A DNA stretch of 40,823 bases. It comes from an uncultured Candidatus Saccharibacteria bacterium. Lineage in GTDB: Bacteria > Patescibacteriota > JACPGU01 > CAZICA01. The notes under the pieces are model-generated. The model searched no databases. It saw only the letters and a program-made list of their open reading frames with translations, and was not told the DNA's origin. Every line of letters starts with the position of its first letter. Position 1 is the first letter of the stretch. Made by a program: the position numbers and the translations under genes. The stretch covers positions 1-40,823 of the forward strand of contig CAZICA010000005.1 in assembly GCA_964537705.1 (NCBI GenBank), read 5' to 3'. This document shows positions 1-40,823 of this stretch, one piece after another.

Positions 1-2
1 GG

Positions 3-1463
3 TCATTTTTTAGGTAAATAGAGTTTTTGACCGATATAAATTTCATAAGGCTCTTCAATATTGTTTAATTTTGCAATTTCTCGCCAATCAATTTTAAATT
101 TCTCTCCAATAAGAACCAAGGTATCTCCTTCTTTCACTATATAAACATTTCCTTCAGCTGATTCCTCTGGTTCTTCTAATTCTTTTTCTTCCTCTTTAAT
201 TTCTTCTTTTTTAACTTTCAATTCCTGCCCTATGTAAATCAAATTAGGGTCAGAAATATTGTTAAGTTCCATTATTTCCTCTAAAGTTAGATTAAATTTT
301 TCAGCAATCTGAGCCAAAGTATCTCCTTCTTTAACTATATAAATTCCCTCAGAAGAAAATACTTTCTTCTCTGCTTCTTTTCCTAAATCCTTTCTAACTT
401 TTTCTACTTGAACTTTTTGTTCCCTTTCTTCCTCTGGCTCTTGAAGAGGACCAAAGAGATAAAATCCTTTAATAAATATAAAGCCAAGCACGAAAAGAAT
501 TATCAATATCCAAATCCAAAAGCATCCTGATCTTTTCCCAGTTTTTATCTCAAATACATCCTCAAATTCCTCTGTCTTTCTTCTTCTTAACCCAATCAAT
601 TTAGCAATTCCTACTATTAAAATTAAAAGCACAAAAAGAGCAAAAAATATCAATTGACTATTCCATACTATAAAACTGGTGTCAATCTTGATTAACTTTC
701 CTTTGCCATAATTTATATAATTCTCTGCCTTACAAAATCCAAACAATGGTCCATTAGTTAATTTTGCAGTAAAAACCTTTTCCTCATTTGGTTCTAATAA
801 GCTTTCTGCTAATTTAATTTTTGGATAAGTTATTTTCTTTATTCCTAAATTACAAGAAATTTCCGAAATCGCTGAACTGAGTAAATATGTATTTCCTATA
901 TTTTTAAAGCCAAAATTTATAATGATTTCGGGCTTTTCTAAAATCCATTGGTAATTGAAACTCAAACTCGGCCTTAATTGGAAAATTTTTTTAAAATTAA
1001 CTTGGGTATTTACTTCTGTAACTTTTCCTTTTTCAATAATAGACCTAGACTTATCTGAAACAAAAATATTTATTAAAATCCTTTTTTTCTCTTCATCTTT
1101 TTCTTTTAAAATTAAAAACGCCTTTCTTTCTCCAAGTCCAACACCCTCTGGAATAGCCACTTCTATTTCTAATTCTTTCTTTTCCTCAGGATCTAATAAA
1201 ACTTTAGATTCTGTTTTAATCCATTTACTAGCTGGAATAATAGATTTAAAATCTAAAAGATCAATATCCAACTCTCTTTTTTCTGAAGAAAGGTTATAGA
1301 TTCTTAATACCTTTGTCGAAGAATCTCCGGGAGCCAACTCAAAATCAAAAGATTCTGGAGCAATCTCTAAATCAGCTTTTTGCTCTACATTTTCTTGAGC
1401 AAAAGAAAGTAAAGGAATACTGAGAGAAAGAAAAATTACTAAAGAAAGAAAATATTTTCTCAT
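3..1463 (-). CDS. LysM-domain membrane / peptidoglycan-binding protein
   Basis: From ORF 3..1475. Hydrophobic signal-like N-terminus MRKYFLSLVIFLSLSIPLLSFA, two central TM helices, and two C-terminal LysM-like repeats (YIVKEGDTLAQIAEKF...IYIGQELKV; YIVKEGDTLVLIGEKF...IYIGQKLYLP). Start placed at the ATG at 1463, which is preceded by GGAGGA. Stop is TGA at 3..5. Confidence 0.8.
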   Translation of the reverse strand: MRKYFLSLVIFLSLSIPLLSFAQENVEQKADLEIAPESFDFELAPGDSSTKVLRIYNLSSEKRELDIDLLDFKSIIPASKWIKTESKVLLDPEEKKELEIEVAIPEGVGLGERKAFLILKEKDEEKKRILINIFVSDKSRSIIEKGKVTEVNTQVNFKKIFQLRPSLSFNYQWILEKPEIIINFGFKNIGNTYLLSSAISEISCNLGIKKITYPKIKLAESLLEPNEEKVFTAKLTNGPLFGFCKAENYINYGKGKLIKIDTSFIVWNSQLIFFALFVLLILIVGIAKLIGLRRRKTEEFEDVFEIKTGKRSGCFWIWILIILFVLGFIFIKGFYLFGPLQEPEEEREQKVQVEKVRKDLGKEAEKKVFSSEGIYIVKEGDTLAQIAEKFNLTLEEIMELNNISDPNLIYIGQELKVKKEEIKEEEKELEEPEESAEGNVYIVKEGDTLVLIGEKFKIDWREIAKLNNIEEPYEIYIGQKLYLPKK

Positions 1464-1464
1464 T

Positions 1465-2781
1465 TTATCCTCCATATATTTTCTTTTCTAATTCTTCTGA
1501 TAACTCTTTTATATTAATTCGAATTTGTTTCATAGTATCTCTATCTCTCAAAGTAACTGTATCATCTTCTATTGTCTGAAAATCGATAGTAATACAAAAT
1601 GGAGTCCCAATCTCATCCTGATATCTATATCTTTTTCCTATATTTCCTCTATCATCCCAAAAAGTAGTAAATTTTTCTTTAAGAAGAGAAAACACCTCTT
1701 TTGCTTTTTTAATTAAATTCTCTTTATTTGCTAAAAGAGGAAAAACAGCCACTTTATAAGGAGCTAATTTTGGATCTAATTTTAAAACTACTCTTGTGTC
1801 CTTATTTTCTAATTTTTCTTCAGTATAGGAATCAATAAGGATTGCCAAAAAAGTTCGATCCACTCCAAAAGTTGGCTCAATTACATGAGGTATATACCTT
1901 TCTTTAGTTTCTTCATCAAAATAAGTGAGATCTACTCCTGAAAATTCTTGATGTCTTGATAGATCGAAATCTGTTCTGTAAGCAAGCCCATAAAGCTCTT
2001 TTGTTCCGAAGGGAAATTTATATTCGATGTCACAGGTTCTTTTTGAATAATGAGAAAGTTCTTCTTTTGAATGCTCTCTTACAGAATAATTTTCTTTTTT
2101 AATCCCAATAAAGTTCAACCATTTTTTCATCTCTTTAAGCCAATTTTCAAACTCTGTTTGCCATTCTTTTTCTGTTTTTGGTGGCTTTATAAACCACTCA
2201 ATCTCCATTTGTTCAAATTCTCTGGTTCGGAAGATAAAATTTCCAGGGGTAATCTCATTTCTAAAAGCTTTCCCTATTTGAGCAATCCCAAAAGGTAATT
2301 TTAAAGAAGTGGAATTTAAAACGTTTTTAAAATTAACAAAAATTGCCTGGGCGGTTTCTGGCCTTAAATAAGCTTTATGAGATTCACTCTCAATAGGACC
2401 AACAAATGTCTTAAACATTAGATTAAACTTTTTTGGTTCCGTAAAAGCACCTCCGCAAATAGGACAAGCCTTTTCCACCTGATCTGCTCTAAATCTTTTA
2501 TGACAATTTTTACATTCTACAAGCAAATCAAAAAACTCTTTTGTATGACCTGATGCTTCCCAAATTTTTGGATTCATTAAGATCCCACCATCTATCCCTA
2601 CTATATCTTCTCTATCTTGGACAAAAAATTTCCACCAAAGATTTTTAATGTTATTTTTAAGTTCAACTCCCAAAGGACCATAATCCCAAGCATTTGCAAA
2701 TCCTCCATAAATTTCAGAATTTGGGTATACAAATCCTCTTCTTTTACATAAAGAAACAATTTTTTCCATATCTTCGGTCAT
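1465..2781 (-). CDS. glyQS: Glycine--tRNA ligase (dimeric class II GlyRS)
   Basis: 438 aa. The N-terminus [29 protein letters not shown] is characteristic of GlyQS-type GlyRS. Full length. Confidence 0.95.
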
Positions 2782-2788
2782 TTTTGAG

Positions 2789-3919
2789 TTAATTTTTATA
2801 AATTCTCATAAGATCAGGAGGGATTCGGGTGACAATTTCATAATTGATGGTATCAATTTTTGAAGCTAGCTCATCCGCTGTAATTATATCATTGCCCTGG
2901 GATCCAATCAATACAACCTCATCTCCTACTTTAGCATTAATATCTGAAATATCGATCATACTCATATTCATGCAAACCCTTCCAACTATTTTAGAACGCT
3001 TTCCCTTTACAAGTACTTCCCCTTTATTAGAAAACCCTCGATCAAATCCTTCTGCATATCCAACAGGTATTACTGCTATTTTCATAGGTTTTTTAATTTT
3101 ATAACTACATCCATATCCGATAAATCCAGGGGGTTTTAATCTTTTAATTTGAACAACTTTTGTTTTAAAAGAAAGGGCAGGCTTTAATCTTTTAATCTTT
3201 ATTTCCCCTTTTTCCCATAAATGTTTTATTTCCTCCGAAGGCCAGAGTCCATAGGCAGCTATTCCAATTCTTACCATATCAAACCAAGTTTCTTTAAGCC
3301 AAATTGCTGCTGCTGATGCTGCTAGATGGAAAATTGGTCTTTCTTTTAGTTCTTTTTTTATTTCATTTATTACTGATTTAAAATTTTTTATTTGGTATTT
3401 TGTGTAATCAATATCCTTTTCTTCTACTGAAGCTAAATGACTCATTATTCCTTCTAGCTGGATAGCTGGAACCTTTTTTATTTCTTTGATCACTTCCTTG
3501 ACTTCAAAAGGCATCACCCCTAATCTAGAAATTCCGGTATCTATTTTCAAATGAACCTTTAATCTTTTCTGAGAAGGCAATTTTTTAAGAAAAGGTCTAA
3601 TTGATTTTAAATGATCTTTGCTAATTATAACTATTGAGATGTTCTTTTCTACTGCTTTTAGAATTTCCTGGGGTTCGGTATAACCCATCACTAATATTGG
3701 TTTTTTAATACCGATTTCTCGAAGTTTTAAAGCTTCGTTCAAATTCACCACCCCGAAAAAATCAACTATTTTTTCAACAGCTTTTGAAACCTCTATCATC
3801 CCATGTCCATAGGCATTTGCTTTTACAACAATTAAAATCTTTTGGCTATTTAAAACATTTTTAATAGCCTTCAAATTTTCTTTGATTGCTTTAAGATCTA
3901 TTTCACAGAAAGTTAGCAT
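2789..3919 (-). CDS. alr: Alanine racemase
   Basis: 376 aa. PLP-lysine motif [10 protein letters not shown] near the N-terminus, with the typical length and C-terminal beta domain. Confidence 0.93.
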
Positions 3920-4667
3920 ATTCTAAAAAATTTACGCTTTTTATCTCTTTATCTCCTAGGTGATATTTAATAAAAATTTGCATTAACTTATTTAATTTCT
4001 TTAACAGTTCATTATTAATTTTAGATGAAAAAATTTGAGAAAATTCATTTTCTAAAATATAGGTGCCTGTTTCTCTTAATTTATCAGAAATCAAAATTCC
4101 CTCTCTATTATTTCTGCATTTTTCGCACAAAACGCCCCCTAATTCAAAAGAAAATAGATTTTTTTCTTTTAAATTATCTTTTCCGCATTTTATACAATTT
4201 TCAAATTGAGGAGCATATCCTAAAATTTTTGTTAACTTAAGTTGAAAATAAACCAAAACTAAAGGAAGAATATCTTTTTTTAATTCATCTAAATAATTTA
4301 AACATTCTAAAAGCAGGTCGAAAAGTTCTTTCCCTTTAGGATCGCTGATCTCTTCTTCTATTAATTTATTAACAAGTTCTAAAAAATAAAATCCGTAAAA
4401 TAAAAAAGAAAGATCTTTTTTTAAGTTTAAAAACGAATTTTCAAGTTGAACACCTATTATTAAATCAAATTTTTTTCCTTTCGCTATCTCTATATTTACC
4501 AAATTAAATAGTTGAAAATAAGGTGCTAATTTTGCTGAACTTTTTTTCATTCCCTTTCCTTTCAACTTCAGTTTCCCGTTTTCTGTCAGCACAGTTATTA
4601 ATTTATCTTGTTCTTTTAGATCTTTAATATCTAAAACAATTCCTCTTGTTCTATGAATTTGGATCAT
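3903..4667 (-). CDS. recO: DNA repair protein RecO
   Basis: 254 aa. N-terminal OB-like region (RTRGIVLDIKDLKEQDKLITVLTENGK) and a central CxxC...CxxC zinc motif (CIKCGKD...CEKC). Confidence 0.85.
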   Translation of the reverse strand: MIQIHRTRGIVLDIKDLKEQDKLITVLTENGKLKLKGKGMKKSSAKLAPYFQLFNLVNIEIAKGKKFDLIIGVQLENSFLNLKKDLSFLFYGFYFLELVNKLIEEEISDPKGKELFDLLLECLNYLDELKKDILPLVLVYFQLKLTKILGYAPQFENCIKCGKDNLKEKNLFSFELGGVLCEKCRNNREGILISDKLRETGTYILENEFSQIFSSKINNELLKKLNKLMQIFIKYHLGDKEIKSVNFLEYANFL

Positions 4668-5773
4668 TTTTTCTTTCTTATCTTGAATTTTTTCTCTAAT
4701 TCATTTAAAGTTTCCACTACACCTGTATATTCTAGTTCAGACATTGGTAACATTGCTGGCCCAAAAAATCCTTGCCTTCGGATCTCTTGAGCTTTTCTTG
4801 CTGCTTCATCTCTTACCCAATCCCAATAAGGATGATCAAATGCATCAGCTGGCTCTGTAAGTTTTCCTCTTTTAACACAAAAAGCTAAACAACTAACTTG
4901 AGGGGGACCATCAAAATACGAGATTGGGCTATTCTTTTTCACAGGAATCAAAGGACCAATATGAGATCCCCTCATAAATCCAGCAACATAATGAGCTATA
5001 GAGAAAGAAGCTAATATTTCTCCTGTTGCTGGAAAATTTTTCTGGGTTCTTACAATCATCACTGGATCATCTTTTCCCACATATTTTCCTGCAATATTAT
5101 GAAGACGAGTTGTACTTACTGATACCACCTGTTCTCCTGTAGCTCTAGAGAAAATCCCTTCTATTACAAATCGTTCTGTGTCTCTTAAAAGAGCAGCAAG
5201 ATCATAAAGATCCTCCGGGGCCTCCAACTCTATTATTTTATCTGCTTTTGTATAACTAACATCAATTATTCTAAATCTAAATCCTTTTTTAATTATTGGA
5301 GATAGAATTAATCCAGGAGTATTCATTGGGTCGGCAAAACTTAAATAAAGAGGTAAATTAAAAGCACCTGGATCTGTTTTATCAGCAGCAAAAATTAAAA
5401 ATGGCTCAGCTGGTCTTTCTTCAAACTCGATTTCAGCAACTGCTGGCCCCATTCCCTTAACATTTCCTGCAAAAGCTTCTTTTAAAAGATCTTGTCCAGC
5501 TCCATAAAGACCTTGTGCTTTTGCAATCTCCGTGCCTTTTTTAAAAGCATCCCAACAAATTTTATGAACCTTCTCATTAAGAGGTCCCTTTTTATGAACA
5601 GATAAGATAGCGATATCATCTCCTGTGAATCCTACATAAAAATCTAGAAAAACTCCTTTAGCTTGTTTTTTTAAAAAAGAACAAATACTCTCTATCAATT
5701 TAGAAGAAGGTTTGATATGACCTCCTATCGAGCCTATATCTGCTTTAATAAGACTTAAAGTAATTTTTGCCAT
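4664..5773 (-). CDS. fbp: Fructose-1,6-bisphosphate aldolase/phosphatase (class V FBPase, archaeal type)
   Basis: 369 aa. Matches this family through SLIKADIGSIGGH at the N-terminus plus GKYVGKDDPVMIVR, MRGSHIGPLIPV and FDGPP. GGAGGG RBS upstream. Confidence 0.92.
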   Translation of the reverse strand: MAKITLSLIKADIGSIGGHIKPSSKLIESICSFLKKQAKGVFLDFYVGFTGDDIAILSVHKKGPLNEKVHKICWDAFKKGTEIAKAQGLYGAGQDLLKEAFAGNVKGMGPAVAEIEFEERPAEPFLIFAADKTDPGAFNLPLYLSFADPMNTPGLILSPIIKKGFRFRIIDVSYTKADKIIELEAPEDLYDLAALLRDTERFVIEGIFSRATGEQVVSVSTTRLHNIAGKYVGKDDPVMIVRTQKNFPATGEILASFSIAHYVAGFMRGSHIGPLIPVKKNSPISYFDGPPQVSCLAFCVKRGKLTEPADAFDHPYWDWVRDEAARKAQEIRRQGFFGPAMLPMSELEYTGVVETLNELEKKFKIRKKK

Positions 5774-5788
5774 TTTCCCTCCTTTTAA

Positions 5789-6664
5789 TTATTTCTGACA
5801 TTTTGGACAAAAATGAGCAGAACGTCCTCCTATTTTTATTCTTTCAATAATTGTTCCGCATTTTTTACAAGGTTTTCCTTCTCTTCGATAGACAAATCGC
5901 TCCCTATCAAATCTTCCCAATCTCCCTTTTATGTCCCTAAAATCGGAAATACTTTCTCCTCTTAATTTTATAGCCTTTTTTAATACATTTGAGATAGAAT
6001 TATAAATCCTTTTCAGCTCTTTTTCACTTAGATCTTTTACATCTCTTGCAGGTAAAATTCCGCTTTCAAATAAAATTTCATCAGAATATATGTTTCCAAT
6101 TCCTGCAATTACTGATTGATCCATTAAAATTTTTTTAATTGGTCCTTTTCTATTTTTAATTGCTTCTTTAAATTTTTCAAAGGTAAAATCTTTCTCCAAA
6201 GGTTCAGGACCATATTCGGAAAGATAGTTAGCTAAACTTTCTTTATCAATTAATCTAATAGCGGCAAATTTTCTTAGATCTGATAAAGCAAGTTGATTTC
6301 CGTCAGAAAGTAAAAAGGAGAGATGAATAAATTGATTTCTGGGATCTTTAAGTTCTTCTGGCAAATTATCTCCTGTCCATTTTGAATTTTTAATTTTATA
6401 TTTCGAATCCACTAGTAGAAGATGTCCTGTCAATTTCAAATGAATCAATAAAACTTTATCCGAGGATAAATAAAAAAGAAGATTTTTTGCTCTTCTTTTA
6501 ATCTCTTTAATCTCTTTATTTTTTATTTCTCGCTCAAATTCTTTAAAGGAAGGTTCTTTTATTAGGTTTTTAGTATCACAATATAAAATTTCAAGGATCT
6601 TTTTTCCTTTTATAGATTTATTCAAATCTCTTTTAATTGTTTCAACCTCTGGAAGTTCAGGCAT
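5789..6664 (-). CDS. mutM: Formamidopyrimidine-DNA glycosylase (Fpg/MutM)
   Basis: 291 aa. Catalytic N-terminus MPELPEVE and a C-terminal zinc finger CKKCGT...CPKCQ. Confidence 0.93.
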   Translation of the reverse strand: MPELPEVETIKRDLNKSIKGKKILEILYCDTKNLIKEPSFKEFEREIKNKEIKEIKRRAKNLLFYLSSDKVLLIHLKLTGHLLLVDSKYKIKNSKWTGDNLPEELKDPRNQFIHLSFLLSDGNQLALSDLRKFAAIRLIDKESLANYLSEYGPEPLEKDFTFEKFKEAIKNRKGPIKKILMDQSVIAGIGNIYSDEILFESGILPARDVKDLSEKELKRIYNSISNVLKKAIKLRGESISDFRDIKGRLGRFDRERFVYRREGKPCKKCGTIIERIKIGGRSAHFCPKCQK

Positions 6665-7579
6665 CTAAGCTGCCTTCCTATAATCAAATCCTATTTGATT
6701 AAAAATTTCTATTAATCTTTTATCAACTTCTTCTTTTTTAGTATTTTGCTCTCTAATAGCTTTCTCCCATCTTTCCTCTTCTTTTAAATTTGGCTCTATC
6801 GTCCCACTTAATGAATCATCGAATTTCTCTAAAAATTTTTCTAACTCATCTAACGGGAGTTTAGAAGGCTCTATTTCTAAATATCTCTCTTCTTTTATCT
6901 TATCTTCTTCCTTTCTTCTCTCTTTATATTTAATTTTCCCTTCTTTTTCGAATATAACATCTTCTAAAGGAGCATCTTTCTCTGTAAAAAGGATACTTAA
7001 ATCAATTTTTCCATTTTCTATCATCTCAAATAATTGCTTGTTGGTAACAGGTCTTTCCTCTCCTTTTTCTAAAGGAAATTTTACCTCTAACCCTTTAATT
7101 CCATAATTTTTGAAAGAAAAAATTGTTTTTCCTTTTTCATCGATTATTCTTTCCTTTGGAGCTAATTTTTTTAATAAAGCAACTAGACTTTCTCGGAGAG
7201 TCTTGTCAATAGGACTCTCTAAAGCTCTTTTTTCTTCGGGTTTAAGAGAAAGATTAAATAATTTTCTTTCTATTCCTTCTCTTCTCTTTCTTAAATCTTC
7301 TTTAATAGGTAAAAGAAATGTTTCTTTGTAAAGCTTGTTAATTTCTTCCCTTTTTTCTAATTCTGTTTGATAACTCTCAATAGTCGAAATAATGGCTATT
7401 CTTTCGGCATTTTTATTGTTTAATTCCCGCTCAAAAACCCTTTTTTCTTTAAGAGATAATTCACTTAAAGGTAAATGTTCTAATGCTTTTTCTATTAATT
7501 TTTCATTAATTTCTAGTTTTGGTAATTCTTCCGAGGAAATTTTTTCTACCGATGGGAATGGCTCTTTTTCTTCTTTCAT
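6665..7579 (-). CDS. Hypothetical Lys/Glu-rich protein, probably largely helical
   Basis: 304-aa ORF with no motif I recognise. Its TAG stop (6665..6667) directly abuts the mutM ATG (6662..6664), and it starts 37 nt after the EndoQ-like gene, so it is probably co-transcribed with both. Confidence 0.6.
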   Translation of the reverse strand: MKEEKEPFPSVEKISSEELPKLEINEKLIEKALEHLPLSELSLKEKRVFERELNNKNAERIAIISTIESYQTELEKREEINKLYKETFLLPIKEDLRKRREGIERKLFNLSLKPEEKRALESPIDKTLRESLVALLKKLAPKERIIDEKGKTIFSFKNYGIKGLEVKFPLEKGEERPVTNKQLFEMIENGKIDLSILFTEKDAPLEDVIFEKEGKIKYKERRKEEDKIKEERYLEIEPSKLPLDELEKFLEKFDDSLSGTIEPNLKEEERWEKAIREQNTKKEEVDKRLIEIFNQIGFDYRKAA

Positions 7580-7616
7580 TTTTTACCCCTTTCAAATTAA
7601 AGAAAATATGTATTAA

Positions 7617-8930
7617 TTAAAACAATCTCATTTGTTCCTCTTCTTTAGTATACTCCATCTTTTTCTCCTTATCAACTCCTTTTCCAAATACAGAAATTTT
7701 GCCATAGATTCCATCATATCCTGGAATTTTTAAAACATCTCCTTTTCTTGCTTTTAAAATACCTTCTAAAATATTAGGTGGACAACCTCCTTTCTTAAGC
7801 TCCTCTTCTGATTTTTCAAGAAGGATAGAAAATTCTGAATCGAACCTGAAAATTAAATCAAAATATTGAGCTTCTACTGCTTTTGAATTCTTGTTTTGAC
7901 CCAAAGCTTCTGCAATAATTTCTATCAAAGGAACCAGATGAACAGAATCAACAGCATTTTTAGGCTTAAACCCTTCTTCCCTATCTGCTAATGCTTCCAC
8001 TCGATGAAGTACTCCAATAGTTAAAGGTTTCCCACATTTAGGACAAATATTATTGTTCTTTATAGCTTCTTTTGGAGACATTCTAAGTCCACAATTTCTA
8101 TGGCCATCAAAATGATACTTCCCTTCTTCTGGAAAAAACTCAATAGTATAGAGAAATTTATCCGATTCCTGAGCCGGTTTTCGATTAAAAGGAGCTGAGT
8201 TTTTGATTAATTCAATTAATTTCTGATAACTGAAATCCTCTATATCTTTTATCTCAAAAACATTTGCTTCCCTAGCTATATTTGAAGGAGAATGGGAATC
8301 AGAATTGGAAATTAAACATATCTTATCTAAAGCAGAAATTCTCCAATTCATTTCTGGATCAGAAGAAAGACCGGTTTCTAAAGCATAGATATAAGAACTT
8401 AAATCTTTAAAGCACTCTTTGATTGAATCAAAGCCAGAATTTGCACCAAATAAAGAAAACCAAGGAGTCCAAACATGAGCAGGAACAACAAAACAATTTT
8501 CATCTATATTAAGGATCAATTGTAAAAGATCATAGGCAGATAAAGAAAAGGTTGGTCTTCCATCTGCGTATAAATTCCCAAAATCACTTAATCTTTCATT
8601 AATTAAAGCTACGGTTTTAAAAGATGGTGCGAAAATCAAAAGATGGATTTTTCTTAATTTTCCTCCCTCAGAATAAATACAAGAGACTTCGGTGGTTAAA
8701 ATAAACAAAGGAAATTTTTCTCGAGAATTTTTAAATTTGAAAAATCCATTCCCTAAAGGCTCTAATTTATTTTTTAATTCGTCAAACCAGAATGGATGAG
8801 TAAAATCCCCTGTTCCTAAAATTCCAACCCCTTTATACTTTGCCCACTCTAAAAGATGCTCTAAATCCATATTTTTAGAGGTAGCTCGACTGTATTTCGA
8901 ATGAATATGAAAATCACAAATTAACCTCAT
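7617..8930 (-). CDS. Endonuclease Q-like PHP-domain nuclease (TIGR00375-type)
   Basis: 437 aa. N-terminal PHP motif DFHIHSKYSRATS...GILGTGDFTHP and a C-terminal Zn-finger-like region HRNC...CPKCGKPLTIGVLHRVEAL, the layout I associate with archaeal EndoQ. Confidence 0.8.
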   Translation of the reverse strand: MRLICDFHIHSKYSRATSKNMDLEHLLEWAKYKGVGILGTGDFTHPFWFDELKNKLEPLGNGFFKFKNSREKFPLFILTTEVSCIYSEGGKLRKIHLLIFAPSFKTVALINERLSDFGNLYADGRPTFSLSAYDLLQLILNIDENCFVVPAHVWTPWFSLFGANSGFDSIKECFKDLSSYIYALETGLSSDPEMNWRISALDKICLISNSDSHSPSNIAREANVFEIKDIEDFSYQKLIELIKNSAPFNRKPAQESDKFLYTIEFFPEEGKYHFDGHRNCGLRMSPKEAIKNNNICPKCGKPLTIGVLHRVEALADREEGFKPKNAVDSVHLVPLIEIIAEALGQNKNSKAVEAQYFDLIFRFDSEFSILLEKSEEELKKGGCPPNILEGILKARKGDVLKIPGYDGIYGKISVFGKGVDKEKKMEYTKEEEQMRLF

Positions 8931-8950
8931 AATTAAAACGTAAAAATAAA

Positions 8951-9079
8951 AGCGTAAAGCGTAAAGCGTAAAGCGTAAAGCGTAAAGCGTAAAATTAAAA
9001 ATTAGTTTTTAGCTTTTAGTTTTTAGTTTTTAGTTTTAAATTATCGTTTTTCGCTTTTAGCTTTTAGTTTTTAGTTTCA
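8951..9079. repeat. Heptanucleotide tandem-repeat block
   Basis: Read directly. (AGCGTAA)x6 at 8951..8992, AATTAAAAATT core at 8993..9003, five T-rich heptamers (AGTTTTT/AGCTTTT) at 9004..9038, AATTAT, then five more (CGTTTTT/CGCTTTT/AGCTTTT/AGTTTTT/AGTTTCA) at 9045..9079. The last run encodes the C-terminal KLKTKS tail of the phosphoesterase gene. Confidence 0.9.
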
Positions 9080-9533
9080 TTATCAGCCATTGATTCTTTC
9101 TTCCTCTCCACTTTGTTTTTATCATAACATATTTTCCTTTTAATTTCCTCCCTTTAAGCACAAATTCTAATTCTGTCAGCTTTTCAGTAGGAGATGTTTT
9201 AATTTTCAAATCTTTATAAGTTCCTTTATCCCAAATCTTAACCTTACCTGCCCCATAAAGTCCTTCAGGAATTTCTCCTTCAAAATTAATATAATCAACA
9301 GGGTGATCTTCCACCTGAACAGCTAATCTTTTTATTCCTGGTTCTTCAGGTATTCCTTTTGGAACCGCCCATGATTTTAAAACCCCATCCATTTCTAATC
9401 TAAAATCAAAATGATGATGAGTGGCCCAATGTTCCTGAACAACAAATCTTTTCTTACCTGTTTTTATTACCTTCCCTTTTGGCTCAGGTGTTTTTTCAAA
9501 AATCCTTTTTTCCCAATACTCTTTAAGACTCAT
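9057..9533 (-). CDS. Stand-alone LigD-type 3'-phosphoesterase (PE) domain protein
   Basis: Motifs LKEYWEKRIFEKTPEP and FVVQEHWATHHHFDFRLEMDGVLKSWAVPKGIP match the LigD PE domain. The ORF track extends to a GTG at 9599, but the family N-terminus begins at MSLKEYWEKR (ATG at 9533). The GC-rich palindrome at 9596..9610 looks intergenic. Confidence 0.85.
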   Translation of the reverse strand: MSLKEYWEKRIFEKTPEPKGKVIKTGKKRFVVQEHWATHHHFDFRLEMDGVLKSWAVPKGIPEEPGIKRLAVQVEDHPVDYINFEGEIPEGLYGAGKVKIWDKGTYKDLKIKTSPTEKLTELEFVLKGRKLKGKYVMIKTKWRGRKNQWLIMKLKTKS

Positions 9534-9621
9534 AAATTTAAAAAATTTTTCTAAAAACGAAGTTAAGATTTGATACCCAAAGTGTCCGGGATTGACCACC
9601 CCCGGGGTGGGAATTAAACTA

Positions 9622-10692
9622 TCAAGTTTTTTCTCTTCTTATTTCAGCTATTCTAGCTTTTCCATCACCACTTCCAATAATAGCAAATTTACCATCTGGG
9701 CTAATGGAAGTGGACAAAACTGCTCCTCCGATATCTACTTCTTCTATCAGTTTCATTCCAGTTATTTTACCTTTTTTATTTCTTTCGATTTTGGCTAATA
9801 TAAGTTCTCCATAATCATTTCCAATAATAGTAAAAGTTCCATCGGGGCTGATGGAAGTGGAATACACATAACCTCCAACATATACTTCTTTAATTATCTC
9901 CATTTCAGGTATTTCAGCTAATCTAACTTTCCCATCACTACTTCCAATAATAGCGAAAGTTCCATCTGGACTGATGGAAGTGGAATAAACACAACCACCA
10001 ACTGCTACAAGTCCAATTATTTCCATTCCGGTGATATTACTTTCTTCGTCTTTTTTGATTTTAAATAAGCTAACTCCTCCATCACCACTTCCAATAATAG
10101 CAAATTTACCATCTGGACTGACAGAGGTCGAATAAATCCTCCCTCCAACTTTTACTTCTTTTATTACTTCTATTCCAGTTACATTACCTTTTTCATCTCT
10201 TTTGAGTTTAGCTAATCTGGCTTGATCTTCACTTCCAATAATAACAAAGGTTCCATCTGGGCTGACGGAAGTAGAATAAACTAATCCTCCAATCTCTACT
10301 TCTGTTCTTTCTATTATTTTTATTCCGGTTATTTTTCCTTCTTTATCTCTTTTTATTTCAGCTAATCTAACTTTCCCATCACTACTTCCAATAATAGCGA
10401 AAGTTTCGTCTGGACTAATGGAGGTGGAAAGAACCCATCCGTCAGTTTCTATTTTAATTATTTCCATCATTCCAATAATTTTACCTTCTTTGTCTCTTTC
10501 AATTTTAACTAATCTCGCTTTTCTATCCTCGCCACCAATAATAACAAATTTACCATCTGAACTGATAGAAATGGAACAAACTGCTTCTCCAACTTCTATT
10601 TCTGCTCCTTCTATTAGTTCTATTCCAATTTTTGTTTCTAGTTTTTCTTCTAACTCTTTTAAAACCTCTTCTGGAATTTCTTTTTCAGGCAT
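9622..10692 (-). CDS. WD40-like seven-bladed beta-propeller repeat protein
   Basis: 356 aa with seven repeats of about 45 aa, each carrying (V/L)xSTS(I/V)SPDG(K/T)F(A/V)IIGSxDGxxxLxxI. RBS AAGAGGA upstream. Confidence 0.8.
   Translation of the reverse strand: MPEKEIPEEVLKELEEKLETKIGIELIEGAEIEVGEAVCSISISSDGKFVIIGGEDRKARLVKIERDKEGKIIGMMEIIKIETDGWVLSTSISPDETFAIIGSSDGKVRLAEIKRDKEGKITGIKIIERTEVEIGGLVYSTSVSPDGTFVIIGSEDQARLAKLKRDEKGNVTGIEVIKEVKVGGRIYSTSVSPDGKFAIIGSGDGGVSLFKIKKDEESNITGMEIIGLVAVGGCVYSTSISPDGTFAIIGSSDGKVRLAEIPEMEIIKEVYVGGYVYSTSISPDGTFTIIGNDYGELILAKIERNKKGKITGMKLIEEVDIGGAVLSTSISPDGKFAIIGSGDGKARIAEIRREKT
9910..9961. repeat. Intragenic exact DNA repeat, copy 1 (partner at 10354..10405)
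   Basis: TATTTCAGCTAATCTAACTTTCCCATCACTACTTCCAATAATAGCGAAAGTT is identical at both positions. Both copies encode FAIIGSSDGKVRLAEI in two propeller blades. Confidence 0.9.
10354..10405. repeat. Intragenic exact DNA repeat, copy 2 (partner at 9910..9961)
   Basis: Same 52-nt string as 9910..9961, read directly. Confidence 0.9.
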
Positions 10693-10800
10693 AAATTCCT
10701 CTTTTTAATTTATCACCTCTTATATATTCCAAGAGAAATTATTAAGGAAACTCAAAGGCTTACTTCTAAAAAATCTTTAGGAATTAGCATGGGTCTGTCT

Positions 10801-11556
10801 TTATTTTAAGAAGGTTTTTAGTTTTAGGGCGTTTTTAACTGCGTATCCGAAAGCATCGTTATTGAAAAAAACATAAACTTCTTTAATTCTCTTTGGCAAG
10901 TCTTTTATTTCTTGAGCTAATTCTTCCAATTCTTTATCAGAATAAGAAGAGCTATAAAGTTGCCCAGGACCATGGCGTCTAATATAGATAAAATCTGCAG
11001 TTAGAGGAACTTGAATTTCATTAGAAGATTTCTTTTTTAATTTAAGATCAAAAGGCCAATCTGCTATTACAGGAGACATTTTATAAGATTTCAATAGTTT
11101 ATAAACATTAGCTGAGAACCATGTTTTATTCCGAAATTCAAATGCATGAAAAATATTGTTTGCTTTCTTTTTTAATAACTTGCAAAATTTTTCCAATTTT
11201 TTAACATCTGCTTTAAATCCTGGTGGAAATTGCCATAGAACTACTTTCAGCTTTTCTTTTAAACCTTTGACTCTTTCAAAAAACAATTCTAAGGGTTCCT
11301 CTATCTCTTTTAATTTCTTTAAATGAGTAATAATTCTTGATCCCTTAAGAACAAATTTAAATTCTTCTGGAGTTCTTCTATACCAGTTTTTAAAAGTAGT
11401 TTCTTTCGGCAACCTATAGAAGGTCACATTTAATTCTACCACTTTGAAGTATTTGCTGTAAAATTCCAACCATTTATAAGAAGGAAGATCTTCTGGATAG
11501 AAAACTCCTTTCCAATGATTATAACTATATCCTGATGTCCCAATAAAATATTTCAT
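10801..11556 (-). CDS. DUF72 (UPF0759/YecE-like) family protein
   Basis: 251 aa. The N-terminus IGTSGYSYNHWKGVFYPEDLPSYKWLEFYSKYFKVVELNVTFYRLP is the typical DUF72 signature. Confidence 0.88.
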   Translation of the reverse strand: MKYFIGTSGYSYNHWKGVFYPEDLPSYKWLEFYSKYFKVVELNVTFYRLPKETTFKNWYRRTPEEFKFVLKGSRIITHLKKLKEIEEPLELFFERVKGLKEKLKVVLWQFPPGFKADVKKLEKFCKLLKKKANNIFHAFEFRNKTWFSANVYKLLKSYKMSPVIADWPFDLKLKKKSSNEIQVPLTADFIYIRRHGPGQLYSSSYSDKELEELAQEIKDLPKRIKEVYVFFNNDAFGYAVKNALKLKTFLK

Positions 11557-11568
11557 TTTTATTCTTTT

Positions 11569-12510
11569 TTATTCTTTTATCCTATTTAAAGCTGCTTTTA
11601 CTCTTTCTTTTGAAAAATCTCGCTCTTCACAAAGAAATTTTATTAATTTCCTTTTATCAGGAGGAACCCATTTTAGTTTATAATCTAAAGTTACTGGCAT
11701 TGTTTTGATATAAGAAAATAATATATCTGGACTCACTTCAAAATCCCACTCTATTTTCTCTTTTTTTCTCCTTTTAGAAAATAAAATAGAGAGTTTAGGA
11801 TATTTTTTAATTAATTCAAGTGCCCGTTTAGGACCAATTCCTTCTCCATCTACTTTAGCTCCTTCAGGATTAAAATCAGTTCCTATTAAAATTGATAAAA
11901 GAATAAGCTGATTAAAAGAAATTTTATGTTCCTTTAAAATTTCTTTTAACTCTATTAGATATGGTCTGATAGGTTTATGATCTGAGGGTAGCTTTCTATA
12001 TCTTGAGAAAGTTAAATTAAAAACCATTCTTTTTGCCCCAAAAATTAAACAATCATAATCTTGAGACCCAACAGCCCAAACTCGCTTTGCTAAAGGACAT
12101 CTCTCTGTTGTCATAAAAGCAGCCTGAGCTTCTCCTTCAGCTGGTGCCTGAATAACAGGCAGTCCTAAAAGAGTAAGAAGTTCGATAGATTCTTTAATAA
12201 TTTCAGAAGTCAAAGTGGTAGTTTCCCGGAAAGAAAACTGGCCAGAGATTATTTTTCGATATCTTTTAATCTCTCTTAAAGGGCCATCTAATATAAAACA
12301 CAATTTTAATCCTTCAGCCATTAAATGAGTTGTTCTAAAAAATAAACCTAGAAGATGAGTGGTAATCCTTCCTTTCCTATCGGTAAAAATAGGCATGGTT
12401 TTCAAAAATTGATAAAGAACTAAATAGGTATCAATTGCAATCTTTTTTCCTTTCAATTGAGAAAGTTTTATCTCTTTTTTTAAAACCAGTGATTTTAAAT
12501 TAACGCCCAT
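11569..12510 (-). CDS. fen: Flap endonuclease 1 of archaeal/eukaryotic type (XPG/Rad2 N and I domains)
   Basis: 313 aa. MGVNLKSL...KKIAIDTYLVLYQFL, GRITTHLLGLFFRT, ILDG, APAEGEAQAAFM, SQDYDCLIFG, and an H3TH region LIGTDFNP...GIGPKRALELI. Confidence 0.88.
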   Translation of the reverse strand: MGVNLKSLVLKKEIKLSQLKGKKIAIDTYLVLYQFLKTMPIFTDRKGRITTHLLGLFFRTTHLMAEGLKLCFILDGPLREIKRYRKIISGQFSFRETTTLTSEIIKESIELLTLLGLPVIQAPAEGEAQAAFMTTERCPLAKRVWAVGSQDYDCLIFGAKRMVFNLTFSRYRKLPSDHKPIRPYLIELKEILKEHKISFNQLILLSILIGTDFNPEGAKVDGEGIGPKRALELIKKYPKLSILFSKRRKKEKIEWDFEVSPDILFSYIKTMPVTLDYKLKWVPPDKRKLIKFLCEERDFSKERVKAALNRIKE

Positions 12511-13123
12511 TTTTTCTATCTTTTATATATAATTTTTCCCATTTTGGTAAAGCTTTTTCTAGCTTCCATACCCAATCAAGATGCCAATCTCGCCAAAGAC
12601 CTATTAGGAAATTTTTTGGAAGCTTATATTTTTCAGTAAGTTTTTCAAATTCCTCTTTTGAAGAATGTTTTTTTCTTCTCCCTTCTTTAATCCATTCAGA
12701 AAGAGGAGCTAAAGAAATCAAAATTTTATATATAAACTTGGCAATCTCTAAAGCGCTCTTTCCTTTATGATAAACTTCTTTTTCTATATTCCCTTCCCAG
12801 TCACAAAAAAGGTGCCAATGCTCTAAATTTAAATTATGAAACAGTTCGATCTCCTCTTCTCCATAGGAAACTAGATAAAATTTCAATCGAGGACATTTAA
12901 TTAAATATCTGAATAGTTTACTTAAAATTGCTTCTTCATGTTCATGAGAGGATTTTATAATTTTTGCTGTTAAAATCTCATAAGCAACATCTTTCTTTTT
13001 ATCATAAACATCAAAAATTGCAGGTTTTTTATGATCTTTTCTATACTCCAATTTAATTTGATGATCTAATTTTCTTTTTAAATATTCTTCTGCTTTTTTA
13101 TGCAAAATCTTGTAAGAAATCAT
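12500..13123 (-). CDS. Hypothetical protein embedded between the LigD-Pol and FEN1 genes
   Basis: 207-aa ORF. It overlaps the end of the upstream Pol gene by 26 nt and the fen start by 11 nt. No family recognised. The FDVYD...AYEILTAK stretch is only weakly like a PD-(D/E)xK nuclease core. Confidence 0.6.
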   Translation of the reverse strand: MISYKILHKKAEEYLKRKLDHQIKLEYRKDHKKPAIFDVYDKKKDVAYEILTAKIIKSSHEHEEAILSKLFRYLIKCPRLKFYLVSYGEEEIELFHNLNLEHWHLFCDWEGNIEKEVYHKGKSALEIAKFIYKILISLAPLSEWIKEGRRKKHSSKEEFEKLTEKYKLPKNFLIGLWRDWHLDWVWKLEKALPKWEKLYIKDRKNGR

Positions 13124-13952
13124 AATTGGTTTTAAAAAGCCACTTAGAATAATTTAAAAGATTATAATTTTTTGGATCTATTCCTCTTTTAAGCCTTTCC
13201 CATCTTAAAGGAACAGCAATAGTAGCAAAAGAATTTGCTCTTAAACTAAAAGGAGCTACAGCAGTTTTTCCTTTTGAATTTTGTTGCCAATCAATATAAA
13301 CTCCTTTTCTTTGCTTTTTATCTAAAGCTATTAATTCCGGATAAAATTTATCTAATATTTTTGCAACATCCTTTACAAATTCCCTTGATTGATCAAAATT
13401 ATATCTCTTTTTATTTAAAGCATAAATATGAATTCCTGAAAGTCCAGTAGTTTTCGCAAAAGACTTATAATTAAGCTCGTCTAAAATCTTTTTTATTAAA
13501 AGGGCTACCTTAGAGATATCTTTAAAAGAAACTGCTTCTAAAGGGTCTAGATCAAAAAGAATAAATTTTGGTTGATCTAAATTATCAATTGGAGCAAGCC
13601 AAGGATGAAATTCAATAACTGCAAGATTAACAAGCCATATTAAAGTCTCTAAATTGTTGCAAATTATATAACTAACAGATTTTTTAAGATGGGAAGAAAA
13701 AATATCTTTTGTTTTTATCCAATCAGGAATCCCCTTTGGCTTTTCTTTCTCCCAGAAACACCTTTCAATTCCATTTGGGCATCTTACTCTTACCAAAGGA
13801 AAATTTTTTAAAAAAGGAATCATTAAAGAAGAAACTTTAAGATAATAATCAAGAATCTGGACTTTTCTAATTTTTAATCCCGGATATAAAATTTTTTCCA
13901 AATTAGATAAGGATAAAATTTGTTTTTTAATTTTAACAAATTTCTTCCCCAC
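13098..13952 (-). CDS. Stand-alone LigD-type polymerase/primase (archaeo-eukaryotic primase superfamily, NHEJ PolDom)
   Basis: 284 aa. LSNLEKILYPGLKIRKVQILDYYLKVSSLMIPFLKNFPL, catalytic FDLDP, and TGLSGIHIY. GTG start at 13950..13952, 1 nt after the HIT gene stop. Confidence 0.88.
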   Translation of the reverse strand: MGKKFVKIKKQILSLSNLEKILYPGLKIRKVQILDYYLKVSSLMIPFLKNFPLVRVRCPNGIERCFWEKEKPKGIPDWIKTKDIFSSHLKKSVSYIICNNLETLIWLVNLAVIEFHPWLAPIDNLDQPKFILFDLDPLEAVSFKDISKVALLIKKILDELNYKSFAKTTGLSGIHIYALNKKRYNFDQSREFVKDVAKILDKFYPELIALDKKQRKGVYIDWQQNSKGKTAVAPFSLRANSFATIAVPLRWERLKRGIDPKNYNLLNYSKWLFKTNYDFLQDFA

Positions 13953-13953
13953 C

Positions 13954-14295
13954 TTAGCTAATCATTGGACCTAAATTTTTTCCTCCTAATAAATGTAAAT
14001 GAATATGAGCAATTTCTTGGCCTGCGTCTTTTCCACAATTCAAAATCAATCTGTAGCCTGAATCTTGGATCTTAAATTCTTCTGCTAAATTCTTTGCAAC
14101 TAAAATTAGATTTCCTAAAGTTTCAACCTCTGAAATATCTAGATCTTTAAATTCCAAATGTTTTTTAGGAACGATCAAAATATGAATCGGTGCCTTTGGA
14201 TTGATGTCTTCAAATGCGAGAATACGTTCATTTTGATAAACAATTTTTGAAGGAATTTCTCCAGCAATAATTTTGCAAAAAACGCATTCTTCCAT
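13954..14295 (-). CDS. HIT-family (Hint-like) nucleotide hydrolase
   Basis: 113 aa. CVFCKII N-terminus and histidine triad HIHLHLLGG. GGAGGG RBS upstream. Confidence 0.9.
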   Translation of the reverse strand: MEECVFCKIIAGEIPSKIVYQNERILAFEDINPKAPIHILIVPKKHLEFKDLDISEVETLGNLILVAKNLAEEFKIQDSGYRLILNCGKDAGQEIAHIHLHLLGGKNLGPMIS

Positions 14296-14328
14296 AATTC
14301 CCTCCTTTAAGTTATAATATTAATTACC

Positions 14329-15354
14329 ATGAAGCTTTCAAAAAAAACTTTGCTTTTAATAGGATCAGGAATTTTGGGCATTTTTTTGCTTTTAATCGTT
14401 CTTAAAATTGCAGGATTAGGAGAAACTTTTAGAATAATTTTTAAAATCAGATTAATCGATTTTCTCACTATAGTATTTCTTACCTTTTTACAATTTTTTC
14501 TTTCTGTGGTTTTAATCAAAATTATCCTTTGTTCATTTGGATATAATATTCCCCTCTTCGATTTATTTCCTCAAAGAGCAGCGATGTTTGCAATCTCTTA
14601 TTTAACTCCTTTCGCTTCCATAGGAGGAGAGCCTTTTATAGCATTTTTATTTAAAAAGAAATATAAAATACCCTATAAAATCACTTTTTCTTCCTTTTTA
14701 ATTGAGTTTGTCTTTAGATTAACAATCACTACTTTTTTAATTGGATTAGGTATTTTGATTCTAGCTACAGGTTTTTCTTTTCCGGCTCAAATTTTAATTT
14801 CTTTTATAATAATTTTCTTTCTAATTGTAGGTTTTCTTTCTTTCTTTTATTTATATTTTTTCAAAAAAAGTATTTTAAAAACTTGGTTTGGACATTTAAA
14901 ATTAGAACAAATTGGTTTTATTAAAAATAATTTAGAACATTTAAAATATATCGAAGAAAAAATTGGTGATTTTTTAAAAAATAAATTTTCGATACTTATT
15001 CTTTCCCTGTTTTTCTCTTTTTTAATAATTTTTACAATTTTCTGGAGATATAAATTAATCTTTCTTGCTTTTGGTCTTCAACCTTCTTTTATTGATTTAC
15101 TTCTAATTTTCACAGTAGAAAATTTGGCCACTTTCACCCCAATTCCTTCTGCCTTGGGAATAACAGAATCAGCTCAAGCTATTCTTTTTTCCCTTTTGAA
15201 TTTTGGAATCCCTGTTGGTGTAGCTTTCGTTCTGGTAGGAAGAGCGGCAACACTTCTTTTAGTATTTTATGGACTTCTAATTCTTCCTTATCTAGGAATT
15301 AAAGAATTTAATAATCTTTTTAGCAAAAATTCAAATAAAGAAGAACTATATTAA
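14329..15354 (+). CDS. Polytopic membrane protein, flippase-like / LPG-synthase TM-domain (UPF0104) family
   Basis: 341 aa with about 8 hydrophobic segments and the N-terminal layout typical of UPF0104. This is the only plus-strand gene. TATAAT at 14313..14318 lies 10 nt before the ATG. Confidence 0.7.
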   Translation: MKLSKKTLLLIGSGILGIFLLLIVLKIAGLGETFRIIFKIRLIDFLTIVFLTFLQFFLSVVLIKIILCSFGYNIPLFDLFPQRAAMFAISYLTPFASIGGEPFIAFLFKKKYKIPYKITFSSFLIEFVFRLTITTFLIGLGILILATGFSFPAQILISFIIIFFLIVGFLSFFYLYFFKKSILKTWFGHLKLEQIGFIKNNLEHLKYIEEKIGDFLKNKFSILILSLFFSFLIIFTIFWRYKLIFLAFGLQPSFIDLLLIFTVENLATFTPIPSALGITESAQAILFSLLNFGIPVGVAFVLVGRAATLLLVFYGLLILPYLGIKEFNNLFSKNSNKEELY

Positions 15355-15546
15355 TTACTCTGTGATTTCCTCTCCTATTATTGGTCTTTCATCAGGCTTC
15401 AGTGGCTTAAATTTTTCACAAGTATTTTCAGAAGAAACTGATTTTTTCCAATAGAAACACTCTCCAAAATCTGGATTCTCTGTGTCGGGTTTGAAATATT
15501 TACAATCTCTGCATTTTCCCTTTGTTATTTTTCTTTCTGCTTCCAT
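15355..15546 (-). CDS. Small Cys4 protein (CxxC...C...C), hypothetical
   Basis: 63-aa ORF KCRDCKYFKP...GECFYW...CEKF. Overlaps the rarA end by 22 nt. Its stop abuts the stop of the convergent membrane gene. Confidence 0.45.
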   Translation of the reverse strand: MEAERKITKGKCRDCKYFKPDTENPDFGECFYWKKSVSSENTCEKFKPLKPDERPIIGEEITE

Positions 15547-16628
15547 AAATTTAACCTATTCTTTAAAAACTCAGGAATTGGCTTAAGAAATCTTTCTTCT
15601 ACTAATTTTGAAACCTTGGAAAATGTATTATAAATAGCTCTGCTTTTTGGAGCTTTTGCTAAATATAAAGTTGCTTGCGCCAAATTAATTGCTGCCTCAG
15701 GTAATCCCACTAGTTCCACTGCTTTTGCAGCACTTATGGCAATTACTAAAGCATTTGGGTCAGCATTCCCTATATCTTCTGAAGCAAAAATCACCAATCG
15801 CCGAGCAATAAATTTTGGATCCTCTCCAGCTTTTATCATCCTTGCTAAAAAATAAAGAGCCTGTTTTGATTTAGAATTTCTAAGAGATTTTATAAAGGCA
15901 GAAATAGTATCAAAATGATAATCCCCATCTTTATCATAGAAAATTGCTTTCTCCTGAGATATCTTTAAAATCAAATCTTTAGTAATTCTTTTCTCATAAC
16001 AGCTTGCTAGTTCAAGTAAATTAATTACTTTCCTAGCATCTCCATCAGAAAAGTTTAAAAGGAATTTCAAAGCTTCCTTTGTTAAGCTTATATTTAAATA
16101 ATCACTAGCTCTTTTTATAATTAATTTAATTTCCTTAGGTTGCAAAGGTTGGAATTTGAAAACCTTAACTCTAGAAAGGAGAGCTGGTCTAAATTCGAAA
16201 GAAGGATTTAAGGTGGTAGCACCAATTAAAATAGGTTCTCTCTTTTCAAGATAGGGTAAAAAGAAATCTTGTTGAGCCTTATTAAATCTATGAAACTCGT
16301 CTATAAAAATAATGGTCTGCTTTTTAAATAACTGAAAAATCTCAATTGCTTTTTTAAAATAATTTTTAATTTCTAATAAAGAAGTTTCTACAGCAGAACA
16401 TTTTATAAAATAAAACCCACCTTCTTTAGCAATTAATTCAGCTAAAGTAGTTTTTCCTGAACCAGGAGGCCCCCAAAATATCATAGGAAAAATCTTACCA
16501 ACTTCTATCATTTTTCTAATAGGTCCTTCTTTCCCCATTAAATGAACCTGCCCAATAAATTCTTTAAAAGTCTTGGGCCTAATCTTTTCTGTCAAAGGAA
16601 CTTTGTTTGATTCCCTTTTAGATATCAT
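15525..16628 (-). CDS. rarA: Replication-associated recombination protein A (AAA+ ATPase RarA/MgsA), short form
   Basis: 367 aa. Walker A GPPGSGKTTLAELIA, Walker B IIFIDEFHRFNKAQQD, and the C-terminal MgsA-type helical domain (FYDKDGDYHFDTISAFIKSLR). Confidence 0.9.
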   Translation of the reverse strand: MISKRESNKVPLTEKIRPKTFKEFIGQVHLMGKEGPIRKMIEVGKIFPMIFWGPPGSGKTTLAELIAKEGGFYFIKCSAVETSLLEIKNYFKKAIEIFQLFKKQTIIFIDEFHRFNKAQQDFFLPYLEKREPILIGATTLNPSFEFRPALLSRVKVFKFQPLQPKEIKLIIKRASDYLNISLTKEALKFLLNFSDGDARKVINLLELASCYEKRITKDLILKISQEKAIFYDKDGDYHFDTISAFIKSLRNSKSKQALYFLARMIKAGEDPKFIARRLVIFASEDIGNADPNALVIAISAAKAVELVGLPEAAINLAQATLYLAKAPKSRAIYNTFSKVSKLVEERFLKPIPEFLKNRLNLWKQKEK

Positions 16629-16662
16629 CTTAACTTAATTATATCAAAATTTAAAATAACCC

Positions 16663-16998
16663 TTATTCAGGGTTATTTATTTCTTTTAAAAGATTTTCAA
16701 CCCGAGATGCTTTTTGTGCAGTTTTATCTATTTTAAAAGAAATTTTTGGCACGTATTTCATAACCAATTTTTTATTCAACATTTTTTGAATCTGAGAAGC
16801 ATTCTCAGAAAGATGCATAAGCGCTTCCTCTTCTTTTGCTGGAGGAAAAACACTAATCCATATCTTTGCATTTCGAAGATCTGGAGATGTCTCTACATTG
16901 GTTATTGTTAGAAATGTATCTTTTATCTTGAAATAACGCTCAATAATTTTTGAAATTTCTTGTTTTATAAGACTATTAATCTTTGGTAATCTTTCCAT
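16663..16998 (-). CDS. rbfA: Ribosome-binding factor A
   Basis: 111 aa. INSLIKQEISKII...TITNVETSPDLRNAKIWISV. Confidence 0.9.
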   Translation of the reverse strand: MERLPKINSLIKQEISKIIERYFKIKDTFLTITNVETSPDLRNAKIWISVFPPAKEEEALMHLSENASQIQKMLNKKLVMKYVPKISFKIDKTAQKASRVENLLKEINNPE

Positions 16999-17000
16999 TT

Positions 17001-17414
17001 TTATCTTTTTGCATATTGAGGAGCTTTCCTCGCTCTCTTAAGACCTGGTTTCTTTCTCTCTTTTACTCGAGGATCTCGGGTCAAAAAACCTGCTTTTTTT
17101 AAAGTTGGTTTTAAAGTTTGATCGGATACTAAAAGAGCTCTAGCTATTCCTAATCTTATTGCATCAGCTTGAGAGGAAATTCCTCCCCCTTTAACTTTTG
17201 CTTCTATATCAAATTTATTTTCTTTTCTTATCAAAACTAAAGGGGCAATTGCATTTTGAATTAAGACAGAAGCAAGCCCTCCAAAATACTTATTGGCATC
17301 TTTATTATTGATCAGAAAGTTTCCTTTACCATTAGGATATAATCTAACTTGAGCTGAAGAAGTTTTTCTTCTGCCTACACCATAGAAGTATTTTCTTTTC
17401 TCTTCTTTTTCCAT
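17001..17414 (-). CDS. rpsI: 30S ribosomal protein S9
   Basis: 137 aa. [34 protein letters not shown], and ends RKAPQYAKR. Confidence 0.97.
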
Positions 17415-17416
17415 AA

Positions 17417-17851
17417 TTATATCTCTACTTTCTTAAATTTAATATTTGAAAAAGGATGAGATTCATCTGGAAATACCTTTAAATTAGAAAGTAAAACTTT
17501 TGAAAGTCTATTTTTTGGCAACATTCCTTTCACTGCTTTTCTTAATACCTCGGAAGGATTTTTTTTAAAAAGTTCTTCCAAAGTTTTCTCTTTTAATCCC
17601 CCGGGATATCCACTGTGATGGAAATATTTCTTATTCTCAAATTTTTTTCCTGTAAATTTAACCTTTGAAGCATTAATCACTACAACAAAATGTTTGGGAT
17701 TTAAATGAGGAGCAAATCCAGCTTCATCTTTGCCACGTAAAATCAAAGCTATCTGAGTAGCAACTCTTCCTAAGATTTTATCTTTAGCATCAATCAGATA
17801 CCATTCTGGTTTGATCTCTTTTTCTTTTGGCGTGTAGGTTTTAAATTTCAT
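17417..17851 (-). CDS. rplM: 50S ribosomal protein L13
   Basis: 144 aa. [25 protein letters not shown]. Part of the conserved L13-S9 pair. Confidence 0.97.
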
Positions 17852-18201
17852 TATACCAACTCCATTTGAACTAAACGAGCCCCATCTCCTTTTCGGGGAC
17901 CTAATTTAATTATTCTGGTATATCCTCCTGGTCGATCTTTATATTTCGGTGCTAAAACTTCGAGAATTTTCGCAGCTACTCGCTCATCTCCAGTTCTTTG
18001 GATAATTAATCTTCTGGCATGAAGATTTTGTTTTTTTCCTATAGTTATTAACCTCTCAACAAAAGATCTTAACTCTTTTGCCTTTGCCTCGGTTGTAGTA
18101 ATTTTTTCATTCAAAATCAAAGCCTTACCTAAACCTTTTATCAAGGCTTTCCGGGGACCTATTTTTCTTGAAAGTTTTCTTCCCTTTTTTAAATGTCTCA
18201 T
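17851..18201 (-). CDS. rplQ: 50S ribosomal protein L17
   Basis: 116 aa. MRHLKKGRKLSR N-terminus, following rpoA. Confidence 0.96.
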   Translation of the reverse strand: MRHLKKGRKLSRKIGPRKALIKGLGKALILNEKITTTEAKAKELRSFVERLITIGKKQNLHARRLIIQRTGDERVAAKILEVLAPKYKDRPGGYTRIIKLGPRKGDGARLVQMELV

Positions 18202-19130
18202 TTCTCTTCCTTTAAACCCAATTCTTTAAGTTTCTCTAACACTTCTTCCTTTGCTTTTGCTCCAAAACCTTTTAATTTTTTGAAATCTTCTTCAGTAAGC
18301 TCGAGAAGTTGTTTTGTAACTTTTATCCCATTTTTTAATAAGGCATTTAAGGTTCTAGTTGAAAAATCTAATTCCTCGATAGGAGCTTCAAGTAATTCTT
18401 CTTTTACTTCTTTCTCTTTTTCCTTTGGCTCCTGAATTTCTACCTTCTTTTCTCCAGAAATTAGCATAAAATGATCCACTAATATTTTTGAAGCCTCTAC
18501 GAGAGCTTCTGAAGGTTTAATAGTTCCATCAGTTTCTAGCTCAATAGTTAATTTATCAAAATTTGTCATTTTCCCTACACGAGTATTCTCGACAAAATAA
18601 GCAACCTTTTTAATTGGTGAATAAATTGCATCAAGAAATATTTCATTTATTTCCGGTCTTCCTTTCTCTATTTGCTCCACAGGAACATACCCTCTTCCTT
18701 TTTCAGCTTTTAATTCCATAGATAATTTAGCATTAGGACTTTCTAAAGTAGCAATTACTAATTCTGGTGTCACAATCTCAACATCTGGATGCTCTTTTAT
18801 ATCCTTTGCTTTAACCACCCCTTTTCCCTTTGCTTCTAATGTCAATTTGACTGGTTCATCTTTAAATAATTTAAGTCTTAACTGTTTTAAATTCAAAATA
18901 ATCTCAACCACATCTTCCTTAACTCCAGGAATAGTGGAAAATTCATGTTGAACTCCTTCTATCTTTACACTCACTATAGCAGCACCTGGTAAAGAAGATA
19001 AAAGAACTCTTCTTAAACTATTCCCTAAAGTAGTTCCATATCCAGGATAAAGGGGTTCGATTACAAATTTTCCCTGAAAATCAGTTTCTTTTTCTTTTTT
19101 AATTTGAGGCAGAATAATTTCTTCAAGCAT
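18198..19130 (-). CDS. rpoA: DNA-directed RNA polymerase alpha subunit
   Basis: 310 aa. N-terminal domain LGNSLRRVLLSSLPGAA and C-terminal domain LDFSTRTLNALLKNGIKV. Confidence 0.97.
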   Translation of the reverse strand: MLEEIILPQIKKEKETDFQGKFVIEPLYPGYGTTLGNSLRRVLLSSLPGAAIVSVKIEGVQHEFSTIPGVKEDVVEIILNLKQLRLKLFKDEPVKLTLEAKGKGVVKAKDIKEHPDVEIVTPELVIATLESPNAKLSMELKAEKGRGYVPVEQIEKGRPEINEIFLDAIYSPIKKVAYFVENTRVGKMTNFDKLTIELETDGTIKPSEALVEASKILVDHFMLISGEKKVEIQEPKEKEKEVKEELLEAPIEELDFSTRTLNALLKNGIKVTKQLLELTEEDFKKLKGFGAKAKEEVLEKLKELGLKEEK

Positions 19131-19141
19131 ATTCTCCTCCT

Positions 19142-19744
19142 TTATTTAGAATAATACTCAATTATTAATCTTTCCTCTATGTTTTCGCCTATCTCCTCAG
19201 GTTTAGGAAAAGCTAATACTTCTCCTCGCATGGATTTTAAATCAAACTTCAACCAAGGAGGAGTTTCTCTTTTTTTCAAAATATCACTTACATCAGAAAA
19301 AAGAGGTGATTTTGGATCTTTAACCTCAATCACGTCACCCTCTTTTACTCGATAAGAAGGAATATTTACTTTCTTTCCATTTACTTTAATATGCCCGTGA
19401 TTTATAAGTTGTCTTGCCTTCCTTCTCGAAGAAGCTAATCCTAATCTATAAACTACATTAGAAAGTCTTGTTTCTAAAATCTGAAGCAAGGAAATACCTT
19501 TCTTCTTTGCTTCCTTAAAATAATTTTTAAGTTGTCTATCAGTTAAACCATAAATTTCTCTCACTTTGTTTTTTTCACGAAGTTGCCTTCCAAATTCTGT
19601 TAATCTCTTTCTAAGTAGTCCATGTTCTCCTGGTGGATAACTTCTTCTAACAAAAGAACATTTAGGAGTAAGACATCTTTCTCCTTTAAGCATTAATTTT
19701 TCTCCTGCCCTACGGCATCTTTTACAAACAGCTTTTTTTATCAT
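19142..19744 (-). CDS. rpsD: 30S ribosomal protein S4
   Basis: 200 aa. S4 domain RLSNVVYRLGLASSRRKARQLINHGHIKVNGKKVNIPSY and a Cys-rich N-terminus CKRCRR...CLTPKC. Confidence 0.97.
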   Translation of the reverse strand: MIKKAVCKRCRRAGEKLMLKGERCLTPKCSFVRRSYPPGEHGLLRKRLTEFGRQLREKNKVREIYGLTDRQLKNYFKEAKKKGISLLQILETRLSNVVYRLGLASSRRKARQLINHGHIKVNGKKVNIPSYRVKEGDVIEVKDPKSPLFSDVSDILKKRETPPWLKFDLKSMRGEVLAFPKPEEIGENIEERLIIEYYSK

Positions 19745-20137
19745 CTAAACTCTCCTTACCTTTTTAGGTCTACATCCATTATGAGGAATAGGAGTAATGT
19801 CTCTTATAGAATTAATTTTAAGACCCGAGGAAGCCAAGGTCCTTATAGCTAACTCTCTCCCGGCTCCAACACCTTTTACAAAAACATCTACCTCTTCCAT
19901 TCCAAAACTTTTTGCTTTCTCACAAGCAGCCTTTGTAGCTTCTCCTGCAGCATAAGGAGTGCCCTTTTTAGAACCTTTAAATCCTGCACTTCCAGCAGTA
20001 GTCCAGCAAAGAACATCTCCATTGGGATTAGTAAAGGTAATTTTGGTATTATTAAAACTAGCGGAAATATAAACTCTTCCTTTAGTAACTTGTTTTTTGA
20101 CCTTCTTCTTCTTTGTTTTTTTGGTAATTTTAGCCAT
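19745..20137 (-). CDS. rpsK: 30S ribosomal protein S11
   Basis: 130 aa. ISASFNNTKITFTNPNGDVLCW and PHNGCRPKK. Confidence 0.97.
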   Translation of the reverse strand: MAKITKKTKKKKVKKQVTKGRVYISASFNNTKITFTNPNGDVLCWTTAGSAGFKGSKKGTPYAAGEATKAACEKAKSFGMEEVDVFVKGVGAGRELAIRTLASSGLKINSIRDITPIPHNGCRPKKVRRV

Positions 20138-20148
20138 TTTTTAATAGT

Positions 20149-20532
20149 TTACTTTGGAGCTGGTGGTTTTTTCTTTCCGCTTCCTACAGTTACTCTCTTT
20201 CCTCTTTTTGTTCTTGCATTAGTCCGAGTTCTTTGACCTCGAACTGGTAAATTAGCTTTATGTCTTTGACCTCTATAACAGCTTATCTCCTTTAACCTCT
20301 TTATATCTGCTGCTATTTCTCTTTTCAAATCTCCCTCAATTTTATACTCCTTTTCAATAATTTTTTTAATCTCTTCTTTTTCTTCTTCGGTAAGCTCAGA
20401 GGCTTTTTTAAAAGGATCAACATTTGCTTTACTTAAAATTTTAAAACTGGAAGTCTTACCTATACCATAAATATAGGTGAGAGCAATAAATATTTGTTTA
20501 TTATCCGGTATTTCAACTCCTACCAATCTCAT
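20149..20532 (-). CDS. rpsM: 30S ribosomal protein S13
   Basis: 127 aa. [14 protein letters not shown] and [26 protein letters not shown]. Confidence 0.97.
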
Positions 20533-20541
20533 TTTTCCTCC

Positions 20542-20655
20542 TTATCCCTGTCTTTGTTTATGTTTGGGATTTTCACATATTACTCTAACTACCCCTTTTC
20601 TTCTTATAATTTTACACTTTTTACAAATTTTTTTAACTGAGGGCCTGACTTTCAT
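20542..20655 (-). CDS. rpmJ: 50S ribosomal protein L36
   Basis: Absent from the ORF track because it is under 60 aa. The reverse strand of 20655..20542 reads [37 protein letters not shown] followed by TAA. AAGGAG sits 6 nt upstream. It lies in the canonical infA-rpmJ-rpsM position. Confidence 0.93.
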
Positions 20656-20884
20656 TTTCTTCTCCTTTTTTAAATCTATAAACTATTCTTCCCTTGGTTA
20701 AATCATAAGGTGTTAATTCTATCAATACTTTATCACCTGGAAGAATTTTAATAAAATGAATTCTCATTTTTCCTGAAAGATGACAGAGAACTACCTGACC
20801 TGTTTCTACCTTTACTCGAAACATAGCATTTGGTAGACTTTCGATCACTTCTCCTTTTAATTTTATCACCTCTTTCTCTGCCAT
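20633..20884 (-). CDS. infA: Translation initiation factor IF-1
   Basis: 83 aa. [37 protein letters not shown]...[16 protein letters not shown]. An 11-aa C-terminal tail overlaps the rpmJ start by 23 nt. Confidence 0.95.
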
Positions 20885-20911
20885 ATTTATTAGTTTATCA
20901 AGATAAATTTA

Positions 20912-21673
20912 TTAAGTCAAGATAAGAGGACCTCTGGAGGTAATTGCTATTGTTTTTTCAAAATGACATGATAAACTCCTATCTTTGGTAATTGCCGTCC
21001 AACCATTTTCTAAAATTTTTATTTCTCCTGAACCAAGACTAACCATTGGTTCTATAGTAAAAGTCATTCCCACTTTAATCTCTTCTCCGGTATTTGGGCT
21101 ACCGATGTTACAAACCAAAGGTTCCTCATGAACTTGAAATCCAACTCCATGGCCGCATAAATTTTTAATCACCGAAAAACCCGATCCTTCTATAAATTTT
21201 TGAACAGCCCATGAGATATCACCAATCTTATTTCCTGGAAATGCTTTTTTAATACCTATATCTAAGGCTTTTTTAGTAACATCGATTAATTTTTTTATCT
21301 TTAAAGGAGGATTTCCAACAAAAAAGCTAACAGCGGCATCTGTAAAAAGACCTTTAAATTGAATCCCTAAATCTAAACTCACTAGATCGTTTTCTTTAAT
21401 TATTTTATTCTCTGAAGGAATACCATGAACTATTTCCTCATTCAAAGAGACACATAAAGCTGTTGGAAAAGGAAATTTATTCTCAGAAGTTGTATATCCT
21501 TTAAAAGAAGGTTTTGCTTGATATTTAGCAATTAATTCCTCAGCAAACTTATTAAGTTCTAAAGAAGAAATTCCTGGCTTGGTTCTTTTTTTAAGTTCAG
21601 CTAAAATGGAAATTAAAATCTTTCCTCCTTCTTTCATCGACTTTATTTCTTCTTCTGTTTTTAATCTAATCAT
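20912..21673 (-). CDS. map: Methionine aminopeptidase, type I
   Basis: 253 aa. DLGIQFKGLFTDAA, CGHGVG and FTIEPM metal-ligand regions. Confidence 0.95.
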   Translation of the reverse strand: MIRLKTEEEIKSMKEGGKILISILAELKKRTKPGISSLELNKFAEELIAKYQAKPSFKGYTTSENKFPFPTALCVSLNEEIVHGIPSENKIIKENDLVSLDLGIQFKGLFTDAAVSFFVGNPPLKIKKLIDVTKKALDIGIKKAFPGNKIGDISWAVQKFIEGSGFSVIKNLCGHGVGFQVHEEPLVCNIGSPNTGEEIKVGMTFTIEPMVSLGSGEIKILENGWTAITKDRSLSCHFEKTIAITSRGPLILT

Positions 21674-22319
21674 TTATTTCTCTTATTCTTTCTATTATTT
21701 TTTTAGAAATTTCATCTATCTCCCCAACACTTCTTATTGGGATAATTCTTCCTTTATAAAACTGAGATAATAATTTTTGTTGAAGTTGATAGATTTCATA
21801 TCTTTTTTCAATAGCCTGAGGTGTCTCATCTGATCTTCTGATTAACCTTCCTCCACAACTACAATTTTTTGGGCAAGGAATTGTATAAATCTTTCCACAT
21901 TTCTCGCAAACTCTTCTTTTATTTAATCTTTTTTTAATTTCTCTTTTTGGAACCTTTAAATGGATAACATAGGGTAAAGGAAAATCGTTTGCTTTTATAA
22001 AACTATTCAATTTCCTTGCTTGACCTAATGTCCTTGGAAATCCATCTAAAATTATACCCTTTGGCTTTTTCTTTAAAAGATTTATTAATTCTGTTTTTAA
22101 AATTAGAAAGACTATTTTATCACCAACAAGCTCCCCTTTTTCTAAAATTGCTTTGATTTTCCTACCTAAATCAGTTCTTTTTCGAGAAAATTTTCTTAAA
22201 AGATCCCCTATTACTAAAAGTTTAAAATTCAATTTTTTCACTAAAATTTTTGCCTGAGTTGTCTTTCCGGAACCAGGAGGTCCATAAATTATAAAAAATT
22301 TTGGCTTAATATTGCTCAT
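21666..22319 (-). CDS. adk: Adenylate kinase
   Basis: 217 aa. P-loop GPPGSGKTT and a short Cys-rich LID CEKCGKIYTIPCPKNCSCGG. Confidence 0.93.
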   Translation of the reverse strand: MSNIKPKFFIIYGPPGSGKTTQAKILVKKLNFKLLVIGDLLRKFSRKRTDLGRKIKAILEKGELVGDKIVFLILKTELINLLKKKPKGIILDGFPRTLGQARKLNSFIKANDFPLPYVIHLKVPKREIKKRLNKRRVCEKCGKIYTIPCPKNCSCGGRLIRRSDETPQAIEKRYEIYQLQQKLLSQFYKGRIIPIRSVGEIDEISKKIIERIREIND

Positions 22320-23580
22320 AAGTTCTCATTGCCAAATGGGCCTCAATCTGTCTAGCTGTCTCTAAAATTACTGAAACAACGATCAAAAGGCCGGTTCCAC
22401 CTATTATGATATTAAAATAAGGATAAGATCTCTGGACAAGTAATGGTAAAATTGCAATTATTCCTAAAAATATCCCCCCAAATAAAGTTATTCTTGTAAT
22501 AACTTTTGAAAGATAATCAGCAGTCTGCTTACCTGGCCTTATACCAGGAATAAATCCTCCTTGTTTCTGAATAGTTTCAGAAATATTTGAAGGATTAAAG
22601 ACCACAGCAGTATAAAAGAAGGTAAAAGCAAATACAAGAAGAAAATAGATAATAATATAAAAAATTGTATTCGGTTGGAATAAAGATTCTCCATAACTTG
22701 CTAAAGAAGCAATAAAAGGAGTTCTAGCGCTGGTGAAAAACCGTGCTATTACTGCTGGGAAAATCATAATCGAAAGAGCGAAAATAATAGGAATAACACC
22801 TGCTGTATTAACCCGAATAGGAAGGTAGGTCTCTCCTCCACCATAAATTCTCATTCCTCTTATCCTTCTAGCATAGCAAATCGGTATCCTTCTTTCTCCT
22901 TGTTGGATTACAATTATAAAAAAGATAACAAAAGCAGCAAGTAAAAGAAGTAAAACAAAAATAAGATATTTTGATGGATCTAAAACAGAAACGGTATTTC
23001 TTACAGATACCGGAATTCGGGAAATAATTCCTAAAGTAATTATTAAAGAAATCCCATTACCTACACCCTTTTCTGTAATTAATTCTCCAAGCCACATTAA
23101 AAATATGGTTCCAGCAGAAACAGATATTATAATTGTAAAAAGTTCAAAATTTGTTATTTCTGGCAAAATTTTTTGTCTTCCTCCAACGACAGTTACCATT
23201 CCATAAGCTTGGATCATTGCTAAAGGAAGAGTTAACCAACGAGTATATTGATTTAATTTTTGTCGTCCAATTTCTCCTTCCTTTGCTAAAGCTTCCAAGG
23301 AAGGAACAATGGTCGTTAGAAGTTGAATTATAATTGAAGCAGAAATATAAGGAGCAACCCCCATCATTACGATAGAAAAAGAACTCATAGTTCCACCAGA
23401 AAGCATGTTCAGAATGCCAAAAATTCTATTCCTATTGAAAAATTCAGCCAAAACATCTGCATCTACTCCAGGAATGGGAATATGAGCAAGTAACCGACAA
23501 ATTACCAACAACAAGAAAGTAAAAAGGATTTTTCCTCGAAGATCTTTTAATTTAAAAACTTTAAATATTTTTTGAAACAT
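22306..23580 (-). CDS. secY: Preprotein translocase subunit SecY
   Basis: 424 aa, polytopic membrane protein. Canonical position between rplO and adk. Confidence 0.96.
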   Translation of the reverse strand: MFQKIFKVFKLKDLRGKILFTFLLLVICRLLAHIPIPGVDADVLAEFFNRNRIFGILNMLSGGTMSSFSIVMMGVAPYISASIIIQLLTTIVPSLEALAKEGEIGRQKLNQYTRWLTLPLAMIQAYGMVTVVGGRQKILPEITNFELFTIIISVSAGTIFLMWLGELITEKGVGNGISLIITLGIISRIPVSVRNTVSVLDPSKYLIFVLLLLLAAFVIFFIIVIQQGERRIPICYARRIRGMRIYGGGETYLPIRVNTAGVIPIIFALSIMIFPAVIARFFTSARTPFIASLASYGESLFQPNTIFYIIIYFLLVFAFTFFYTAVVFNPSNISETIQKQGGFIPGIRPGKQTADYLSKVITRITLFGGIFLGIIAILPLLVQRSYPYFNIIIGGTGLLIVVSVILETARQIEAHLAMRTYEQY

Positions 23581-24025
23581 TTTTTAATATAGTTACTTTT
23601 CCTCCAATTTTTTCTAATTTTTTAATCGCAGATTTCGACGCAGCTTCTACCTCTATTTCAATCTTTTTTTCCACTTCTCCCTCCCCCAATAATTTCACTG
23701 GCAAAGAAGTTTTTTTAATCAGCCCTGCTTCTTTTAATTTTTTCTTATCAACTTTTTCTCCTTCTTTAAATATATTTAAGTCTTTAAGATTTATTATTTT
23801 ATATTCGATCTTTTTTCTTGACTTAAATCCTCTTTTTTTAGGTAATCTCATTATTAAAGGAGTCTGACCTCCTTCGAAACCAGGCCTTAACTTAAAACCT
23901 GACCTCGATTTTTGGCCTTTAGTGCCTCTTCCAGCTGTTTTTCCTCCGCCCGCAGCAATTCCTCTACCTACTCGTTTTTTCTTCTTTTTAGAACCTTCTT
24001 TTGGTTTTAATTCTTGAATTTTCAT
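23561..24025 (-). CDS. rplO: 50S ribosomal protein L15
   Basis: 154 aa. RVGRGIAAGGGKTAGRGTKGQKSRSG. Confidence 0.96.
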   Translation of the reverse strand: MKIQELKPKEGSKKKKKRVGRGIAAGGGKTAGRGTKGQKSRSGFKLRPGFEGGQTPLIMRLPKKRGFKSRKKIEYKIINLKDLNIFKEGEKVDKKKLKEAGLIKKTSLPVKLLGEGEVEKKIEIEVEAASKSAIKKLEKIGGKVTILKNVSKNI

Positions 24026-24486
24026 TTTCTTTCCTCTTCTACTTCTTTTTTAGATCTCAAAGATTTTAATGCAAAAAAGGTCGCCTTAGTAATATTAATT
24101 TTATTTTTTGTTTTTCCTTGAATTTTTGCTACAATATCTTTTATTCCCGCAAGTTCTACCACAGGTCTTACTAATCCTCCTGCAATAATCCCTGTTCCTG
24201 GTTTCGCAGGTTTAAGCAAAATTGCAGCACCTTTAAAACTATATTTAACTTCATGAGGAATAGTGCTTTCCGTTAAAGAAATTTTGCTTAAATTCTTTTT
24301 AGCAGCACTAACAGCTTTAAGAACAGCTTCGGTTACTTCAGAAGCTTTTCCTTGTCCAATTCCGACTTTCCCAGCTTTGTTCCCAACCACAACCAAAGCT
24401 CTAAAACTAAGCCTTTTTCCTCCTCTTTGAACCCTTGTAACTCGATCTACTGCAACTACCCTTTCTTCAAATTCTTCATTCTCCAT
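24022..24486 (-). CDS. rpsE: 30S ribosomal protein S5
   Basis: 154 aa. VTRVQRGGKRLSFRALVVVGN. Its stop overlaps the rplO start, leaving no room for an L30 gene. Confidence 0.96.
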   Translation of the reverse strand: MENEEFEERVVAVDRVTRVQRGGKRLSFRALVVVGNKAGKVGIGQGKASEVTEAVLKAVSAAKKNLSKISLTESTIPHEVKYSFKGAAILLKPAKPGTGIIAGGLVRPVVELAGIKDIVAKIQGKTKNKINITKATFFALKSLRSKKEVEEERK

Positions 24487-24495
24487 TTTTCCTCC

Positions 24496-24897
24496 TTAGA
24501 AAATAAGACCTCCTTCACGCGCTCCTTCAGCAGCTGCTTTTACTCGACCATGATATTTATAGCCACCTCGATCAAAAACTACTTTTTCTATTCCTTTTTC
24601 TTTAGCCTTTTCTGCTAATAGTTTCCCAACCCTAAAAGCTATTTTAACCTTGTTTGTCATCTCCTTTTCTTTATCAGTTTCTTTAATCTTTTTTTTCTTT
24701 AATTCTAGATCGGATGCAGCTGCTAAAGTATGACCCTTTTCATCATCAATTAATTGAAGATAAATATGTTTTGTTGATCGGAATACTGAAAGACGAGGTC
24801 TGGAAGCAGTTCCAAAAATTTTTGCTCTTATTCTTCTTCTTCGAGCAAATCTTTTTTTATATTTTTCAGCTGTTCTTTTTCTGATTTTAGTTTTCAT
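24496..24897 (-). CDS. rplR: 50S ribosomal protein L18
   Basis: 133 aa. [30 protein letters not shown] and [14 protein letters not shown]. Confidence 0.96.
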
Positions 24898-24905
24898 CTT
24901 TCCTT

Positions 24906-25454
24906 CTAACTCCCTACGACCGCTTTAGCTGCCTTTCCTGGTTTTCTTCTTATAATCTCATCAGTATATTTAATTCCTTTTCCTTTATAAGGTTCAGGTG
25001 GTTTCACTCTTCTAATTCTTGCTGCCATTTCTCCTACTTTTTGCTTGTCTATTCCTGAGACGGTAATAATATTTTTCTCAATATTAACCTCTATCCCTTC
25101 CATTATTTTTAATTTTACTGGATGAGAAAATCCAACCCAAAGCCAAAGCTCTCTATCTTTTTTCTCTGCCCTAAATCCTACTCCTACTAATTCTAAAGAT
25201 TTTTTAAACCCTTTGGTAACTCCTTCCATTTTCCAGGCTATCAATTGTCTTACAAGGCCATGAAAAGCTTTTATTTTTTTATGATCCGAAGTTCTTTCGA
25301 CTTTAATAAGATTATCCTCTTTTTTTACTTTAATTCCTTCTAAAATTTCTTGCTCCAACTGACCCAAAGGTCCTGAGATTAAAACCTTATTTCCTTCTAT
25401 TTTTACATTAACCCCCTCTGGGATCTCAATAGGTTTTTTTCCTATTCTAGACAT
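24906..25454 (-). CDS. rplF: 50S ribosomal protein L6
   Basis: 182 aa. [17 protein letters not shown] and [11 protein letters not shown]. Confidence 0.96.
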
Positions 25455-25463
25455 ATTTACCTC

Positions 25464-25850
25464 CTACCAAATTTCACAAAGGATTTCCCCACCAATTTTC
25501 TTTTTCCTTGCTTCTTTATCTGTCATTATTCCTGATGAGGTAGAAATAATTGCAACACCTAATCCACCTAAAACAACAGGAATTTTTGAAGCAGATACAT
25601 AGACCCTTCGACCAGGTTTTGATATTCTTTTCAATCCATGAATAACTGGTTTTTTATCTTTATATTTAAGATAAATTTTCAAAAAAGGAAGATCCTTTTG
25701 TTTAATTTCTCTAAAATCTTTAATAAAACCTTCTTTTTTAAAAATAGAAAGCATTTCCCTTTTTACTTTAGAAAAAGGAACTATTACAGTTTTGTGCCCA
25801 ACCATCTGAGCATTTCTAATACAAGTTAACATATCAGCAATAGGATCCAT
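25464..25850 (-). CDS. rpsH: 30S ribosomal protein S8
   Basis: 128 aa. [13 protein letters not shown] and [33 protein letters not shown]. Confidence 0.96.
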
Positions 25851-25859
25851 TTATTCCTC

Positions 25860-26069
25860 CTACCAACTTGCTTTTCTAATTCCAGGAATTTCGCCTTTTC
25901 CAGCAAGCTCTCTAAAGCAAATTCGACAAAGACCAAACTTTCTTAAATAACTTTTCGATCTACCACAGAGCCTACAACGTGAATAAACACGAGTTTTATA
26001 TTTAAGTTTGCCTTGCTCCTTCGCTTTTTGTAATTTTTCTGCTTTGACAATTAAAGCTTTTCTAGGCAT
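25860..26069 (-). CDS. rpsN: 30S ribosomal protein S14, zinc-binding type Z
   Basis: 69 aa. [23 protein letters not shown], ending RKASW. Confidence 0.95.
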
Positions 26070-26613
26070 TTTTTTCCTCCTTAAAAGGGAACCCTAAAAG
26101 TTTTAAAAGCATATAACCCTCTTTATCGTCTTTAGCAGTAGTAGTTATATTTACTTGAAGTCCATGAATTTTTTCTGCGCTTTCAAATTGAATTTCAGGA
26201 AAAGCAATATGCTCTGCTATTCCTATTGAATAATTCCCTTTTCCATCAAATCCTTTTGGATCCAATCCTCTAAAATCTCTAATTCGAGCTAGAGTAACAT
26301 TAATTAATTTATCTAAAAATTCATACATTCTATCTCCCCTTAAAGTAACCTTCAATCCTACAGGCATCCCCTTTCTAATTTTAAATCCTGCTATAGACTT
26401 TTTTGCAAAAGTTTTTACAGGTTGTTGACCCGTTATTTTAGCTAAATTAGCAGCTGCTTCTTCAAAAAAGCTCGGATTACTAACACCTTTCCCTGCTCCT
26501 ACATTTAAAACTACCTTTTCTATTTTAGGAACAGCTAAATCATTCTTGTATCCAAAAATTTCTTTCATTTTGGGAATAACTTCGTTTTTATATTTTTCTT
26601 TAAGTCTTACCAT
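26062..26613 (-). CDS. rplE: 50S ribosomal protein L5
   Basis: 183 aa. [21 protein letters not shown]...[11 protein letters not shown]. Confidence 0.96.
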
Positions 26614-26627
26614 CTCTTATTTAAAAA

Positions 26628-26936
26628 TTACCCTATTGCTTGCCCACACTTAGCACAAATTCTTTCTTTCTCTTTTTTTTCTCCTCTATATTTAACTCTT
26701 GTTGGTTTTGAGCATCGAGGACATAAAAGCATCACATTTGAAACATCCAAGGGTGCAGGAAATTCTATAATTCCTCCTTGAGGGTATTTTCTTGATGGTC
26801 TTACATGTTTTTTTCTGATATTAATACCCGTTACTATAATTTTATTCTCTTTAGGAAGAGCTTTTTCAACCTTTCCTGTTTTTCCTTTATCTTTCCCTGT
26901 TATCACTAAAACTGTATCTCCTTTTTTTATTTTCAT
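26628..26936 (-). CDS. rplX: 50S ribosomal protein L24 (with a Cys4 motif)
   Basis: 102 aa. MKIKKGDTVLVITGKDKGKTGKV (KOW motif) and CPRC...CAKC in the C-terminal part. Confidence 0.95.
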   Translation of the reverse strand: MKIKKGDTVLVITGKDKGKTGKVEKALPKENKIIVTGINIRKKHVRPSRKYPQGGIIEFPAPLDVSNVMLLCPRCSKPTRVKYRGEKKEKERICAKCGQAIG

Positions 26937-26945
26937 GGTTTCCTC

Positions 26946-27314
26946 CTATACCACCTCTGGGGCTAAAGATATTATTTTTGTAAAACCTTTTTGTCTTAAT
27001 TCTCTAGCAACAGGACCAAAAATTCTAGTCCCTTTTGGTGATCCATCTTTGTTAATTATAACACAAGCATTTTCATCAAATTTTAATGTAGTTCCATCAG
27101 GTCTTTTAATTTCTTTTTTTTGTCTAACTAAAACAGCTCTAACAATCTCCTTTTTAGAAACAACCCCTCCTGGACGTGCTTCTTTTACAGAAGCTGTAAA
27201 TACATCTCCCACTCTTGCATATCTTCTTTTAGATCCACCTAAAACTTTTATACATTGAACTATTTTTGCTCCCGTGTTATCAGCTACTTTTATCTTTGAC
27301 ATGTGTTGAATCAT
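26946..27314 (-). CDS. rplN: 50S ribosomal protein L14
   Basis: 122 aa. [17 protein letters not shown]. Confidence 0.97.
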
Positions 27315-27537
27315 AGATTACCCTCCATCTTTTTGTTTTAGAAAAAGGACGAGATTCGATTATTCTCACCAAATCTCCTTCTTTAAAAACTTCTTTCTCA
27401 TCATGTGCTGCATATTTTTTTGTAACTCGATATTTCTTTTTATAAAGTGGATGAGTCTTATATCTTATCACTTCTACAATTACAGTTTTTTTTGGTTTCG
27501 CGGAAACTACTTTTCCTTCTAATATTTTTTTAGGCAT
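27280..27537 (-). CDS. rpsQ: 30S ribosomal protein S17
   Basis: 85 aa. [20 protein letters not shown] and SKTKRWRV. The tail overlaps the rplN start by 35 nt. Confidence 0.95.
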
Positions 27538-27748
27538 TTTTCTCCTCCTTTTCTTCTAATTTTTCTTTCAAAATTGTTTTTATTCTTGCTATTTGTTTCC
27601 TTGTTTTTTGGATTAATTTCACATCTTTAAGTTCCTTTCTTATTGCAGCAAAACGATATTTCCTTAAAGCTTCAAGTTGAGCTTTTAGCTCTTTTTGAAG
27701 CTCGGCTAAACTTTTTTTTCTTAATTCTTCAGCATATTTATTTGCCAT
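27530..27748 (-). CDS. rpmC: 50S ribosomal protein L29
   Basis: 72 aa, helical. LRKKSLAELQKELKAQLEALRKYRF. Sits between rplP and rpsQ. Confidence 0.93.
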   Translation of the reverse strand: MANKYAEELRKKSLAELQKELKAQLEALRKYRFAAIRKELKDVKLIQKTRKQIARIKTILKEKLEEKEEKNA

Positions 27749-27750
27749 TT

Positions 27751-28161
27751 TTATTCCTCTTTATAAATGAATTTTGTTTTTATAGGTAACTTATGGGAGG
27801 CTAATCTTAAAGCTTCCTTTGCTGTTTCTTTAGGAACACCATCTATTTCATACAATATTCTTCCTGGCTCTACCACAGCAACAAAATGATCTAAAGATCC
27901 TTTTCCTTTTCCCATAGGGGTCTCAGGAGATGTTTTGGTCATTGGTTTATCAGGAAAAATTCTTATCCAGATTTGACCTTTTTTCTTAAGATAACGTGTA
28001 ATAGCTCTTCGAGCAGCTTCAATTTGTCTTGAAGTAATCCAGGCCTTTTCTAATGCTTTTAAACCATATTTTCCAAAAGCCAAAAAATACCCTCTGGTTG
28101 CAATATCTCGAATTCTTCCTCTTTGATGTTTTCGGTGTTTAAGTTTTCTTGGCATTAACAT
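27751..28161 (-). CDS. rplP: 50S ribosomal protein L16
   Basis: 136 aa. [16 protein letters not shown]. Confidence 0.97.
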
Positions 28162-28804
28162 TTTTCTCTCCTTTCTTTTCTAAAGGAAAATCTCCTTTAT
28201 AGATCCAAACTTTTATTCCGATTACTCCGTAAGTAGTAAAAGCCTCAGCAAACCCATAATCTACATTTGCTCTAATTGTTTGAGTTGGAACCTTTCCTTT
28301 TATAAACATCTCAGATCTTGCAATTTCTACTCCATTAAGTCTTCCAGAAACTCTAATTTTTACCCCTATCGCTCCTGCTTTCATCACCTGATCTAATGCT
28401 TTTTTTACAGCTCTTCGAAACGCTACTCTTTTTTCAATTTGTTCTGCTATTTGAGCAGCAATCAATGGAGCAGAAAGATAGGGATCTTTTACTTCTTCGA
28501 TATTAATAGAAACTTCTGAGTTAGTAAATTTCTGAAGTTGTTTTTTAAGTTCTTCTATTCCTAAACCTTTTCTTCCGATCAATATTCCTGGTCTTGAGGT
28601 TGCAATATTTACAGTAAGTTGATTTGCTGAACGTTCGAAAGTAACATCAGCAATTCCAGCGTTTTTAAAATTTTTTTCAATATATCGCCTTATCTTAATA
28701 TCCTCTAAAAGTCTTTCAGAAGAATTTTTTTTGAAAAACCATTTAGACTTCCATGGAAGAATCACTCCTAATCTAAATCCAATTGGATTAACTTTTCTCC
28801 CCAT
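28139..28804 (-). CDS. rpsC: 30S ribosomal protein S3
   Basis: [15 protein letters not shown]-terminus. The ATG at 28804 lies 6 nt after AAGGAGG. The ORF-track start at 28810 is a TTG two codons upstream. Confidence 0.96.
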
Positions 28805-29216
28805 TTTCAACCTCCTTTATTTTTACGTCGACTTGCTTATTTTCCTCTGTCGACCCTTTCTTTTCAGTCTTTTCTACTTCTTCTTTCTCTTCGCTTTTTA
28901 ATTCTATAAACAAATGGGCTGTTCTTTTTCTAATTGGTTTTGCTATTCCTCGAGCAGCAGGAATAAATCTTTTAAAAACAGGCCCTTGCTGTACTTGAAT
29001 ATTTGAAATTATTAATTCTTCTGGTTTTTTATTTTTTTCTTTTGCTGCAGCTAAAATAGAATTTAATGCTTTAAGAGTTAATTTCGCCCCTTTTCTAGAA
29101 ACTAAAGAAAGTATTCCAATAGCTTCGGCAGCCGTCTTTCCTCTAATTAGATTAACCACTGCTCTTAATTTTAAAGGAGAAATTCTTAAATATTTTGCTT
29201 TGCCTTTAAATTCCAT
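28788..29216 (-). CDS. rplV: 50S ribosomal protein L22 (with a Lys/Glu-rich C-terminal tail)
   Basis: 142 aa. AKYLRISPLKLRAVVNLIRGK. Confidence 0.95.
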   Translation of the reverse strand: MEFKGKAKYLRISPLKLRAVVNLIRGKTAAEAIGILSLVSRKGAKLTLKALNSILAAAKEKNKKPEELIISNIQVQQGPVFKRFIPAARGIAKPIRKRTAHLFIELKSEEKEEVEKTEKKGSTEENKQVDVKIKEVENGEKS

Positions 29217-29227
29217 TTTAGAAAAGA

Positions 29228-29533
29228 TTATTCTTCAGTCTGACGAAGTAATCCTTTTTTCTTAAGTTCTCTCGCTAATTTGCCACCATGACCTCTAAAT
29301 TTTCTAGTAGGAGCAAATTCCCCTAATTTATGACCTACCATATTTTCGACTATATAAATTGGAACATGCTCCTTTCCATTATAACAAGCTATGGTAAATC
29401 CTACCATTTCTGGAGTAATTACACTATCTCTTGACCAAGTTTTTATTACCGTTTTATCTCCTGGTTTTAATTTTTTGATTTTTTTTAAAAGTTTTGGATC
29501 TACATAAGGACCTTTTTTTAGTGATCTGCCCAT
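29228..29533 (-). CDS. rpsS: 30S ribosomal protein S19
   Basis: 101 aa. [12 protein letters not shown] and [16 protein letters not shown]. Confidence 0.97.
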
Positions 29534-29545
29534 AATAATCTCCCC

Positions 29546-30304
29546 TTACTTTCTTCTTTTTAGAATATATTTATCTGAATATTTTTTCTTTTTTCTGGTT
29601 TTCACTCCTCTAGCAGGTTTTCCCCAGGGAGTTTTTGGGTAAGGAAGTCCAATAGGAGCTTTTCCTTCTCCTCCTCCATGAGGATGATCCACTGGGTTCA
29701 TTGCCGATCCTCGAACTGTTGGCCTTCTTCCCAACCATCTACTTCTTCCAGCCTTCCCTATTTTTTCTAAATTATGTTCTTTATTAGAAACAGTTCCAAT
29801 AGAAGCCATACATTCTTTTGGAACCAATCGCACTTCTCCTGAAGGAAGTTTTAAGGTTGCATATTTCTCATCTTTGGCCAGAATAACTGCTTTTGTTCCA
29901 GCAGCTCTTACAATTTGTCCTCCTTTTCCTGGCTGAAGCTCTATATTATGAACTTCTGTTCCTAAAGGGATAGCAGAAAGAGGTAATCTTGATCCTACTT
30001 TTATCGGAGCTTTTAAAGAAGTAATTACTTCGTCCCCGACCTTGATTCCTTCTGGAGCCAAAATATATCTTTTCTCTCCGTCTTTGTAAGCTACAAGACA
30101 AATAAATGCTGATCGAGAGGGATCATATTCTATTGTTTGAACCTTTCCAGGAATATCCATCTTATCTTGTTTGAAATCCACTATCCGATAAAGTCTTTTA
30201 GCTCCCCCTCCTCTATGTCTAACAGTAATTACTCCTCTTACGTTCCTCCCCGAAATTCTCTTTTTCCCTTTAACTAATTTTTTCTCTGGTTTTATTTTAC
30301 TCAT
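29546..30304 (-). CDS. rplB: 50S ribosomal protein L2 (short N-terminus)
   Basis: 252 aa. [26 protein letters not shown] and [14 protein letters not shown]. Confidence 0.96.
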
Positions 30305-30305
30305 T

Positions 30306-30590
30306 TTAACCTTTGAGTAATTCTTCTATTTTTTCTCCTTCATATAAAGTAACAATTGCCTTTTTAAAGCCTGATTTTTTTCCTACCTGTCTTCCTCTTC
30401 GGCGAGTTTTAGAAGGGATGTTGATAATATTTACATCTTTTACTTTTACTTTAAAAATTTTTCCCACAGCTTTTTTGATCTCATTTTTAGTAGCCTTTTT
30501 AGCAACTTTAAACACATATTTTCCTTGCTCAGCTAGCAAGGTCGATTTTTCGGTTAAAATAGGTTGGATAATAATTTGTTCTGGTTCCAT
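30306..30590 (-). CDS. rplW: 50S ribosomal protein L23
   Basis: 94 aa. [10 protein letters not shown] and [11 protein letters not shown]. Confidence 0.95.
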
Positions 30591-30592
30591 GA

Positions 30593-31219
30593 TTATTTCC
30601 CATAAATTTCTTCTATTTTTTTAATACCTTCTTTGGTAGTTAGAAGGAAATCATATTTTAATAAATCAAAAACGTTAAGTTGAGAAGCTAAAGAAAATTT
30701 AGCCCAGGGAATATTATCAATTGATTTTTCTACAAATAAATTCCTTTCTGGTAAAACAAAAAGTACAGAATCTTTGATACCTAAATTATTAAGAAGCTCG
30801 AGCATTTTTTTTGTTTTAAATTCTTTAAAATCAAACTCCGATAAAATCTTTATCTTATCTTCTTTTAATTTATCCGAAAGAACCGATTTAATTGCTAGCC
30901 TTAAAGCTTTTTTTGGTAATTTTTTTTGAAAATTCCTCTCCTTTCTTGGACCAAAAACTACCCCCCCACCTTTAAAAATAGGAGACCTAATCGATCCTGC
31001 TCTTGCTCTCCCTGTTCCTTTCTGACGCCAAGGTTTTCTTCCACCTCCTCTTACTTCTGATCGAGTTTTAGTATGAGCCAAAACTACTCTCATATTTGCA
31101 AGTTGAGTTAAATATGCTTGATGGACTAAAGGAAGATTGGGTTGGATCCCAAAGACTTCTTCTTTAAGTTCAACCTTTTCTTTTTTTTCTCCTTTCATAT
31201 TGTAAGAATCTACTTTCAT
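30593..31219 (-). CDS. rplD: 50S ribosomal protein L4
   Basis: 208 aa. TRSEVRGGGRKPWRQKGTGRARAGSIRSPIFKGGGVVFGP. Confidence 0.96.
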   Translation of the reverse strand: MKVDSYNMKGEKKEKVELKEEVFGIQPNLPLVHQAYLTQLANMRVVLAHTKTRSEVRGGGRKPWRQKGTGRARAGSIRSPIFKGGGVVFGPRKERNFQKKLPKKALRLAIKSVLSDKLKEDKIKILSEFDFKEFKTKKMLELLNNLGIKDSVLFVLPERNLFVEKSIDNIPWAKFSLASQLNVFDLLKYDFLLTTKEGIKKIEEIYGK

Positions 31220-32001
31220 TTTTGAGTATTTTTATTTACTTTATCTTCTTCCTTTGGTTGCTTTTCTTCTTTTTGAGACTCTTTTGCTTCTTTTTCTTCT
31301 TTCTTCTCCTTCTTTTCTTCTTTCTCTAATGGTTTTTCCTCTACTAATCTCTTCTTAGCTTTCTTTCCTGTCCATTTTATTTCAAGTAAGCCTCCTTTTA
31401 TTCCAGGAACTCCTCCTTTGACCCATAAAAGATTATTCTCAGGATCTACTTTTATTATTTGAAGATTTTTTAAAGTCACTCGCTCCCCTCCCATTCTTCC
31501 TGGCATTTTTTTTCCTTTAAACACTCTTTGAGGATACATCGATCCTATCGAACCGGGTCTTCTTTGATGAGGATGTCCATGAGATCCTGGATGGGTAGCA
31601 AATCCATAACGCTTTACTACTCCTGCAAATCCTTTTGCTTTTGAAATACCTGAGATATCAACTAAATCATCTTTTTCGAAAACATCTACTTTTATCTCTT
31701 CCCCTAATTTCAAAGATTTTAAAACTTGTGGATCTTCTATTCTAAACTCTCTTAAATATTTTAATTTTTTAAATTCCTTTTTCGAAGCCTGACATTTCTT
31801 TAAATGACCTTCTTGGGGTTTTTTCAACTTTTTTGCTTGATCAAATCCTAATTGAACCGCTTGGTAACCATCTTTTTCTTTGGTCTTTATTTGGGTAATC
31901 ATACAAGGTCCTGCTTGGATTAAAGTAACAGGAATTGCTCTCCCTTCCTCATCAAATAATTGAGTCATTTTGATTTTTTTTCCTAATAGAAATTTAATCA
32001 T
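31216..32001 (-). CDS. rplC: 50S ribosomal protein L3 (Lys/Glu-rich C-terminal extension)
   Basis: MIKFLLGKKIKMTQLFDEEGRAIPVTLIQAGPC fits the L3 N-terminus, so the start is placed at the ATG at 31999..32001. The ORF-track start at 32025 is a TTG. The last ~50 residues are KE-rich. Confidence 0.95.
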   Translation of the reverse strand: MIKFLLGKKIKMTQLFDEEGRAIPVTLIQAGPCMITQIKTKEKDGYQAVQLGFDQAKKLKKPQEGHLKKCQASKKEFKKLKYLREFRIEDPQVLKSLKLGEEIKVDVFEKDDLVDISGISKAKGFAGVVKRYGFATHPGSHGHPHQRRPGSIGSMYPQRVFKGKKMPGRMGGERVTLKNLQIIKVDPENNLLWVKGGVPGIKGGLLEIKWTGKKAKKRLVEEKPLEKEEKKEKKEEKEAKESQKEEKQPKEEDKVNKNTQK

Positions 32002-32015
32002 CTTTATAAAACAAT

Positions 32016-32047
32016 CCGGGACCAAAATGTCCCGGCTATTTTGGTCC
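32016..32047 (-). promoter_or_regulatory. GC-rich alternative hairpins in the S10-L3 spacer (candidate RNA regulatory element)
   Basis: Inverted repeat GGACCAAAAT (32019..32028) / ATTTTGGTCC (32038..32047), overlapping a second one CCGGGA (32016..32021) / TCCCGG (32030..32035). The two cannot form at the same time. The element ends 14 nt upstream of the rplC ATG on the mRNA. Confidence 0.4.
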
Positions 32048-32117
32048 TTTTAAATTCTATATTTTAATGGTTAAGGTCAATTCTCATAATTTTATTTATT
32101 AAAATTCATTCCAAAAT

Positions 32118-32468
32118 TCACATTTTAATTTCTATATCTACACCCGCAGGTAAACTCAAATTAGAAAGAGCATCGATTGTTTTAGAAGTCGGTTCTATAA
32201 TATCAATAATTCTTTTATGAACTCTCATCTCAAATTGCTCTTGAGATCTTTTATGAACAAAAGGAGATCTAATCACAGAATAAAGAGACCTTTCTGTAGG
32301 CAAAGGAATAGGGCCTATAGTCTTTGCCCCTGTTCTTTTGACAGTCTCAAGAATATCCCTACAAGATTCGTCTAAAACTTTATGATCATGAGCTCTTAAT
32401 TTTACTCTTATTCTTTGTTTAGGTTCCTCTTCCTCTTCTTTTTTTTCTTCTTTTTTCTTCTCAGGCAT
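32118..32468 (-). CDS. rpsJ: 30S ribosomal protein S10 (Lys/Glu-rich N-terminal extension)
   Basis: 116 aa. [19 protein letters not shown]...GPIPLPTE...[24 protein letters not shown]. Confidence 0.96.
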
Positions 32469-32486
32469 CTTTATAAAAACAAAATT

Positions 32487-33689
32487 TTATTTAATTATCT
32501 TAGTAACAACCCCTGCTCCAACAGTCTTTCCTCCTTCTCTTATAGCAAATCTCATTTCTTCTTCAAGAGCTACAGGAGCAATAAGTTTAATTTTTAAATT
32601 AACTGTATCTCCTGGCATCACCATTTCCACTCCTGAAGGAAGTTCTGTTACTTCACCGGTAACATCTGTTGTTCTGATATAAAATTGAGGTTTATACCCT
32701 TTAAAAAATGGTGTATGTCTTCCTCCCTCTTCTTTTGTTAGTACATAAACCTGAGCCTCGAATTCTGTATGAGGGGTAATTGTTCCTGGTTTTGCTAAAA
32801 CTTGTCCTCTTTCCACCTCTTCTCTTTCAATTCCTCTTAAAAGAACACCTATATTATCTCCAGCTCTACCTTCATCAAGCATTTTTCTAAACATTTCAAT
32901 TCCAGTAACTACTGTCTTTTTTGTTGGTTTCAATCCTACAATTTCAACCTCGTCATTTAATCTAACAACACCTCGTTCTACTCTACCCGTAACTACAGTT
33001 CCTCTCCCCTTGATAGAGAAAACGTCTTCAATTGGCATTAAAAATGGTTTATCTACATCTCTTTTAGGCTCTGGAATATAAGTATCGAGAACATTTGCTA
33101 ATTCAAGAATAGGTCCGCAATTAGGGCAATCAGGTTTTCCGCAACCACACTCCCAAGCTTTTAAAGCAGAGCCTTTAACAATAGGAGTATCTTTTCCAGG
33201 AAAATCATATTTAGAAAGCAAATCTCTAATTTCCTCTTCTACTAAATTGATTAATTCGGGATCATCTACTAGATCTATTTTATTTAAAAATACAACGATA
33301 TAAGGAACACCAACTTGTCGTGCTAAAAGAATATGCTCTCTAGTCTGAGGCATAGGACCATCAGGAGCAGATACAACTAAAATAGCGCCATCCATCTGAG
33401 CAGCACCAGTGATCATATTTTTTACATAGTCAGCATGCCCCGGACAATCAATATGAGCATAGTGACGATTTTTTGTCTCGTATTCAATATGAGCGGTAGC
33501 AATTGTTATTCCTCTAGCTTTCTCTTCTGGAGCATTATCAATACTCTCATAATCTCTTACTTCAACATTTTCACCTGCTGCATGAAGACATTTGGTTAAA
33601 GCAGCTGTAAGCATTGTTTTACCATGGTCAACATGACCGATGGTTCCTACATTAAGGTGAGGTTTTGTTCTTTCAAATTTCTCTCCCAT
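32487..33689 (-). CDS. tuf: Elongation factor Tu
   Basis: 400 aa. [21 protein letters not shown] and NKIDL. GGGGAGG RBS upstream. Confidence 0.98.
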
Positions 33690-33735
33690 AATTCCTCCCC
33701 TTTAATTAATTACTTTTATTTTAGTCACAAATCAT

Positions 33736-33764
33736 ATTTTAAACTAATTTTAAAATTTATGCAA
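33736..33764 (-). promoter_or_regulatory. Candidate sigma70-type internal promoter for tuf
   Basis: On the minus strand: TTGCAT (33764..33759), a 17-nt spacer, then TAAAAT (33741..33736). This sits in the 82-nt fusA-tuf spacer. The region is AT-rich, so a chance match is possible. Confidence 0.3.
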
Positions 33765-33771
33765 GTGTTTT

Positions 33772-35859
33772 TTACTCTTTTTTTCCGATTATTTGTTCAG
33801 CAATATTGGCTGGTACCGGTGAATAATGATCGAATTCCATGGTAAAAGAAGCTCTTCCAGAACTTATAGATCTTAAAGTTGTTGCATAGCCAAACATCTC
33901 TGCTAAAGGAACCATTGCTTTCACCACTTTTACTCCTGCTCTTTCTTCTATTCCATGAATTTCTCCTCTTTTTGAATTTAAATCTCCAACTATATCTCCT
34001 AAAAATTCTTCAGGAGTGACTACTTCTAGCCTCATTATTGGTTCCAAAAGAATAGCATTTGCTTTCTTGACTGCATCTTGCAAAGCTGCGGAGGCAGCTA
34101 TTTTAAAAGCAAGTTCTGAAGAATCAACCTCATGATAAGAACCATCATATAAAGTGACCTTTATATCTACAACAGGATATCCTGCAATCACACCCTTCTC
34201 GCAAGCTTCTCTTACACCTTTTTCCACAGCTGGAATAAATTCTTTAGGAATAACTCCTCCTACAATTTTATTAACAAATTCAAATCCCTTTCCCCTTTCT
34301 AAAGGTTCTACTTCTAAAAATACATGTCCATATTGACCTCGACCTCCTGATTGTCTAATATATTTTCCTTCAGAAGTGACCTTCTTGGTTATAGTTTCTT
34401 TATAAGCAACCTGAGGTTTCCCAACTTGGGATTCTACATTAAATTCTCTTTTCATTCTATCTACAATTATTTCTAAATGAAGCTCTCCCATACCAGAAAT
34501 AATTGTTTCCCCTGTCTCTTCGTTTGTCTTAACTTGGAAAGTTGGATCCTCTTCTGCTAATCTAGAAAGTGCTATTCCCATTTTCTCTTGATCCGCTTTT
34601 GTCTTTGGAGAAATAGCCAAAGACATCACAGGTTCAGGGAAACTGATTGATTCTAAAATGATAGGATTTGTCTCATCACATAAAGTATCTCCCGTGGTAG
34701 TGGTCTTAAGTCCTACTGCAGCTGCGATATCACCTGTTAAAACCTCTGAAACTTCCTCTCGGTGATTGGCATGAAGCCGAACTATCCTCCCTATCCTTTC
34801 CTTCTCTTTTTTGGTGGAATTATAAATGTAAGATCCTGCTTTCAAAGAGCCTGAATAAACTCGGAAAAATGCTAACTTTCCTGAAAAAGGATCAGCAGCT
34901 ATTTTAAAAATCAAAGCAGAAAATGGTTCTTCATCACTCACCTTTCTCACTATCTCCTCTTTAGTTTTTGGATCCAGCCCCTTTACAGGAGGAAGATCTA
35001 AAGGAGAAGGAAGATATTCAACAATTGCGTCAAGTAAAGGTTGAATACCTTTATTTTTCAAAGCTGATCCGCATAAAACCGGTGTAATTTTATTTTCACA
35101 AGTTCCTTTTCTTATCGCCTTTTTTAATTCTTCCTCTTGTATTTCTTCGCCTTTTAGATATTTTTCAAGCAAAACATCATCGGTTTCGGCAATTTTTTCT
35201 AAAAGAAGTTCTCTCCATTTTTTTGCCTCTTCTAAAAGCTCTTGAGGAATATCTTCCTGAATTACCTTCTCTCCATATTTTCCCTCATATTTTAAAGCTC
35301 TTTCTTTAATCAAATCTATTGTTCCTGAAAATCTATCTTCTTTCCCAATAGGAATTGCAATTGGAACGGGATTAGCTCCTAATCTTTGTTTTATAGAATT
35401 AAAACAAAATTCGAAATCAGCGCCCATTCGATCCATTTTATTTACAAAACAAATTCTTGGAACTTTATATTTATCTGCCTGACGCCAAACAGTCTCTGAT
35501 TGAGGCTCAACTCCCGCAACACCATCAAAAACAACCACACCCCCATCAAGTACTCTTAAGGATCTTTCTACTTCTACTGTAAAATCAACGTGGCCCGGGG
35601 TATCAATAATATTTATCATACATTGCTTTTCTTTCTCCTCAGGCCAAAAACAAGTTGTTGCTGCAGAAGTAATAGTAATTCCTCTTTCTTTTTCTTGTTC
35701 CATCCAATCCATCACTGCCTCTCCTTCATGAACCTCTCCTATCTTATAAGTTTTACCAGTGTAATAAAGAATTCTTTCAGTAACCGTAGTCTTTCCGGCA
35801 TCGATATGGGCAATAATTCCTATATTCCTGATTTTTTCTAAAGAATAATTTCTTGCCAT
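33772..35859 (-). CDS. fusA: Elongation factor G
   Basis: 695 aa. [28 protein letters not shown] and NKMDR. Full five-domain length. Confidence 0.98.
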
Positions 35860-35886
35860 CTTTTAAAACTCCTTTTTCTTAGCGTT

Positions 35887-35908
35887 AAAAAACTCCTCAT
35901 TTTGAGGA
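35887..35908 (-). terminator. Weak intrinsic-terminator-like hairpin between rsmA and fusA
   Basis: On the minus strand: TCCTCA-AAA-TGAGGA (35908..35894), followed by G and TTTTTT (35892..35887). The stem is only 6 bp, and the element ends about 27 nt before the fusA ATG. Confidence 0.3.
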
Positions 35909-35938
35909 AAGTGATTTTATTTTAGTATAAAAAGAACT

Positions 35939-36766
35939 TTAAGTCAAGAATTTATATTTTCTCAAATAATTAAAAAGTCCTAGCCAATTTTTAAATGTCA
36001 TCTCTTGAGCTCTAGTTTTAAAATCTATATCTAGCTTATCAAAAATTTTTTTTAAATTATCTTTCTCTATCATTAAATTTTCGGAGAGATTATTTAAAAG
36101 AGTCTTTCTTCTTGAAGAAAAACCTGCTTTAACGAATTTAAAAAAAGGCTCGGGGTCTTTTAAGGGAAGAATAGATCTTGGTTTTATCTTAACAATAGCT
36201 GCATCAACTTTTGGCATTGGCCAAAAACTTTTTTTGGAAAAAATTTTAATTAATTCGGGTTCCCCATAAAATTCAACAAAAATAGAAAAAAATCCGCGAC
36301 TTTTTCCAATTCCACAAATACGCTCCCCTACCTCTTTTTGAACAGTCAAAATTATAAGAGAAATTCTTTTATCTTGAAGAAATTTTTTGATTAAATTGGT
36401 TGCTAAATAAAATGGTAAGTTGGCAACGATTTTGAATTGTTTTGGTAATGAAAGCTCAAGATATTTTAAAGCATCTTCATTTATTATTTTTAAATTTTTA
36501 ATCTTTTTAAAATAATCTTTGAGAAGTTCCGCTAATTTTGGATCTTTTTCTATAGCTATTACTTTATTTACTTTCTTGACTAATTCTTTGGTTAAAACAC
36601 CTAAACCTGGACCAATTTCAACTACTGTATCATCTATAGAAAGCTCGGCTGAGTCAATTATGGTTTTTAAAATTTTTTTATCAATCAAAAAATTTTGGCC
36701 CAATCTTTTCTGCGGTTTAAATCCGGTTTTTTTAATTAAAAGTTTTATCTCTTTGGGAAATTCCAT
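35939..36766 (-). CDS. rsmA: 16S rRNA (adenine1518/1519-N6)-dimethyltransferase RsmA/KsgA
   Basis: 275 aa. KRLGQNFLIDKKILKTII, SAM motif VVEIGPGLGVLT, and NLPFYL. Confidence 0.93.
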   Translation of the reverse strand: MEFPKEIKLLIKKTGFKPQKRLGQNFLIDKKILKTIIDSAELSIDDTVVEIGPGLGVLTKELVKKVNKVIAIEKDPKLAELLKDYFKKIKNLKIINEDALKYLELSLPKQFKIVANLPFYLATNLIKKFLQDKRISLIILTVQKEVGERICGIGKSRGFFSIFVEFYGEPELIKIFSKKSFWPMPKVDAAIVKIKPRSILPLKDPEPFFKFVKAGFSSRRKTLLNNLSENLMIEKDNLKKIFDKLDIDFKTRAQEMTFKNWLGLFNYLRKYKFLT

Positions 36767-37467
36767 AGTTCGATTAAGGTTTTTATAATCTGGAAATACA
36801 TTAAAACTCTTGAAAGAAAACCTTTAAAAAAACCTCTTTTTTGTTCTTTTGTTAAATGAGTAAGAGAAATTAATTTAACTGGTAAAATCCTGATCCTTCT
36901 TTCTTTCAAAAATTGATTCATAGCTACTTCAATTCCGAACTTGGTTTTAGAAAAACTTTGAGGAAAATCCTTTGCTAATTTCCCATCAATCGCTCGAATC
37001 CCTGAAAGACTCTTTCCTATTTTAGAAGCCCAAAGAGTAGGATCGAATAAATTTTTAAAATCCAACTCCTTTTTAATCTTTGACCAATCTTTCTCAAACA
37101 CTCCTAAACTAGACTTTGCTTTCTTTTCTAAAATTGGTTTAATTAAAAGCTTGATATGCTCAGGAGTTAATCCTACTAAATCAGCATCCAAAAAAACAAA
37201 GATCTCCCCTTTTGCAACTTTTATACCTTCCATCAAAGCTGCTCCTTTTCCTCTATTTTCTGGAAATCTAATCAATTTAAAAAAGTTATATTTTTTCTGA
37301 AAGTCTTTAACTATAGAAGATGTTCTATCTTTAGATCCATCATCTACTACTATTATTTCTTTTTCAAAAGGAATAGAAATCAAAACTTGAAGAACTTTGC
37401 TAATTTGTTTCTCTTCATTGAAAGCAGGAATAATAAAAGATAATTTAATTTGTTTTAGATTCTTCAT
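36745..37467 (-). CDS. Family 2 glycosyltransferase (GT-A fold)
   Basis: 240 aa. SFIIPAFNEE, VVDDGSKDRT, NRGKGAAL and LDADL. Confidence 0.85.
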   Translation of the reverse strand: MKNLKQIKLSFIIPAFNEEKQISKVLQVLISIPFEKEIIVVDDGSKDRTSSIVKDFQKKYNFFKLIRFPENRGKGAALMEGIKVAKGEIFVFLDADLVGLTPEHIKLLIKPILEKKAKSSLGVFEKDWSKIKKELDFKNLFDPTLWASKIGKSLSGIRAIDGKLAKDFPQSFSKTKFGIEVAMNQFLKERRIRILPVKLISLTHLTKEQKRGFFKGFLSRVLMYFQIIKTLIELWNFPKR

Positions 37468-38284
37468 TTAGGTATTCAAATACATATTTAGAAATATTTC
37501 TTATTGATTCTATTGCTTTTTCTTTTTCGCTTCCTTTGGAAAGGATTATCAAAATAAAAGGTGTCTTTCCAAAAATGATACCAGCATCGTGATAGACTCC
37601 GTTAAGAGTTCCTATCTTATGAGCAACTTTTATTTCTTCTGGCAAATAAAAAGGTATTCTATCTTCAAAAGCAGTTTTGGTAAGAAAATCAATCAATTGA
37701 GGATAGTCTCTAATTTTAGAAAATAAAATTCCCATATCAAATGGGGTGGTAAAATTTTTCCTAAGATCAGTATGAATAAGTCCTAATTCGTTTTTAAATT
37801 TTTCAACCTCCTTAAATCCTAAAAATCGAATTAAAGCATTTGGTGCATTATTATCACTATGTTTTAAAGAAAGTTCAGCAAGTTTTTCAAGAGTGTAAAA
37901 TCCTGGCTTAATAGAATTTTCATCAACAACCTCTTGAGATTTAAGCTCAACTATTTGTTTAAGATCTACCTCTTTTTCCTCTGCTTTCTGATAAAGAGCT
38001 AGAACGACTATAACCTTATAAAGACTGGCAGCAGGAAAGGATAAATTTTCATTTATAGAAAAAACAGAACCAGTATTTAAATCTTTTATAAAAATTCCCC
38101 AAACACCTTTTTTAGGCAGTAGTCCTTCTATTTTTTTTCTAAAATCTATTGGAAATTCGAACCTCTTTTCATATTCTTTGATTTCTACTGTAGTTTGATA
38201 AAATTGCTTCACCGAAAGATCTAATAAAAAACTCAAAGCAAGTGCAATCATTATTAAAAAAATCCATAAAACCTTTTTTTTCAT
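37445..38284 (-). CDS. Class A beta-lactamase-related serine hydrolase, membrane-anchored or secreted
   Basis: 279 aa. N-terminal TM/signal segment, SxxK (ASLYK), SDN (HSDNN) and a KTG-like HKIGT. Confidence 0.7.
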   Translation of the reverse strand: MKKKVLWIFLIMIALALSFLLDLSVKQFYQTTVEIKEYEKRFEFPIDFRKKIEGLLPKKGVWGIFIKDLNTGSVFSINENLSFPAASLYKVIVVLALYQKAEEKEVDLKQIVELKSQEVVDENSIKPGFYTLEKLAELSLKHSDNNAPNALIRFLGFKEVEKFKNELGLIHTDLRKNFTTPFDMGILFSKIRDYPQLIDFLTKTAFEDRIPFYLPEEIKVAHKIGTLNGVYHDAGIIFGKTPFILIILSKGSEKEKAIESIRNISKYVFEYLNEESKTN

Positions 38285-38301
38285 TTTTCTAAATTAAAAA
38301 T

Positions 38302-38374
38302 CGCCCCCAGCGGGATTCGAACCCACGTTACCAGACTGAAAACCTGGTGTCCTAGTCCACTAGACGATGGGGGC
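38302..38374 (-). tRNA. tRNA-Glu (anticodon UUC)
   Basis: Folded by hand from the reverse strand: acceptor GCCCCCA/TGGGGGC, D arm GTCT-AGTGGACTA-GGAC, anticodon arm CCAGG-TTTTCAG-TCTGG, T arm GTGGG-TTCGAAT-CCCGC. No encoded CCA. Confidence 0.9.
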
Positions 38375-38399
38375 CTTTTAAAATATTTTATCATAAAAT

Positions 38400-40172
38400 T
38401 TACCATCCGCCAATAAGAACTACAGACCCAGAAATTGTGTTTCCTGCCAAATCTTTTAAAGTGGTAGGAGTAATCACATCCCCAATCTCAACTGAGGCGC
38501 TCTCATCAGCAAGGGTAAGTAAAAGAGTTTTTCTGTCAAGCCAAACAATCTCCTTTATTTCTCCTTTTTCATTAAGCCAGGAATGAGCCGATGTTAAGGC
38601 AAAAATGGAATTTATATTTGAAGAATCAATATTTATTTGATCCATTGGTTCAGAAAATACAAAAACCACTTTATCTCCTTCCTCTTTAATTCCAGCGTAG
38701 AGCCCTCCATTTGAAGCAATTGCCTGAATAATCTTAGGTGCTACTGAATCTAAAGAAAATTTCCAACTCTTGAAAAATTTGTTCCCTGCTCTGTCATAAC
38801 CTTTTACTTCGATCTCGTGCTCTCCATCTGGTAAGGAATTAAGCGGGGTAAAAGTAAATCCATCTTCAGTAATCTCCGCTTTCTCTGTCACTTCTTCTCC
38901 ATCTAAAAATATCTGAACCAAATCAGGATCTACTGAAGAAATAGTTTCTTTATGAGAAGCATAGGATTTATCTTTAAATTTGGCAGAAATAGTTGGCATA
39001 GGTTCAGCAATTAGTTCTTCGGGAGTTGGAAAGAAATCTGTCACTTCAGGAGGAACACCATCTATTGCTCTTGCCGCATCCACTAACCCTGCTCCTTCTT
39101 TTTCCCTTTCAAGACCAATATTTTCTGCTGTGGAGGAAAGAATTTCTTTTATCTGATCTGGATTAGCATGGGATCTTAAATATAATAAAAGCGCAACCGT
39201 TCCAGTAACATGAGCACTTGCAAGTGAACTGCCAGAGAAATTTCGATGTCCCCCTCCTAAAAATGTAGAAGAAATATCAACACCTGGGGCAGCGAAATCT
39301 ATCTCGGGTCCAAAATTGGAAAAAAGAGCAAGTTGATCATTTTTATCAGTGGCAGTAATAGCAAAAACTTCTGGATAGCGGGCAGGAAAATCAACTTCAT
39401 TTTTTCCTTTATTTCCTGCTGGAGCTACAATTACAATTCCTTGAGCATAGGTTTTTAAAATAGCCTCTCTGAAAGATTGATTATCTATTTCTGAACCAAA
39501 ACCAATATTAATCACTTGAATTTTATTTTGAATGCACCATTCAAGACCCAAAATCACATCTGATAGATAACCTTTTCCTTTATCTAAAACTTTCACCGAA
39601 TAAAGTTCTACTTCTGGGGCGATTTCTTTAATTATCCCTGCAATAAAAGTTCCATGCCCAATATCATCTTCAAAACTAACCCCATTTGATGAAAAACCTC
39701 CTTTAATATTGTCTTTAATTTCCGGATGATCTAAATCTATTCCTGTATCCAAAACTGCAACTCTAATTCCTTTTCCTTTATTAACTTGCCAAGCAAGATC
39801 GGCATCAATTCTATCTACTCCCCAAGAAACAGAAGGAATCGAAGATTGAGAAGTTGGAAGAATTAAAGTTTCAACAGGTATATCATCATCTACTCTCAGA
39901 ATCTCTGAATATCTAGAGATAACTTCAATAGATTTTTCAGAAGGAAGTTTTACAGCAAAACCATTTATTAAAGAAAGATCTTTTAAAATCTCTGTTCTAG
40001 CTTGCTTTAAAATTTTCTGAGAAAGTTCTTTTGGGGTCCCTGATCGAAATACAATTATTTTTCTAATTCCACCTTCTTTTGGGGAGCTGAAAGTGAAAGA
40101 AAAAGCACGAAAAAGCAAGAAGGAAGAAATTCCTATTAAAATCAAACTAAATAAAATCCATAATTTTCTCAT
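38400..40172 (-). CDS. Secreted subtilisin-like serine protease (peptidase S8) with propeptide and C-terminal beta-sandwich domains
   Basis: Catalytic triad contexts VAVLDTGIDLDHPE, HGTFIAGII and SGSSLASAHVTG. Signal peptide MRKLWILFSLILIGISSFLLF. Start set at the ATG at 40170..40172, because the ORF-track N-terminus (to 40205) runs into tRNA-Lys. Confidence 0.88.
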   Translation of the reverse strand: MRKLWILFSLILIGISSFLLFRAFSFTFSSPKEGGIRKIIVFRSGTPKELSQKILKQARTEILKDLSLINGFAVKLPSEKSIEVISRYSEILRVDDDIPVETLILPTSQSSIPSVSWGVDRIDADLAWQVNKGKGIRVAVLDTGIDLDHPEIKDNIKGGFSSNGVSFEDDIGHGTFIAGIIKEIAPEVELYSVKVLDKGKGYLSDVILGLEWCIQNKIQVINIGFGSEIDNQSFREAILKTYAQGIVIVAPAGNKGKNEVDFPARYPEVFAITATDKNDQLALFSNFGPEIDFAAPGVDISSTFLGGGHRNFSGSSLASAHVTGTVALLLYLRSHANPDQIKEILSSTAENIGLEREKEGAGLVDAARAIDGVPPEVTDFFPTPEELIAEPMPTISAKFKDKSYASHKETISSVDPDLVQIFLDGEEVTEKAEITEDGFTFTPLNSLPDGEHEIEVKGYDRAGNKFFKSWKFSLDSVAPKIIQAIASNGGLYAGIKEEGDKVVFVFSEPMDQINIDSSNINSIFALTSAHSWLNEKGEIKEIVWLDRKTLLLTLADESASVEIGDVITPTTLKDLAGNTISGSVVLIGGW

Positions 40173-40175
40173 AAA

Positions 40176-40248
40176 AGGGCCATCTGGGACTCGAACCCAG
40201 GACACCCTGCTTAAGAGGCAGGTGCTCTACCAACTGAGCTAATGGCCC
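40176..40248 (-). tRNA. tRNA-Lys (anticodon CUU)
   Basis: Hand fold: acceptor GGGCCAT/ATGGCCC, D arm GCTC-AGTTGGTA-GAGC, anticodon arm CCTGC-CTCTTAA-GCAGG, T arm CTGGG-TTCGAGT-CCCAG. No CCA. Confidence 0.9.
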
Positions 40249-40257
40249 AGTTTTCTC

Positions 40258-40329
40258 CGTCCCCGGAGGGATTCGAACCCCCAACGCGTGGTCCGAAGCC
40301 ACGTATGATATCCATTTCACCACGGGGAC
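40258..40329 (-). tRNA. tRNA-Arg (anticodon UCG)
   Basis: Hand fold: acceptor GTCCCCG/CGGGGAC, anticodon arm CGTGG-CTTCGGA-CCACG, T arm GGGGG-TTCGAAT-CCCTC. No CCA. Confidence 0.85.
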
Positions 40330-40331
40330 AG

Positions 40332-40403
40332 GGTGGCCAAAGGGAATCGAACCCTTGTCGCCGGGGCCACAACCCGGTGCTTTACCACTAAGCTATGGCC
40401 ACC
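40332..40403 (-). tRNA. tRNA-His (anticodon GUG) with encoded G-1
   Basis: Hand fold: G-1 plus acceptor GTGGCCA/TGGCCAC, discriminator C opposite G-1, anticodon arm CCGGG-TTGTGGC-CCCGG, T arm AAGGG-TTCGATT-CCCTT. Confidence 0.88.
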
Positions 40404-40406
40404 ACG

Positions 40407-40480
40407 CGCCCCTGGCGTGATTCGAACACGCAACCTCCTCCTTAGAAGGGAGTTGCTCTATCCAGTTGAGCTACAGGGGC
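40407..40480 (-). tRNA. tRNA-Arg (anticodon UCU)
   Basis: Hand fold: acceptor GCCCCTG/CAGGGGC, D arm GCTC-AACTGGATA-GAGC, anticodon arm ACTCC-CTTCTAA-GGAGG (one 27:43 mismatch), T arm GCGTG-TTCGAAT-CACGC. Confidence 0.85.
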
Positions 40481-40483
40481 CCA

Positions 40484-40554
40484 AGCGGGATACGGGAATC
40501 GAACCCGTGTCTCCACCTTGGAAGGGTGGTGTTGAACCACTCAACTAATCCCGC
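40484..40554 (-). tRNA. tRNA-Gly (anticodon UCC)
   Basis: Hand fold: acceptor GCGGGAT/ATCCCGC, anticodon arm CCACC-CTTCCAA-GGTGG, T arm ACGGG-TTCGATT-CCCGT. Confidence 0.88.
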
Positions 40555-40560
40555 AAATAA

Positions 40561-40634
40561 CGGACCCGACCGGATTCGAACCGGCGATCTTCGCCGTGAC
40601 AGGGCGACGTGTTAGTCCGCTACACCACGGGTCC
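40561..40634 (-). tRNA. tRNA-Asp (anticodon GUC)
   Basis: Hand fold: acceptor GGACCCG/CGGGTCC, anticodon arm TCGCC-CTGTCAC-GGCGA, T arm GCCGG-TTCGAAT-CCGGT. Confidence 0.88.
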
Positions 40635-40639
40635 TTGAA

Positions 40640-40714
40640 TCGGGGAGACAGGATTCGAACCTGCGACCTCAGCGTCCCAAACGCCGCGCTCTAGCCAGGC
40701 TGAGCTACTCCCCG
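40640..40714 (-). tRNA. tRNA-Pro (anticodon UGG)
   Basis: Hand fold: acceptor CGGGGAG/CTCCCCG, D arm GCTC-AGCCTGGCTA-GAGC, anticodon arm CGGCG-TTTGGGA-CGCTG, T arm GCAGG-TTCGAAT-CCTGT. Confidence 0.9.
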
Positions 40715-40727
40715 ATTTCCTTGATAA

Positions 40728-40755
40728 ATTATATCAAACTCATTAAAAAAATCAA
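40728..40755 (-). promoter_or_regulatory. Candidate sigma70-type promoter of the tRNA array
   Basis: On the minus strand: TTGATT (40755..40750), a 16-nt spacer, then extended -10 TGATATAAT (40736..40728). The -10 element ends 13 nt before the tRNA-Pro 5' end. Confidence 0.5.
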
Positions 40756-40789
40756 TATTTGAGAAATTGTCAAATTAAAATTAAAGTGA

Positions 40790-40823
40790 AAAGCGTAAAA
40801 TTAAAAATTAGTTTTTCGTTTTT
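40790..40823. repeat. Second copy of the repeat-block core (truncated by the window edge)
   Basis: AAAGCGTAAAATTAAAAATTAGTTTTT (40790..40816) is identical to 8984..9010. It is followed by CGTTTTT, a heptamer that also occurs at 9045..9051 in the first locus. Confidence 0.85.

Follow-up and report, generated by a model that had tools for sequence, protein, structure and literature searches.

Within a window of 40,823 nucleotides (the whole stretch of DNA that was analyzed) from the genome of an uncultured Candidatus Saccharibacteria bacterium, we identified a short archaeal-type FEN1 of 313 amino acids (positions 11,569 to 12,510, minus strand) that lacks both the helical arch and the PCNA-binding PIP box. 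This assignment draws on Pfam XPG_N and XPG_I matches, the NCBIfam profile fen_arch, the structure 1mc8, an AlphaFold2 model, and a phylogenetic tree; the identity of the protein, its clade membership, the parts it has lost, its gene linkage, and the gene inventory of its host are directly established. Lacking both arch and clamp-binding tail, and encoded within an operon for DNA end repair, this short FEN probably serves in repair as a nuclease that needs no clamp. On balance, we favor a role in cutting 5' flaps or 5' ends during patch or end-joining repair, a substrate, pathway, and set of partners that we infer from its features and surroundings.

The open reading frame begins MGVNL in the window translation, the archaeal-like start to which an earlier note, made from the sequence alone, had drawn attention, and the translation contains every motif that the note listed (AID, ILDG, EGEAQAA, SQDYD, GTD, and GIGPK). 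The protein scores above the gathering cutoffs of Pfam XPG_I (74.2 bits; cutoff, 24.9) and XPG_N (33.6 bits; cutoff, 22) and has no Pfam match at E ≤ 0.01 to the bacterial 5'-3' exonuclease families PF02739 (5_3_exonuc_N) and PF01367, which settles the profile comparison proposed earlier in favor of the XPG/FEN1 family. Its match to fen_arch (TIGR03674; 279.8 bits, E = 2.9e-83) lies below the equivalog cutoff of 351.95 and consists of two stretches split around the arch. The best PDB match is P. horikoshii FEN-1 (1mc8; 1.1e-63), again with a gap at the arch, and the top Foldseek matches of the model are archaeal FEN-1 proteins (E = 1.8e-27; TM up to 0.85), to which the sequence is 38 to 41% identical. 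In an alignment of 25 sequences, the acidic residues D27, D75, E127, D151, D153, and D212 do not vary and E125 varies very little, and across 36 sequences as well the seven positions are invariant or almost so; the metal-binding acidic residues of human FEN1 are D34, D86, E158, E160, D179, D181, and D233. Loss of the catalytic acidic residues had been named as grounds for rejecting the FEN1 reading, and all seven are present and conserved. The H3TH motif likewise retains invariant G210, T211, and D212 and nearly invariant G226 and K228 (GTD ... GIGPK), with an insertion of 4 amino acids between the two motifs. Judged by these conserved residues, the protein keeps an intact active site; it belongs to a separate clade of short FENs.

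Three elements of canonical FEN1 are missing or trimmed. Alignment with the FEN-1 proteins of P. horikoshii and P. furiosus (1mc8 and 1b43) breaks at query residues 84 to 97 versus chain residues 89 to 124, so that approximately 22 amino acids of the helical arch are absent, close to the shortening of roughly 25 estimated in the earlier note. Consistent with this, the AlphaFold2 model (mean pLDDT, 95.4) contains no helix between residues 75 and 101, and the arch region is instead an ordered, nonhelical stretch (pLDDT of ~96 to 97). The α2-α3 loop, which forms the 3'-flap pocket, has lost 5 to 6 amino acids, with a single Pro in place of R-QPDGTP. Finally, the alignment to the Pyrococcus proteins stops at chain residue 323 of 340 to 343, ahead of the PIP box. 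Canonical FEN1s end Q..L..WF, and in a 25-sequence alignment the protein and its clade stop short of this motif; the C terminus is ERVKAALNRIKE, with the protein ending at ...NRIKE, ahead of the point at which canonical sequences have Q..L..(W/F)F, and the earlier note had likewise observed that the motif is absent.

K93 and R100 of the arch are important for catalysis by canonical FEN1. Among 36 short-clade sequences the position aligned with K93 is not conserved (Gly in 11, Lys in 10, and a gap in 9), and therefore short-FEN activity could be weak or different in kind; a subgroup of 280-amino-acid short FENs lacks the entire arch-aligned stretch. The part played by the K93/R100 pair has probably passed to R95, which hardly varies, and to a cluster of basic K/R residues. 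An enzyme of this kind would be unable to thread a 5' strand through an arch and, as a consequence, should tolerate blocked or continuous 5' strands.

A phylogeny with archaeal FEN1, which the earlier note had recommended, places the protein inside the FEN1s of DPANN archaea. The short FENs (280 to 313 amino acids) form a single clade (SH-aLRT, 99) that branches among the FEN1s of Woese-/Pacearchaeota (support, 99), and the arch, loop, and PIP-box deletions are common to more than 50 homologues. Short FENs are rare: they occur in 6 of 401 Nanoarchaeota genomes, a tally that, like the one for the neighboring protein p207 given below, includes six unpublished genomes (G760, G644, G796, G733, G722, and G645) on which no individual claim depends, and in 1 of 401 genomes sampled from the host phylum, namely, the host itself. 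When the short-FEN alignment was searched against genome contigs, the matches listed were almost only canonical FEN1 loci, with a single short form (L049) among them. Two genomes, G401 and G456, hold a short FEN together with a canonical FEN1. The arch and PIP-box losses already mark a clade of archaeal paralogues and did not evolve as adaptations within the bacterium. The clade would have originated when canonical FEN1 was duplicated in DPANN archaea of the Woese-/Pacearchaeota type; it would have shed the helical arch with its cap, a portion of the α2-α3 loop, and the tail that binds PCNA.

The host is bacterial by its housekeeping genes: EF-Tu, EF-G, L2, SecY, and RpoA all score above bacterial equivalog cutoffs, and the FEN gene lies ~4 kb from the ribosomal-protein/rpoA cluster, the bacterial ribosomal-operon neighborhood described earlier. 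With the XPG/FEN1 matches and the nesting among DPANN FEN1s, this bears out the suggestion of a cross-domain family member. With its 46 contigs, the genome assembly is of the metagenome type, and this, together with the fen_arch score under the equivalog cutoff, could point to a chimeric contig, a binning error, or a catalytically dead remnant. Such an artifact or decayed gene is largely refuted, and we give it next to no credence: one contig (63,965 bp in its database record) contains the gene, which has bacterial genes on both sides and a frame that overlaps its neighbor, the third-position GC content and codon usage of FEN and p207 match those of the host (for the FEN gene, a GC content of 0.18 and a codon-usage correlation with host genes of 0.94), the catalytic residues are all conserved, and more than 50 homologues carry the same deletions.

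Canonical FEN1 matures Okazaki fragments in archaea and eukaryotes, and proximity to the ribosomal-protein/rpoA cluster would suit an enzyme that had taken over this task from the 5' nuclease of Pol I. We consider such a replicative role very unlikely. The host encodes PolA with an intact 5_3_exonuc_N domain (C8:20409-20906; 196.6 bits, in a 912-amino-acid frame); because PolA keeps its 5'-nuclease domain, the FEN is an addition and not a replacement. No PCNA was found in the genome, which is 94% complete, and the protein has no PIP box, in keeping with the idea in the earlier note that its partner is not PCNA. Furthermore, recognition of double flaps depends on the arch and the 3'-flap loop, both of which are cut back in this protein, and G401 and G456 keep a canonical FEN1 beside the short form.

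The gene belongs to an operon of repair-related genes, all on the minus strand, in the order HIT, LigD Pol, p207, FEN, DUF72, WD40, and LigD PE. The operon opens with a HIT/Hint-type hydrolase (13,954 to 14,295; PF01230, 9.5e-27; Hint-like NCBIfam matches fall below their cutoffs), whose stop codon lies 1 nt before the start of a stand-alone LigD primase-polymerase domain protein (13,098 to 13,952; PF21686, 4.8e-70; TIGR02778 ligD_pol, 231.1 against a cutoff of 214.7). The nearest relatives of this polymerase are ~42% identical, and the named one is bacterial. The p207 frame shares 26 nt with LigD Pol and 11 nt with FEN, and 12 nt downstream of FEN follows a DUF72 TIM-barrel protein (10,801 to 11,556; PF01904, 5e-69; PDB 1vpq [TM1631], 1.1e-33). 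A WD40 β-propeller (9,622 to 10,692; WD40 repeats, 5.5e-23) comes next; it was considered as a conserved partner of FEN and p207 and rejected, as tblastn found no homologue in any related locus. A stand-alone LigD 3'-phosphoesterase (PE; 9,057 to 9,599; PF13298, 1.4e-41; TIGR02777, 201.1 against a cutoff of 144) completes the order. Adjoining the operon are an Endonuclease Q homologue, an archaeal-type lesion-incision nuclease (7,617 to 8,930; PDB 5zb8 PfuEndoQ, 4.8e-52 over residues 5 to 414; TIGR00375, 2.1e-46, below cutoff), and, at the downstream edge of the repair cluster, an Fpg/MutM glycosylase (5,789 to 6,664; Fapy_DNA_glyco, H2TH, and zf-FPG). Elsewhere in the genome, on contig C14, Ku (171.9 bits) is adjacent to an ATP-dependent ligase (128.7 bits), and at the genome level the archaeo-prokaryotic NHEJ set of Ku, ATP-dependent ligase, LigD-type Pol, and PE is complete.

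The protein encoded between LigD Pol and FEN, p207 (12,500 to 13,123, minus strand; 207 amino acids), represents a new, very small family with a putative PD-(D/E)xK nuclease fold. It has no Pfam, NCBIfam, or PADLOC match, a PDB profile search returned nothing meaningful, and Foldseek gave no match at E ≤ 0.001. Twenty-nine homologues were found, and all those with a taxon label are from DPANN archaea; a p207 profile search against 1.84 billion representatives recovered one full-length cluster and one fragment, along with a weak match to a TIR-repeat protein that we judged spurious. In the predicted model (pLDDT, 89.7), residues 1 to 121 match an αβββαβ core, followed by a Trp/Arg-rich helical domain at the C terminus, and the structural matches are almost all PD-(D/E)xK proteins with middling Z scores (5.0 to 7.7). 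D38, E49, K54, and a group of clustered histidines are among the residues that never vary; D38 and E49 map to core strands 2 and 3, with K54 immediately past strand 3, an atypical spacing. The core is one that p207 would share with SfsA, XisH, NucS/EndoMS, Bax1, and Cas4. Unlike PD-(D/E)xK families, however, p207 carries an E-x4-K motif instead of (D/E)-x-K and has no sequence-detectable relation to any family, and it adds to the fold of those five proteins the clustered invariant histidines and, at the C terminus, a helical domain rich in Trp and Arg that is unique to it.

p207 is a conserved genomic partner of FEN. The two are linked in seven loci, where the partner in DPANN archaea is either a short or a canonical FEN1, and in the locus L131 a DUF72 gene lies directly upstream of p207. 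The nearest relatives of the FEN and p207 of the window appear to share the same short contigs (matching sizes of 3,196 and 2,871 bp), and the two genes were probably transferred as a pair; the short FEN would have entered this small-genome bacterium by horizontal transfer with the p207 gene alongside. Viral contigs carry only giant-virus-type FENs (~28% identity) and no p207, and gave no sign of a viral vector. Linkage is not universal: five short-FEN genomes lack p207, and three of their loci have the unrelated neighbors Lit and Lgt. In another genome, G712, the short-FEN frame and the last part of a gene for a methylpurine-DNA glycosylase overlap. The presence of EndoQ and Fpg beside the operon and the glycosylase overlap in G712 provide an independent repair context, which supports a repair reading.

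In archaea, p207 is linked to Thg1-like 3'-5' polymerases as often as to FEN. The Thg1-like gene is directly upstream of p207, usually overlapping it, in five loci (L122, L127, L130, L133, and L141) and nearby in two more (L132 and L142); Thg1 is present in 3 of 3 genomes with p207 and in 0 of 2 short-FEN genomes without it. General synteny between FEN1 and Thg1 as the source of this archaeal trio was ruled out, since none of 112 other FEN1 loci has Thg1 nearby. LigD Pol prefers ribonucleotides, and in the window its gene overlaps p207 in the same position. These observations would fit an RNA or tRNA 5'-end repair module in which p207 and FEN would cut back 5' ends that are damaged or mismatched, to be rebuilt by a terminal polymerase that copies a template (Thg1-like in archaea and LigD Pol in the host); Thg1-like proteins repair 5'-truncated tRNAs in vitro (PMC3061083). 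Nevertheless, we find RNA repair rather doubtful, given that the genome of the window has no detected Thg1, the surrounding genes (LigD Pol, PE, EndoQ, Fpg, and DUF72) belong to DNA repair, FEN retains the H3TH motif for binding duplex DNA, and the short FEN of G712 is coupled to a DNA glycosylase. In addition, processing of tRNA is not known for any characterized FEN1. The linkage of p207 to Thg1 in archaea nonetheless points to RNA ends and counts against a DNA-repair reading.

A broader proposal, which we offer tentatively, is that p207 and FEN form the core of an unrecognized, horizontally mobile nucleic-acid end-repair module with a coupled template-dependent terminal polymerase. It is possible, on the same tentative footing, that the PD-(D/E)xK nuclease and the 5' nuclease (arch-less in some lineages) trim a damaged terminus and a translationally coupled polymerase rebuilds it, with the Thg1-like enzyme of DPANN archaea having been replaced nonhomologously by the LigD primase-polymerase here. 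Were this so, the Thg1-like proteins of prokaryotes would have the nuclease partner they have lacked so far, and prokaryotic end joining would gain a branch in which 5' flaps are cut.

The scattered occurrence of these genes (FEN in 1 of 401 and 6 of 401 genomes; p207 in 1 of 401 and 2 of 301) also raises the question of a mobile accessory or defense-type pair that attacks foreign or aberrant nucleic acid, for which the repair surroundings would be incidental. PD-(D/E)xK nucleases are common in defense systems, and the pair has crossed between domains. Even so, a defense function seems unlikely: PADLOC matched none of the eight cluster proteins, no close relative was found on viral contigs, no sensor, ATPase, or immunity-like gene accompanies the pair, its frames overlap with LigD Pol, and its neighbors in three unrelated contexts are repair or housekeeping genes.

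For the favored clamp-independent repair nuclease, we envision that LigD Pol (or PolA) would fill in from a nick, gap, or annealed break and displace the 5' strand; FEN, without a sliding clamp, would then remove the displaced 5' flap or a damaged or ribonucleotide-bearing 5' end, and the outcome would be a ligatable nick. p207 probably trims the other strand or recruits FEN. In favor of this reading, Fen1 is required after strand displacement in the published EndoQ repair model (PMC4858679); against it, in the published model of archaeo-prokaryotic NHEJ, displaced strands are resolved via 3' resection by PE and not by 5'-flap cutting (PMC4797286). The FEN/p207 pair stands beside LigD Pol and PE at this single locus only; this, and the existence of short-FEN loci without p207, also count against the repair reading.

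XPG/FEN1-family nucleases are almost unknown in Bacteria, and this is a clear and well-integrated case with a nameable archaeal source clade; it is further evidence that DPANN archaea and CPR-type bacteria exchange genes. The short-FEN clade is also a natural experiment on the roles of the PCNA tether, the helical arch, and the loop for the 3' flap: its natural enzymes, more than 50 of them, have a full active site and none of these three parts and should show what the FEN1 core can cut without threading. Gene order suggests partners (p207, LigD Pol, PE, DUF72, EndoQ, and Thg1-like proteins) and could give functions to p207 and DUF72; these partners could also show whether some pathways of prokaryotic end joining or patch repair cut 5' flaps instead of relying on 3'-end resection alone.

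Comparison with known systems places the enzyme closest to archaeal FEN-1 (P. furiosus 1b43, P. horikoshii 1mc8, M. kandleri 4wa8; TIGR03674), with which it shares the fold, the seven acidic ligands, the N-terminal MG, and the GTD and GIGPK motifs, but it lacks ~22 amino acids of arch and cap, 5 to 6 amino acids of the α2-α3 loop, and the PIP box. In archaea the short form is a second, rare paralogue, whereas here it occurs in a bacterium in whose genome no PCNA was found. The XPG_N/XPG_I catalytic core is common to GEN1 and XPG/Rad2, which have no capped arch to force a free 5' end to be threaded, a feature that goes with action on continuous strands (junctions and bubbles). Matches to these proteins are far weaker than those to archaeal FEN-1 (Rad2, 8.8e-13, and GEN1, 7.9e-11, by sequence; XPG, ~1e-15 to 1e-16 by Foldseek), and the short FEN has no chromodomain, spacer region, or dimerization features. 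In the tree, the arch was lost within the lineage of archaeal FEN1s, independently of GEN1, XPG, and Rad2. With the N-terminal domain of Pol I, ExoIX/Xni, and FenA it has in common the PIN-like/H3TH superfamily and, as predicted, the same general job of a clamp-independent 5'-flap nuclease or 5' exonuclease, but it belongs to a different family and matches neither PF02739 nor PF01367. A 2017 census of PIN-like proteins counted XPG_I-family proteins in 2 bacterial sequences out of 6,119 (PMC5499597). Lastly, the host has all four stand-alone components of Methanocella paludicola-type NHEJ (Ku, Lig, Pol, and PE); that system as described has no FEN (PMC4797286), whereas in this bacterium a FEN, a putative PD-(D/E)xK protein, a DUF72 protein, and a β-propeller are encoded between Pol and PE.

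The protein encoded at 11569-12510 (-) is 313 amino acids long, begins MGVNL, and contains all of the motifs that the earlier note listed for it. It matches Pfam families XPG_I (74.2 bits) and XPG_N (33.6 bits) above their gathering scores and has no Pfam match to a bacterial 5'-3' exonuclease family, the better fit that the earlier note had considered as an alternative. The NCBIfam model fen_arch (TIGR03674) matches at 2.9e-83 in two separate stretches, with a score of 279.8 bits that lies below the equivalog cut-off of 351.95. The closest solved structures are archaeal FEN-1 (1mc8, 1.1e-63; 1b43, 2.8e-62), and a Foldseek search with an AlphaFold2 model (mean pLDDT 95.4, pTM 0.92) likewise placed archaeal FEN-1 structures at the top and XPG/Rad2 cores far lower. 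Together, the XPG matches, the lack of a bacterial exonuclease match, and the archaeal structural relatives indicate that the proposed archaeal-type FEN1 identity is real and specific. The suspected shortening of the helical arch is also borne out: the alignment with archaeal FEN-1 chains breaks at query residues 84 to 97 (chain residues 89 to 124), and residues 75 to 101 of the model are helix-free at a confidence of ~96-97. The alignment stops at chain residue 323, short of the PIP box, in agreement with the proposed absence of a C-terminal PCNA interaction motif.

The nearest of 5,460 homologs share 44-59% identity with the window FEN and are 280-313 amino acids long, compared with 40-45% identity for canonical DPANN FEN1 proteins (~344 amino acids). 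Aligned with canonical sequences, these short FENs have three losses: 5-6 residues of the α2-α3 loop (a single Pro for R-QPDGTP), 22-36 residues of the arch, and the terminal Q..L..WF motif. Loss of catalytic acidic residues, which the earlier note had raised as evidence against the assignment, is not seen; all seven acidic ligands (D27, D75, E125, E127, D151, D153, and D212) and the H3TH motifs are conserved, and by sequence the clade, including the window protein, keeps an intact active site. In the arch remnant, the counterpart of human K93 is K82 in the window FEN, and either Gly or Lys occupies this position in the clade; the 280-amino-acid subgroup is missing the entire stretch. At R95, which belongs to a P-[RK]-x-T motif, 35 of 36 sequences have R or K.

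A maximum-likelihood tree of 98 FEN sequences recovers a single short-FEN clade (SH-aLRT 99). It unites the window protein with all 52 short sequences and with another short protein whose N terminus carries a mis-called extension; the sub-clade of the window FEN also holds homologs P0002-P0007 and the protein of locus L134. The nearest relatives of the window FEN lie on short contigs. The short clade is nested within canonical FEN1s of Woese-/Pacearchaeota, a grouping that also has an SH-aLRT of 99; because canonical sampling was biased to sequences most like the window FEN, we regard this nesting as the best-supported placement rather than as proven. FEN1 is present in 395 of 401 sampled Nanoarchaeota genomes, and the short form is found in only six of them (G712, G456, G568, G668, G401, and G569). 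Each of the six gives two FEN matches, confirmed in G401 and G456 as one short and one canonical FEN1. Among 401 genomes sampled from the window's phylum, the short form occurs in the window's genome alone; a 2017 census recorded just two bacterial XPG_I sequences (PMC5499597).

The window FEN is embedded in a repair operon. In transcription order, the minus-strand cluster comprises HIT, LigD Pol, p207 (a 207-amino-acid protein, 12500-13123), FEN, DUF72, WD40, LigD PE, an Endonuclease Q (EndoQ) homolog, a 304-amino-acid protein, and Fpg. The EndoQ homolog (7617-8930 [-], 437 amino acids) matches PfuEndoQ (PDB 5zb8, 4.8e-52) and no Pfam family; it gives the co-oriented cluster a second repair nuclease of archaeal type, and EndoQ is known from few bacteria only (PMC4858679). 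The 304-amino-acid frame (6665-7579 [-]) matches nothing in Pfam or PADLOC, and its stop codon directly adjoins the start codon of Fpg. Between RecO and Fpg lies a further archaeal-flavored gene, a class V (archaeal-type) fructose-1,6-bisphosphatase (4664-5773 [-]; PF01950, 3.7e-160).

An artifactual origin is less likely. The repair cluster is flanked by RecO, Fpg, alanine racemase, and LysM proteins, and the window's EF-Tu, EF-G, RpoA, bacterial L2, and SecY exceed bacterial equivalog cut-offs. FEN (GC3 0.18, codon-usage r of 0.94) and p207 (0.19 and 0.87) fit host housekeeping genes, and the LigD Pol/p207 and p207/FEN frames overlap by 26 and 11 nt, respectively. A chimeric contig is therefore unlikely. 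The genome (756 kb, 46 contigs, 94% complete) encodes a PolA with a 5_3_exonuc_N domain; the window FEN, of archaeal ancestry, sits in a bacterium with its own PolA 5' nuclease. Searches of this genome found neither PCNA nor Thg1. Ku and an adjoining ATP-dependent ligase (326-amino-acid frame) lie on a contig separate from LigD Pol and PE (G000:C14:18497-19851), and a second, short Ku-like frame of 162 amino acids is present at G000:C2:31427-31846.

The p207 protein has no match in Pfam, NCBIfam, or PADLOC. We found 29 homologs among 5.8 billion proteins, those with taxon labels all from DPANN archaea (Aenigmat-, Micr-, Pace-, and Woesearchaeota), and a profile search across 1.84 billion cluster representatives yielded a single full-length cluster. 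Conservation is strong (mean column identity, 53%), with invariant H8, D38, E49, K54, H60, E61, E64, K69, Y73, H96, H102, W103, H104, H119, E143, W144, R149, and H153. Its model (pLDDT 89.7) has an α-β-β-β-α-β N-terminal domain (residues 1 to 121) and a helical C-terminal domain. Exhaustive structural comparison returned PD-(D/E)xK nucleases almost exclusively (Z values: SfsA, 7.7; XisH, 7.6; SdaI, 7.5; NucS, 6.3; Bax1, 5.8; Cas4, 5.0), and the Atlas leads indicate this clan as well; because the Z values are middling, we consider p207 a probable nuclease of this fold.

Four loci carry p207 followed by a short FEN on the same strand (the window, L122 in Nanoarchaeota genome G456, L134, and L126, where one small frame intervenes), and in three others p207 neighbors a canonical FEN1 that has a PIP box, in the order FEN <-|-> Thg1-like -> p207 (L130, L132, and L141, the last in Aenigmatarchaeota genome G934). 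The gene for a Thg1-like 3'-5' polymerase lies immediately upstream of p207 in L122, L127, L130, L133, and L141, with overlapping frames in at least the first four, and near p207 in L132 and L142. Thg1 occurs in 3/3 p207 genomes versus 0/2 short-FEN genomes lacking p207, and near 0/112 other FEN1 loci. These loci are mutually related and their counts are non-independent; nevertheless, given three distinct gene orders across two archaeal phyla and a bacterium, we argue for a functional link. The window FEN and p207 genes, co-located here, were very probably transferred together. The p207 gene occurs in 1/401 Nanoarchaeota and 2/301 Aenigmatarchaeota genomes and is absent from five short-FEN genomes. 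A conserved 140-amino-acid frame accompanies all three Thg1-p207 loci with canonical FEN1 (L130:1271-1693, L132:2982-3404, and L141:4749-5171); it runs antisense to the FEN1 gene and shares 4 nt with its 3' end, and the L141 copy has no Pfam match. Two unrelated loci place DUF72 next to the p207/FEN pair (window 10801-11556 [-] and L131:2-352), and the WD40 propeller is conserved with the pair in no related locus. DUF72 proteins are TIM-barrel relatives of UV damage endonuclease and are enriched near PolB2 repair operons (PMC11791011); the recurrence of DUF72 hints that this uncharacterized family works on nucleic acid.

Archaeal Thg1 linkage suggests a role in RNA or tRNA 5'-end repair, the main rival reading, to which we give a rather low probability; the translational coupling of Thg1-like genes to p207 may reveal the missing nuclease partner of prokaryotic Thg1-like proteins. 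Elsewhere, the 281-amino-acid short FEN of Nanoarchaeota genome G712 is preceded by a methylpurine-DNA glycosylase gene whose stop codon coincides with the FEN start (L121:7998-9568), an independent base excision repair context for the clade. The Lit and Lgt genes that follow short FEN in L049, L123, and L124 look like lineage-specific synteny. Defense and replicative roles are less likely. We modestly favor a putative clamp-independent 5'-flap or 5'-end nuclease for patch or end-joining repair, which would act after LigD Pol, EndoQ, or glycosylases; arch loss would relax the need for a free, threadable 5' end, and p207 may be its partner nuclease or adaptor.

No description of the arch-less clade, p207, or a FEN in a LigD operon was found in the literature searched, in which subscription journals are thinly covered; all three are apparently undescribed. 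The archaeal EndoQ model calls for strand displacement, Fen1, and ligase after incision (PMC4858679). In archaeo-prokaryotic nonhomologous end joining as described, displaced strands are resolved by 3' resection by PE and not by 5'-flap cutting (PMC4797286).
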